Source of the DNA: Prorocentrum cordatum
Lineage: Eukaryota
Assembly: GCA_963575745.1 (NCBI GenBank)
Contig: CAUYUJ010000003.1
Location: 186,001 to 250,000 of the forward strand
Direction: 5' to 3'
DNA: 64,000 nt
This document shows, piece after piece, positions 1-64,000 of this stretch. Position numbers and translations under genes: made by a program. Positions within the stretch are counted from its first letter, which is position 1, and the number at the start of each line of letters is the position of its first letter. The notes under the pieces were generated by a model. That model made no database searches, was not told the DNA's origin, and was given only the letters and a program-made list of their open reading frames with translations.

Positions 1-91
1 CAAGGAGGAGGAGGAGGACGAAAAGGAGGAGGAGAGAAGGGAGGAGGAGGAGGAGAAGGAGGAGGGCTAGTAGGAGAAGGAATCATAAGAT

Positions 92-5590
<5,499 letters not shown>

Positions 5591-5641
5591 CAATACTAAA
5601 TGATGGTCTTCCTGTCGCCGCCGCCAGTAACACATTGGCCC

Positions 5642-6078
5642 CTCGAGGCCCCCATTTTCTCCGGAGCCATCGTTTACGAAGGTGCAGCCTGAGCAACAAC
5701 TGACTGCACGGCCAGCGGGATTCGCTGAGTACCACTCGAGCGAGCATTGAAGCACAGACAGCGGCTTGCAAGAGTGGTGAAGTGCAGCGTGCCCTGCAAA
5801 CAGAAGTGAGGCAGACGGAGGAAGAAAAGAAAAGGAAAGCAGCGCGACTTGAGCCGTCAAGGTTACGGTCAAGTGGCGCCTCAAACGTGCCCCACGACCA
5901 CGCCCTGCAAGTATAATTAGGTCTCTCGAGGCCCCCATTTTCTCCGGCGCCAGCGTTTACGAAGGTGCAGCCTGAGCAGCAACTGACTGCGCGGCCAGCG
6001 AGGCTCGCTGGGTACCACTCGAGCGAGCATTGAAGCACAGACAGCGGCTTGCAAGAGCGGTGAAGTGCAGCGTGCCCT
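5642..6078 (-). repeat. Split direct repeat terminus: 154 bp copies at 5642-5795 and 5925-6078 around a 129 bp spacer
   Basis: Both copies run from ctcgaggcccccattttctccgg to gaagtgcagcgtgccct with scattered substitutions. The inner copy abuts the MTase stop codon. Confidence 0.9.
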
Positions 6079-6790
6079 ATCCTACCTTATGTGCCCTGGC
6101 AATTGTGGCGGCCAGCAGCGAGCAAAGGGAGGGCGGGTAGGGCTCGGCTCGTGTTGTCCAAAAAACACATGTCGGGTCTTCGCCATCGAGCTTCCAGTGG
6201 GGCGGGCGTGTTCTTTGGCAAAGCGTGGTCGCGCATTTCTTAGACATCGTGCTGAGGCCCGGCACGGTGCCAACGATCTTCGTAGCTTGTCGCCACCTCT
6301 CGCCGAACATACAGAGATCACACCGAGCAACTTCAAAATGGAGTTCGGCAGCCAGTTTGATCATTTCGGGGATGGCCCGAATAATACAAGTGAGCGGACT
6401 CTAAATTGAGACAGTGGTGCCATTCTTGATCGCCAGGCGATAAGCACGAATGACGAACGCAATGGAACTTTTGGCAGCAGCTGTCCTGCGGAGGCAATCG
6501 CCTTGCAAGTCTGGGAAACCCCAGGGAAACTCATTCGATCTGAGAGGCGGTGGGCCAGAGCCGCCCAGGCGCCTCGCACGCGACAAGGTCTGACAGGGCA
6601 ATGCGCAATGCACGTGGCAGTAACGGCGCGCCCTGATACCTGTCAGTAACCTACGCTGAGGGCCTCTCTGCGTCAAATCACAAGCAGGCCCATCGAGAAC
6701 CTCCCATCCTTCACACGCGATGCCACTCCTCGCCATCGCCTTGGCTAGCCTCCCAAATCCAACGAAGACCTCGGCCGCTTTCCGTTGAGG
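6077..6790 (-). pseudogene. C5 cytosine DNA methyltransferase (Dnmt-like) domain, inactivated
   Basis: Motif I 'EVFVGFGRL'; catalytic 'LPCQTLSRAR'; motif VI ENP decayed to 'I*SP' (stop at 6401-6403, in frame with ORF 6077..6364); 'DLCMFGERW'; C-terminal 'AEPYPPSLCSLLA'. Confidence 0.85.
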
Positions 6791-7760
6791 CGGCGCCTGC
6801 GGATCGGGGGGAGGTTGAATCCGCCGAAACGTCCATGGAACCAACCGTTGAGGCACCTCACAGCGAGGCGGCTGCACGCCAGAGTCTCTGGCGGAGTCCT
6901 GTTGATCGCCTGCTGCACCTTCCCGAACTTTTCGCATCGACGCACGGAGTTGAAGGTCTTCCAGCCGCCCCGCTTCTGAATGGCAACCAGATCCCGCCTT
7001 TGTAGCATGGCGTCGCGGGAAGCCCCATCCGTGCCGCGCCTGGCGTGTGCACAGCTGCTCGGCGCCCAGCCCCACGATGTCCGTTGCGTCCTCGAACGCC
7101 TCCTTGTATTGGGCGACGGACAAGCGGAAGAGCGGTTCGCTGGGATCGCGGCCCCGCGCCAGCTCCTCCAGGTGGGTCGACAGCTGCGCATCGAAATCCT
7201 CCACCGCCACCGTGTCGTCGAAACTGCCCGCTTTGCGGGGCAGGCCGCGATCCTCTGGCCGCGCCACCAGGCAGAGGCGGCGGTAGCCCTGGAGGCGGGC
7301 CGCAAGGAGGACAAGATCCCCAACTTGGACCTCCGTGGCCTCCCCAGGGCGGGCGTAGGTGTCGTAGGAGGTCAGCAGGCACAGGGCAGCATCCCTCCGC
7401 CGTGTAGCCAGGAGGGCGCCCGCTATAGCAGATAGCTGTCCATTCCCAAGGCAGTCCAAAACGAGAGGCACCTGGAACCGCCTTTCGGAAGCCCTTCGGC
7501 GCCCTCCTCATCCGTGGCAGTGGCAACGCCAGCGGCACAGGGCCCCAATCTCACATGAACTTGATGGCGGCCAGGAGGCGCTCGGCCGTCGCGGCCTCGT
7601 AGCCCTCAAGGTAGAGCGAGTCGAGGTAGTCGACGGCCGCCGCATCCAGCTGCTCGTCGGTGTGCAGCTGAATTCGCTCCCGCGCCGCCCACTTCGAGAA
7701 CTCGTGGTAGCTCTTCCTGCACGAGGCGGCGACCGAGGGTTTCACCGAGGCCTGCTCCGG
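6790..7760 (-). pseudogene. Tyrosine recombinase (phage-integrase fold), frameshifted
   Basis: N-terminal helical domain 'SYHEFSKWAARE...LDAAAVDYLDSLYLEG'; catalytic R in 'TYARPGE'; 'RQARHG/GASRD'; 'RGGWKTFNSVRRCEK' with the expected Tyr replaced by Cys. Confidence 0.9.
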
Positions 7761-8189
7761 AATGCTCAGCTGGTGCGGGCCCCTCTGGAGAAGCAGCGGC
7801 CCCGCAGTCTCCTGGCCCGCCGCCACCGCGTGCCGAGCCCTGCGCGCCTTCGCGCGGTCGGCCCGAAGCCTCTGCGTGCGGGGGCCCGTGGGCTCTGGCA
7901 GAGGAGGCCGCAGCAGGCGAGCAAGCGGCAGCGGCCCCGAGCGCGACGAGCTCGTGGATGCTGAAGCGGCGGACAGCGGGCCCTCCGGGGGCACGGCCGC
8001 TGCTGCGCCGCGGCCTGTGGTCTTCGCAAGCTTCACCACATCGCCCGCGGCGGCCCTCGGCAGAGCTGGACTCCGCGTCGGTGCTCGGAGCATCAATCGT
8101 AGGAAACTCGTCCTGGTGAGCCGAGTCGTTACAGGCAGAAGAGAAAGAGGAAAGAGATTTGCGACCGTGGTGTGTCTTCTTCGGGACAG

Positions 8190-8405
8190 AGGTTTCGAAC
8201 ATCCTCGAGGGCCCATGAGCATGATTTACTTCGGAAACTACCCAACGCCATTTGAACTTGCAATTGAGAACGACGGTGTAAGTGGCCACACTTCGGCAAC
8301 ACCCCAACATACGGAAGTCCCCACTGCGGCCTTTAAGGAACGCCAAGATGGAGCCCATCGAGTCTCCGAGGATGAGGTGCTTCATGTTGCGGCAGTCCAT
8401 CGGAC
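8190..8405 (-). pseudogene. DIRS-type RNase H C-terminal fragment
   Basis: 'LILGDSMGSILAFLKGRS...KWRWVVSEVNHAHGPSR' matches the DIRS pattern DS...KGRS...WVPSExNxADxPSR. Confidence 0.85.
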
Positions 8406-9765
8406 CGATATAAATTGGAAATCTCTGAGACTCGTGGGTTCTGGAGGACGTATCTATCGCGCACGGCGGCCGTCTCAGAGCATTCCCGAGCGCTCTGAGA
8501 GCGCTCCGGAACGCTCTGGAACGGACTTATCTCGATTCCAGGCCCGTCCGACTCCTAGCATGGGCGCAACGGGTCCTGAGGGAAACGGGTCCTGGACCCC
8601 AGGGCCTCCCCCCAGGACGAGCCTTACGTCCTGAGCCGATTTTTTCTGACGGTCCCGGGGCTCGTGGTGGGCCCCGAGAGCCCGAAGAGGCGAACAACCT
8701 CAGGACCCGTTTCCCTCAGGATCCGCCTCCCACATGGCGAACTCCTCCCTCCCGGCGCCGTGAGATCTGGGGAGATCTCGTGGCCCCGGCCATGATATCC
8801 CCCTCCCCTTCTAGACAAACGCGTTCCACCACTCGCAAAGGAACTGCTTGCAAACGGCCTGGATCCGCCGCAGGTTATCCACGATCCATTACTTCGAGGC
8901 GGGCATGTGTTTCCCGGAGGTTTGTCGGCATGCTGCGAGCGCAGTGAAACGCGCTCGGCCACCTTCGTCGTCATCCCCCTCTTGGCCACGCCCGGTCCTC
9001 TTCTGACAGTTCCGGGGCCCGCGGAGGGCCCCGAGAGCTCGAAAATGGCGAAAAACCTTCGGAGTCGCTTCCCTCGGGACCCGTTTCCCCTGCGGCCCTC
9101 GCCCTCGCGCCTCCCGAGCAGTTTTCCGCGTCTTCGGGGAAGGCTTGGAAAACTTCTCAGAAGGCCAGGGGACTTCCCGACCTTCTGAAAGAGGCCTTCT
9201 CCTTCTCACTTCCCCCCCTCGCTCGCCGCCGATCCTCGCGGCCACCCCCTGGGGAAACCCAAAGGCAACGATACCACTACTCTCCGGACCTCTCCCGGGG
9301 TGCGTTCTGACTCGGATTTCGAGGCGAATCCAGCGGTGGCAACGAGGGCCTTCCAGGAGGCCCAAAAAGGGGAAGACAAGGGAAGGGTAGCAGGTCCCAC
9401 CTCCTCGCGACCGGCCCGAGAGGCCGGTCGGTCCTGCAGACGCCCCAGCCGTGGGGGCCCCGAGGCGCGCGGCGGCGGCGCAGAGGCCGCCCCCGAGCCC
9501 GGCGCGGGGCGCCATGGGTGCCGCGGGGGGCGGGGCGGGCGGCAGGCACAAGTCGTCTTGGAGGTGTGGTACAGTCAAGACCGATCGTAAGGATGCGCGG
9601 TGCGGTCCCAGGCATGGTCGCAACGCAGGTTTCTCGTCGTTTCAGCTTCTCGAGGCCCCCGACGGGCCCTGGGACCCACAGAAAACAACTCAGGATGAGA
9701 GACTGGTCCTTGGGGCAGGGTCGGGAATTCCAGGGGCCGCGTGCTGAAAAATCAAAACGATCGTA

Positions 9766-10488
9766 CAGTCAACCCGAATAGCAAGGATGCGCGAGGGGGG
9801 CACTGGATGAGGAACCATCCCGCCGTGATTTTTCGCTGCGAGGGCAGCGGGGGAGTCCCGTGCTCCCAGCCTCTCCTGGGCCGCCCCTCCGCGGTGAGCC
9901 TCGGCGTCGCCCGACGCGCCGGGCGTGCCCCAGCGCACAGACTTGGTACGCCCGCACTGGGCACACGCAAGCTGCCGCAAGAAGGAACACTACAGTCAAC
10001 AGGTAGAGTAAGGAGGCACGATGAGGATGCAAGGGCCTTGGAAGACCATGCCGACACTCTGCGAGCGGCGCGCGGCCAGCGAAAGCGGCCAATTATGGGC
10101 CGAAGGGGAGGGATGCGAGGGTAGCCTTGGAAAGCCGCTGATCTTCACTATGCGTGTTGACTGTAAGGAAGCATGGGATAAGGAATCCAGGGTCTGGAAG
10201 CTGATGGAACTCCAATCGTGGATTGCCCATGGATAACACCGCCACCCTCAGCAGATAAGGACACCCCCTAGGGTCTGAAGTCTCCTGGGCACATTCCTTA
10301 ACGAACGCCTCCACCACAAGGATGCAAGCCCTGAGACGCCCATGTCGAAGCTTTTCGAGCAAGGCTTGCAAGCCCTTGGACGCCCATGTCGAAGCTTTCC
10401 GAGCAAAGCTGGCAATCGAAAGGGGGGTAAGGAGGGGCCACGGAGGCAGGGGAGGAAGGTTGCCCATCCTTCTCATCGGATTCGACTG
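9766..10488. mobile_element. Outer related TIR element enclosing the 9993-10163 MITE
   Basis: TA|CAGTCAACCCG at 9764-9776 and GATTCGACTG|TA at 10479-10490. Segment 10320-10450 resembles the MITE body. Confidence 0.5.
9993..10163. mobile_element. 171 bp MITE (TA target duplication, CAGTCAAC TIRs; Tc1/mariner-pogo style)
   Basis: TA|CAGTCAACAGGTA ... TGCGTGTTGACTG|TA. The body aligns with the copy at 44434-44608. Confidence 0.85.
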
Positions 10489-11689
10489 TATAGGCCGCCG
10501 AGATAGATGGGGTCAGAGCAAATGTGGTCGGAGGATCGCCCCGCATCGCGCCGATGCATCGGCGACGCCAACGTGGAGAAGTCGGGCTCCACATCGACCG
10601 GCATCGCTGATTCATCGGCGATGCGGCGCGATTCGCCGAACCCATCTACTCCGACCCCATCTGGGAGGCCTAGATGGCGGTGCAGTCAGTAGTAGTTTTG
10701 AGACGTCGTGGAGTTACGCTCGAGCCCGCAACGCACAGCGATGATCCGAAGAGTGCCAGTAGTAATATAAAAGCATTGCCAGTGCGACCGCAGCCTGCCA
10801 CGCTCACTCCCCAATGTCGCTTCCCCCCAATGTCCACCCGACCACTCCTCTTCCCTTTAAGTAACTCCGTCTCGCCGAAAAACCCAGGGTGTCGGGAGGG
10901 ATGGCTGGGCAATGCGCCTGAGACTTCCTCATCGCTCATGACTCTGACGGACAGGCAGACAAACGACAAACAGACCCGCACGGACGGCACCTACGTGGGT
11001 GCAGCGGGTGGGCGCCAGGGCGCCGGTGAAGGATGGACTGGCCGCTCAGAAGCTGGAGTCGGGTCGAAGCTGGGGTCGGAGACATGGGAGTCAGAGCTCA
11101 TGACTCGTAAGTTTGACGATTCCAGCATGTAGAGGGATGGGGGGCGGGCTGGTCTCAAGATGCGGCTCCCGACGAGAGAAGGAGGAGGAGGAGGAGGAGG
11201 AGGAGGAGGAGGAGGAGGAGGGGTGGACTTCAGGTCCTCCCCTGCTTCCCTCTCTTCGGCCCCTCGCCGCCTCCCTTCTCCCCTCCACCCCAGTGCTGAT
11301 GATCTTCTTCCAGGCCCTGGCGGAGGCGAAAGCCGCCGCGGGGTGGGCGGGCGAGGGGGGAGGGAAGGGGGCAACGCCTCGCACCGACCGTGGCGCCCAC
11401 AGCCTCGAGGCTTCGAGGAGGAGCCTCTCGGAAACTCCTGGTCCTGTGCGCTCCCAAGTGGCCCCCATGTGTGTGCGAGTAAGCAGGCAAGTCTACCTGC
11501 CCCCCTCGAGCTCTGGTCTACCTGCCCGATGAGGGAGAGGGGAGGCGGAGGAGGAGGAGGAGGAGGAGGAGGAGGAGGAGGAGGAGGAGGCTGACGCTGC
11601 AGTCTGTGTGGGCTGAAGTACGATCAACCCGAAAAGGAGGAGGGGAGGCGCACGTGGCCTTGGCGAGCATGTCATAATTATGCGATTCG

Positions 11690-12792
11690 CAATGCGGCGC
11701 GAGCCGCGTGCCGAGCGTGCGCTAGAAGAGCAGGCGACGCAGCTTCTTGCTGGGCAAAAGTTGGCCGAAGCTTACGGTAGGTATGGTATGTAAATGTATG
11801 CCTCCTGTGAATGTGCAACCGCACGTTCAGCGCCCCCTCATACTCAGAATCATCCCCCAAAACACGATCCGAGAAAGCGGGTCGAGGGGAAGGACTGGGG
11901 AGTGGATCTCAACGGTTTTCCACAGGGGCTCACAACAGAGGTTGCGTGGGATGGCATCGGGTGATTCGCACCCGAACATGCGTTTACTTTCTGCAAGGTT
12001 TTTGGCTCTGCCACTTGTGATCCAAAACCCTAGCAAGGTCTTGATATGCGGCCAGGCTCGCGGCGGTGCCTGCGAGGCGAGAAGACGCCCCAGACGACGC
12101 CATCGGAGGCCCGCTTCGTGCAAGAGGGAAGTGGGTAGGTGGGGAGCCAGGAGGAGAAGCGGCGACAATGAGCTGTGGGATGGACTCTGGAAGGCATTGC
12201 ACTTGCAAGCTGTACAATACTGAACCTGGCACCGCGGAGGTTTCTTCGCTCAAGTTTCGATAGCTTTGCTGGCCTAGCGTAGCGCATCAGAGTGCGCCGT
12301 GGGAAGCTTGTCAGGGGGATGGGGAAGAGGCGAGAGGAGATCCGAGGCGAGAGAGGTCAGAGGGGTCGAAGGAGGATGATACTGTGACTATGGAGTGCAG
12401 GATGAGCCAGCAGGGTGCAGACCACCACTCGCAGGCCTCTCGCCTGGCCGCTCCCTCTACGAACGCACGGCTCTGGGGCCTCTGGCAGGCCAGGCTCCAC
12501 GATTGAAAGGCTATGCCACAAGCGCGCCAAGAGCATGCCAGGCAGGACATCAGCATTGGTTAGGGGACCCTCATCCATCGAAAACTGCGCAACTCAAGCA
12601 AGCGAGGGGAAGATGACGGAATACGCAACAGCTGGTGTAAGACATGAGTTTCCCGATGCAGCATTTGATGTGGGAGAGGATAAAGCTGAACATTGTGCGA
12701 TAGACGTGGCAGAATGGACAGGGGGTGGAACCGAAAACTGGAGTCAGCAGGGGCCCGAATCGCAACCACCATACGGCACCTCGACCACCCGT
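11690..12792 (-). mobile_element. LINE ORF2 3' fragment (post-RT region and zinc knuckle)
   Basis: 'ILPRLSHNVQLYPLP...E...LHQLLRIP' and 'KTLLGFWITSGR...FGCESPD...LCCEPLW'. The same knuckle pattern recurs at ~29350 and ~43330. Confidence 0.75.
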
Positions 12793-13620
12793 TCCCAATC
12801 ATCCTGTGGTGTTGGGTCCTCGTTTCGAAGAGACAACGCCCCTAGTCCTCATCCTTCCTCCTCCCTCCTCTCACCATTGCCTCTGCTCGCACGCATGTCC
12901 AATTCGGCACACCCTTTCTCTCGGTTCGTCGCACCATAAGGAACTCCACCAAAGACCCCAAAGGCAGTGTCCGCGTGCGCCCACACCGCCCACAGCATGC
13001 CCATTCCGGCACACCCTTGGCACGGTCCGTGGCCCCATAGGGAGCTCCACCGAAGACCCCAGAAGCAGCGTCCGCATGCGCCCACCCCGCCCACCGCATG
13101 CCCATGTCAGCACACACACACACACACATACCTCACATGGTTTTTGGCCCCATAGGGAACTCCTCCGAAGGCCCCAAGTGGTAGCGTTCGCATGCGCCCA
13201 CCCTGCCCACCGGGTGCCAATTTCGGAACACCCCGTATACGGTTCGTCGCCCCATAGGGAACGAACTCCACCGGAGGCCTCCGTGGCATCGTCCGCATGC
13301 GCCCAACCCGCCCACCGCATGTATATTTCGGTAGACCCTCTCACACGGTTCGTGGCCCCATAGGGAGCTTCACCGAACGCCCCAGAGGCAAAATTCCACA
13401 TGCGCCCACCCCGCCCACGGCATGTCCATGTCGGGATACCTTTCACATGGTTCGTGGCCCCATAGGGAGCTTCACCGAAGGCCCTCGTGTCAGGGTTCGC
13501 GCGGTTCGTGGCCCTGTAGGGAGCTCCACCGAAGGCCCCAGCGGCAGCGCCCGCATGCGGCCACCCCGCCCGCCGCATGCCAAATTCGGCACACCCCTGC
13601 CATGGTTCGCGGCCCAGTAG
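12793..13620. repeat. Satellite family A (~90 bp unit) with conserved head; a further unit at ~14150-14280
   Basis: Repeated ggccccatagggagctccaccgaaggcccc...ccgcatgcgcccaccccgcccaccgcatg...cggttcgt. Confidence 0.9.
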
Positions 13621-14289
13621 GGAGTCGGGCCAGAGGCCCAGGCCGCCGGAAGGCTTGAGGAAAGAAGCTGGAGCTATTTGCGGCGCGCACGAAGCGGCGC
13701 AGGAAGGAGGCGACGGCCCCCGCCAGGTAGCTAGGCTTCACCGAGTTTATCCGCGAGGCCGGACCTGGGGAGCTGGACCACCCGAGCAACGCCTTCTTTC
13801 GATTGTCCAACCGCGCCGCGGGCGACCCGCGCGCGTCGCTGGAATCCTCTCGGGGCGACCAGCGCGCGTCGCGGGAGCACCGCGCTGCGCTCTGCCCAGC
13901 GGCCGGAGCCTTGCTCGCTATCAGCCAGCCGGCTAGCTCTCTTCGCTCCGCGCAGCGGACGACCCGCGCGCGTCGCTGGGGCCCTTTCGGAGCGACCGGC
14001 TCGCGTCGCGGGGGCCCCGCGTTGCGCCGCGCCCGCGGCCTTGGACTTTGGGGCGCGCGGGCAGAGAAAAAATGGAAGAAGGGTCATATTGGACTGTCCA
14101 GCTATCCTCGCGCCCACCCGTCGAAAAGACCGCGGACAGGGGGGGGCGCGCCGAGGGCCCCATGGGAAACTCAGCCAAAGGCCCCAGTGGCAGCGCCCGG
14201 GCACCACCGCCATCCCCGTTTGGCACGTCCGCCACGCGCTTCGTGCCCCAATGAGGAGCTCCACCGAAGACGGCGCTCGCGACTGCGGC

Positions 14290-15320
14290 ACTCACAGCTG
14301 CGCATGGTTGGGTCCTTTGCCAGGCGAATTATGTTGTTCTTTGCTTCCAGATGCAAGTCGATGCGTGAGCTGGGCCCCTGGGCCAAAATGGGCGCCCGGG
14401 TGCCGACGGGCGCTGCAGGTTTGAACATCGGCCCTCTCGGGAACGCAATGCCGAATGGCCTCGTAGAGGCTCGCAGCTTGATCGTCGGCGAGAATGTCCC
14501 GCGAGGGGGCGGGCTCCACTCGGGTTGAAGGTCATGCGCGGCCAGGGCGGAGGCCGCTTTCAAAGGGGCGAAAATCAACGAGAGGTCAGGACAAGTCACC
14601 GCCCTACGGCGCCGGCACACAATGCAACAGAGAGGAGGAGAGGTGGAGAGGGGAGGCGCCTTGGACGCAGGCCTCGCGCGACGCAGCTGGTACGCGCCTG
14701 CAAATCGGGTCCATGTCAATAGCCCAGAGGGCCCCAGTCAAGGGGCAGCCTTGGGGGCCTCTGCGAGGAATGTCGAAAAAATCTGTGCTTCGCCTGCGCA
14801 GCCATGCATTGGAGTGCCCCTGCGGTGGCGATTGCATTGGGGTGCCCCTGGGGTGTGCTAGCCTCTCCGGCATTGATCCGGGCTGCTCCTGCGACATGCT
14901 GAAGACGTCGGCGCGACTTCCATGCGAAATGGCGCACGGGCGACGGGATAGGACGGCGTAAACAATGCTGCGCAAACGGGCCTGTGTGTCTAGATGAATC
15001 ACGTGACCCCCGAAGATGCGGCCTCTCACGAAGCCTTGCAGCATTCCATGCACATGCAGTTTGGCGATTGTACTGATGTGTATGTGGACTGTCCGGGCAA
15101 AAACCTTCCTGTCGGTGTTGGTTGAACGTCGTGGGCGAAGTCCGCTGGCGCCACTCGCGCAATCTGCGAATTCCTTCGCCCTCAGGGATGAGAGCGATCT
15201 TTGACGGGTTGAGACCGGTGACGTGGCCCTCGCCAGAGAACAGCCTCCGTGACACCTCGCATGAGACCTCCGATGCTGCTGGGGCGGCCTTCCAGGCCTC
15301 GCAAGGGCGCCGATCAGTGT
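14290..15320 (-). mobile_element. LINE reverse-transcriptase fragment, degenerate
   Basis: 'PCEAWK', 'LNPSKIALIP', 'LRP...NTDRKVFAR', 'QGFVRGR', 'QGCPLTGALWAIDMDP', and 'HPGAHFGPGA' (YLG region). Confidence 0.88.
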
Positions 15321-15399
15321 CCATCGGGGGGGGGGGGGGGGGGGCAATGTCAGATGTCGATTGAAATCGTCGCGGCAAGCGCGCGCTTTGACGCTGCGC

Positions 15400-18300
15400 G
15401 GCCCTCGCGATAGCGCGACGAGTCACGCCCCCCAGTTCGGCGGCGCCGGTCGAGGAGGGGGGAGCGGCCAGACCGCTCTTGAGCACCAACCATTCGGGTC
15501 CACAGCGAGAGAATACCGCGCCATGCTGCTGGCCGTCTTGCGCTCGATCTCTCCCCGACGCTCTCGACTGCCAAGGCGCTCAGGGGCGGGGCGGGCGCGG
15601 CGGGCGATGGGCGGCGCTGCGACGCCAAGAGATTCAATGGAAAAACCAATCTGCTTCATCGATGCGAGCACACTTTGCGTGAAGGTGCGGCATGGACACC
15701 GCGCGAGATGCTGCAACATGTGTTCTCGTGTCTATGTACGCGAGAACGCAAGGCTCGCTTTCCATCGCGAGCTGCAGGACAGACGCGCATGACCAAATGC
15801 ATAGATCTCGCTAACGCATGCCCTGGGGCGAGCTGGCGCAACAGAGCACATCTGGCAACGCACTTCTCAAGCTTGGCTTCCCGAGCCATGCCGGCCGCGT
15901 CGGGGCCGATATGCAGTCCGAGATACTTCAGAGCAGCGTGGATCGCGATCATCTCTAGCCCCATCAACTCTTTGATGGGCGTTGCTTGAGCCTCCTCTTT
16001 CCTCGCCCTCCTACAGATCAGCAGAGAGCCAGGCCCATCGCATGCTTGAGAACGAGGAGCAGGCGCCATATTGTGCCAACGGATCACGATACAGTCTGCT
16101 TGTCAGAGAGACAGTCGGCAACGCGCGCTAGACATGATTAGATACGCGAGGGAACCGCATTCCGCACCCACCGAAGCACACGATCGAGACATAAACAGGA
16201 CAGCGGCATGGAGCTAGGGCCCCCCCTGTCGAACTCCCCTTGGATGGCAAAGCCGCTGGGCCTCCTCCCCGCCAGAGCGACGACGCCAGCATTGCAACTA
16301 TGGGCAACGCATGCTCGTAAGGACTTGAAACATCCAGCACCGGAATAGAAACAGAAAGGCCGCTGCAAAATCCATCGACGGAGCCGCGGCAGAGTCGTGT
16401 CCGAGAAGCTCGCGCTGAAGCCCCCAACTCTCAGCTTGGACGACATTTGCAAGCATTTGCCCACCTTTCACGCGCCCCTGAAGGGGGGCAGCCGCGGTCT
16501 GAGAGAGCACGTTGAGAGGGCAGCAAAAAACAGCGCGCAGGATCATGGCAACAATCTTGACGTAACACGAGTAATGATAACGAGGAACGTCTCCAATGTG
16601 CCAGCGCGCAAAAGGTAGCCCATCGGGCCCAGGCATCGAATTGCGGTTGTGTTTATATGCGAATACAACTCACCGAAACTCATCTCCCAGCAAACGCCCA
16701 GGTCATCAGGAACGCCGCGAGCGTGCCCCCGGATCTCGCCTCCTTTGCCGCGATCCTCAAGCGCAGCAGCAAAAACTCGATCGCAGTACTGGGCCAAAAC
16801 ACTAACATAAAGTTCAGGAGCCGCGCGCGGCAGGCCGTTCCCATCAATGGCGGCAGTCAGATGCGCGCACCTCCGACGCTTTCTCCGAAGCTATGTTTTG
16901 TTTCTCATAAGTTTCGCCAATTCAGCTTTCTTACCTCTTCCCTCTCCTCCGTCCAAATCTGCAAGTCAAGGTCTCGCGTCGCCCCGCAAAAAATTCCGGC
17001 GCGAATGCGGGGCGGCGTCGCATCCATATCAAACATCTGATGGAGGTCGGGGAACCAGGCCGCCGCCTCACAGACCGCGCGGTCGCGACCCGAAGCGCAT
17101 GCATGCGCCAATGCTGTCGTAGAGCACCAGTGGTAACTACCTTGTTAGCAAGCTGGATGCGAACCCGTTTGGCGATGCGGTGCGTGATTCTCTTGCGACT
17201 TCTTGAAGGGCTGGCGGCCCGTCCAGGGCGTCCGGGGGCGCTTTCTGGGCGTCGCTCACGTCGCCGACAGTCCGTTGGTAAACCTCATTTTTGCTGAGCC
17301 AGTTTGGGGCGGGGGCATCGGTTCCAGCGAGGGGGCGGGCGGCGTTGATCACGACAAGTGCAGGGGCGTGGTCCGACGTCGTGGCCTGGCACAGCTTCCC
17401 AATGACCACGCGCGAACGGCGAGGCCCGCAGCAGCAGCGGCAGGAAAATTGGAATTGGTGCGGTCGGGCCGAGCAGTATGCGCGATATTGCCGTCGCGGA
17501 TCTGCTTCCGCGCGTCGTCGGCGTGAAAACTTCACGCAAGCCCGAGCACTTCTGATAAAGAAGGCGATGGGCTCTCTGATCCCCGCGAGACCATCCACTC
17601 CCGTCAGGGTGCATCCTCCTTTTCCTTCACGAGTGAGGTCCCAATCGCCTGAGATAACGGTGGAGCACTGCGCAGCGGGCGGAAGCACTTCGAGATTATG
17701 AGCCAGCAAGCGGCTCACGCGCATTAGGAACGTGGGGATGCATGATAACGAGATTCCCCTTCTCTTCCAAGGGGGCACTGAGGAGCATTCGACATTCCCG
17801 CGCAGCGCGATGGGTTATGGTGTGAAATTGCCGAACAAGGCGGCAGAGATGAATGCGATGCCACCGCCAGCGCGCACATAATCCGATAAGACCGCCCCAC
17901 CATCCACAGATTCACGAAATTCGTTCTGGAGGCAAGTGGTACCCAAAACAACCCCGTGGGTCTCTTGAGCACAGACCATCTGATACCCCCGACGGAGCCC
18001 CAACAACTCCCGATGCATGGCAGCTGCGTTCGTCTGCCCGCGAGTCTTCGCGGCGCTGGATAGGCCGCGCGCGTGCCAGGAAACGCTGCCAGGCCAGGGG
18101 GCGGGGAGAAACAGCTGCTGCATGGCGGCCGCTCAGCCAGACAGGCTGCGGGATAGCGGCACTGGCGACAGAAGGCGGCGCGGGCGCGGGCAGGGCGCCC
18201 TTCTCGCGCCCAAAATCACTTGAAGAAGCAGGTGCAGAGTGCGCGGCCGATGGAGCGGAGGCGGCCGAGGGCGAGGGGGGGGGCAGACAAAGTAGACGAA

Positions 18301-19387
18301 GAGCACGCGCGACGCGAATCATCTTCAACGCGCGCGCCAGCCGCGGACCCCAAGAGGCATGGCGCGAAACAGCCGGCGCGACATCCCGTCACTCATGGCA
18401 CGGGCCAACCCGCTCAACAATCTACGCGCCGCTGAAGCCCCAGAAGCTGCAGTCCGTCTCGTTCGGCCCGACGTTGAGCCGACCAAATCCGTCCAGCTCG
18501 CCCTTGGCCCGGGTGGACATGTAGGTGGGCGTGCGGATGAAGAGCTCATTGCCGAAACCGTTGGCGCTGATGTTGAGCTCGCCTGTGCCCTTGTTATGAG
18601 CTCCAGATGTTGGGCAACTGGCGCCCGCGCGCGACGTGAATTGCTTCCGTTGCCGAGCGTCTTCAGGAAGATTGCGATGATGCGAGCGAAGGTTCGCCGA
18701 TTCGCCGCGCGGATCCGCCCGCCAGAGGTTCTGGCCGGCGAACCGCGACGTGAACTCGGTCACGAGAGAGTTGCAGGAGCAGCGGGTCCAGAAGCTCTGA
18801 CTGGTCTCGGCGAACTTTGCCGAGGTGCCGACGAGCGGGCGCGCAAGGGCTTGCCGCTGAGGCGATTGCCGCGTGGCCTGGCGAGAAATGTCCAAGAGGG
18901 TGCGAGGATGCCCGTTCGCCCAGAACCGACATGGATCAGCGCCCGTAGACTCAGCCAGCATCCCGCCAGCCACCCGAGGGCGCTTCGCGCCGTGTCCAGT
19001 GGATCTAGCCGACGATGTAGACGCTTGTAGCGCAGTTTCGGTTTGGGCCTGCCCGGCCTCCAGCTCTTGGAACTGGGCGGCGAGAGCGGCCGTCTGACCA
19101 TCGAGCTGAGCGGTCCGTCAAGTCTGCGTCTTCTTCGCGTCAGCAATCAGCTTGGGGAGGTTTGCCATGGGGCCCGTCGCGACACTTCGAACCACTCGGG
19201 CGCGTCGTCTCCTTTGGCGGCGCAAGATGTGAGGACCAGGGCATGTAGGAGAGATTGAAAGAAATAACCTTCAACCTTGGCATGGCCTCTGGTCGAGGGT
19301 CGCACGGATCGCCCTGGGCCGCTTCGGGCCGCGGCCCCGGGCAGGGCGAAGGCCCCGGGCAACGGCTTGAGCCTATATTAAGACGGC
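15400..19387 (-). mobile_element. Near-complete degenerate LINE (ORF1, APE endonuclease, RT), 3' end missing
   Basis: APE motifs 'SWHARGL', 'VCAQETHG' (~17960), 'ISGDWD', 'SDHAP' (~17370). RT motifs 'PGPDGLP' (~16625), 'MDFAAAF', 'ADCL', 'LKYLGLHIGP' (~15920). Many frameshifts. Confidence 0.88.
19366..19387 (-). other. Degenerate dinoflagellate spliced-leader relic at the LINE 5' end
   Basis: GCCGTCTTAATATAGGCTCAAG versus DCCGTAGCCATTTTGGCTCAAG: 16/22, both ends intact. Confidence 0.5.
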
Positions 19388-19599
19388 GAATAATCTTCGC
19401 GGCTCCTGAGTCACGTCAACCGCACTCGCGGCGAGTTACGTAGTGAATAGTTGAGGAGATGAAAAGCCTGTCGATGGCACAGGACGTCTCCGTCGCTCTC
19501 GAGTAGGGAGTGGGCAGGGGGCGAGAGCTCCAGCGCGCCGCGCTGGGGGAAAAAAAAACAAAAAAACGCCTCCAAACAAAATCACTCCGAAATGCCCGG

Positions 19600-21300
19600 C
19601 TATCTTGAGGCAGCCGAGTCAGTCCCCCTTGCATGTCGCAAGCCAGGCAAGCTCATCATTATGAGCCCACGTGAGACTCTGAGTCCACCCCTGTCGGAGC
19701 CGAGAACGAGCTGAGCGGATGGCGCAATAATTTCGAAGGCTGAGAAATCGAGCTTGTTTTCCTGGAGCTGGGTTCCGCACTGATGCGTGACAGATGCGCC
19801 CTTGCAAAGAAAAAGTGCCGCGATGGAGCATAGGCATCGCAGCTTGGTCACTCTGCGCAAGAAACGGGAGGTCGTGACAGGGAACGAGCATGGCCATCCC
19901 GCCCTCCCCATCCGCATCAAACGCCGAACAAGAAATCTTGTAGTGAATGTTGAACTAATGGGCGGCCGCAGAGAACGCGAGCTCGCCCCCGTGGGCCTCT
20001 TGAAGTAGGGGGCCGCCCCCTGCAACGCGAGCCCCTTCTGTTTGTGGAGCTTCGATCACCGGCAAACGCGATTTCAATTCCAACGTGGCGGTCCGCCAGC
20101 ATTGCAGGGCGCCGCGCGCAGCTCCCAGGGCGACCGCCGCCTGCTGGGATCAACTCCACCCCTTGCGTCTGCTGTCTGAAGCTGGAAGAGACCTCTGTCG
20201 ATGTCGACGCAAAGAGGGGCCACTCCTTCAGGAGGCCAGGCTAGACAAGCGGGCTCCTCGACGCCCTGCGGTGCAACTGCCACCGCGGAAATTGTGCCTG
20301 CATTGATTATGCCTCTAGAGTGATGACTGCGCCATTCGTGCTTGAGGTATGTCGGTTGAAGAATGCCGCGCGACCGTTCGCATTGAATATATTGGGTTAT
20401 TGGGGCTTGGGGCTCTTGTCGGGATTGATGCACATCGCGCCCCTGGCGCCGCTGGCTGAGATGCCGCAGAACAGGCGCTGGGTGCCTCCTGGAAGCTGCA
20501 GCTGCAGCGGATGCCGATCTGCGCAAACGCCGCCATGGGGGACACCGTGCACATCGAATGTAGTAGACCTTGCAGGGGGTCTGCCCCTGGTGCATCGGGC
20601 GCTCTTCGATGCCCGCGTCGTTGTTCCACTCCGCAATGGCGGCGCCGACCTCGAACGCAGCCGTTGGAAAAGCAGCCGGCGTGAAACGGACTAGGACTGG
20701 GCGAACGGTCGCACTGAGCGGTGCGGACAAGGTCCATGGTGGCAGCTGCAACTTTACATGCCTCTTCCACTCTTCCAGTGGCCACTGGATCTATCCCAAG
20801 TCCTGCTGCACGGTGTCCTGCTTTTGCTCCGCCGCGCCAGCGCGCTCCTGCAAATTGCGAATGTCCACGTCGCGCTGGTCGATGAGAACCACGCGCGGGC
20901 GGGGGAGGCCCGCGACCGTGTCCAAGGTGACAGTGCGTGCCGTTTGCATGATGCCATTGACTTCGCTCCGTGCGTGGTCCATCTGCAGTGTGCTAATATC
21001 AGCCTCTTTACTGCGGTTCGCGTCCACTGTTTGCTGTCCAGCATGCTCTGCGCCGCCGCTACCGCCATCAGAACGAGACCGATGAGCAGGAGCCCGCGGT
21101 CGAGAATGCCGAGCAGGACCGCGAGCGCGACGAGCCCATGGATCCCGATGGCCAGGAATAATATTACCAATCGTAACGATGTCGTCGTTTTTCGCATGGG
21201 AAAATGGAGAAGCCGTCGAACTGTTCCTGGGGCCCAGCAAGCGAGGGCGCTTGTCGACCTGTTGGACACGAAAGAGCGCCATCGGATGCCCCCGCAATTG
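19600..21300 (-). mobile_element. LINE 5' fragment (ORF1 coiled coil, possibly the start of the endonuclease)
   Basis: Coiled-coil-like 'DIRNLQERAGAAEQKQDTVQQDL'. 'INPDKSPK' (~20420) parallels 'VRADKGPKQ' in ORF1 at ~39480. Confidence 0.6.
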
Positions 21301-21767
21301 AAAAAGGAGGGTTTGTCGAGCAGACCTCCCTTCAGGGGAGGGAGGTCAGGGTCTGTCCGTTGTCTTTGCAAGGGGGGGCGAGGGGTTCGCCCCCCCGCCC
21401 CCCCCCCCCCCTTGCGCCGGATGGCGGGCGGGGGGCCTTTGGACGCCCCCTCCTCCCCGCTGCGAAGGAAGGGGTTTGGGGGGGCAACCTCTGCGCGATG
21501 GGCCAGGGGGTCATGGGAGGCACGGGTTTCTATCGCCAACCGTTTACAGTGGGGGCGTGCAGGCCCCTTTGAAAGCTAAGATGCTACGATCAGCAGATGC
21601 GCATCGCGCGTGTCTTTTGCCAGGGATCGCAAGCGGCACGGGTTTCCATCGCGAAATGTTTCGATGGGGAATGCCCATAAACAAAACATGTAGGTTGCAT
21701 GGCATCGCGAGGGTTGAAGGCCTCAGCGGGCGAGGTTGAGGTCAGCAGGTGTGCGCCGTATGCTGGT

Positions 21768-23560
21768 ATTCTCCGATCCTCCTGCTCTGGGTTCTCGTTT
21801 TGTATGTAACACTGCGGTCGCGACCTCCGCCTTCCGCCCTCCCTCTCCTGTTCCCTCCTGCCTGCCTGCTGGCCTGCCTCCTGTCTCGCCGTCCTGCTCG
21901 GGGGCTCGCTGGGGGGCGGCGAACTGCGAAGCTGTCGCCGTGTTCGAGGGCTGCTGGGGGGTCGAGCGGAGTGACGCCCCTTAGACCTCGCCATCCTTAA
22001 GGGGCTGCGAACCGCGGAACCGTCGCCACTTTCGAGGGCTGCTGGGAGGTTTGGCGAAGTGGCGCCTGGAGTGGCGCATTGTGCAGACCTGCTTTCGACC
22101 TCGCCCCCCCCCCCCCCCCTGGGGGGGGGGCGCAGCTAAATTCTCGCCGCGTTCGATGGCAGCTGGGGATCCCTACGCAGACTTCGATTAGACCTCGCCA
22201 TCCCTCGGAGGTTGCGACCTTCGATCATTTCGCAACGTTCGCGGGCCGATTCGGGGTCCAGCGGGGTGACTTTTTACGCAGATTCAGATTGGACCTCGCC
22301 ATCCCAGGGGGAGCTGCGCACTGCAAAACTGTCGCAACGTTCGAGGGCTGCTAGGAGGTCCAGCGGGGTGCCGCCATCTGCAAGCCCAAGTAGTCCTCGC
22401 CTGTCCTGGAGGACTGCGAACTGTAAAACCGTCGCCATGTTCGAAGACAGCTGGCGGGTCCTGCGGAATGAAGTCTTGCACATTTGCACTATCGTCCTCG
22501 CGATCCGTGGGTGATGGGGCTAACAGCGAAGCTTCCGCCGCTTTCGAGTGCAGCTGGGGTTCCTCAGAGTGGTGTATTACGCAGACCCAGGTTAGACTTC
22601 GCCATCTTTTGTCAGCCTGCGGATCTCGAAACCGTCGACGCCTTCGAAGGCCTGCCGGGGGTCTGGCCGAGTGGCCGCCGCAAAGCGGTCGCCACTGCAA
22701 ACTGCCAGGCTGTCGCCGCCTTCGAGGGCTGCCGGGGCCCAGCGGAACGACGCCTTAAAGCAGACTACTATTGGAGCCGTCGCCCCTGGATGAGTGCGAA
22801 CTGCGAAGCTGTCGCCACATTCGAAGGCAGCTGGGGGGCCCAGCGGAGTGACTACATACCTGCAGGCTGGTTTTAGGCCTCGCCATCCCTGGGGGGGCTG
22901 CGAACTGCTAGTCTTTCGCCGCGTTCGAGGGCTGCTGGGATGTCCAGCGGGATGACGCCTGACGCAGACTTAGACTAGACATCGCCATCCGCGGGAGGGT
23001 GCGAACCAAGAAACCGTCGCAGCGTTCAAGGGCTGCCTGGGTGCCCAGCGGAGCGACATCTTTCGACGACCCCGATTGAACCTCGCCATGCTTGGGGGAG
23101 GGGCTGCGAACTGCGAACCAGTCGGCGCGTTCGAAGGATGCTGGGGGGTCCTACGAAATGACGTCTTGTCGCAGACTCGGATTCGACCTCGCCGTCCCCG
23201 GGGGGGCTGCGCGTTGCGGAGCTGTCGCCACTTTTGGAAAACATGCCCGAGTGTCGGGGGGTTGCGTCAGGCGCGCGGGGCGCATACAAAACATCTCCAT
23301 CCCTGTGGGCTGCGAGCTGCAAGCGCTGCTGGGGCGGGGGTGCAGCGGAGTGGCGTCCTGCGGAGATCCAATCCAGATTTGATCTCGCTATCCCGGTTGG
23401 ATGCGAACTGCGAAACTGTCGCCGCGTTCTTGGTCTGCCGGGGGGGGGGTCAAGCAGAGTGACGCCTTGCGCATATTCAGATTCGACCTCGCCGTCCGCG
23501 GAAATGTCGCCACGTTCGAGGGATGCCGGGGTCCCAACTGAATGGCGTCTCAAAGACTCG
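21768..23560. repeat. Satellite family B (~95 bp unit) with conserved head
   Basis: Repeated gacctcgccatccc...ggggctgcgaactgcgaa(a/g)ctgtcgcc...ttcgagggctgctgggg. Confidence 0.9.
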
Positions 23561-23755
23561 GCGCCTCGACTTCCCGCGGCGCCCCCCGCCATTCCCCGGC
23601 CCCTGCCGCGGCGGGCGAGTGCAGCGCGCGACGGGCGGACATCCAATGCCGCTTGTGCAACAAGTTGGGGTTCCCGAGCTGGCGTCCATAGCCCTGTGGA
23701 CCAACTCCACAGCTGGCAGATCGATGCAAATGTATTGCGCACGTCAAAAAATATG

Positions 23756-25400
23756 TCCCCATCGTCCTGTGGTGGTGGGCCGCCATTTTGAAGAGGCAGC
23801 GCGCCGCGTCCCGCCTCACCATCGTCGCCCCGCGCCTCCTTCCTCTGCCTCTGCTCTCCGCGCGTCAACTGGCGCGGCACCCCATTCGCGCGCTCCGCGG
23901 CCCGATGGGGGGCCCGCCCGAAGACCCCAGCGGCGCAATCCGCAAGGCGTGCCCCGCGCCCGATTCGGCGCACCCCTCGCGCCTTTCGCGGCTTCATAGG
24001 GAGCTCCAGCGAAGGACCCAGCAGCGCAATCCGCATGGCGCACCCGCGCCGAGTCGGGCACGCCCCTCGCGCGCTTCGCGGCTCCATCGGGGGCTCCGCC
24101 GAAGGCCGCGGCGGCGCCGTCCGCATGGCGCGCCCGCGCCCGATTCGGCGAGCCCCTCGCGCGTTTCGTGACCCCGCAAAGAGCTCCACCGAAGGCCCTT
24201 ATGACACTGTCGGCGCGGCGTGCCCGTAGCCGATTTGGCACCCCCCCTGCACCTCTCGTGGCCCCACAGGGAGCTCCACCGAAGGCCCCAGCTGCACCGT
24301 CCGCATGGCGCACCCGCGCCCGCGCGGGCACACCCCTCGCGCGTTTCGCGGCCCCAAAGGGAGCTCCGACGAAGGCGCCAGCGGCGCAGTTTGCATGGCG
24401 CGCCCGCGCCCGATTCGGCGCACGCGGTCCGCGTGGCGCGCCCGTCGCGCGCTTCGCGGCTCGAAAGGAAGCTCCGACGAAGGCCGCAGACGCAGCGTCC
24501 GCACGGGGCACCCGCGCCCGATTCGGCGCGCACCCAGTGCGCTTCGTGGCCCCGCGGGGAACTCCACCAAAAGCGCCGGTGGCAGTCCGGATGGCGCGCG
24601 CGTGCCCAATTCGGCACGTCTCTCGCGCGTTTCACGGCCCCGCAAGAAGCCCCTTCCGAAGACCCCCGCAGCGCAGTCCTCATGGCGCGCCCGCGCCCGA
24701 TCCGGCGCGCCCCTCACGCGTTCTGCGTCCCCGTAGCTCCACCGAAGGCTCCCGCGGCGCAGTCCGCATTGCGACCCCGCTCCTTCTTCGCGCACCAGTT
24801 CACGCGCTTCGCGGAACTAGTAGGGAGCTCGCCCGATAATCCCAGCGACGCAATTCGCGCGGCGCGCCCGCGCCCGACTCGGCGCACTCCTCGCGTGCTT
24901 CGCGGCCCCAGAGGGAGCCCCGGCGAAGACCCCGGCGGCGCAATCCGCGCGGCGCGCCCGCGCTCGATGTGGCGCACCCCTCGCGCGCTTCGCGGCCCCA
25001 AAGGGTGGTGCTCCATCGAAGGCGCCATCGGCGTAATCTGCGCGGCGCGCCCGCGTCTGGCTCGGCGAACGCTTTGCGCGTTTCGCGGCCTCGAAGGGGG
25101 CTTCGACGAAAGCCCCAGCGGCGCAGTCCGCAAGGCGCACCGTCGCCCGATTCGGCGCGCCCCTCGCACGTTCCGCGGCCCCGACGGGTGCTCCGCCGAA
25201 GGCCCCGGAGGCGCAATCCGCATGGCGCGCTCGCGCCCATGGGTCGGCACGCCCCCCGCGCGTTTCGCGGCCCCGCACGGGTGCTCCACCTGAAGCCCCA
25301 GTTGCAGCGCTGGCGCGGCAGCCCCGCCTCATTTCGGCACGCCTTCCCTGCGGTTCCTGGCCCCGTGATCAGATCCACTGAAGGCGGCGCAAACAGCGAA
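23756..25400. repeat. Satellite family A, second array (more GC-rich)
   Basis: Repeated ggcccc...gggagctccaccgaaggcccc...ccgcatggcgcgcccgcgcccgattcggcgcacccctcgcgcg, with the same head as at 12793. Confidence 0.9.
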
Positions 25401-25579
25401 ATACTCACAATTGCATGCGCTCGGGCCCCATCGCCGGGGCAATTTGGATCGCGAAGGTTGGATTTCCATTGCGCGGGGCTGGATGTGCGCGCGTAAAAAC
25501 ATTGGCTGCTGCGAGAAACCGCGAGGGCTGAAGGCTCGAGAAGGCGATGGTAACGACGTCAGATCTGCGACGCATTGCA

Positions 25580-26470
25580 TTTTTTCCCGAGCCCACCCGC
25601 GTTTGGTTCTCGTTTTGGAAAACACTGTGGTACGCTTTCCTTTTCATCGCCCCTCCCCCTCCTCCTATAGGCTGCTCCGCGGGCGGCCGCGAACTGCGCG
25701 ACTGTCGCCGCGTTCGCGGGCCCCCGGAGGGCCCGGCGGAGCACGGGGGCGCGCGCGCCCAGCCGAGACCTCGCAGCGCAGCTCCATGGGCAGCTGCGAA
25801 CTGCGCAACTCTCGCCACTTTCGCGGGTTCCTGAGATGCGCGGCGGCGTAATGGAGCACGCGCCCTCTGCCGAGATCTCGCAACTCCACAGAGGTCTGCG
25901 AAGTGTGCAATTGTCGCCGCGTTCGCGGGTTCCTGGGGGGAGCGGCGGGCTAGGGCGCCCACGCGCACCCGGCCGAAACCTCGCTGTCCCCTGGGGGGGG
26001 GGGGGGGGCGCACTGCGCAACTGTCGCCACTTGCGCGGGCGACGAAGAGCACGTCGGAGCATAGGGGGTACACGCTCCCAGCTGAGACCAGGCAGCTCCC
26101 TGGGGCGCTGCGGACTGCGCAACTGTTGGCACCTTCGTGGGATCCAGAAAGGCGCGGCAGGCTCGCGGAGTGCGCGCGCCAAGCCAAGACCTCGCAACTC
26201 CCTGGATGGCTGCGAACAGCGCAACTGTCGCCATTTTCGTTGGTTCCTGGGCGGCACTGCGGAGTGGGGGAATACGCGCGCCCACCTCGCCGCTCACTGG
26301 GGGACTGCGAACTGCGCAACCGTCGCCACTTTCGCGTGGCCCTGGGATGCACGTCGGAGCATGGGGGGTACGCGCGACCAGCCCAGACCTCGCAGCTTCC
26401 TGCGGGGCTGCGAACTGCCCAACTGTCGCCAAATTTGCCGGGCACGGCTGAGTCAGGAAGTACGCGCGCC
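25580..26470. repeat. Satellite family B, second array
   Basis: gcgaactgcgcaactgtcgcc units. Head 25450-25632 aligns with 21630-21818. Confidence 0.85.
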
Positions 26471-26479
26471 CAGCCGAGA

Positions 26480-27120
26480 CTACGACTCAGGGCTTCGGGC
26501 TTCGGGCTAAGGGCTTAAGCCTCAGACCTTGGGGCATAAGGTTTACAGCTTCGGATTCGTTCGTTGCGGCTAAGGGCTGAAGGCATACGGCTTAGGGCTT
26601 CAGGCACAAGGCCCAGGGCTTGGGGCTTAAAGCTCCGGGCTTAAGGCTCAGGGGCCAGAGCTTGGGGATTTGGGTCTGGGTACTCGGATTCGGGTGTTAG
26701 GCTTAGGGTGTCAGGGTCAGCGCGTGAGGATTAGGGCGTTAGGCTTGGTGCGTTTGGTCTGGGGTGTCAGGGTTAGGATATTCGGCGTAATGGGGGTTTG
26801 CGTTAGGTGCTCGGGTCAAGGTATTGCGGTTAAGGCGTTAGGATTTGGATTCGAATGTTAGGGCATTGGTGTTCGGGCCAGCGTGTTGCGCTTAGGGTGG
26901 TGGGGTTCGGGGTAGGGCGGCCGGGTTCGGGCGTCAGGGTTCCGCGGCGTGTTTCGGGTCAGGTGTTGGGGGTCGGGCTTGGGGGGCTGCAGAGTTCGGG
27001 TTAGGATGATAGGATTGCGGTGAGAGGGTAAGGGTGTTACGGTTCGGGTGTTCGGGCTAGGGGGTCAGGCATCGGGCGTTGGGGTCAGGGTGTTCGGGTT
27101 CGGGTGTTTGGGTTCGGGCC
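26480..27120 (+). repeat. Degenerate telomere-like tract (TTAGGG/TTCGGG heptamer variants)
   Basis: Dense, strand-asymmetric cttaggg, gttaggg, attaggg and gttcggg words. Confidence 0.65.
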
Positions 27121-29029
27121 ACTCGCCCCGCTCGAAGCCCATTGGACGTATCCCATCCACGCATGACCCATGGCGCGCAGAACTCAGCGCGTCGACGACG
27201 ACGGCGACGCCCTTGCCAATCAAACAAGACGAAGCATCGCCGATGCATCGGCGTCGCATCGCCGATTCCAGGTCGCCTCCTCGGAGCTGCGCGCCCGCAT
27301 CGAGGCGGCCATGGCCTCGAGGATCGAGGTCGCGTCCGTGCTCTTCGCGAAGGACATATTCTAAACGAACATGTGGCACATATATCGCGAGCACATCTGC
27401 CCAGGGCGGGCGCACGGGCACCCGCGCGCCGCGCGCCAAGCGGCGGCGGCGCGGGCCCTGCCCCCCCCCCCCCAGAAGCCTGAGTTCACCGACGCGGGGG
27501 GCGCGCTATGGAGCGCCTGGGGCGCCTGGGAGGCCCCGAGCCGCTGCGGCAGCGACTGGGCTGCGCCTGGAAGCGCCTGGGGGGCGCCGGGGAGTCGCTC
27601 GGGAAAGCCTGGGGGACGCCCGGGGGCGCCTCCGAGCATTCGCCGACGCTGAAGGGCGCGCTCTGGAGCGCCTGGAGCACTTGGAGAAACCTGGAGCCAC
27701 TGTGGCAGCCCCTGGGCCGCGCCTGGAAGCGCTTGGGGGGCGCCTTGGAGGCGCCCGGGCACCGCCCGGGAGCGCAGCGGGCGCATGCGCGCGCAGGCGT
27801 ACACGATGTCGTATCTTTATCACGGATCGCACGGGTTGGGGGCGGCCCTGTGCGCCGCGGAACACTTTTTGCAAGGGGCGCGGGCCGCGTGCGCAGGACA
27901 GCGCGCCTGTTGCAAGGGATTCGGTCCGCACCGCAGAAAACCTTACTTTTTTTTTTCTGCGCGGGAAGTGGGGGCGGATATAACGGGCGGCCGAAGGGGC
28001 GGCTCAAGGGGGCCGAGGGCTTTAATATTTGTAAGCTCTTATTTCTTAAGGCTGTGGGGGTAGGCGCGCAAGGTTCTGGAGCTGGCGGGCGGCGCGGCCA
28101 CGTGGGGGGGGGGCGGCGGGGTCAATGTTCGAATCCAAAGCGGAGCGGGGGGGAGGGCCCCCTCCGTTTTGAAAGGAGGGGGGGGGCCCAGGGCCACGGA
28201 TCGGGCAAATTGGGGGGCCCCGGGGCGACGGATCGGGGAAGGCGGGGGGGGCCCTGACCCCCCCCCCCCCCGGATCTGGCATCCAGCAGCGCGCCCTCCT
28301 GGTTGCCGCGATGCCCAGCAGGAACAAGGAGGACCATGGCTGGCTGACCGTGATGCCGCTGGGGTAGAATGCGAGCGTCGGGAGCTGGAGAACCAGAGCC
28401 GCTTCGAAGACTGCCTGACCGCGCAGCGGATGCCTCGCGACGCAGATCTCTCAGGCGACTACGCCTACCATCTCTCCGTCGATGGCTCGACGGTCAATCG
28501 CGGCCAGAGGGGCCCCCGCGAGTGCTGCGGGAAGCGCATTGATAGCACCGGCCGCGCATTGCGCGCCCACCGATAACCGCAGGCACAGGGCATGTCTCTG
28601 CTTGCCCGCGGCCACGGGGGGAGTGGAAGATGGGGCCTCTGGGCGGCGCGACATGCAATCTAGCAGTGACTTTGGCCGTGGCCTCGGACCGGAGGTGTCC
28701 GTTCGAACCCTGCTGGGAATCGCAGCCGTGACCGAACGTGGCTCGAGCCGAACTTGCCACGGGGAAAAAAACGAACGAGCCCTGGGAGGGGCAAGTCTGG
28801 CGTCTAGCGGCCCTCACCTGCGCCGGCTGCGTCGGGTGGCTCGCGGGGCGGCGCGGGCGGCGCGCTCGCGGCGTAGTTTGCGTTTCGGGGAGAAGAGGGG
28901 GCGCGGTCGGACGGCAGGAAGAAAGGCGCGCGCGAAGGCGAAATGGGGCGTCGGTCGGTCGGTAGGAAAGGAAGGTAGGGCAGCAGCAGGCGGCGGGCCC
29001 GCGCCTCGGCCTCCCTGCGGCGAGGCGCC

Positions 29030-30650
29030 GAGCCGGAAGGCCAGGCGCGCGGAGGCGCGGGCTTCATTCAGACGCGCGTAGCCGACCCCGAAGCCGTCGC
29101 TGGCGGGGCACAGCACGCTCGTTTCCCTCACGGTGTGGCACATGCGATGGACCACGGCCAGGCGGGCGCGGGCGCGGCAGACGCGGTCGTCCGCAGATGG
29201 GGAGACTTCGAAGTTCACGGCGTGAAGTCCCAGCCCCTTAAGAATGCAGTTGGCAAGCTCGCCGCGCGGGAGCGCCAAGATGTGCCGGCGCTTCGGGCGC
29301 GCCCAGTAGTGGGCGACGGCGTCAGCAGCGCGTTCTGGGGCGCGCCCGAAGATGCAGGAGTGGCGATCAGAGCAAATATGAAGTCGATGCGATGTAGACC
29401 AGCCCCCCGCCAGAGACTCGACGACAGGCCAGCGGCGGGAGGGGGGGCCGCGCGACGCAGGGCTTGGCCTCCTATCGCGAGGTCTTGGCGCTGAGAGGCA
29501 GCTGGTAGAGCGCGGTCCGGTCGCCGTGCGAAGCAGCGTCGGCGTCCAGCTGCTCGTTGAAGTGCGCATCATAGGGGCCGGAAGGATCATTCACTACGTC
29601 GGCCAGCAAAATCCATTGACGCCGCTGTCGGTGTTCAGAAACAGCCACGGCGAATAGGGCCTGGGCTTCGCTCGATCTCGGCGTCCGCTCCATGAACTGG
29701 GCGAGGGCGCGACGGTTCAGGTCAGAGCCGCACCATGCGCGGCGGCAGATGCTGTGAGCGCGACGACGCACTTCATCCTCTGAGCAACCAGCTATTACTA
29801 TGCGGAGTCCCTGTCGGCGAAGATGACGAAATACATGTGGTTCGCACCGTTCTCTTCGTTGCGCCTCAATTGTCGACGTAGAGGTCGGGGGGCCTGTCCG
29901 AGGCCCAGCGCGCCGGCATCTCCGCGAGGAGCAGGAGCTCGCGATCAGCATCAGCACGATCGGTCTCAGTGTTCTCGGGGGCGGGTGAGGCGGCGAGTAG
30001 AGTCGTGCACGAGAGGATCGATGAGAGCGTTTTAGGGCGAAGGAGTCGTTGGTCCTCACCTGCAGCAGGGTCAACTCCATCCTGCGCCATGGGAAGGTAT
30101 TGGAAACAGGCCTTCAGGTGCTTGACGATCGCGAGGTCAAAGTCGTCAGTGTAAGTGTTCTTTCTGGATTTCGTTGAGGGGCGTGGCTAGCGGGGGTTTC
30201 TTCGGGTGCTCGCCGGGGCGTCGACGGCGGGGGCGAAGAGCTTCACGAGCAGCTGCGCTCGCGCTACGGTAAGCCCGAAGGAGCTGGAGGCGCGCCCGCT
30301 CCGGATTGCGCAACTGCTGCTTCGCGTGCACGAAGATGGAGCCCTTGCTCATGTGGAAGGGCGAACCAGCAGCTGCATCATGGAGATGCCCGGCAATCGA
30401 CTTCGAGGAGCACCAGCAAAAAGGCGACCGCAAGCCTTGCATGTAGTCGACCATGGGGAGGGCGATGACGGCGGCCTCCTTCAGCGTCTCGCAAGCAGCG
30501 CGCCAAGAAATCGTGGAAGAGGCCGCGCGCCAGATGGCGGCGCCCAAGAAGGCCTCAGCGCAGATGGTGCCCAGAGTTTCATGCTGGGGATGTCCATCGT
30601 GGTGAAGGCCGAGGGGGCAGGCCGAATAGTTGTGCGAAGTGCTTGTATCT
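29030..30650 (-). mobile_element. LINE ORF2 3' fragment with zinc knuckle
   Basis: 'ESLAGGWSTSHRLH...SCIFGR...DAVAHYWARP', with upstream 'AAIWRAASSTISWRAACETL'. Confidence 0.75.
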
Positions 30651-31004
30651 CGCGGCTGACACGGGTGGTGCTCGATGGACGTCCCACGGACAACGGGTCA
30701 CCTCGGCCCTCGCGGGGCCGCGCGCTGGAGCGGTAGTGGCGCCCGACTCTGGCTGGCAGCAAGTCTGCTTCTGCATCTTCGGCTGCCTCTACGGCAAGCA
30801 GGGGGCCCCGCCGCGACTGCCGACGGCGGGTCAAGGGCCGGTTCCCGGGAGGCGCCCCAGATCCTCTTGCTCACGAGGTTCCGATCATGGACGAGGACGA
30901 CGACGAGCTCTGATGCCTCAGCCCTGTGTTTCCCCTTCCTTTCACCTTTTCCTCCTCCTCCTCCTCCTCCTCCTCCTCCTCCTCCTCCTCCTCCTCCTCT
31001 TCCT

Positions 31005-32308
31005 CCTCGACCTGCGGGGGCCTGTGCGTGAAACAGGCGTTTCTACCAAGTGGTATCTGCGGCCGCAGGCTACACGGGCGGCAGCGAGTCATAGGTGCCG
31101 CAAGAAATTGGATCGTGACGCCATGCTGTCCTGGCCGGCTGCGCGAGAGACGTGGTGGCTGGCCGATCGCGGCGTGCCTATCTGCGTAATCCGCCTCCTC
31201 CGCGTTCCTCGGTCGTCCTGCTCGTCGTCCGTCCCTCCCGCCTCCTTGCCTCCTCCGCCTTTCGTCCCCGCCCGTCGTGCGTCCTCTCTCCTTTTGCGTC
31301 CTCCTCCTCCTCCTCCTCCTCGTCGGCCTGCGGGGGCCACTGTCCAGGCTTGACGGCTTCAGCGTGCATCGGACGCGGCAAGACTGCAAGAGCGCCGATC
31401 CTGGTCGGCCTCGGGATGTTTGTAGGCTTCCTCCCATCCTCCTCGGCCTGTGGGGGCCGGCGCGTGAAGCAGGTGTTTCCGCCAGGTGGTATTTCCGGCC
31501 GCAGGCCGCACGGGCGGCTGTGAGTCAGAGATGCCGCAAGAAATTGGATCGTGCCACTCCGTCTTGGCTATCTGTGCAGTCCGCTTCCTCCGCGTTCCTC
31601 GGTCGTCCTGCTCGTCGTCCGTCCCTCCCGCCTCCTTGCCTCCGCCTTTCGTCCCTGCCCGTCGTGCGTCCTCTCTCCTCCTGCGTCCTCCTCGGCCCGT
31701 GAGGGCCCATGTCCAGGCTTGACGGCTTCAGCGAGCACTGGACGCGGCAAGACTGCAATAGTTGCCATGCCTCGGAGCGCCGATCCTGGTCTGCCTCGGA
31801 ATGTTTGTTGGCCTCCTCCCCTGCGTTCCTCGATCGTCCTGCTCGTCGTCCGTCCCTCCCCCGTTTTTGCCTCCGCCTCTCGTCCCCGCCCGTCGTGCGT
31901 CGTCTCTCCTCCCGCGTCCTCCTCCTCCTCGGCCCGTGGGGGCCGGTGCGTGAAACAGGTGCTTCCACCAGGTGGTATCTGCGGCCGCAGGCCACACGGG
32001 CGGCTGTGAGGCAGAGGTGCCGCAGGAAATTGGATCGTGCCATGCCGTCCTGTCCAGCTGCGCGGGAGACGTGGTGGCTGGCCAATCGCGGCGAGCCTAC
32101 CTGTGCAGTCCGCTTCCTCCGCGTTCCTCGGTCGTCCTGCTCGTCGTCCGTCCCTCCCGCCTCCTTGCCTCCGCCTTTCGTCCCTGCCCGTCGTGCGTCC
32201 TCTCTCCTCTTGCGTCCTCCTCCTCTCCCCCTCGGCCCGTGAGGGCCCATGTCCAGACTTGACGGCTTCAGCGAGCACTGGGCGCGGCAAGACTGCAATA
32301 GTTGCCAT
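31005..32308 (+). repeat. Three tandem monomers (starts ~31005, 31441, 31927)
   Basis: Each contains gcgtgaa(a/g)cagg...ggccgcagg...gaaattggatcgtg...cgcgttcctcggtcgtcctgctcgtcgtccgtccc...cttgacggcttcagcg...ggcaagactgcaa. Confidence 0.95.
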
Positions 32309-32543
32309 TGTCTCACTTAATTTCCAACTCACCTTGCCGCGTGGCTGCTGGCAGTGCTCTTTTGCAAGCGTGTGTGGGTTCGTGGTAGTGCACGGTTTGT
32401 TCGCGCGTGTTTCCCCGGGTTTCCGGATGTTGGGCGCAATCGTTGCCCAAGCCTGCGTTTACAGTGGATGTGGTTGGTTGGCAGTCGTGTCCGCTTGTTA
32501 AAAAATCCCACTCCAGGCCACCCTCGCGTTCATCGAGGGCACC

Positions 32544-35500
32544 GTGTACACCGCCGACCTGTCAGCCCTGGCGCTCCATGAGTGCGCCGTATGTGCACTC
32601 TGCATCGACGCGCTCGGGTCCGGCATCGGCCTCACCGACGACCCGACTAAGCAGGCAAGCGGCGTCACCTGGATAGGTGAAGGATACTCATACACGCGCT
32701 TGCACCTGGACGCGCCCGCCCCGCCCGGGCCACTCCCTGGAGTGACGCTAAGGTCCCAATGGTTAAACGACCGAGACACCAGGTGGAGGAAGGAGCAGAA
32801 CAAGGCTGACTTCTACTGCCAAGGGTGCCTACGCGGCCCCTTCAAGCACGACAAAGGCGCCTACGTCAGGAAGCGGATTCGCCAAACCATCGCGGTCAAC
32901 AGGCTGACGCAGTACTACCAAGGGAAGGACCTGACCTGGCTTTGCATATGCTGCTGGACTACGAAGACAATGGCTGAGCGGCGGCCCATTCCAGACGACG
33001 TGGACTGCAAGAGCTGGATCAACGACCGCCCCGATGACATGCCTGTTCGAACAACGTGCGCCCTTCCGGGGCTGTGTCCGACGTCGACACCCACGGCCCT
33101 AACGCCCCTGGACCAGCTACTGGTCCGACTGGAAGGCGACCTGAACCCCCTCAATGTGGGAACCACCCTCCCAGCCAGTAACACGAACGTTGATCGCCTG
33201 ATCTCCCATTTCGACAAGGAGAATGTCGGCATCTGGCGATGCGATGGCTGCCCCCCTGGTGCAGAGGGACGCAGATGGGGACCAGGGCAGGCTTACCCTG
33301 GCATGTACGGGCACGCCGCTGACCCAGAAGGACTCCGCGACGGCTTCAACCTGGTCCACGGGCTCCCACCCATACAACTGATGAGGGAGATGTTCCTGGC
33401 AAAGCGCTGGCATGCGGGCTGGCACTGCAAGGAATGCCAGATCCACCAGTGGGACATGGCCTCGTCAGCAGTGAACCAGGTACTCGACAGATACGGCCCT
33501 GACATATACCCGAGTGCAGGAGCCAGACCTCTCTCCGCACTACCGGGCGCCCCCGCCTCATCGCCAGAAGACGCAGCGCGCCCCGACCAGGAGGAAGTGC
33601 TGCGACGCGCGGCCGCCTGGGACGAGGCGGAGCGCATCTACTACGATCGCCTCCGCGCCGCACTGCCGCCACCGCCCAAGGGAAGGCATCAACGCCTTGC
33701 CTGGGGCCCCGGCGCCACTGCTTCCGCCCAGCCACCCGCCGGGCGCGCGCCCAGCGGCGGGGCCCAGCAGCGCGCCGCCCAGCGTCCCGACCACGCCTCC
33801 AGCCAAGCTGAGTCACCAAGACCCGCCAAGGAAAGGCGCCTGACACCCTGCCCGACACCTTGCCCGCCCACTCAAGGTGGCGATTCACTCCCCCCCCCAT
33901 TCACTCCCGCCCACTCCGCGTGGCGACGAGCAGGCCCTGGCCCAGCCTGATACAATACCTACAGCTACCAAATCCGTCGGGGCGCCACCGGCCGTCGGCG
34001 CGGCACCTGAACCTCCCGGAAAGTGCACGGACCCCGGCAGCCGCGAGCGGCAACAAGGGCGAGCCCCGGACACGGCGAGTCCCGGACACGCCCATCACGG
34101 GCTCGTTGTGCCCGCTCGCAACGGACAGCCCGTGCATCCAGTGCGGCGACTACGTGGCCATCAGGAGTGACACCCTCCCCTGCGCCAGGTGGATCAGCAC
34201 TGCGGACTGCGCCGAGCCCCTGTCGACGCAGCCCCTGGACGGAGCGGCATTTGGACCCGTCCTCAGTGTCTTGGCCCGCGAACAGGACGGGCGGACTCAG
34301 TTCGTCCAGATCGGCAGCGAGTGGCTGGAAGCATGGGGCACTGGTAACAAGGCGCTACGCATGAACGTCCTCCGCGGAGACGCAGCGCCCGAGGCAGCAG
34401 CCTTCCTGGACAGTGCCCGGGGCAAGGTGCGCGGGGCGCAGGCACCAGCAAACTGCGACAGCCCCAGGCTCGACGCCGACATCGGGGGTGACAAAGCGAC
34501 GTCCCCAGGGGGGGCGCAGACCGGACCCGGGCCCAAACCTTACCCGCCGCAGGCAGACGCGCAGGATCACACCGTCGAGCCTGCACCCCTTATGCCCCAT
34601 AAGGAGGAGGACCCCGACTGGACCAATGACGACCAGGAACAAGAGAAGAAGCTGCGCCTCGCAAAAGGCCCTAAGCACGGTCCACGCGGTCTCCTCATCC
34701 ACAGACTCCGACACAGTCGAAGAGCACCAAGCCAAGACGAGTCCTCGTAACGAGCGACGCAGCAGTCCTGAGCACGATTCAAGCAGTGCCGACCAAAGGG
34801 CCGCCGACGCACCCATGGATCCGATCGTGCGTCTGGAGGCCGCGGCCGACGACCAGGAGCTGCGCGCGCGGAACCGGTCCAAAGGCCCGGAAGACGCACG
34901 ACCTGCACTCAACCCCCTCCCTGCGCACCAGCTTGCGCGCTTGCGCAGCAGGGCGCGGGGGCCAGTCGCCTGGGGGCCGCGCGCGACGGCGGCGAGGCGC
35001 GAGTCCAGAGAGGCTGGCGACCGGACCCGCGCAGGGGAGCGCGACCGCGACCGCGACCGCGACCGCAACCAGGGCGCAGCGGGGGCACCGGTGCGCAAAC
35101 ACGACGCCAAGGACTGGGACAGAACCGGGGAGCGCCACTGGGACCAGGACCATGACAGTGGCAGGGGCACAGGGAGCACCCGCTGGCGCCAGCCAGAATA
35201 ACGCAGCTCTTACAACAAGGATGATCGCCGCCACCCCGACACTAGCCGGGCACGGACAATCTTCCGCGTTGGCTGGCAGCGCCGCCCACGCGAGACAGCA
35301 GTCGCACATCTGGAGAGGCTGCAGGCGGAAGGGGGGCACCACTTCAACGCAGCCTGGCATTCGTGGTGCAGGCACATGTGCAAAGGGCCAGGCAAAGGCA
35401 CATCCAAAGACCAGGTCCCCTTCGACCCGAGCCGCTGGCAGCATTGGATAATCGACACACTCCTGGAAGACACGGGCGCCAGCAACCATCACGTGGAGGC

Positions 35501-35666
35501 GTGGCCCCGCAACGCAGGCGTCTACGTGGACTGGGATCGGGAGAAGAAGCTGCACCAGGACGTGCAGAGGAAGAGAGAGGTCGCCAAGGGTGACGGGCGC
35601 GAAGAGGACCAGACGCGCAGCTCCGGGTACACCGACACCTGGACTGGAAAGCGCCGGCGGCGCTGA
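32544..35666 (+). pseudogene. Intronless multi-CxxC (putative zinc-binding) protein of unknown family, split over several frames
   Basis: The 468 aa ORF 32544..33950 has complex composition and paired motifs 'YCQGC...WLCICC' and 'WRCDGC...WHCKEC'. Protein-like sequence continues in ORFs 33860..34750, 34413..35201 and 35376..35666. Confidence 0.6.
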
Positions 35667-36816
35667 CCAGCCGGCGACCTGGCCCCCTCGCCCAATGGCA
35701 GCACGACGCAACCGTCTCCACACTCCCACCACCTGTGCCCCCGTCCACTACCCCCCTATTCACCTGACGTGGGACCGCGTGTCCTCCCTTTCCCCCCCGC
35801 CTGTGCCCCGCTGCCCTTGCGGCGTGCGCGCCCCGCGGGCTACGACTGCTTGCCGGTCCACCTGGTCTCCGTCTATTCCGTTTCCTCCCCCCCCCTTTCC
35901 TGTCCTTTCGTGATCTGGGACCGCGCGTCCCGCCTGCCCATCGGGGGTCGCCCCCCCTGTGAGCACCTGCGGTGCGGACTGACGCGGCGACGGCTGGCGC
36001 GGCGCGCCCTGTCTTCTACATGTTCTGGGACAGCGTGTCCTACCTGTACCCATCGGGGCCCAGCCCCCCGCGCGAGCACCCGCGGTGCGGGCTGACGCGA
36101 CGACGGCTGGCGCGGGAAGCCGGCCTCTCTCCGCCCCGCTCGCTTCTTCCCCCCACGCTCGCTCCCCCCCCTCCCATGGCGGCAGCGCTCGGCACTGCGC
36201 GGCTTCGGCCCGGCGCCGGGCGCTGCGCCTTGCCGCCTCGGCGGCCCCGCTCGCCATGGCGCTGCGCGGCTCAGGCCCAGCCCTCGGCCATGCGGGCGCC
36301 AGCGCATCGTGTGTGGCTGCTGCCCGTCTTCGCGCGCTGACTGTGCAGGGCAGATTTCTTCCCTGCACTCCACCGACATCCTGTCGGACAAGGACGGCCC
36401 TCGTCTCTGGCCGTACCTCTAGCTGGCTGCTTCCTGGTCGCGGATTGGACTACAACCCCGGGCCGCTTCCGCATCGCCCGGTGGCACAACGTTGCACGTC
36501 GCCTTCGTGGTGCTCCTCTTCCTCCTGGGCCTCCTCCGCATCATCCGGTGGCACAACGTTGCTCATCGCATTCGTGATGCTCCTCTCCCTCCTGGACGTC
36601 GACCTGGTCAAATGGCACGCCCTCCTCTGCAGTGCTTGAGGCTGGTCTTCACGACGTGCCGTTGACGGCAACGCCACGTCGCTCACCCTCCGGATCTTCG
36701 CCTCCGTTCCCTGTCCGCGGCGTGCCTTTTCCTGCGCAAGCTCTTCGGCGCCGCCTGCGCCCCGGGCCGCGCCCGCTCCGGCCGCCTGAGGCTCCGCCTG
36801 CCTGTGCCTTGTCCCC

Positions 36817-39800
36817 CTAATTGAAGCTGTGCGTCGTCCGCCTAGCTTGTAGCGGAAGAGGTTCGCTCTCGCCCCGCCGACAAAAAAAGTGCATCTCGCG
36901 ACTGAGAACGAGTTCAGGAGCAGGGGGGAGCTGTCCAACATAAGGGGGGGCGGTCAATGCAGAGGAGTTGCACAGCACGATCGCACGCTGAATCGGGGCG
37001 TGGGACTCGCCGAGAATTTGCGAGCGATTAAACCGCTTCGCCGAGGGGGCTGTCCAAGGCGTGCGCTCGTCGGCAACAGGGGCCGTGAAGACCCCGAGGT
37101 ACTTGGCATGGCTGTCGATCTTGAAGAGAACCCAGTCGCCATGCATCTGGCTGGGCGCGCCTCTGATGCTGTTCACCGGGTCGGAAGATGCAATAGTCCA
37201 GACAGGAACCAGACCGCTTCTGCGCGGTTGAAGGAGCAGCCCAGTGTACTCAGCGATCACAAGTAGGCGAGGCCAGAAGCCGACGACGTCGACAAGCCAC
37301 GCCAGGACACGCCCCAAGTCGTCCGCGCACGCCGCGGCGACGCCCCGCTTGATGTTCTCGAAGAAGTGGGGGGTGCCGCGCAGCGCGGGGTCGAGTGCCA
37401 GCGCCCACAACGTGCCACTTACCGGGCAAGCTTGGGCCACGCCGCTCTCCGCGATGAAGAGCGGGCGACGGGTGGCTCCGAGCTCGAGGAACATGACGGG
37501 CATGAAGTAGAAGGACTGCACCAGGTTGAGGAGGCGACCATGGGCTCCCCAGCGTTGAATCACTTCTCATAGCCAAACGCGAAGCAGTGACGGGAAAGCA
37601 GCGGCCACGTCCATGCCCACGAAGCACGGGCGGTTGCTCTCAGCGTCCTGCTGGAAACAGCACAGGCGAGAATAGGTATCGGTTTTGACTATGTTGTCCA
37701 GGAATTGACGACCGAGAACATATCCGCGTTGGACGGAGGAGACCTTCTTGAGAAGGGGGTGAGGCTTGCTGTTGGTGGCGGATGCGATGATCTTGGCGTC
37801 CGTGTTCTTCATAGCCACGGGGTAGAATTGTCCTGGATCGCGCGCGCTCGCGCTGGCCAGCAGGTTCATCGCCTTTGGGTAGCATTGCCAACGCGGCGTG
37901 ATTGAAGGCATGCGGCGCGCGGTTGCCGTCGCGCAGGTGCTGCGCGAGCTCGGCCAGGTAAATGAACCCGTTCGGGGTAGCAGTCCAGGCCATGCACGGG
38001 AGACCATCGGGACCAGGTGCGGAGTCAGCGGCAAGCTTGGCGGCCTGCACCAGATCGCGCACGTCGAGGGCGCCGGCGAGAAAAAGAGCTTGGATGGGGA
38101 AGACGGCGTCGAGGTACGCGTTCATGGCGTTCGCGTCGACAGGCTTCTCCTGGAAGATCGTGGCCCAGTGCGCCTGGGCGGCAGAGTGCGTGCCCAGAGG
38201 GTTGTTGGCCGCCGCGGCGTTGTCGCCGCGTGTCGCTCGGAGGCCGGCAAGCACCAATCGCTTCGCGATGGTTTTCCACAGCCCCCCTCGACGACGGTCG
38301 GCGTTGGCTCGTTTCCGCCGCCTGTAGCCGCGTGGCTGCCGTTGTGTTTGATAGGCTTGACGGGGGGGTTGGGCAGGCCGAGCACGTCGTTCTTCAGCAG
38401 CTGCAGCGCGGGCCGCAGCGGCATCAGAGGCGAAGGTGGGGGCGTCGATCAGCGCGACAACAGCAAGGGTCGACGAGGACGAGCCACCAGCTTCCAGGCG
38501 GAGGTGCTTCGCGCCGAGGTGGGACTTGCCGATGAGGAGACGAGCCAGTCGGCTGTCCTGGCACCATGCCGCACGAGCGAGCAATGCTGTGCATCGTCAT
38601 GAGGTTCACCTCCATGGAAAAGGCGCCGCGATCACGGTGCAGGACGTCAGGGTGCAAGCAGGACAGGGCGTCGCGCGCAAGGCCAGTAGCGGTGGCCAGG
38701 TTGGCCTTGAGCGCCTGCCACTTGCCTATCGGGGAGAGCTCGTCATACTGCGCGTTCAAAGGCAGGTTCTTGATCGCGCCGGCGTAGTACTTGGACATGC
38801 ATATGCAGGGAGGAATACTGCGTTTTTGCGTTGGTCGTTGATTAAGAGGGCGCACGCGAATTTGAAGGACTTCGCGATCAATTGCGGGGGAACCAGAGCG
38901 TTCCAGTGGGTCATCGCTGACTACAATCAAGTCTCAACCAGGGGAAAGTTGCGCGGATTGAATGAGGCGAACACTTTGTCAATGCACGATTCGGAAGTGT
39001 CGCTGGGCATCGATGCGTCGTGGACGTCGTAGTGGCGTCCGCCATGTGTCTGAGGAGGTGCTTCCAGAATGTAGGCTGGCCGTGATAGTTTTCGAGCGCT
39101 CTCGCATCCGCGGAACGAGTTAGGCCGCGCGCAGGATGCTCAGAGATGCTGAAGTCACCCAGCATAGAGAACATAACATCGCTGTCCAGCGCGCGTCAAA
39201 GCCACGACGCTGCCGCCATGCGGTCGCCGAAGGAAGTGTCCGCGACGTCCCCGGTGTCCCGCTTGAAGCGCGCATGGATGCCGAGGCGGTCAGCAGCATC
39301 AGACCACTGGAACTCGGAAGCTTCTTGCGGGGGGGCGCCGACGGTGAGCCGCGCGATGGGGGCTCCGTCCACCGCGAAGAAGCCTTCGGCGCGGTGCGGT
39401 CTGATTTCCAGGTTCGGGCCGCAGGGGAGGGCGTGCTTGGCGAGGCGCTTGGGCTGAACTTCTTGCCGTGCTTGTTTGGGGCCCTTGTCCGCGCGGACGC
39501 AAAAAGTCGTGCTAAGTGCCGTGGGCGATGATGCTGAACTTGCGCCAATCTCGGCCGATTCGAAGATGGGCATGTAGGGATTGAGCGCGGGGGCAGGCCT
39601 CTTCGCCACCGCCCATGAGTGTGATGGAAGCCCGCTTGTTGGGGGCCGCGTTGTTGAATCGGGCCGTGGTCATGTCGACGCGGGCGCCCTTGAACCGGGG
39701 GGCGAGAGCGCGTGCACCTGTTCCTTGCTGATCGGGATGACAGCGCCGCACCAGAACGTGGCGAAGTGTCCAGGACGGTCCCACGCTCCGATGTTGACCA

Positions 39801-40389
39801 CGTCCAAGCTCGGTACCTTGGATTCCGCAATAGCGAGGGCCTGCTTGATGTCATCGGCTGACTGCTTGAGGGAGGAGTTGGCCACGTCTGCTTTGTCCAT
39901 GCGGATCTTGAATGCGATGATGTAGTTTTCTGTGGCGTCTTGACGAGAGGAGAGACTGTCGACTGTCCTCTGCACCTGGGGCAAGAAGGCCCCTTTAGCG
40001 TCATTGCGTTCTTTCTCTGCCGTTGCTTTGAATTTTGTGTTGGCCAGTTGAATATGGGTCTTCAGCAACTGTTGCAACTCGACCTTGGGACAATATGCTT
40101 TGTCCTTGCCGAAACGTTTTGCAACGGCCATAGCAGCAGCGTCGTGCCACGGATCGGCAGTGCGACGTGGCGAGCGGCTTCCTGTGGGTCCGTCTGGCAT
40201 TCCCCAAGTGAGAAGTCACTCAGCAGACACGAAGAAGAGGCCGCGGCACCTCCGAAAAATCCCGCGTGAATATGTAGGGCGGGCAATCGTAAAACACCCT
40301 TTCGGTGGCCTCGGAACAGAGGTCTGCCATGGAACCCTGCGGGCGCTGTGCCCGCCAACGTTGAAATCTTGAGCCAAAATGGCCACGGA
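36817..40389 (-). mobile_element. LINE with SL-defined 5' end, ORF1, partly deleted APE endonuclease and RT
   Basis: ORF1 ~40200-39196 (coiled coil). EN remnants 'MLGDFS' and 'VSDDP'. RT motifs 'APGPDGLP', 'PVAMKNTDAKII', 'QRGYVLGR', 'MDVAAAFPSL', 'GVAQACPVSG', 'CADDLG', 'KYLGVF'. Confidence 0.93.
40368..40389 (-). other. Dinoflagellate spliced leader (dinoSL) genomic copy
   Basis: TCCGTGGCCATTTTGGCTCAAG, 21/22 to the consensus. It is not followed by the GT donor of an SL RNA gene. Confidence 0.95.
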
Positions 40390-41284
40390 TAACGGGGAAA
40401 AAAGAGGAGGAGAAGGAGGAAGAGGAGGACGAGGAGGAAGACCAGAGCAGAGTGGAGCCAACACCACGGCACCAGTGCTGCAGTGTACCTTCCCGGCCCT
40501 GCTTCATCTCCCCCCCGTGAGTCCATATAGGGCGCGTCTTCCCGCTGGTGCGACGGCCCGACTATCGGGGGGCGCAAGAATGAACTAGCGATCCATGGAT
40601 TTGGCGCGCGGTCGCAAAATCTATCAATCGAGGGAGGTGCCCTCCCCAGAATGCGGCCGGTGCCGCCTCGTTCGGCGGCGGACATCCGCGGCTTCCCATG
40701 GAAACGGGACCAGTCGCTAATCTACGAACCCCTTGATCCATGCTTGCGATCGCCTGAGACTGCGAGATGTGATGGCCCCGCGGGCGCCTTCCGCAGGCTC
40801 AGGGAGTGAGGACTGGAGTGGCGCAAACGGTCTTCATGGAGGAGCAAATAACATCACAAACATCAGCTTTCGGAGCTCCGCGCGGATCGCTTGGCTCGGC
40901 GCTGGACCCCCTCGCTGGAGCGCGGAGCGCGCCATGGGGGACCCCCGCGCAGATCCAAGCAGTCCGCGCGGAGCGTCGAAAGCTCAAGTTTCTGCCGTTG
41001 TTCCCCGTTCGACTTCAGCGAAGTACCTCGGGGATTGACCGACCCCGGGTCAATCCAAACCTGGGTGAGCCAAGCCTTGCAAGACCCTGCAAGATCCTGC
41101 AAGATCCTGCGCCCAAACTGCGGTCAATGCAAACAAGGCTCTGCAGGATCCTGCAAGATCCAACGCTCTGACTGACCCTCATTTGCATTGACCCCCGTCT
41201 CTTGAGCCCAAGAGTTCCCATTTGACAAAAACGCCCCAGGGACAGGCCTTCAAAAAGCGGCGGCTGCAGCAGCCTTTCGAGAAG

Positions 41285-41336
<52 letters not shown>

Positions 41337-41337
41337 C
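41285..41337. repeat. (ACA)n microsatellite
   Basis: Perfect ACA run. Confidence 0.95.
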
Positions 41338-42802
41338 GCGCGCCCCAACAAGAGGATTCGCTCGTCGACTTGGCAGCGTGGGGGCTCTGTCTTCAGGCGA
41401 GCGCGTTCCACGACACGCAAACTAACTACTCGCAAATGGCCTGGCTCCGCCGCGAGGGATCTACTGTCCTTTGCGTCGGACACAAGCATAAATTTCTCGG
41501 GCGACGACGACGACGACGACGGCGACGACGACGACATCGAACGGCCCCCCGGACCTGGCAGGCGGCGAAAACTCACGCGCGGGCGGGGCGCCGCGCGCCC
41601 GGGGGCGGCGAGGGGGGTGCCTCGGCCAGCGCCCGCTCCAGCGCCCGCTCCAGCTCGGTGGCGCGGAGGGGCGGCTCGGAGGACGCGGCCTGCTGGCCGA
41701 GGACACCGGCCCTCGTCGTCAGCGGCGTCGTCGGATGGCTGTTCCGAAGCCCGATGGTTGGCGCTTTTTGTTGTCCCAGTGGTCGTCCCGAGAGACAAAT
41801 CGTAATGCCGATAGGCGCGTGACACATGACCGATAGACACAGGCTGGACGATTTGCTTCCTACAAATACATACCTGCACGTACAGATGCACATGTATCTG
41901 CATATGTGTGCGTTTATATAATTACATTTACAATGACACCAGTAGGTTGACCGTGTGACCTCTAAACTCTTATATCGAACGTAAGATCCACATTCATGTA
42001 TGCATGTATGGATAAACAAACTCATCGTCATATCGACAAGTTAAGATATCGGTTGGTTGGCTAGACGAACCTGGCCAAATGCCAATCGCAAGCCGAAAGC
42101 TGCACCCATCCGCCCCGAACTTGTTTTCACGAAGGGTGGTCTATGCAGTATGCATACACGTATGTTTTTTATATTTAATATATACATGTATATATATATA
42201 TATCCTTTTGATGCTTCAAATGGATGCAGATCAACAAGATGGACCCTCTAGAGGCTCCTGCTGGCAACGCTTTTTACAATCTCCCAGTAGCCCTCTAGAG
42301 GTCCCTGTAGAACTCTTCCCTAGAAGCGCCATTAGAGGCCCCATCGGGAGTCCCCTTAAAGCCCTCGGGCGCCGACGTTTCTGAAAGCCCCCGCAGATCG
42401 CTACATGTCTCTTTTGCTCCCTTGAGAACTTGCGTATCCTGTCGCCCCTTGGATACTTCTACTGCCCGAAAACGCAAGTAACATATCCGTGGTGAAAGAA
42501 AACGACGTAGGAGTTGTAGGTCATCACTCATCATCGCTCCTGCTGCCATCGTCCGCGTCGCCCTCCCTGCTGCCCCCCCGCCCATCTCCTTCTGCTGCGC
42601 TCACGAATGCCTCCTTCTGTGCCGAGCTGCTTCCCGAGGCTCCCAGCATCGCTCACCACCCTTATTTTCCCTCCCGCCCTCTTCCTCTTCCCGCCCTCCC
42701 TCAACCTTCCCCGCGCGCCGCGGACTCCTTCTGCGCCAGACAGACACACCGAATGAATCAAGAATTCAAAGGCGCAGCGTAGAGAGCCGGTGTACGAAAG
42801 TC

Positions 42803-42990
42803 AGAGAGAGAGAGAGAGAGCGTGAAAGAAAGAGCGAGAGAGAGAGAGAGAGAGAGATAGAGAGAAACAGGAAGAGAGAGAGAGAGAGAGAACACGAGAA
42901 GAAGAGGAAGAGGAGAAGGAGGAGGAGACGAGGAGGAGGAGAAATGCAATAATGAACAAAGAAGAGAGAGGGAGGAGAATGGAGAGGCTT
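42803..42990. repeat. (GA)n / purine-rich tract
   Basis: GA dinucleotide and GGA runs. Confidence 0.9.
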
Positions 42991-43049
42991 GAGGGGGTGG
43001 AGCCGAGCGTCTCCAAGAAACCTCCATCCACCATCATCGACGAGCCCCC

Positions 43050-45990
43050 GCACTGCGCAGGAGGTCGGCAGCGAGACGCGCAGCGCGGGCCGACTCCGCC
43101 GCCTCGGAGTCCGAGGGCACCAGTCCGCCAAACCCTCTTCGTTTGTTGCGACGGAGCTGATGGAATTGATAAAGGATGGCGGGAAAACCGCAGCCGAGGA
43201 AAGAAGCAAGGACGGAGGACCAACAATTGGAGCATCGAAGACGCCAGCGGCGTGCCAGCAGCCAGGGTCGCCCAGGGAAGGAATCCAGGGCAACTCGCGT
43301 AGTGAACGAGAGTCTGGGGCATCACACCCCATGATGTATCGGGGGTCAGGGTTGCGAAGACGAGTGTCGCGCACCCACCCGCCCGTCCAGTTGCGAACGG
43401 CTGCCATCCTCCACGAGGGGGGGAAGCGCTGAACATCTCCCGAACATCCGCCCAAACAACTCGCTGCAGCTCTTCCAGCCCCAAATTCATCGGGAGCGGC
43501 CAAGAGGGGGGTGTCCAAGCGGAGGGGTGCAAATGATGACCGGCGGCACGTGCGCGGCCCAGCGGGGGGGCCGTGGACAAATGAAAGAAGAAGAGGCGCC
43601 GTGAAATCTGGGGAGATATCATGGCCCACGCCATGATATCCACCCCCCCTGGTCATCACCCCCCTCTTTTCCGCCCCCGAATTCAAGCAGCGGCCAATCC
43701 GCGTCTTGATGACGCCGGGGAGGGCGCCTTCAGAGAGGTATATAGAAGCAGCTGCATCTTGATGCGGGGGTTCGGGGAGCCGGTCGAAAGTGCCGCCGTT
43801 CTGTCGCCTCTAGGGAACTCCAGCCCGCAGCGAGCCGCAGTGCCCTCCCGAGGGCCCACGAAGGGGGGACGCCTGCGCAGCCAGGCGGAGCGACCACGTG
43901 AACGCAGGCTCATTTCAGGTCGTCGGCTACGGGCTTCCTCTCCCACTACGCTACGCTTGACGAAATGAGTAGCCGCCATGCGCTCTTCGGCCTCCGCAGG
44001 GAGGCGGGCGCACATCTGCGGCCAAGCGCCTCCGCGCCGCCAGAGCTGTCGCTCGGCTCGCCGAGAACCTGCTGGGCCGCCCAGGCAGAGAGCAGGAGCC
44101 ACGAGCCTGGGGGCCCTCAGGAGGCGGGCGGGGACGTGGGCGTGAGGCTCGTCGGCGACCTCTCCTGTCGCGGGAGCGACAGGAGGTGGCACTTGGGCAC
44201 TCAGGAGGCGGGCGGGGACGTGGACGTGAGGCTCGTCAGCACCTTCTCCTGTCGCGGGAGCGACAGGAGGTGGCTCTTGTGCGAGGGCGTGCTCACCCCT
44301 CGAGTCGGAGGCGGAACGCTCGAAGCGGCGGCCGAGCGTGCCATCGCGGCCGCCCGACGGCGCCGCTCCCTGAAAAGGCCGTGCTCGCCAGGCCGACCTC
44401 CATAACCCCAGAATCCAATTCAAAGCAGAGGTACAGTCGACCCGTATCACAAGGGTGCACGATAAGGGTGCAAGGGCCTTGGAAGGCAGTTTCGAAGCTT
44501 TTCGAGCGGGGAGCGGCCAGCGAAAATGGCCAAGGATGGACCGAGGAGGCAAAGATGCAAAGGTATACCCTTAGGACAATCGCCCATTTTTGCCATGCGG
44601 GTTGACTGTATGTGGGGTGGGGGAACAACGCGGAAGTCCGCCCATTCCACGCAAGCTTCATGGAGCAGCCGGTAGGCCATTGCCGACGCGCCAGGACAAC
44701 AGCAGTCCAAGAGAGGCGCGCGGAAAAAAATGATGGGCTTGAGGTGGAGATTCGCGATGCCACGAACGACCCGGAACACCCTCACGAGCACCGCGCGTCT
44801 GGAGGATCCCGAGACACAATCCCCAAAGCGTCAGCACACCACTGGCCGATCCCCCGGTCGCGCTGCTCAAGCCGAGTTTACAGGTCCCGAGCGGGGAGGG
44901 GGGATAGCACGCAACATACGAGCTGTCGCTAAGAGGATGCCCCTCCACAGTACCACTCCAGGCCTGATAGAGCGGCGAACAGACGGTAGCGGCGCTTAAC
45001 ATCACCGCTTGCGAGTAGATACCGGCTACAGAATCAATAGGCCAAGGGGGATTCGCCTAGATCCCAAGAAACCCTCGGATCCACGAGATAGCGACGGAGG
45101 AAAAGGACTTCGTAAAAAGAGCGCGAGAGTCATTGGGGTCGAGCTGTCCTGGTGGCATCCTTCGGGGTCAGCCGGTCGGGCGCATGCTGGCCATGCGGGC
45201 GCAGCCATCGGTCTCTACAAGGTTATTTTGAATAGTCATTTTTCTAACGAAGCTCCGCTGCGAACCAGCGACAGCGATGGCTACGGCTGGAGACAACTTG
45301 CGGCGAATGGTCGAAGAAATTAGCCTTCGAACCTGTCGACTTCAGCGCCAACGGCCGCGTGCACGCCTGAGCGAACCTCAGGCCCGCGCCTGGCTGAGCG
45401 TCATCCTCCGGGTCCGTGCCCTGCGGGAGGAAGGCGCTCATCGCGCGGTTAAACTTCGGCCGCGTCGGGAACCCCGAATGGGGCCACTCGCGCGCCTGGG
45501 GCAGCACCTCGGGGCTGCGGCGCACGGCAGTCCACGCGCGCGCGGGGAGACCGTCGGGCCCGCGGCGGCCGCAGGGCGCGCCCGCTGCAGCGCCTCCTCT
45601 TGATGCATGAGAGGCTCGGAGGTGGGAGCTGCGGCCAGAGTCCACGCTTGGCGGGGCGCGCCACCGGATGCATCTGGCTTGCAGCGCGGCCCGCCGGGCT
45701 TCGGCAGCTGGCCTGCAACGGCGGCGGGGAGACGACGGGCCTCCAGCGCCGCTCGAGGGCGGCCCGCTGCGCCGCCGCCGACGCCGCAGCGCCGTGGTCC
45801 GTTACCACGGCGGCCACGGCACTCCTCGCGCGGGTCGGCTCCAAGAGCTGCGCCCGCCTCCTGGGCACCTTGGTTTGGCGCTGCGGTCGATGCGATCAGT
45901 GCTCCTCTGACTCGGCGTCGGCGGCCTACGCGGGGTGCTCGCAGACCCCAAGGGCAGAAACCGAACGCCCGTCCCGGGCCAGCGAAACAC
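43050..45990 (-). mobile_element. Degenerate LINE ORF2 (RT to zinc knuckle) with nested insertions
   Basis: 'GPDGLPARAW', 'FNRAMSAFLPQG', 'TRPLALKSTGSK', 'SGTVEGHPLS', 'TY|LCFELDSG' (split by the MITE), 'VRNWTGGWVRDTR...MGCDAPD'. Confidence 0.82.
44434..44608. mobile_element. 175 bp MITE, same family as 9993-10163
   Basis: TA|CAGTCGACCCG ... CGGGTTGACTG|TA (10/11 TIR match). Confidence 0.9.
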
Positions 45991-46740
45991 GCCTAGGCGC
46001 ATAACACTGCCAGAAATCCCCATTTGCATACTGGCACACGTGCACAAGAGGAAGCATGCACAAGCTGAATCCGTCCTCCAGCCTCCTATCATTGGCTAGC
46101 CCCCAATAGCGCCGGAAACGCCGTGCATCAGGGGAGACACCAGCAATCGGAAGCAACGGGCAAGACCCGAGCCTTGGACCAGCGACCGCAATCCCGCCGG
46201 GTAAGGTCGCCCCCTGGCCCTTTCCCCCGGCCAACAGGCGGGGCGGGAGAAGGCCCCACCAGGGTCGGGGTCGGTCCAGTGATGGGCCTACCCATCAAGC
46301 CAACACGGGGCGGTAACCAGCGCCAGAACCTCATCCTAATACGGCAAACGGTGTGCCCGCGGCTAGAAGCATTCCAACCAAGGTGGCTGGAAGTTGAGAG
46401 CCGCGGGCGCCCGCCTCCGCGTCATCATCGGCGGTGCACCTCATGCAGGAAGTGCCACAGGGCGCCCAGGCTGCAGCGCTTGGCCGCGGCAGCAAGGACT
46501 TTACGCATACCTTGGCCGAGCGGCGGCCTACGTGGGAGAAGGAGGAGATGTAGATGTAGGAAGCGAGATGGCTGAGGAAGGGACCAGGATCAGAGAGGCA
46601 AGAAGATGGAGGCCGGAGGAGGAGAATGAGGCCAGAGGGTGATGATGAGGATGAGGAGGACGGAGGAGGAGGAGGAGGAGGAGGAGGAGGAGGAGGAAGA
46701 GGAGGAGGAGGAGGAGGATGAGGAGAACGGAGGAGGGGGA

Positions 46741-49103
46741 GGGCAGCACCCGTAGGGACTTCATGCTACCAGGAAGCATGAACCAGGAGGAGGAGGAGGC
46801 AGGAAAGGGAAGAAAGGAGACAACGGAAAAAGGGAGGAGGAGGAGGACCAGTGTAAACCCAAGAGCCAGCAACAATGTTGGAATACACCCTCCCTCCAAG
46901 CTCCCTCTTCACAGGTCCTTAGAAAGGTTCATTTTCATTTGGGGATCTGCTTCGTTGGAAGACATCCGTTTGAAGACCAAAAGCATGCCAAAATATTGCT
47001 CCCGGGATTCCAACGCCACGGATCAACCTGACTGTTGCGTCTTGACAACCATGGATCGTGCCGGAAAACCGTTCTCGGAATTTCAACACCGCGAACCAGT
47101 GTAATCCGTGCACCAGCAAAATCCATAATCTTTCCAACACACCTTTTCTGGTACGCTGATCTTGGGAATCCGCAATCCTTTTGTACAATGTATGAACGAA
47201 TGTGCGCGGCGCTAAAGCGAGAACCACATTTTGAAAAGAAACTGCCCTCAATCCGTGAAGCTCTTGCAAATGTTGAAAACGAATGTGCGCGGTGCTAAGG
47301 CGAGAACCACATTTTGAAAACGGGTGGTCCTGCATCCGTGAAGCCCTGCAATTCTTGAGAACGAATGTGCGCGGCGCTGAGGCGAGAGCCACATTTTGAA
47401 AACGGCCCGCCCTCCATCTGTGAAGCTGTTTCCAATGTTCAGGCTTCAGGGTCATAAAGGGTGAAGAAGTCTCAGGCGAAACGCCCGGCCCGCCCTAAAA
47501 ACTGGCCTCGGGGTGCAACAGGGAGAAGTTATTCATAAGCAAAATAATGGAGGAGGAGAAGGAGGAGGAGGGTAAGGATGATGATAATGATGATGATGAT
47601 GATGAGGAGGAGGAGGAAGAGGAGAAGGGGAGGAGGAGCAGGATAGGGAAGAGAATCAGAGCATCCCGCTGTCGCTCGGACGTCCATTCCCCGTGCATGT
47701 TTCACTTTCGTGCGTGTGTTTCCGCGATGATCCAAGGCGCTCCTCGATGGTTTTCACAGAGAAAAAACTGCACACGCACGAGCGGCTGTCAAGGGGAAGA
47801 CGCCTGGCGTGGAACGCAGCCGAACGCGAGCGCCACTGGACGGGGCGGCGCGGCGAGCATCGGGGGCTCGGGGGCGAAGCCTCGCCGCTCGCCTCGCCGC
47901 CGGCGAGGTTGCCTCGCTCGTGGGGGGGGGGTCGGGCCAGTTGCGGGTGGGGAGGCATCGCGGGGAGAGCCGGGTTGCCAGACTTCCTCCTCCCTCCAGC
48001 CTCCATCCCTCCCTCCTTCCCTCCTCCCTCGTCCACCCGCCCTCCCTCCGCCTCCTCCTCCTCCTCCTCCTCCTCCTTCGTCCGTCCTTCTCCCTCTTTC
48101 TCGCCTCTCCTCCTCCTTCGTTTTCCCTCCTCCCTCTTCCTCCTCAGTCCTCACTCCCTCCTCCTCCTCCTCCTCCTCCACTTCCTCCTCCTTTCTCCTC
48201 CTCCTCCTCCTCCATTCCTCTTCCTCCTCCTCCTCTTCCTCCCTCCTCCTCCTCCTCCTCTTCCTCCTCCTCCTCCTCCTCTTCCTCCTCCTCCTCCTCT
48301 TCCGCCTCCTTCTCCCTCCTCCCTCTTCCTCCTCCATTCCGCACCCCGAGGCGGGTTGAAAGGGTGGGCCAGGCATTTCGCCTGAGACTTCCTTACCATT
48401 TATGACCCTGAAGCTAAAACATAGCAGCCGTTTCACATTTTGAGGGCGGCTCGTTTTCAACATGTGGCTCTCTCCTAGGCGCCGCGCACATTCGTTGTCA
48501 ACATTCGCAAGATTTTTACGGATTGACTTCGGGTCGTTTTCAACACGTGGCTCTCGCCTCAGCGCCGCGTACATTCTTTTTAAACGTGTGCAAGCGCTTC
48601 ACGGATCGAGGGCGGCTCCTTTTCAAAATGTGGCTCTCGCCTAAGCGCCGCGCGCATTGCTGTCAATCAAATGCAAGAATTTCAAGGATTCCCATGAGCA
48701 ACGTACCAGAGATGGTGCGTTGGAAAGACTCAGGATTATGAGGGCGCAACAGTTACGTCGATTCGCGGTGTTGGATTCCCAGGAACGGCGTTCTGGCGCA
48801 ACTCAGGATCGTCAAGACGCAACAGCCAGGTTGACCCGTGGCGTTGGAGTTCCGAGAATCATGTTTGGGAACGCTTTATGCTCTTCAAACGGTTGTCTTC
48901 CAACGAGGCAGCTCCCTCAGTGGAAATGAGCCGTTGTAGGGTGTAGGGACCTGTGAAGAGGGAGCTTGGAGGGAGGGTTTATTCCAAGATCGTTGATGAC
49001 TCTTGGGTTTACACTGGTCCTCCTTTTCCTCCTATTTCCTCCTCCTCCTCCTCCTCCTGGTTCCTGGTTCCTGATGGCATGAGGTCCCTGCGGGTGCTGC
49101 CCC
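46741..49103. repeat. Large inverted repeat (arms 46741-47516 and 48341-49103)
   Basis: Anchors such as gaccagtgtaaacccaagag, ccctccctccaagctccctcttcacaggtcc and cttcagggtcataaa...aagtctcaggcgaaa recur as reverse complements in mirrored order. Confidence 0.92.
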
Positions 49104-49425
49104 CCTCCTCCTCGTCCTCCTCCTCCTCCTCCTCCGTCCTTCCCTCCTTCTCTCCCGCACTTCTCGAGCGGCCGCCATGTCGGTCGGGCCGCTCGCCCTG
49201 CAGGAGATCCCCCGCTGGGGGCGCTCCGAGGCTGGTCCTCGCGGCTGCGCTCCCTGTGGCCGGCGCGGGGAAGCAACTGCTCAGGGAGAGGTCCCCCAGC
49301 TGATGGGCCAGTCTTTTACCACTACTATCATAGGTTAGTTAGGACGGGGGAGAAGGGAGGATTGGGAGGTTGTCCTCCTCCTCCTCCTCCTCCTCCTCCC
49401 TTTCCTACCTATGGTAGCGGTTTAA

Positions 49426-49654
49426 CAGGTCAGTCCAGCGAAGGCTTGGGAGTCAACGTTGGGAGGGAAGCAGCTCAGGGGGGGAACATCGAGCTGGACT
49501 CGTCGATATACGAAAAACGCCGGGGAGGACCGCTGCTCGACGGGCCCTCCTTCGACCAAGGTGGGCACCACAGGTCAGTCCGACGAAGGTTTGGGAGTCA
49601 ACGTTGGGAGGGAAGCAGCTCAGGGGGGGAAACATCGAGCTGGACTCGTCGATA
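49426..49654. repeat. ~84 bp direct duplication (49426-49508 and 49570-49654)
   Basis: acaggtcagtcc...ttgggagtcaacgttgggagggaagcagctcagggggg...aacatcgagctggactcgtcgata occurs twice. Confidence 0.9.
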
Positions 49655-50554
49655 GGTTCGGCGAGTGGCCCCCCCACAGCGAGTCCGCATGCTCTTGGGC
49701 TGGGTGGGCTACGGGGCCCCTATCGGCGATCAGTGAGCGATTGGGGGTGGATGCGTCCCCCCCCGAGCCTCCCCCCACCCGAAAATGGCCCCTGACGGTG
49801 GGCCCGCGCCAGTGGCCGCTCGAGCGAAGGCTCATTCTCAAACTGCATAATCCTAACCTGTCGGAGCTCCGCGCGGATCTCTTGGATCTGCGCTGGGGCC
49901 CCCTGGCGGCGCCTCCGACGCCGCCCCTGGCGCACTCCGCGCGCCAGGGACGGGGGCTCAGCGCCGACCCAGAACTCTGCAGGGAGCCCGAACAGTTCCT
50001 GTTTATGCACCTTGTTTTTCTTCTAGACCTGGGCGTCCCACTACTCGCACAACAGCTACTCGCAAATAGCCTGGATCCGTAGAGGGGGAACTTACGATCC
50101 ATTACAACGAGGCAAACATGTTTTTTTTTCGGACGTTTGCGAGAAGGCACTTTGCGAGTAGTGGAACGCGCTCGCTGATCTGCGATCTCACGTGCAGCCG
50201 ATTCTCGTGCAGCGGCGAGCGCCTGCGAGGCTGCCAGCGGCGGCCAGCATGCGGCGCATGCGGCCCTGCCCTGCGGTCAGCCCGCTGCGCCGCAGCAGCT
50301 CGCGGATGACGATGGCCTTGCAGGGGGGAGACCAGGGCGGTCGCCCTCCTCCTCCTCCTCCTCCTCCTCCTCCTCCTCGTCGTCGTTCTTTCGTCGTCGT
50401 CGTTCTTTCGTCGTCGTCGTCGACCGCCGCAGCGGCCCGCGGATGACGATGGCTTTGCAAGGGAGGTAAGGGCGGTCGGCCTCCTCCTCCTCCTCCTCCT
50501 TCTCCTCCTCCTCCTCCTCCTCCTCCTCCTCCTCTCCCTCCTCCTCCTCCTCCT

Positions 50555-50576
50555 CCCGGAGCCTGTTTGGCTCAAG
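50555..50576 (+). other. Degenerate dinoSL relic
   Basis: CCCGGAGCCTGTTTGGCTCAAG, 18/22. A second GGCTCAAG follows ~45 bp downstream. Confidence 0.65.
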
Positions 50577-51999
50577 CGAATCGCGCTCACGGCGGGCCAT
50601 CGGCCGCGGGCGCGGGCTCAAGCGAGTCAGGCTCAGTGGCCTTGTTGCGCGCAGGCCGGGGCACTCCAGATGCGGCGCTGCTCGGGCGGCCGCCAGCTCG
50701 CGGACGCTCGTCCGGCGCCTTCGGCGGCAGCAGCGCAGCGCCCTCGGCGAAACGCGCGCGTCCGCGCTCGCCTGGAGGGTTGAAGTCTTTCGCATCTCCC
50801 GCAGCGCTCACTGGGAGCTGAGCGAGCGACTCGGCACCCATTGATCGTTCATCATGGTCGCCGGGGACATGGCGCATCTCGTCGGCGTGGAAGCCGAGGC
50901 TGCGGAGGTGCGTGAGATCGGCGCGGAGGCCACTTGGTTCCGCCACTCGGCACAACCCGATGGCCCAGGGCAGCCACCCGCGGTGCCGTCTGGGCACGCC
51001 GCTGGCATCCTCGAGGCCGTCTTAGAATGCAGGAGCACGCCGCTGCGCGCTGCCGTTGGGGAGTTCCCCGGGCTTCTCGATGATGGGCACCTGCACCGCC
51101 AGGAGGATGTCTTCTTGTTCGAGCTAGGCTTGCTGGAATAGCCGCAGTCCGCGGGCATCGATGAGGTTCAGCGCGCCATGTCAGCGGAGCGCGAGATCCC
51201 CCCTGTCTCGACATGCTGGAGGGCGGCGCGGGCGAGCGGGCGCGGGATCACAGAGCTGAGCTCTCAGATGGTCGAGTCCGAGGCGACGTCCGCTTTCGGA
51301 CTCGGACGCAGGGGGCCGCGCACTCGGATGCAACTTCCTGAGTGTCAGAGTTGCGGGGGCTTCTTCGAGCGCGGGCGCGCCCTCTGCGGCGCTGCGCATT
51401 GTCGCCGCGATGCTGTTCCTGACCGTCGCCAGGGGACTGCGGCTGCTGAAGGCCGCGCCGATCGGAAGCGCCTTCCTGGCTACCGGAAAAATGAAGAAAG
51501 TCTCCGGGCGAGGGCGCGCCCTCAGCGGCGCTGCCAACTATCGCCGCAATGCTGTCCCCGGGAGGGGGGCGCGTTCCCTTTGCAGCCGAAGGCCGCACTT
51601 TTGGACACAACTGGCGGGGGCACTTTTTGGTCAGCGGCCGCGGGCGAGCGCGCCGGCGGCGAGTCCAGTCAGAGCGGGGCGCGCAAAGACGAATTAACCT
51701 AAAACGGTGAACTGGTGGAAGTACTTTTTTGGCCAGCGGGCGGACGCGTAAAGCAATCGCCAAGAGGGGGGCCCGGGGCACGGGCCAGCCTAATCAACTA
51801 CCGAACCACGCGCAAGACGGCCGGGCCAGCACTCAGACGCGGCTGCCGGGGGGCTGCTGCTGGAGGGAGCTGGCAGAGTAGTCTGCAGACGCCCAGGGTA
51901 GCTGGTGCAACGTGCAAGCCGGAGGCAGAGAGACGCCAAAATTGGAATTCAGTCCTGCGCGCCAGGAACGCGTGATCGGCACTGTACCTGAACGCGCGT

Positions 52000-54340
52000 C
52001 AAACTAGCGGAGCGCTTCCACTGCCGGGCAATCCAGGAAGCGGTGCGCCACCAGGAACAGAGAGTTGGAAGCCACGCATTCGAGCTCAGGTACCATGGAC
52101 AAGAGCCATGAACAGTCTGACCATGTCGCCACATGGCGCCAAGGGCCAGGGCCGCAGCTGCGGCGCGGTACAAGCCAAATAGGCGGGGACAGGGCGCCAG
52201 TCGGAAAGCACGGTGTCTGCTGGAAGGCTGCGCCACTCCGCGACGCATCACGTAAACCCCGAAGTCGACGCCAGATCCGGGCGGCAGTGGCGAGTAAAGA
52301 CCAGGCCCCAGGGGCCGACTGCACCAGGGAGCCTGGCCAGAGGTGCGCGTCGTGGACGCCGCGCGGAGGGGGCCGCGCAATTGCGCGGGAGGGCGAACCG
52401 GGCAGGCGGGCACGGACATCACCAGGCCGGCGAGAGAGAGGCGCCCACCAGGGGAGTCCAGCGCCAGGGGGCGGCAAGCCACACAGCGATGCGAGGCTGC
52501 AGGATCACGTGGCAACTGGCCGCCCTGACCTTATGAGACCCTCGCGTGGCGTGGGCGGGTGGGCACTGACATCGCCTGCCGGCCAGGGTGAGAGGAGCCC
52601 GCAAGAAAAGCCCGATGCCAGGGGGCGGCCGGTGGCCATACAAGCTGAAGACGCAAGTCTGCGAGAACGCACGGCCAGCGGCTGCCCTAATTATCCTTGT
52701 GCGCGCGGGGACGAATGGCCGATGGCCATCCCGTCCGCAGGAACAGAAAGAGAGGAGAGAGTCAGAGACCCAGGGAGCGGCTGACGGCCGCACAGGCATG
52801 TGAACTCCACAGCCCAGTGGATAGGCATGGGAACGCTCCTTGCCCGCAGCGGATAAACTTCCATCGGCTTGGTATCCCCTGTGCGGCATCCGTGTGCCAT
52901 CTCCCTACTACGCGGCTGATCGCTGTCTGATCTAACGGGCCCTGCTTTTCTTGAAGAAGCCGGCTGGCTGCCAGGGGTGCCCGCGAGCGTAAACTCTGTC
53001 CCACTTGTTGGTCTGGGGGCGCACGATGCTCCCAGCCAATGGCCGCATCCGGGAGACCTGGGCGCCTCTGGGCCCAACCTTGTCCAGGCCTTGGTCTTTA
53101 GCCTGCTCTGCCGCGCCGGGGCGCTGCCCCGCTCCCGGCTCGTGGCCATCCGACTGCGGAGACTGCCGGGGCCCCCATCCGGCGCCAATTTGGTGGGGGT
53201 CAGCACTCGGCCGAGTGCTGATCCCTACCAAAGTGCCTTCTCTCTTCTGTGTCATGCAACGTATGATGGGCTGGTGGGGATACGCGGAGCGTAAGGCATT
53301 TCCTGACAGTAGTGCGCTGCCCGGATCAGAGTTGTCCTGCATGGCAGCACCCTCGCTCATTGAGCTGCCCACCCCCGTTGGTCCCGGCGTAGCTTCGTTC
53401 CTGTGAGCGTCCTCCGCCCCCATTCTCGACGGCCTGTTCAACTCGAGGCTGCCGGCTACCTGCTCACCTGAGAGGGCGGGAGTGCCGGGGGCGCGGCTGA
53501 CGGCCGCCTGCTCGCCAAGTCGGGCCCCGTCGCCAGGGTTGCCGTCCAGCGACGCTCCTTGCTCGCAGCTGATGGCCGTCTGCTCTCTTGGTGCCCCGGG
53601 CGCCCCCTCGCGCCCATCCTCTGGTCCAGCGACCCCGGTGGGGCCACTGGCGTCAGCCTGGGCCTCGGCGCTGGACTGGTGCTCCGCCTCGCGGCTGACG
53701 GCCGTCTGCTCGCTTGGAAGTGGGAGGCTGCCGGGGGCGCGGCTGGCGGCCGCCCGATTCTGTTCGCCCCCGAATCCGCCTACCCCCGCGGGGGCAACCG
53801 CAGCAGAAGAAAGAGGATCCACGGGGCTGCGAGAGTTTTCCCCATGGCGACAGCTTGACGACGCGCCTTCTGGAAGGGCGGCGTGACCCGAGCTCTCTCG
53901 GGGAGCAGCCCCTGTCCCAGCTGGTGGCTGCCTGCGTCCTTCTGGGGGGGTGGTCGTCAGGGTGGCTGTCTGCCTTTACAGATCCGCGCGAGAAGGGGGC
54001 GCCAGGGATGCGGCTGACGGCCGCCTGTGCTTCTCTATCAATGTGATTGCCAGGGTGGCCATAGGCCTCATCAACTCCGCGCGCGGAAGGAAAGCCAGGG
54101 CGACGGCTGACGGCCGTCTGAGCTATTGTAGGCCTCGGTCCACCAGGGGCGCGGCTGACGGCCGCCTGGGGTCTTGAAGATCACTCGCCTGCAGGGTTGC
54201 GGCTCACAGCCGACAACTCTGAGGAGAAGGGCATCGTTTCTGGATGGGCTGGTGGGGTAACACTTGGCCACCAGGCACGCGAGGCGGGTCGAAAGCCGTC
54301 GCGTGGGAAAGCCTGGGATACGGCTGATGGCCGTCGGCGC
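52000..54340 (-). repeat. Low-complexity decayed ORF region with recurring CGGCTGA(C/T)GGCCG motif ('TAVSR/TAISR' on the minus strand)
   Basis: The motif recurs at ~52780, 53495, 53695, 54010, 54105, 54150 and 54320. ORF 52932..53822 has EQTAVSR, EQTAISC and EQAAVSR. Confidence 0.6.
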
Positions 54341-54429
54341 GTGTTCACTTCCCATTACCTGCTGCCGAGGGCTGCCGCGGCCGCCCCCTCGTCCACCCAA
54401 CGCGCTGCCGTAGCCATCACCTTGCGCTC

Positions 54430-56570
54430 CATCTCCTCCCGCCGAGCCGCAGTCGTGGCCACCGCACTCCCCGGCGCTGCCCTCGAGGCAGCTGCCACTG
54501 CGAACGCGTGCTCTTCTCGCGCGCGCTGTTCAGGGTGCCGAACATGATGGTGTTGGGCTCCATCGTCATGTCTGCCGTCTCGCTCAGCAGCACCACAGTC
54601 TGCTGCCGCTGCCAACGCCTGCTCTTCTCGCACGTGCTGCACAGGGCGTCGTAGGTGGTGATGCTGGGCTCCAGCTTCACGTCTGCCATCTCGCTCAGCA
54701 GCGCCATGCCTGCTGCCTCTGGCAACGCCTGCTCCTCTCGCACTCGCTGTTGCACGACGTAGGCGATGGTACTGAGCTCCAGCCGCGCGCCCAACATCAC
54801 GCTCAGCGACGCCACCAACTGCTACCGCTGGCAACGCCTGCTCTCCTCGCAAGCCTGGTCAGGATGCTGTGAGGGAGGGTGCTGGGCTCCCGCTTCGCGA
54901 TCCTCATCTGGCTCAGCAAGGCCGCGACATGCTGCCCCAGCTAACGTCTGTTCATCTCGCATCGCTGTGCACAGTGCCGTAGGTGCTGATGCTGGGCTCC
55001 AGCTTCACCATTGTCATGTCGTTCAGCAGCACCGCGGGTTGCCGTCAAAACCGACGCCTGCTTTTCTCGCAAGCGTTGTGCACAGTGACGGAGGTCATGT
55101 TGGCGGGTTCCAGCTTCGCGACTACAATCCCGCTCAGCAGCGCCACTGACCACTGCCACTGCCGCAGCCTGCTCCTCTCGCACGCGCACGAGAACGCCGT
55201 GGGCGAGGATGTTGGGCTCCAGCTGCATGGCCACCCTCTCGCCCGGCGACGCCACCGACTGCCGCTGACAACGCCTGCCTTCCTCGCGCGACCTGCGCAG
55301 GATGCCGTAGGTGATGGTGCTGGTCTCCAGCTTCGCGAACACCATCTGGCTCAGCAGCGCCACGACCTGCTGCCGCTGCCAACGACTGCTCTTCTCGCGC
55401 TCGCTGTGCAGGGCGCCGTAGGTGATGTTGCTGGGCCCCAGTTTCGACCCAGATCTCGCTCAGCAGCGCCGCAACCTGCGGCCACTGCCAACGCCTGCTC
55501 TTCCCGCGCGCGCTGATCACAGTGCACGTGGGGGACGCTGCTGAACCCCAACTTCGCGTCCAGGAACTCGCTCCGCAGCGCCGCGTCGCGCTGCCAACGC
55601 CAGCGCCTGCTCTTCTCGCACGTGGTCTTCACAGGGGCGCAGGTAATGATCATGTCGGGCTCCAGCTTCGCGATGCCGTCTCGTTCGGCAGTGCCGCGAC
55701 GCGCCGCCGCTTCTTGCGCCTGCTCTTCCCGCACGCGCTGTTCACAGTGCCGTAGGTGATGATGTTGGCGGGCTCCAGCTTCGCGACCACCAACTCGCTC
55801 GGCAGCGCCACTGCCCACTGTCACTGCCAACGCCTGCTCCTCTCGCGCGCCCGATGAGGGCGCCGTAGGTGAGGATGTTGGGCTCCAGCAGCATGACCGC
55901 CAATTCGTTCGGCGACGCAACCAACTGCTGCCGCTGGCAACGCCTGATCGTCTCGCACTACCTGTTCAGGGTGCCGTAGGTGATGGCGTTGGTGATGGTG
56001 CTGGCAACGCCTGCTTTTCTCGCGCGCGCTGCTCACACTGCCGTAGGTGGTGATGACGGGCTCCGGCTTCCCGACCACGATCTCGCCCCGCATCGCTACT
56101 GCTGGCTGCCACTGCCAGCGCCTGCTTTTGTCGCGCGCCATGCTCGCAGCGCCGCAGGTGAATGTGCCGGGCGCGGCTTCGGGGGCAGGACATCGCCCAG
56201 CAGCGCCTCGAACCGCTGCGATTTCCAGAGCCTGCTCTTCTCGCGCTCGCTGCTCGGGGCGCAGTGGGTGAAGATGTTGGTCTCCAGCTACGCGACCCGG
56301 ATCTTGCTCAGCAGAGCCACGGCCTGCTGTCACTGTTAACACCTGCACTTCTCGCACGTGCAGGTAAGGTGAAGCTCCCGGGCTCCAGCGTCGCGTCCCG
56401 GGCCTCGCTCCGCAGCGCCACGACGCGCTGCCACTGCCAAAACCTGCTCTTCTCACGCGCGCTGTTCACAGGGACGTGGGCGATGGTGATGTCGGCCTCC
56501 AGCAGAGCGGCTGCCGACTCATTCAACAATGTCGCACTGATGAAGGTGGTCGGCTCCAGCCGCATTCTCC
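54430..56570 (-). pseudogene. Decayed pentatricopeptide repeat (PPR) array, roughly 20 units
   Basis: ~35-37 aa units, consensus about LEPNIITYGALxSAREKSRRWQWQxxVALLSEMxxAK, in shifting frames. Confidence 0.9.
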
Positions 56571-56887
56571 GCCTCTCGCGGGCCAGCGCCAGGGCAGTGC
56601 GCTTGCCCTTCCCTTTCGCGTGCGCTGCCCGAGGTGCTGCGGCAGAGGAGCACCGGCAACGGGCTCGGCCGCGCCCAGCCGCGGCTACGAGGGAAAGGCC
56701 AGGAGGGGAAAGAAGAGAGCGGGAGAGAGCGATAAGGAAGCCAGGTACGGCTGATGCCGTACTGTCGGGGATGTCCATGCCAGGGGCGGCTGATGGCCGT
56801 TTTGTCAGGAACGAAGGGCCAGGGACGGCTGATGGCCGCTTTGTCGTAGATGTCACCGCACGGATCGCTTGGCTCCGGGGGGGCCTC

Positions 56888-57370
56888 CGTCGACTCTGGT
56901 TGCCCCAGATGGGTGCCAAGGTCACGGCTGCTGGCCGTCTGAACGCACTGCGTCGTTCCAACCGCTCCGTTCCCTTCTGGCCTGACGGGCCCTGCGTCTT
57001 CTTGCGAGGTCTGCTGGCCGCCAGGGGTGCCCGGAAGGGCGTCAGGGAGCAAGGTGCCTCTTTCTGACTGTCAGAATTGTGAGGATCACGGCTGGCGGCC
57101 GTCTGGTCGCTTTGTATCATGATCACGGCTGATGGCCGTCAGCACGCTTTGCGACGTCTGATGGCCGTCGATTCTGGTTGCCCCAGATGGATGCCAGGGT
57201 CGCGGCTGATGGCCGTCTGACCGCACTGCATCGTTGCAACCGTTCCGCTCCCTTCTGGCCTGACTAGCCCCGCGTCTTCTTGCGAGGTCTGCTGGCCGCC
57301 AGTGGTGCCCGGACGGGCGTCAGGAAGCAAGGGTACCTCCTTCTGACAGTCAGAGTTGTGAGGATCACAG
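56888..57370. repeat. ~230 bp repeat, two copies; further copies at 62148-62600
   Basis: gtcga(c/t)tctggttgccccagatgg...cttgcgaggtctgctggccgccag(g/t)ggtgccc...ctgac(a/t)gtcaga(g/a)ttgtgaggatcac. Confidence 0.9.
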
Positions 57371-57375
57371 CTTAG

Positions 57376-57774
57376 TCAAACGGCCTCTCTGTTGGCTGGC
57401 CGCACTATCCATGCCGGCCGCTCTGCAGCTAGCCCCCGCAGGGCGATCCGCGCAGCGGTGGCGCTCTTGCACGTCGCCAATTCAGCTCTGCCATGGCGGT
57501 CGCGCCACCGATGCAACAGAGAAAACGCAGAGATATCGCCGTACTGCAGGCACACGTGTTCCGCCGGGCCGGCGTCGTCGTCGGGGAAGAGCATGTGCAG
57601 GTCACCGTGCTCCAGCGGCTCCGGCGCCGACACCCAAGCGTCATGGACAGACGCGTCGCTGATATCATAGTACTCGGTTAGGACAGCTTCGCCCACTTTG
57701 AAACGACCGCCAACGGCAGACATCCAGGATCCACCCCCGGTCGTCGCCAAGAGGAACGCGTCGATCCGCTCCAA
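57376..57774 (-). CDS. 132 aa hypothetical protein or C-terminal part of a longer disrupted ORF, possibly RRM-like
   Basis: Protein-like composition. 'LQYGDISAFSLL...HGRAELATCKSATAARIAL' weakly resembles RRM RNP1 and the following helix. Confidence 0.35.
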   Translation of the reverse strand: MERIDAFLLATTGGGSWMSAVGGRFKVGEAVLTEYYDISDASVHDAWVSAPEPLEHGDLHMLFPDDDAGPAEHVCLQYGDISAFSLLHRWRDRHGRAELATCKSATAARIALRGLAAERPAWIVRPANREAV

Positions 57775-58086
57775 GGTTGCAACATTGCTACCGGCAATCG
57801 TCTGCCGCGAGGCCGGCCGCTCACGGCGAGGGACGCGGGCAGACGAAGCGCGCGACGCCGCCCGGCCCCCATGATCGTCAGACTCATCCCGGCGTCCGCC
57901 GACAGAGTCGCCCGTGGCTTCGCATGGCGCGGTGGCTGCTGGGGCCGGGGCGCCCGGCGAGGCCGTGCGGGCCGGAGCGGGCGGCGCGGTTGGCCGCCAG
58001 GCAGGGGCGGGGTCGCCTCTGGCAGCTGGGGCGGAGGGGAACGCTGCATTGTGACATGCGGGGACGAGCCCCTCTCGCCGGCGTTA

Positions 58087-60027
58087 GGGGCGGCAGTCAT
58101 CGCATAAAGACGTCCTCGGGCCAGCTGGTGGAAATGATTACCAAGCACGCGAAATATTCCAAAGGGTTTTCGCGAGGAAATACAAAGTACACAAGCAATT
58201 CAAACGCAACTTCGCCCTGAAATTCAAATTACAACAACATTTCGAACTTACATTCGAATCCCAACTCAAAGTACCATTCAAATTAAGTGGGAAATTCCAA
58301 TCGGATTTACATTGAACAATAACTTTAAATTAATGAAGAAATGCAAATCCAATAAGAGAAATCCACATGAGCCCGCATTTCAAGGTTAAGGCCGGGCAGC
58401 AGAGAATACGAACCACAAGAAATGAAATCAAACAACACAAAGTCCCTACATACTTCGATACACATCAAAGCGAACGCTGCCCCTCCCAGATATCACGGCA
58501 TCGCGGGACGGCTTCGTCGTTGGATCTGATCCCCTTTACCGTCGCTTGCTTTGCTATTTTCTGGCTCGCTGCGCTGGACGCTCGTTCCGGATCGACTGCC
58601 TGGGAGGGGACCTCTGGGTTTTCAATGTCGTTTCTTTCGCGTCCCGGGGGGAGGGCGAGAAAAAGCGACGGACGCGTGCGCAATCGCCTCCCCATCTGAA
58701 GTTGGGGCCTCCAGAATCCAGAAGGGCCCCCCCTCACCCACGCGCGCCCTGTCTCAAACAAACCTCTCGTATCCCAAAGAAAAGCGGAGGGCGGCGGAGA
58801 GTCGCCACAAGCGTCTCCGATCATCCCGCCAGCCCTCTGGGCGCAGGCGTAAGTGGTTCATCGAATTGTTTTCTGCCCTCTGCCAAAACCCCTCCTTCCC
58901 CTGCTCGGGGGAAGGGTTTGCCCCGCCCCTCCCCCGGGCCAAGGGGGGCGACCGATTGATCAAGATGGTTCCAAGAATCAAGAGGGCCTTAGGAAGCTCA
59001 AGATGGCCTGCAAGGTGGCCCATGATATTTCAAAATGGGCCAAGATCCCAGTATAGCCCCCGGCATACCTCCAAGAAGAGGCTTCAAGACATACCCAGAA
59101 ACGGATTCTAGGGCCCGTCACCTTCATTGTTCGCTTCTCCGTCGTCCGCGCCGTCGCTGTCGGGACGTCCCCTCTAGGGCGGTGGACTCCTGCCCCCCGC
59201 GGTCCCTCGGAGTCGTCGCCCGCGTGGGCGGGGGCGGGGAGAGCGCTTGGGAAAGGGGGGCTCAGAGGGCTCAGGATGACTCCAGAATGCCCAACGAGGC
59301 CTCGGACCCCTGGGGCGCCGCTCCGGGCAGCTCCGGACCAACCGAGCCCTCACCAGAAATCACCATCAGAAATCAAACAATAATTCCAACACAAATTCCA
59401 AACTAATTCCAAATTTCAAGAACAATTTCAAAAATAATTCAAAAGTAATTCCAAAATGATTACAAAATAATTCCAAACGAAATTCAAAACTCAATGCAAT
59501 TCAAAAAACATTGGAAAAATATAGAAAAACTCCAAATCGCCAACAACAAATAAAGAACAACTCAAACGGAAATTCAACATGACATTCAAAATGCCAGGAA
59601 AATCCCAACGGAGATTCCAACATGATTTCCAACTGCTCGCAAAACTCACTTGTAGATTAATCAACGATTCTTCAAACAACTCAACAACATCTCCATGTCT
59701 CTGGGGCTCCCCCGGGGCCTTCCGCCTGCCCATCCCGCACCAAGGGTTCTTATGAAGCCCGCGGCAGACCATCCGCAAATTCTGATGGGCCCTGGGATGA
59801 GCTCCCAGAGGGCTTTTCTCTACTCTTCCCACGGCAAGGCCCACGCCGGGGGCGCCACAATGTGCGACGCGCGTTACGTAGGGGGCCAAGAGGGCGCAAA
59901 GAGGGGCCTATGAGCCCAAGACCCAAGAGCCCACGCACAACACACAGAAACACAGACACACAAACACGCGCGCGCACACACACACACACCACCACCGCCA
60001 CCGCCACCACCACCACCACCACCACCA

Positions 60028-60078
<51 letters not shown>

Positions 60079-60966
60079 GCACACACACAGCCGTCAAGAA
60101 GGCCGCACGAGGACGTCGTGTCTCTGGGCGCCCCTTGGGGCCCTTTCGAAGCCCTTTCGGAGCCTTCTTGAAGCCCACTTAGGTCTCTTCGATTCTCGGG
60201 CTTTGAAGGCCCACCAGAGCCCAGAAGAGCCGCATGGGGGCAAGGACGCTAGTCACTAGTCACATGCCATACGACGAGCGCCCATAGTGCGTAGTGTCAT
60301 ACTCACGCCGTGCCCCTCACGCGGCTCGTGGCCCCATCAAGCCATTGGGGACTCCATCGAAGGCTCCAATGCTGGTGGCCGCATGACCTCTCGCCTTTGC
60401 TTTCGTCAGACCCCTCGCACGTTTCGCTGCCGCATAGAACATAGAACTAAACCGGAGGTTCAATTGGCGGTAACCGCATGAAGTCGCACCATTCACTTCG
60501 GCACAACCCTCACATCTCAATATCGGCGCGTCCCTCGCACGCATCGCGGCTCCATAATAACGGTTTGGCGGAAAAGCCGACGGCCAGGAGGGTGATCCGC
60601 TCAGTGGGGGGGATTGTACCGCGTCCATGTGTGTATATACGCGCAAAACGTGTTGTGAGTATATTTCAAGAAATGGAACAAGTGTATCAATATTGTCATA
60701 CGGCCATATATGTATACAAACATAACTAGAGCGCATCAACTGGACAACTTCTTCTTCGCCTGCCATCCGCACGGTCCAAATCACATCACTCGCTTCCGAC
60801 ATTCCTGCTATTAGTTTTTGTAGATTTGGTTTGAATTGGTTGCCGGATTCTGAAATTGTTTGGTATTTTGATTTGTAATTATTTGAATGTGTAAATGTTC
60901 GTCGGAATTATGCTTGAATTTATCCGGAATTTCGAGGGTGACCACGTTATGCGTAATGGCCGCCCC
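58087..60966. mobile_element. 2880 bp non-autonomous TIR element with TA target duplication and AT-rich subterminal repeats
   Basis: TA|GGGGCGGCAGTCATCGCATAA ... TTATGCGTAATGGCCGCCCC|TA. AATTC(C)AAA-rich blocks at 58170-58460 and 59370-59690, with the inverse at 60810-60935. No transposase seen. Confidence 0.75.
59940..60090. repeat. (CA)n/(CCA)n microsatellite
   Basis: Direct reading of the sequence. Confidence 0.95.
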
Positions 60967-62664
60967 TAACGCTGGCGTTCGCCTTCAGGCCGGCGCCTGT
61001 CCACGCTCGCTGGCGCGCCCGCGCCAGTCGCCGCGAGGCTATCGTCCTGCGGGCCACACCGGGCGCAGGCACGTTGTCAGACACCGCTTCGTTCGGGGCG
61101 GATGCCGCCTTCCCCGGCGAGGCCCGGGTTTTGAGAGGGAGGGGCGGCGGTTCGCTGTCCGCTCGGGCGGAATCGCTGCCAATGGAATGAGGGCGAATGG
61201 GCGCGAAGGGGCTTTTGCCGACAAGCTGGCGGATGGCCTCGTCGTCCCGTCTCTGCCAGGCGGGTCCGTTGTTCCCCCGCGAGGAGGCTTCGAGCGCACC
61301 GGGGGCGGCGGCGGGCGGAGTCGCAGCAAGGCGTCGCTGGGTCTCGCCCTCAACCAGGTGCGACAACGTCCCCTGACTCTCCAGGTAGCAGGCTCCATGT
61401 CTGCCGTCGGCCACGGGGGAAGCCTCGGAGGCGCCGGCCGGAGCGTCTGCGCCGACCGCGAAGGGCCGCCCGTCTGTGGCCCGCGCGCCCATCCAGGAGT
61501 CAAGCGAGCCCTCCAGTCGCGGGTGCCCTGGGTTCCGGTCAGTCGCACCTGCGTCCACGCACCCGTCGCGAGAACTGTGGCAGCTGACAGCCGCTCCTGG
61601 ATTTACGGCACCCTGGCTCTCTTTTATGTGTGGTGGGACTCCGTTTTCGGGCACTCACTCTGCCGCCTTCCGAACTGCCGCCGCGATGCCGTCGTCAGGG
61701 GTGGGCGCCGTTCCAGGCGCACCTTCGGCCTCCACCAAAACTCCGACCCAGGGGCGCTGATGGGGGTGAGGAGCTGTAGGAGTGTCCGTTTCAGCCTGTG
61801 GCTCGCTCGAAGGACTGCTGCGGCTGAAATTTTCTTGTTCCGACATGACCTCCTGGCTGCCTTCTGGCCCAACGTGCCCAGCTCCTCCTTGTGAGTCCGA
61901 CGTCGCAACCGCTCGGGGCTCGGCTTCTCTCCTAGAGGTCTGCTGGCCGCCAAGGGGGCCCGCGAGGGCGTGGCGACCCGGGCGCGGGGAAGCAGGGGCG
62001 CCTCGTTCGCCAACGGACGCGGGGCTGCAAGGGTGCAAGGGAACCTCCTCCGGACAGCCGGAGTCACGTGGATGGCTTGGGCACTGGGACGCCAGAGTGC
62101 CTTGACCTCTCGCGGGCCCGTCGTCGCCAGGGTTACGGCTGATGGCTGTCGACTCTGGTTGCCCCAGATGGATGCCAGGGTCAAGGGCGATGGCCGTCTG
62201 AACGCACTGCGTCGTTACAACCGTTCCCGTCCCTTCTGGCCTGGCGGGCCCTGCGTCTTCTTGCGAGGTCTGCTGGCCGCCAGGGGTGCCCAGGGGCGTC
62301 AGAGAGCAAGGGTACCTCCCTCTGACAGTCAGAGTTGTGAGGAGTTCCGTCCCCTTCTGGCCTGACGGACCCTGCGTCTCCTTGCGAGGTCTGCTGGCCG
62401 CCAGGGGTGCCCGGAAGGGCGTCAGAGAGCAAGGGTGCATCCTTCTGACAGTCGACAGAACTGTGAGGATCACGGCTGACGGCCGTCTGGTCGCTTTGCA
62501 TCAGGGGGGTGCCAGGATCACGGCAGGCGGCCACCTGCACGCTTGGAGAGGTCTGCTGGCCGCCAGGGGTGCCCGAGAGGGCGTCAGGACCCGAATGCGG
62601 GGGTGCAAGGGCACCTTGTCTGCAGACGGGCACCGGGCAGCCAGGGCGCAAGGGTGCCTCTCTC

Positions 62665-62666
<2 letters not shown>

Positions 62667-62735
<69 letters not shown>

Positions 62736-62747
62736 AAGCTGCTGCTG

Positions 62748-62798
<51 letters not shown>

Positions 62799-62831
62799 AG
62801 CTGGTGCTGCCTGCTGCTGCTGCTGCTGCTG
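62667..62831. repeat. (CTG/CAG)n microsatellite
   Basis: Direct reading. It encodes polyQ, polyA or polyS on the minus strand depending on frame. Confidence 0.95.
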
Positions 62832-63595
62832 CGGGGGGCCGCCGAGTGCGGGCGGCGGCGGCCGCCGCCGCCGCAGCGCCAGCGGCCGCGCCGCTGGCGG
62901 CCGCGGGGGCGGCCGCGGCGGCGCTGGCCACCGCGCCCTCCACCGCCGCCGCCGCCGGGGCGGGGGCGGCGGCGGCGGGCGGCGGCGGCGGCGGCGGCAG
63001 GGCCCGAGGTGGCGCTGCCCTCGGGCGCCGGCGCGGCCGCAGCGGCCCAGGCGCCGCCCGACGCGGCTGCCGCCGACGCGGAGCTGCCGCGGCCGCGGCA
63101 GCAGGGGGTGCGGCCGCGCGCGCGGCCAGCAGGGCCGCCCGTGCCGCGGCGGCGACGGCCAGCCAGAGGCCGCGGCCGCCGCGGCCTCCGCAGTGTCCAG
63201 GGCCGCGCCGCCGGCGGCCGCGGCAGCCTCGGCGGCAGCCTCGGCGGCAGCCTCGGCGGCAGCCTCGGCGGCGGCCGCGGCGGGCCGCGCGGCTGCGCTG
63301 CCAGCGGCCGCGGCAGCGGCCGCGGCGGCGGCCTGGCCGAGCGGCCGGTCGCCGCGGCGGCGGCGACGCCGGTGGCGGCAGGCCAGGCGGCGGCGCCGCG
63401 GCGGGGCGGCCGCGCCGGCGGTGCCGGCCCGGCGCGCGGCCGCCGCGGCCCGCCGCTGCTGCCGCCTGCAAGCCGCGCGCGGCGACATGACGCGGGCGGG
63501 GGGGGGGGGCAAGACGACGCGCGTCTTCCTGGCCCCCACCAAGCGAACGAGGTCGGGGCACCTCCGGCCCCAGGCGCGCAGCCGGCTCGGCTCAC

Positions 63596-63631
63596 CTTGA
63601 GCCAGAGGGGGCTTGAGCCAGTGGCTGCGGA
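63596..63631 (-). other. Tandem dinoSL relics
   Basis: TCCGCAGCCACTGGCTCAAG (SL with a 2 nt deletion) followed, after one extra C, by CCCCTCTGGCTCAAG (12/15 to the truncated relic CCATTTTGGCTCAAG). Confidence 0.7.
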
Positions 63632-64000
63632 CTGGTGGGAATATTTTTTTCGGTCGCGTCCGCCAGCGAAGGCGCTAATGGAGTCAGAAGCGCTCCGGGA
63701 CACGGAAGCGGCCTAATTTGCTACTAAGCGCGCCGCAGGCCGGCCGGCCCACTCACCAAGCAGCGGCAGGCTGCGCGGGGGAGATGGCGAGCCGAGGGCG
63801 TCCAGGGAAGCCCAAGCACTTGCAGCCCAGCAGAATGCTGGAAAATTACGGTTGTGCCGTGAGGCAAGACCCGCTCGAAGCACGAGGACGAGTGCGGCGA
63901 TGACTGCGTGTCCAACATGCCCGTTGGGCGTCCAGGGGTAGTAAGCGATGGGCGAGTCGCCAGTGGGGCGCCAAGCCCACGTCGCGCCAACGGCGTCTGC

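Follow-up and report, generated by a model that had tools for sequence, protein, structure and literature searches.

The truncated element and its complete relatives

The window, by which the whole 64-kb stretch analysed is meant (G000:C3:186001-250000, part of the 4.1-Gb host genome), carries on its minus strand a 5'-truncated copy of a retroelement, of whose repeats only B1, A2 and B2 are left and whose reverse transcriptase (RT) is missing. Two direct repeats of 154 bp, B2 at 5642-5795, which is the 3' terminus of the element, and B1 at 5925-6078, are 94% identical; the first-pass annotation of this DNA had already described the pair and the 129-bp spacer between them. The same annotation held that the spacer duplicates the 5' terminal repeat, which is right for the ~81 bp that form repeat A2 (5917-5837), but not for the pyrimidine-rich remainder. 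The repeat A nearest to this A2, present in L002 and in the sister element L012, is 89% identical to it over 80 bp; it forms a 5' terminus, behind which come ORF1 and RT. The polypyrimidine tract is present as had been noticed (5836-5796), it forms a unique spacer, U, between A2 and B2, and comparison with complete relatives places it outside A1.

The coding part that is left begins with a remnant of the region after RT (8206-8391), RNase H-like by position when set against intact relatives, continues with a tyrosine-recombinase-like region (6766-7460) that is frameshifted, and ends with a C5-cytosine-methyltransferase-like region (6080-6790) that has one stop codon and an approximate 5' limit, recognised from intact relatives and an Atlas match. 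The minus strand from 8392 to 6073 is 72% identical to intact relatives over 2.3 kb and the similarity ends at 8392; no repeat A1 of this copy was found within the 64-kb window and Pfam returned nothing relevant for 14 window ORFs. Adjoining the truncation point is a short palindromic repeat (8470-8551) that is also found beside another element copy, L008, and so belongs to a different repeat. Other repeats in the window are a long degenerate (TAG)n array (1-5595) lying ~45 bp beyond B2, degenerate tandem arrays with units of ~90-110 bp (12925-14270, 21900-26460 and 54458-56500) and a large nested set of inverted repeats with arms of up to 192 nt (46640-49110).

Complete relatives are found in the same genome. 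A motif-based pattern gave 41 matches, 32 of which form 16 pairs ~6.05 kb apart, and the paired matches are the A1 and A2 of complete elements of the order A1-ORFs-B1-A2-U-B2 in which repeat A is 82 bp long. A first set of regions, 40 picked from 151 methyltransferase matches together with four earlier ones, gave both repeat pairs in 36 of 44, and for a second architecture 20 regions were picked from 150 matches with A1 and A2 resolved in 16; the 8/44 and 4/20 regions without a resolved repeat set were dropped before counts were made. The complete relatives have the split-direct-repeat structure A1-ORFs-B1-A2-B2 (PAT/Ngaro-type), and two domain orders coexist amongst them, RT-RH-YR-DNMT and, in architecture 2, RT-DNMT-RH then YR.

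The tyrosine recombinase profile PF00589 matches the intact relative L011 with an E value of 0.002 and 18.4 bits, below the cut-off of 27.1, and the window region is 69-73% identical to L011. Pfam gave no match for RT and RNase H in the intact relative, and these domains are presumed from a YCD motif and from position in its 1233-aa ORF. It has been described that RTs of the SymbioDIRS-Dnmt3 kind align poorly to Pfam (PMC5890265). The last domain of the intact relative has an Atlas match of 0.96 to a cluster named DNA (cytosine-5-)-methyltransferase, and methyltransferase motifs are conserved (PC in 12/12 rows, ENP in 11/12 rows), with no match to the region in Pfam and nothing relevant from a PDB search made with an alignment. 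Among the viral contigs searched there was no relative of the element. By its domains and repeat structure the element, a putative split-direct-repeat, DNMT-bearing member of the DIRS type, fits SymbioDIRS-Dnmt3 (de Mendoza et al. 2018, PMC5890265), for which the same A-coding-B-A-B repeats, cytosine methyltransferase domain and two domain orders are reported, along with the RT and tyrosine recombinase that are putative here, but the main text of that paper contains no repeat sequence and no description of a unique spacer.

Further features of the copies were noted in passing. Many of L011-L018 and L109-L147 sit in (GAT)n or (AT)n repeats with an ATG/ATT-like junction, and repeat B (L109-L147, L260-L278) usually begins in or just after a G-rich stretch, possibly a site of plus-strand priming. 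The metagenome contig L149, whose identity to the L011 family is 92%, has the methyltransferase followed by A and then ORF1, which may be a collapsed assembly or a circle-like junction.

The leader-like end of repeat A

Within the window A2 a 22-mer (5869-5848) agrees with the DinoSL leader at 17 of 22 positions, as had been claimed, the leader sequence used for all comparisons being that given in PMC5585692. It is the only site with at least 14 matches in the 129-bp spacer, and 17 matches were reached by 7 of 20,000 base shuffles. Such a match is not decisive by itself and needs support from relatives, as there are three sites of at least 17/22 in the 64-kb window and the perfect 21-base core of DinoSL occurs 15,271 times in the host genome (reversed control 0), a count that marks the host as a dinoflagellate. 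The other leader-like sites of the window are 40368-40389 (minus strand, 21/22), 50555-50576 (plus, 18/22), 28742-28763 (minus, 16/22) and 19366-19387 (minus, 16/22), the first two of which come after CT-rich runs and look like the 5' ends of retrocopies. That the motif is an SL RNA gene was considered and rejected, as it matches at only 17/22 and has no exact leader with a donor site and SL RNA intron; an Rfam search of 5550-6300 with E up to 10 gave no match.

Support from relatives does exist. The 36 resolved elements of the first set fall with the window copy into 11 clusters, between which neither B nor the 5' part of A aligns, and an alignment of the leader to A beats dinucleotide shuffles (no more than 25/2000) in 8 of the 11, the exceptions being L109, L129 and L130. 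The comparison was carried to 13 families, ten from the first set and three of architecture 2, all from the host genome and with the window standing for the L011 cluster; their RTs are 25-63% identical among the first-set families and 20-28% between the two architectures. In 12 of the 13 families, which share ancestry, the final 28 nt of A contain a stretch that agrees with leader bases 15-22 at 6 or more of 8 positions, against a mean of 0.97 and a maximum of 5 in 5000 shuffles, the 28-nt span having been set, as was the 20-nt window used below, after the data were seen. Just 3 of 65,536 8-mers do as well at the 3' end of A, all of them overlapping pieces of the leader 3' end. The families of architecture 2 match bases 15-22 at only 5-6 of 8.

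It is apparent that the motif is a real and deeply conserved fixed part of terminal repeat A, since its region is found in both A1 and A2 of 52 complete relatives, distant families among them, and the second architecture carries the same repeat-A end; the first-pass annotation was right in this, and its expectation that the spacer would recur at the 5' ends of complete elements holds for the part in repeat A that carries the motif and fails for the pyrimidine tract. Its description of a captured SL stands in so far as the similarity goes beyond chance, but overstates the match, as the part conserved is the last 6-8 bases of the leader (7-8 in the window), often with CCG upstream, whilst the middle of the 22-mer varies. 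Where CCGTA is kept the next base is A or T in the seven host-genome rows listed and never the G of the leader. A perfect leader was found in none of 52 A1 copies.

The conserved end closes with an AG, which in the window lies at 5849-5848 and which from its position across the 13 families is a predicted trans-splice acceptor in A1 copies. In all 13 families the distance from this AG to the end of A is 3-13 nt, after which A1 and A2 are no longer identical. In 12 of these related families the 20 nt upstream of it, in a window chosen post hoc, are free of AG, when random upstream windows contain AG in a mean of 9.3 and shuffles of the same 20 nt give a P of 0.0016. Architecture 2 apparently has a tandem pair of leader relicts, with the AG preceded by a pyrimidine-rich run, and in two of its three families the word that comes after the AG recurs in LINE-like elements of the host genome, behind the perfect leaders at their 5' ends.

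Relatives from metagenomes were examined in 15 loci with a B1-B2 pair, 65 of 80 loci having been left out and L193/L194 and L171/L174 being near duplicates among the 15. Exact CTCAAG lies between B1 and B2 in nine of these fifteen (0.5 expected) and is missing from six, and in the nine it is followed within ~15 nt by a C-rich run. In one contig that has both A copies, repeat A stops 5 nt beyond the AG.

A possible role in trans-splicing and template switching

The first-pass annotation had looked for a captured acceptor at the other end of the spacer, in the pyrimidine tract and the TTTGCAG at its junction with B2. In Trypanosoma cruzi the element SIRE reportedly supplies an SL acceptor. SIRE is the A2-spacer-B2 unit of VIPER according to PMC6681497. 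Pyrimidines make up 64-100% of U in all 44 elements compared, each of which has a lower purine fraction in the 20 nt after A2 than after A1 (mean 0.18 vs 0.57), and a CAG or TAG stands at the junction in some families. A terminus-bound acceptor at this place is nevertheless barely credible and not supported, because U follows A2 and never A1, because just 17 of 44 elements (0/8 in architecture 2) have an AG close to the junction and because that of the window (5795-5794) belongs to repeat B, whose two opening bases it forms in B1 as well. Features like those of an acceptor are located at the AG that closes the motif.

A joint reading of the two copies of the motif is proposed, which from the sequences compared has about an even chance of being right: trans-splicing would use the AG in A1 as its acceptor, and homology for a template switch would come from the leader-like bases of A2. 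The host would splice its leader onto the element RNA at the AG in A1, it being known that genomic leader copies serve as acceptors at their AGs (PMC3229502), and the trans-spliced RNA would then keep the leader and only 3-13 nt of A. So short a stretch would not allow a template switch if A2 did not resemble the leader 3' end. The terminus would be rebuilt from the internal B1-A2 copy by pairing of the RNA 5' end, or its cDNA, with A2, and as the rebuilding would need this pairing A2 may have been selected to resemble the leader 3' end. That the leader, as RNA primer or as cDNA copy, pairs with the mimic in the internal repeat, so that trans-splicing sets the boundary of the repeat and drives strand transfer, is held with somewhat less than even confidence.

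How the switch would proceed is constrained by A1. A plain jump of the minus strand from the capped end is excluded, as it would put a perfect leader in A1, where there is none, and A1 is no more leader-like than A2 (7 vs 6, with 33 identical and two rows mis-anchored). With no perfect leader in A1, the switch, a speculative step, would have to take place among the final bases of the leader or by way of the plus strand from B1-A2; in the latter case the plus strand may halt at the C-rich spacer and move to the end of the minus strand. A2 carries the same closing AG as A1, which would cut the full-length RNA unless silenced, and U, itself no acceptor, would likely either silence it or mark the stop of the plus strand.

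Several points count against the joint reading, among them the AG of A2, the three clusters without a significant leader alignment, the weaker match of architecture 2 and the six metagenome spacers that lack CTCAAG. The motif AG of the window subfamily is predicted to lie within a stable hairpin (5839-5882, z -3.46, 0/200 shuffles), and in A1 copies there is a second AG 6-22 nt downstream of the motif AG that is a rival acceptor. Pattern searches of the host genome that covered part of the families and downstream AGs found no perfect leader joined to a DIRS copy. A set of 18 leader-junction matches at first looked like DIRS junctions and was rejected, none agreeing at the DNA level behind the leader with the DIRS elements compared; the 16 that were followed for up to 9.9 kb lacked a DIRS ORF on the strand concerned, and two that were tested are LINE-like. 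Many of 30 perfect-leader loci examined begin right after a microsatellite. A set of LINE-like repeats of 7-8 kb with endonuclease, RT or RNase H matches (L297-L312, e.g. L298-L300 and L302-L304) starts with a perfect leader and then a decayed relict and adjoins CCT-type repeats, with L298-L300 being 99% identical over 7.8 kb.

Other explanations of the motif have to be weighed against the joint reading. It is possible, though unlikely, that the element acquired a leader a single time, from an ancestral RNA that had been trans-spliced, and that this leader was kept only as an acceptor, with no role in template switching and with a copy in A2 because A1 is copied from A2. A relict of this kind would agree with the position of the AG and the AG-free stretch upstream, with the tandem relicts and pyrimidine-rich run of architecture 2 and with an A1 that lacks a perfect leader, and relict leaders are described as acceptors in retrogenes (PMC3229502). 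Ordinary relicts decay, however, by the same account, yet leader bases 16-22 are kept here at RT identities down to 25%, when an AG alone would suffice for an acceptor, and why the identity of A1 and A2 should end 3-13 nt after that AG is left unexplained. Rather improbable is a motif that is a site of binding or priming without any acceptor, at which a leader fragment left by RNase H would pair with the minus-strand A2 and prime the plus strand, or at which the RNA would start, the motif being an encoded mimic. Plus-strand priming by a capped RNA fragment is known from hepadnaviruses. Conservation is strongest at the leader 3' end, as it would be for a primer, no perfect leader would be expected in the DNA if the primer were RNA, and the primer of DIRS reverse transcription is given as unknown in PMC7192593; two families, on the other hand, have changed the base two before the last G of the motif, which would weaken the primer end, and the AG-free stretch is not predicted by priming.

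It is very improbable that the word is a signal particular to the element, be it a hairpin or a site for recombinase or RT, with a likeness to the leader that arose by chance. The conserved core of just 6-8 bases and the strong hairpin that surrounds the motif in the window subfamily would suit such a signal, but the hairpin is not common to the families and had to be rejected as a general explanation, the three best shared 8-mers are all pieces of the leader, and different families retain different further parts of it.

Comparison with known systems and meaning for the element

Degenerate copies of the leader in DNA, with an AG able to act as acceptor, are already known as the relict DinoSLs of retrogenes (PMC5585692, PMC3229502), which are described as lying at the 5' end of the retrocopy, losing their first 7 bases and decaying, with TTT(T/G) kept according to Song et al. 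(PMC5585692/PMC3229502). In contrast the motif here is at least 50 bases inside a terminal repeat (~50 in the nearest families) rather than at a retrocopy 5' junction, it is duplicated in A2, and it keeps the 3' end, often with CCG, whilst losing the T run and the internal AG. VIPER/SIRE of Trypanosoma cruzi (PMC6681497, PMC12278014) is likewise a split-direct-repeat YR retrotransposon in a host with SL trans-splicing, and VIPER has a unique spacer of ~30 bp between A2 and B2 (PMC6681497), but it is of another clade and without methyltransferase, and neither account, in the text available, speaks of a leader look-alike in its repeat A, the word 'leader' having 0 occurrences in PMC6681497. The RNA of DIRS-1 of Dictyostelium also lacks most of the terminal sequence, and an internal copy serves to restore it, although DIRS-1 has inverted repeats and an internal complementary region and is given no link to trans-splicing in PMC7192593.

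Whilst the class of element is already known, a conserved leader mimic in its repeat A was not found described in the literature searched. A search for a leader-like motif in DIRS-type repeats found none, with most subscription papers outside its coverage; 'spliced leader' is absent from the main text of PMC5890265 and 'leader' from three of its supplements, the main supplementary PDF lying outside coverage, and the 2024 review PMC11453091 makes no mention of 'DIRS' in its available text.

Elements with terminal repeats need homology between the 5' end of their RNA and an internal or 3' copy, and it is this 5' end that SL trans-splicing replaces. With a leader mimic anchored at the inner edge of repeat A, they would have a way round the replacement. 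The motif gives exact bases at which the priming and template-switch steps of split-direct-repeat YR retrotransposons can be probed, and it is a short signature for locating the ends of these elements in dinoflagellate genomes. If the leader does act as a working part of replication, it would represent a general solution for retroelements that have terminal repeats and live in a host where every mRNA receives a new 5' end.
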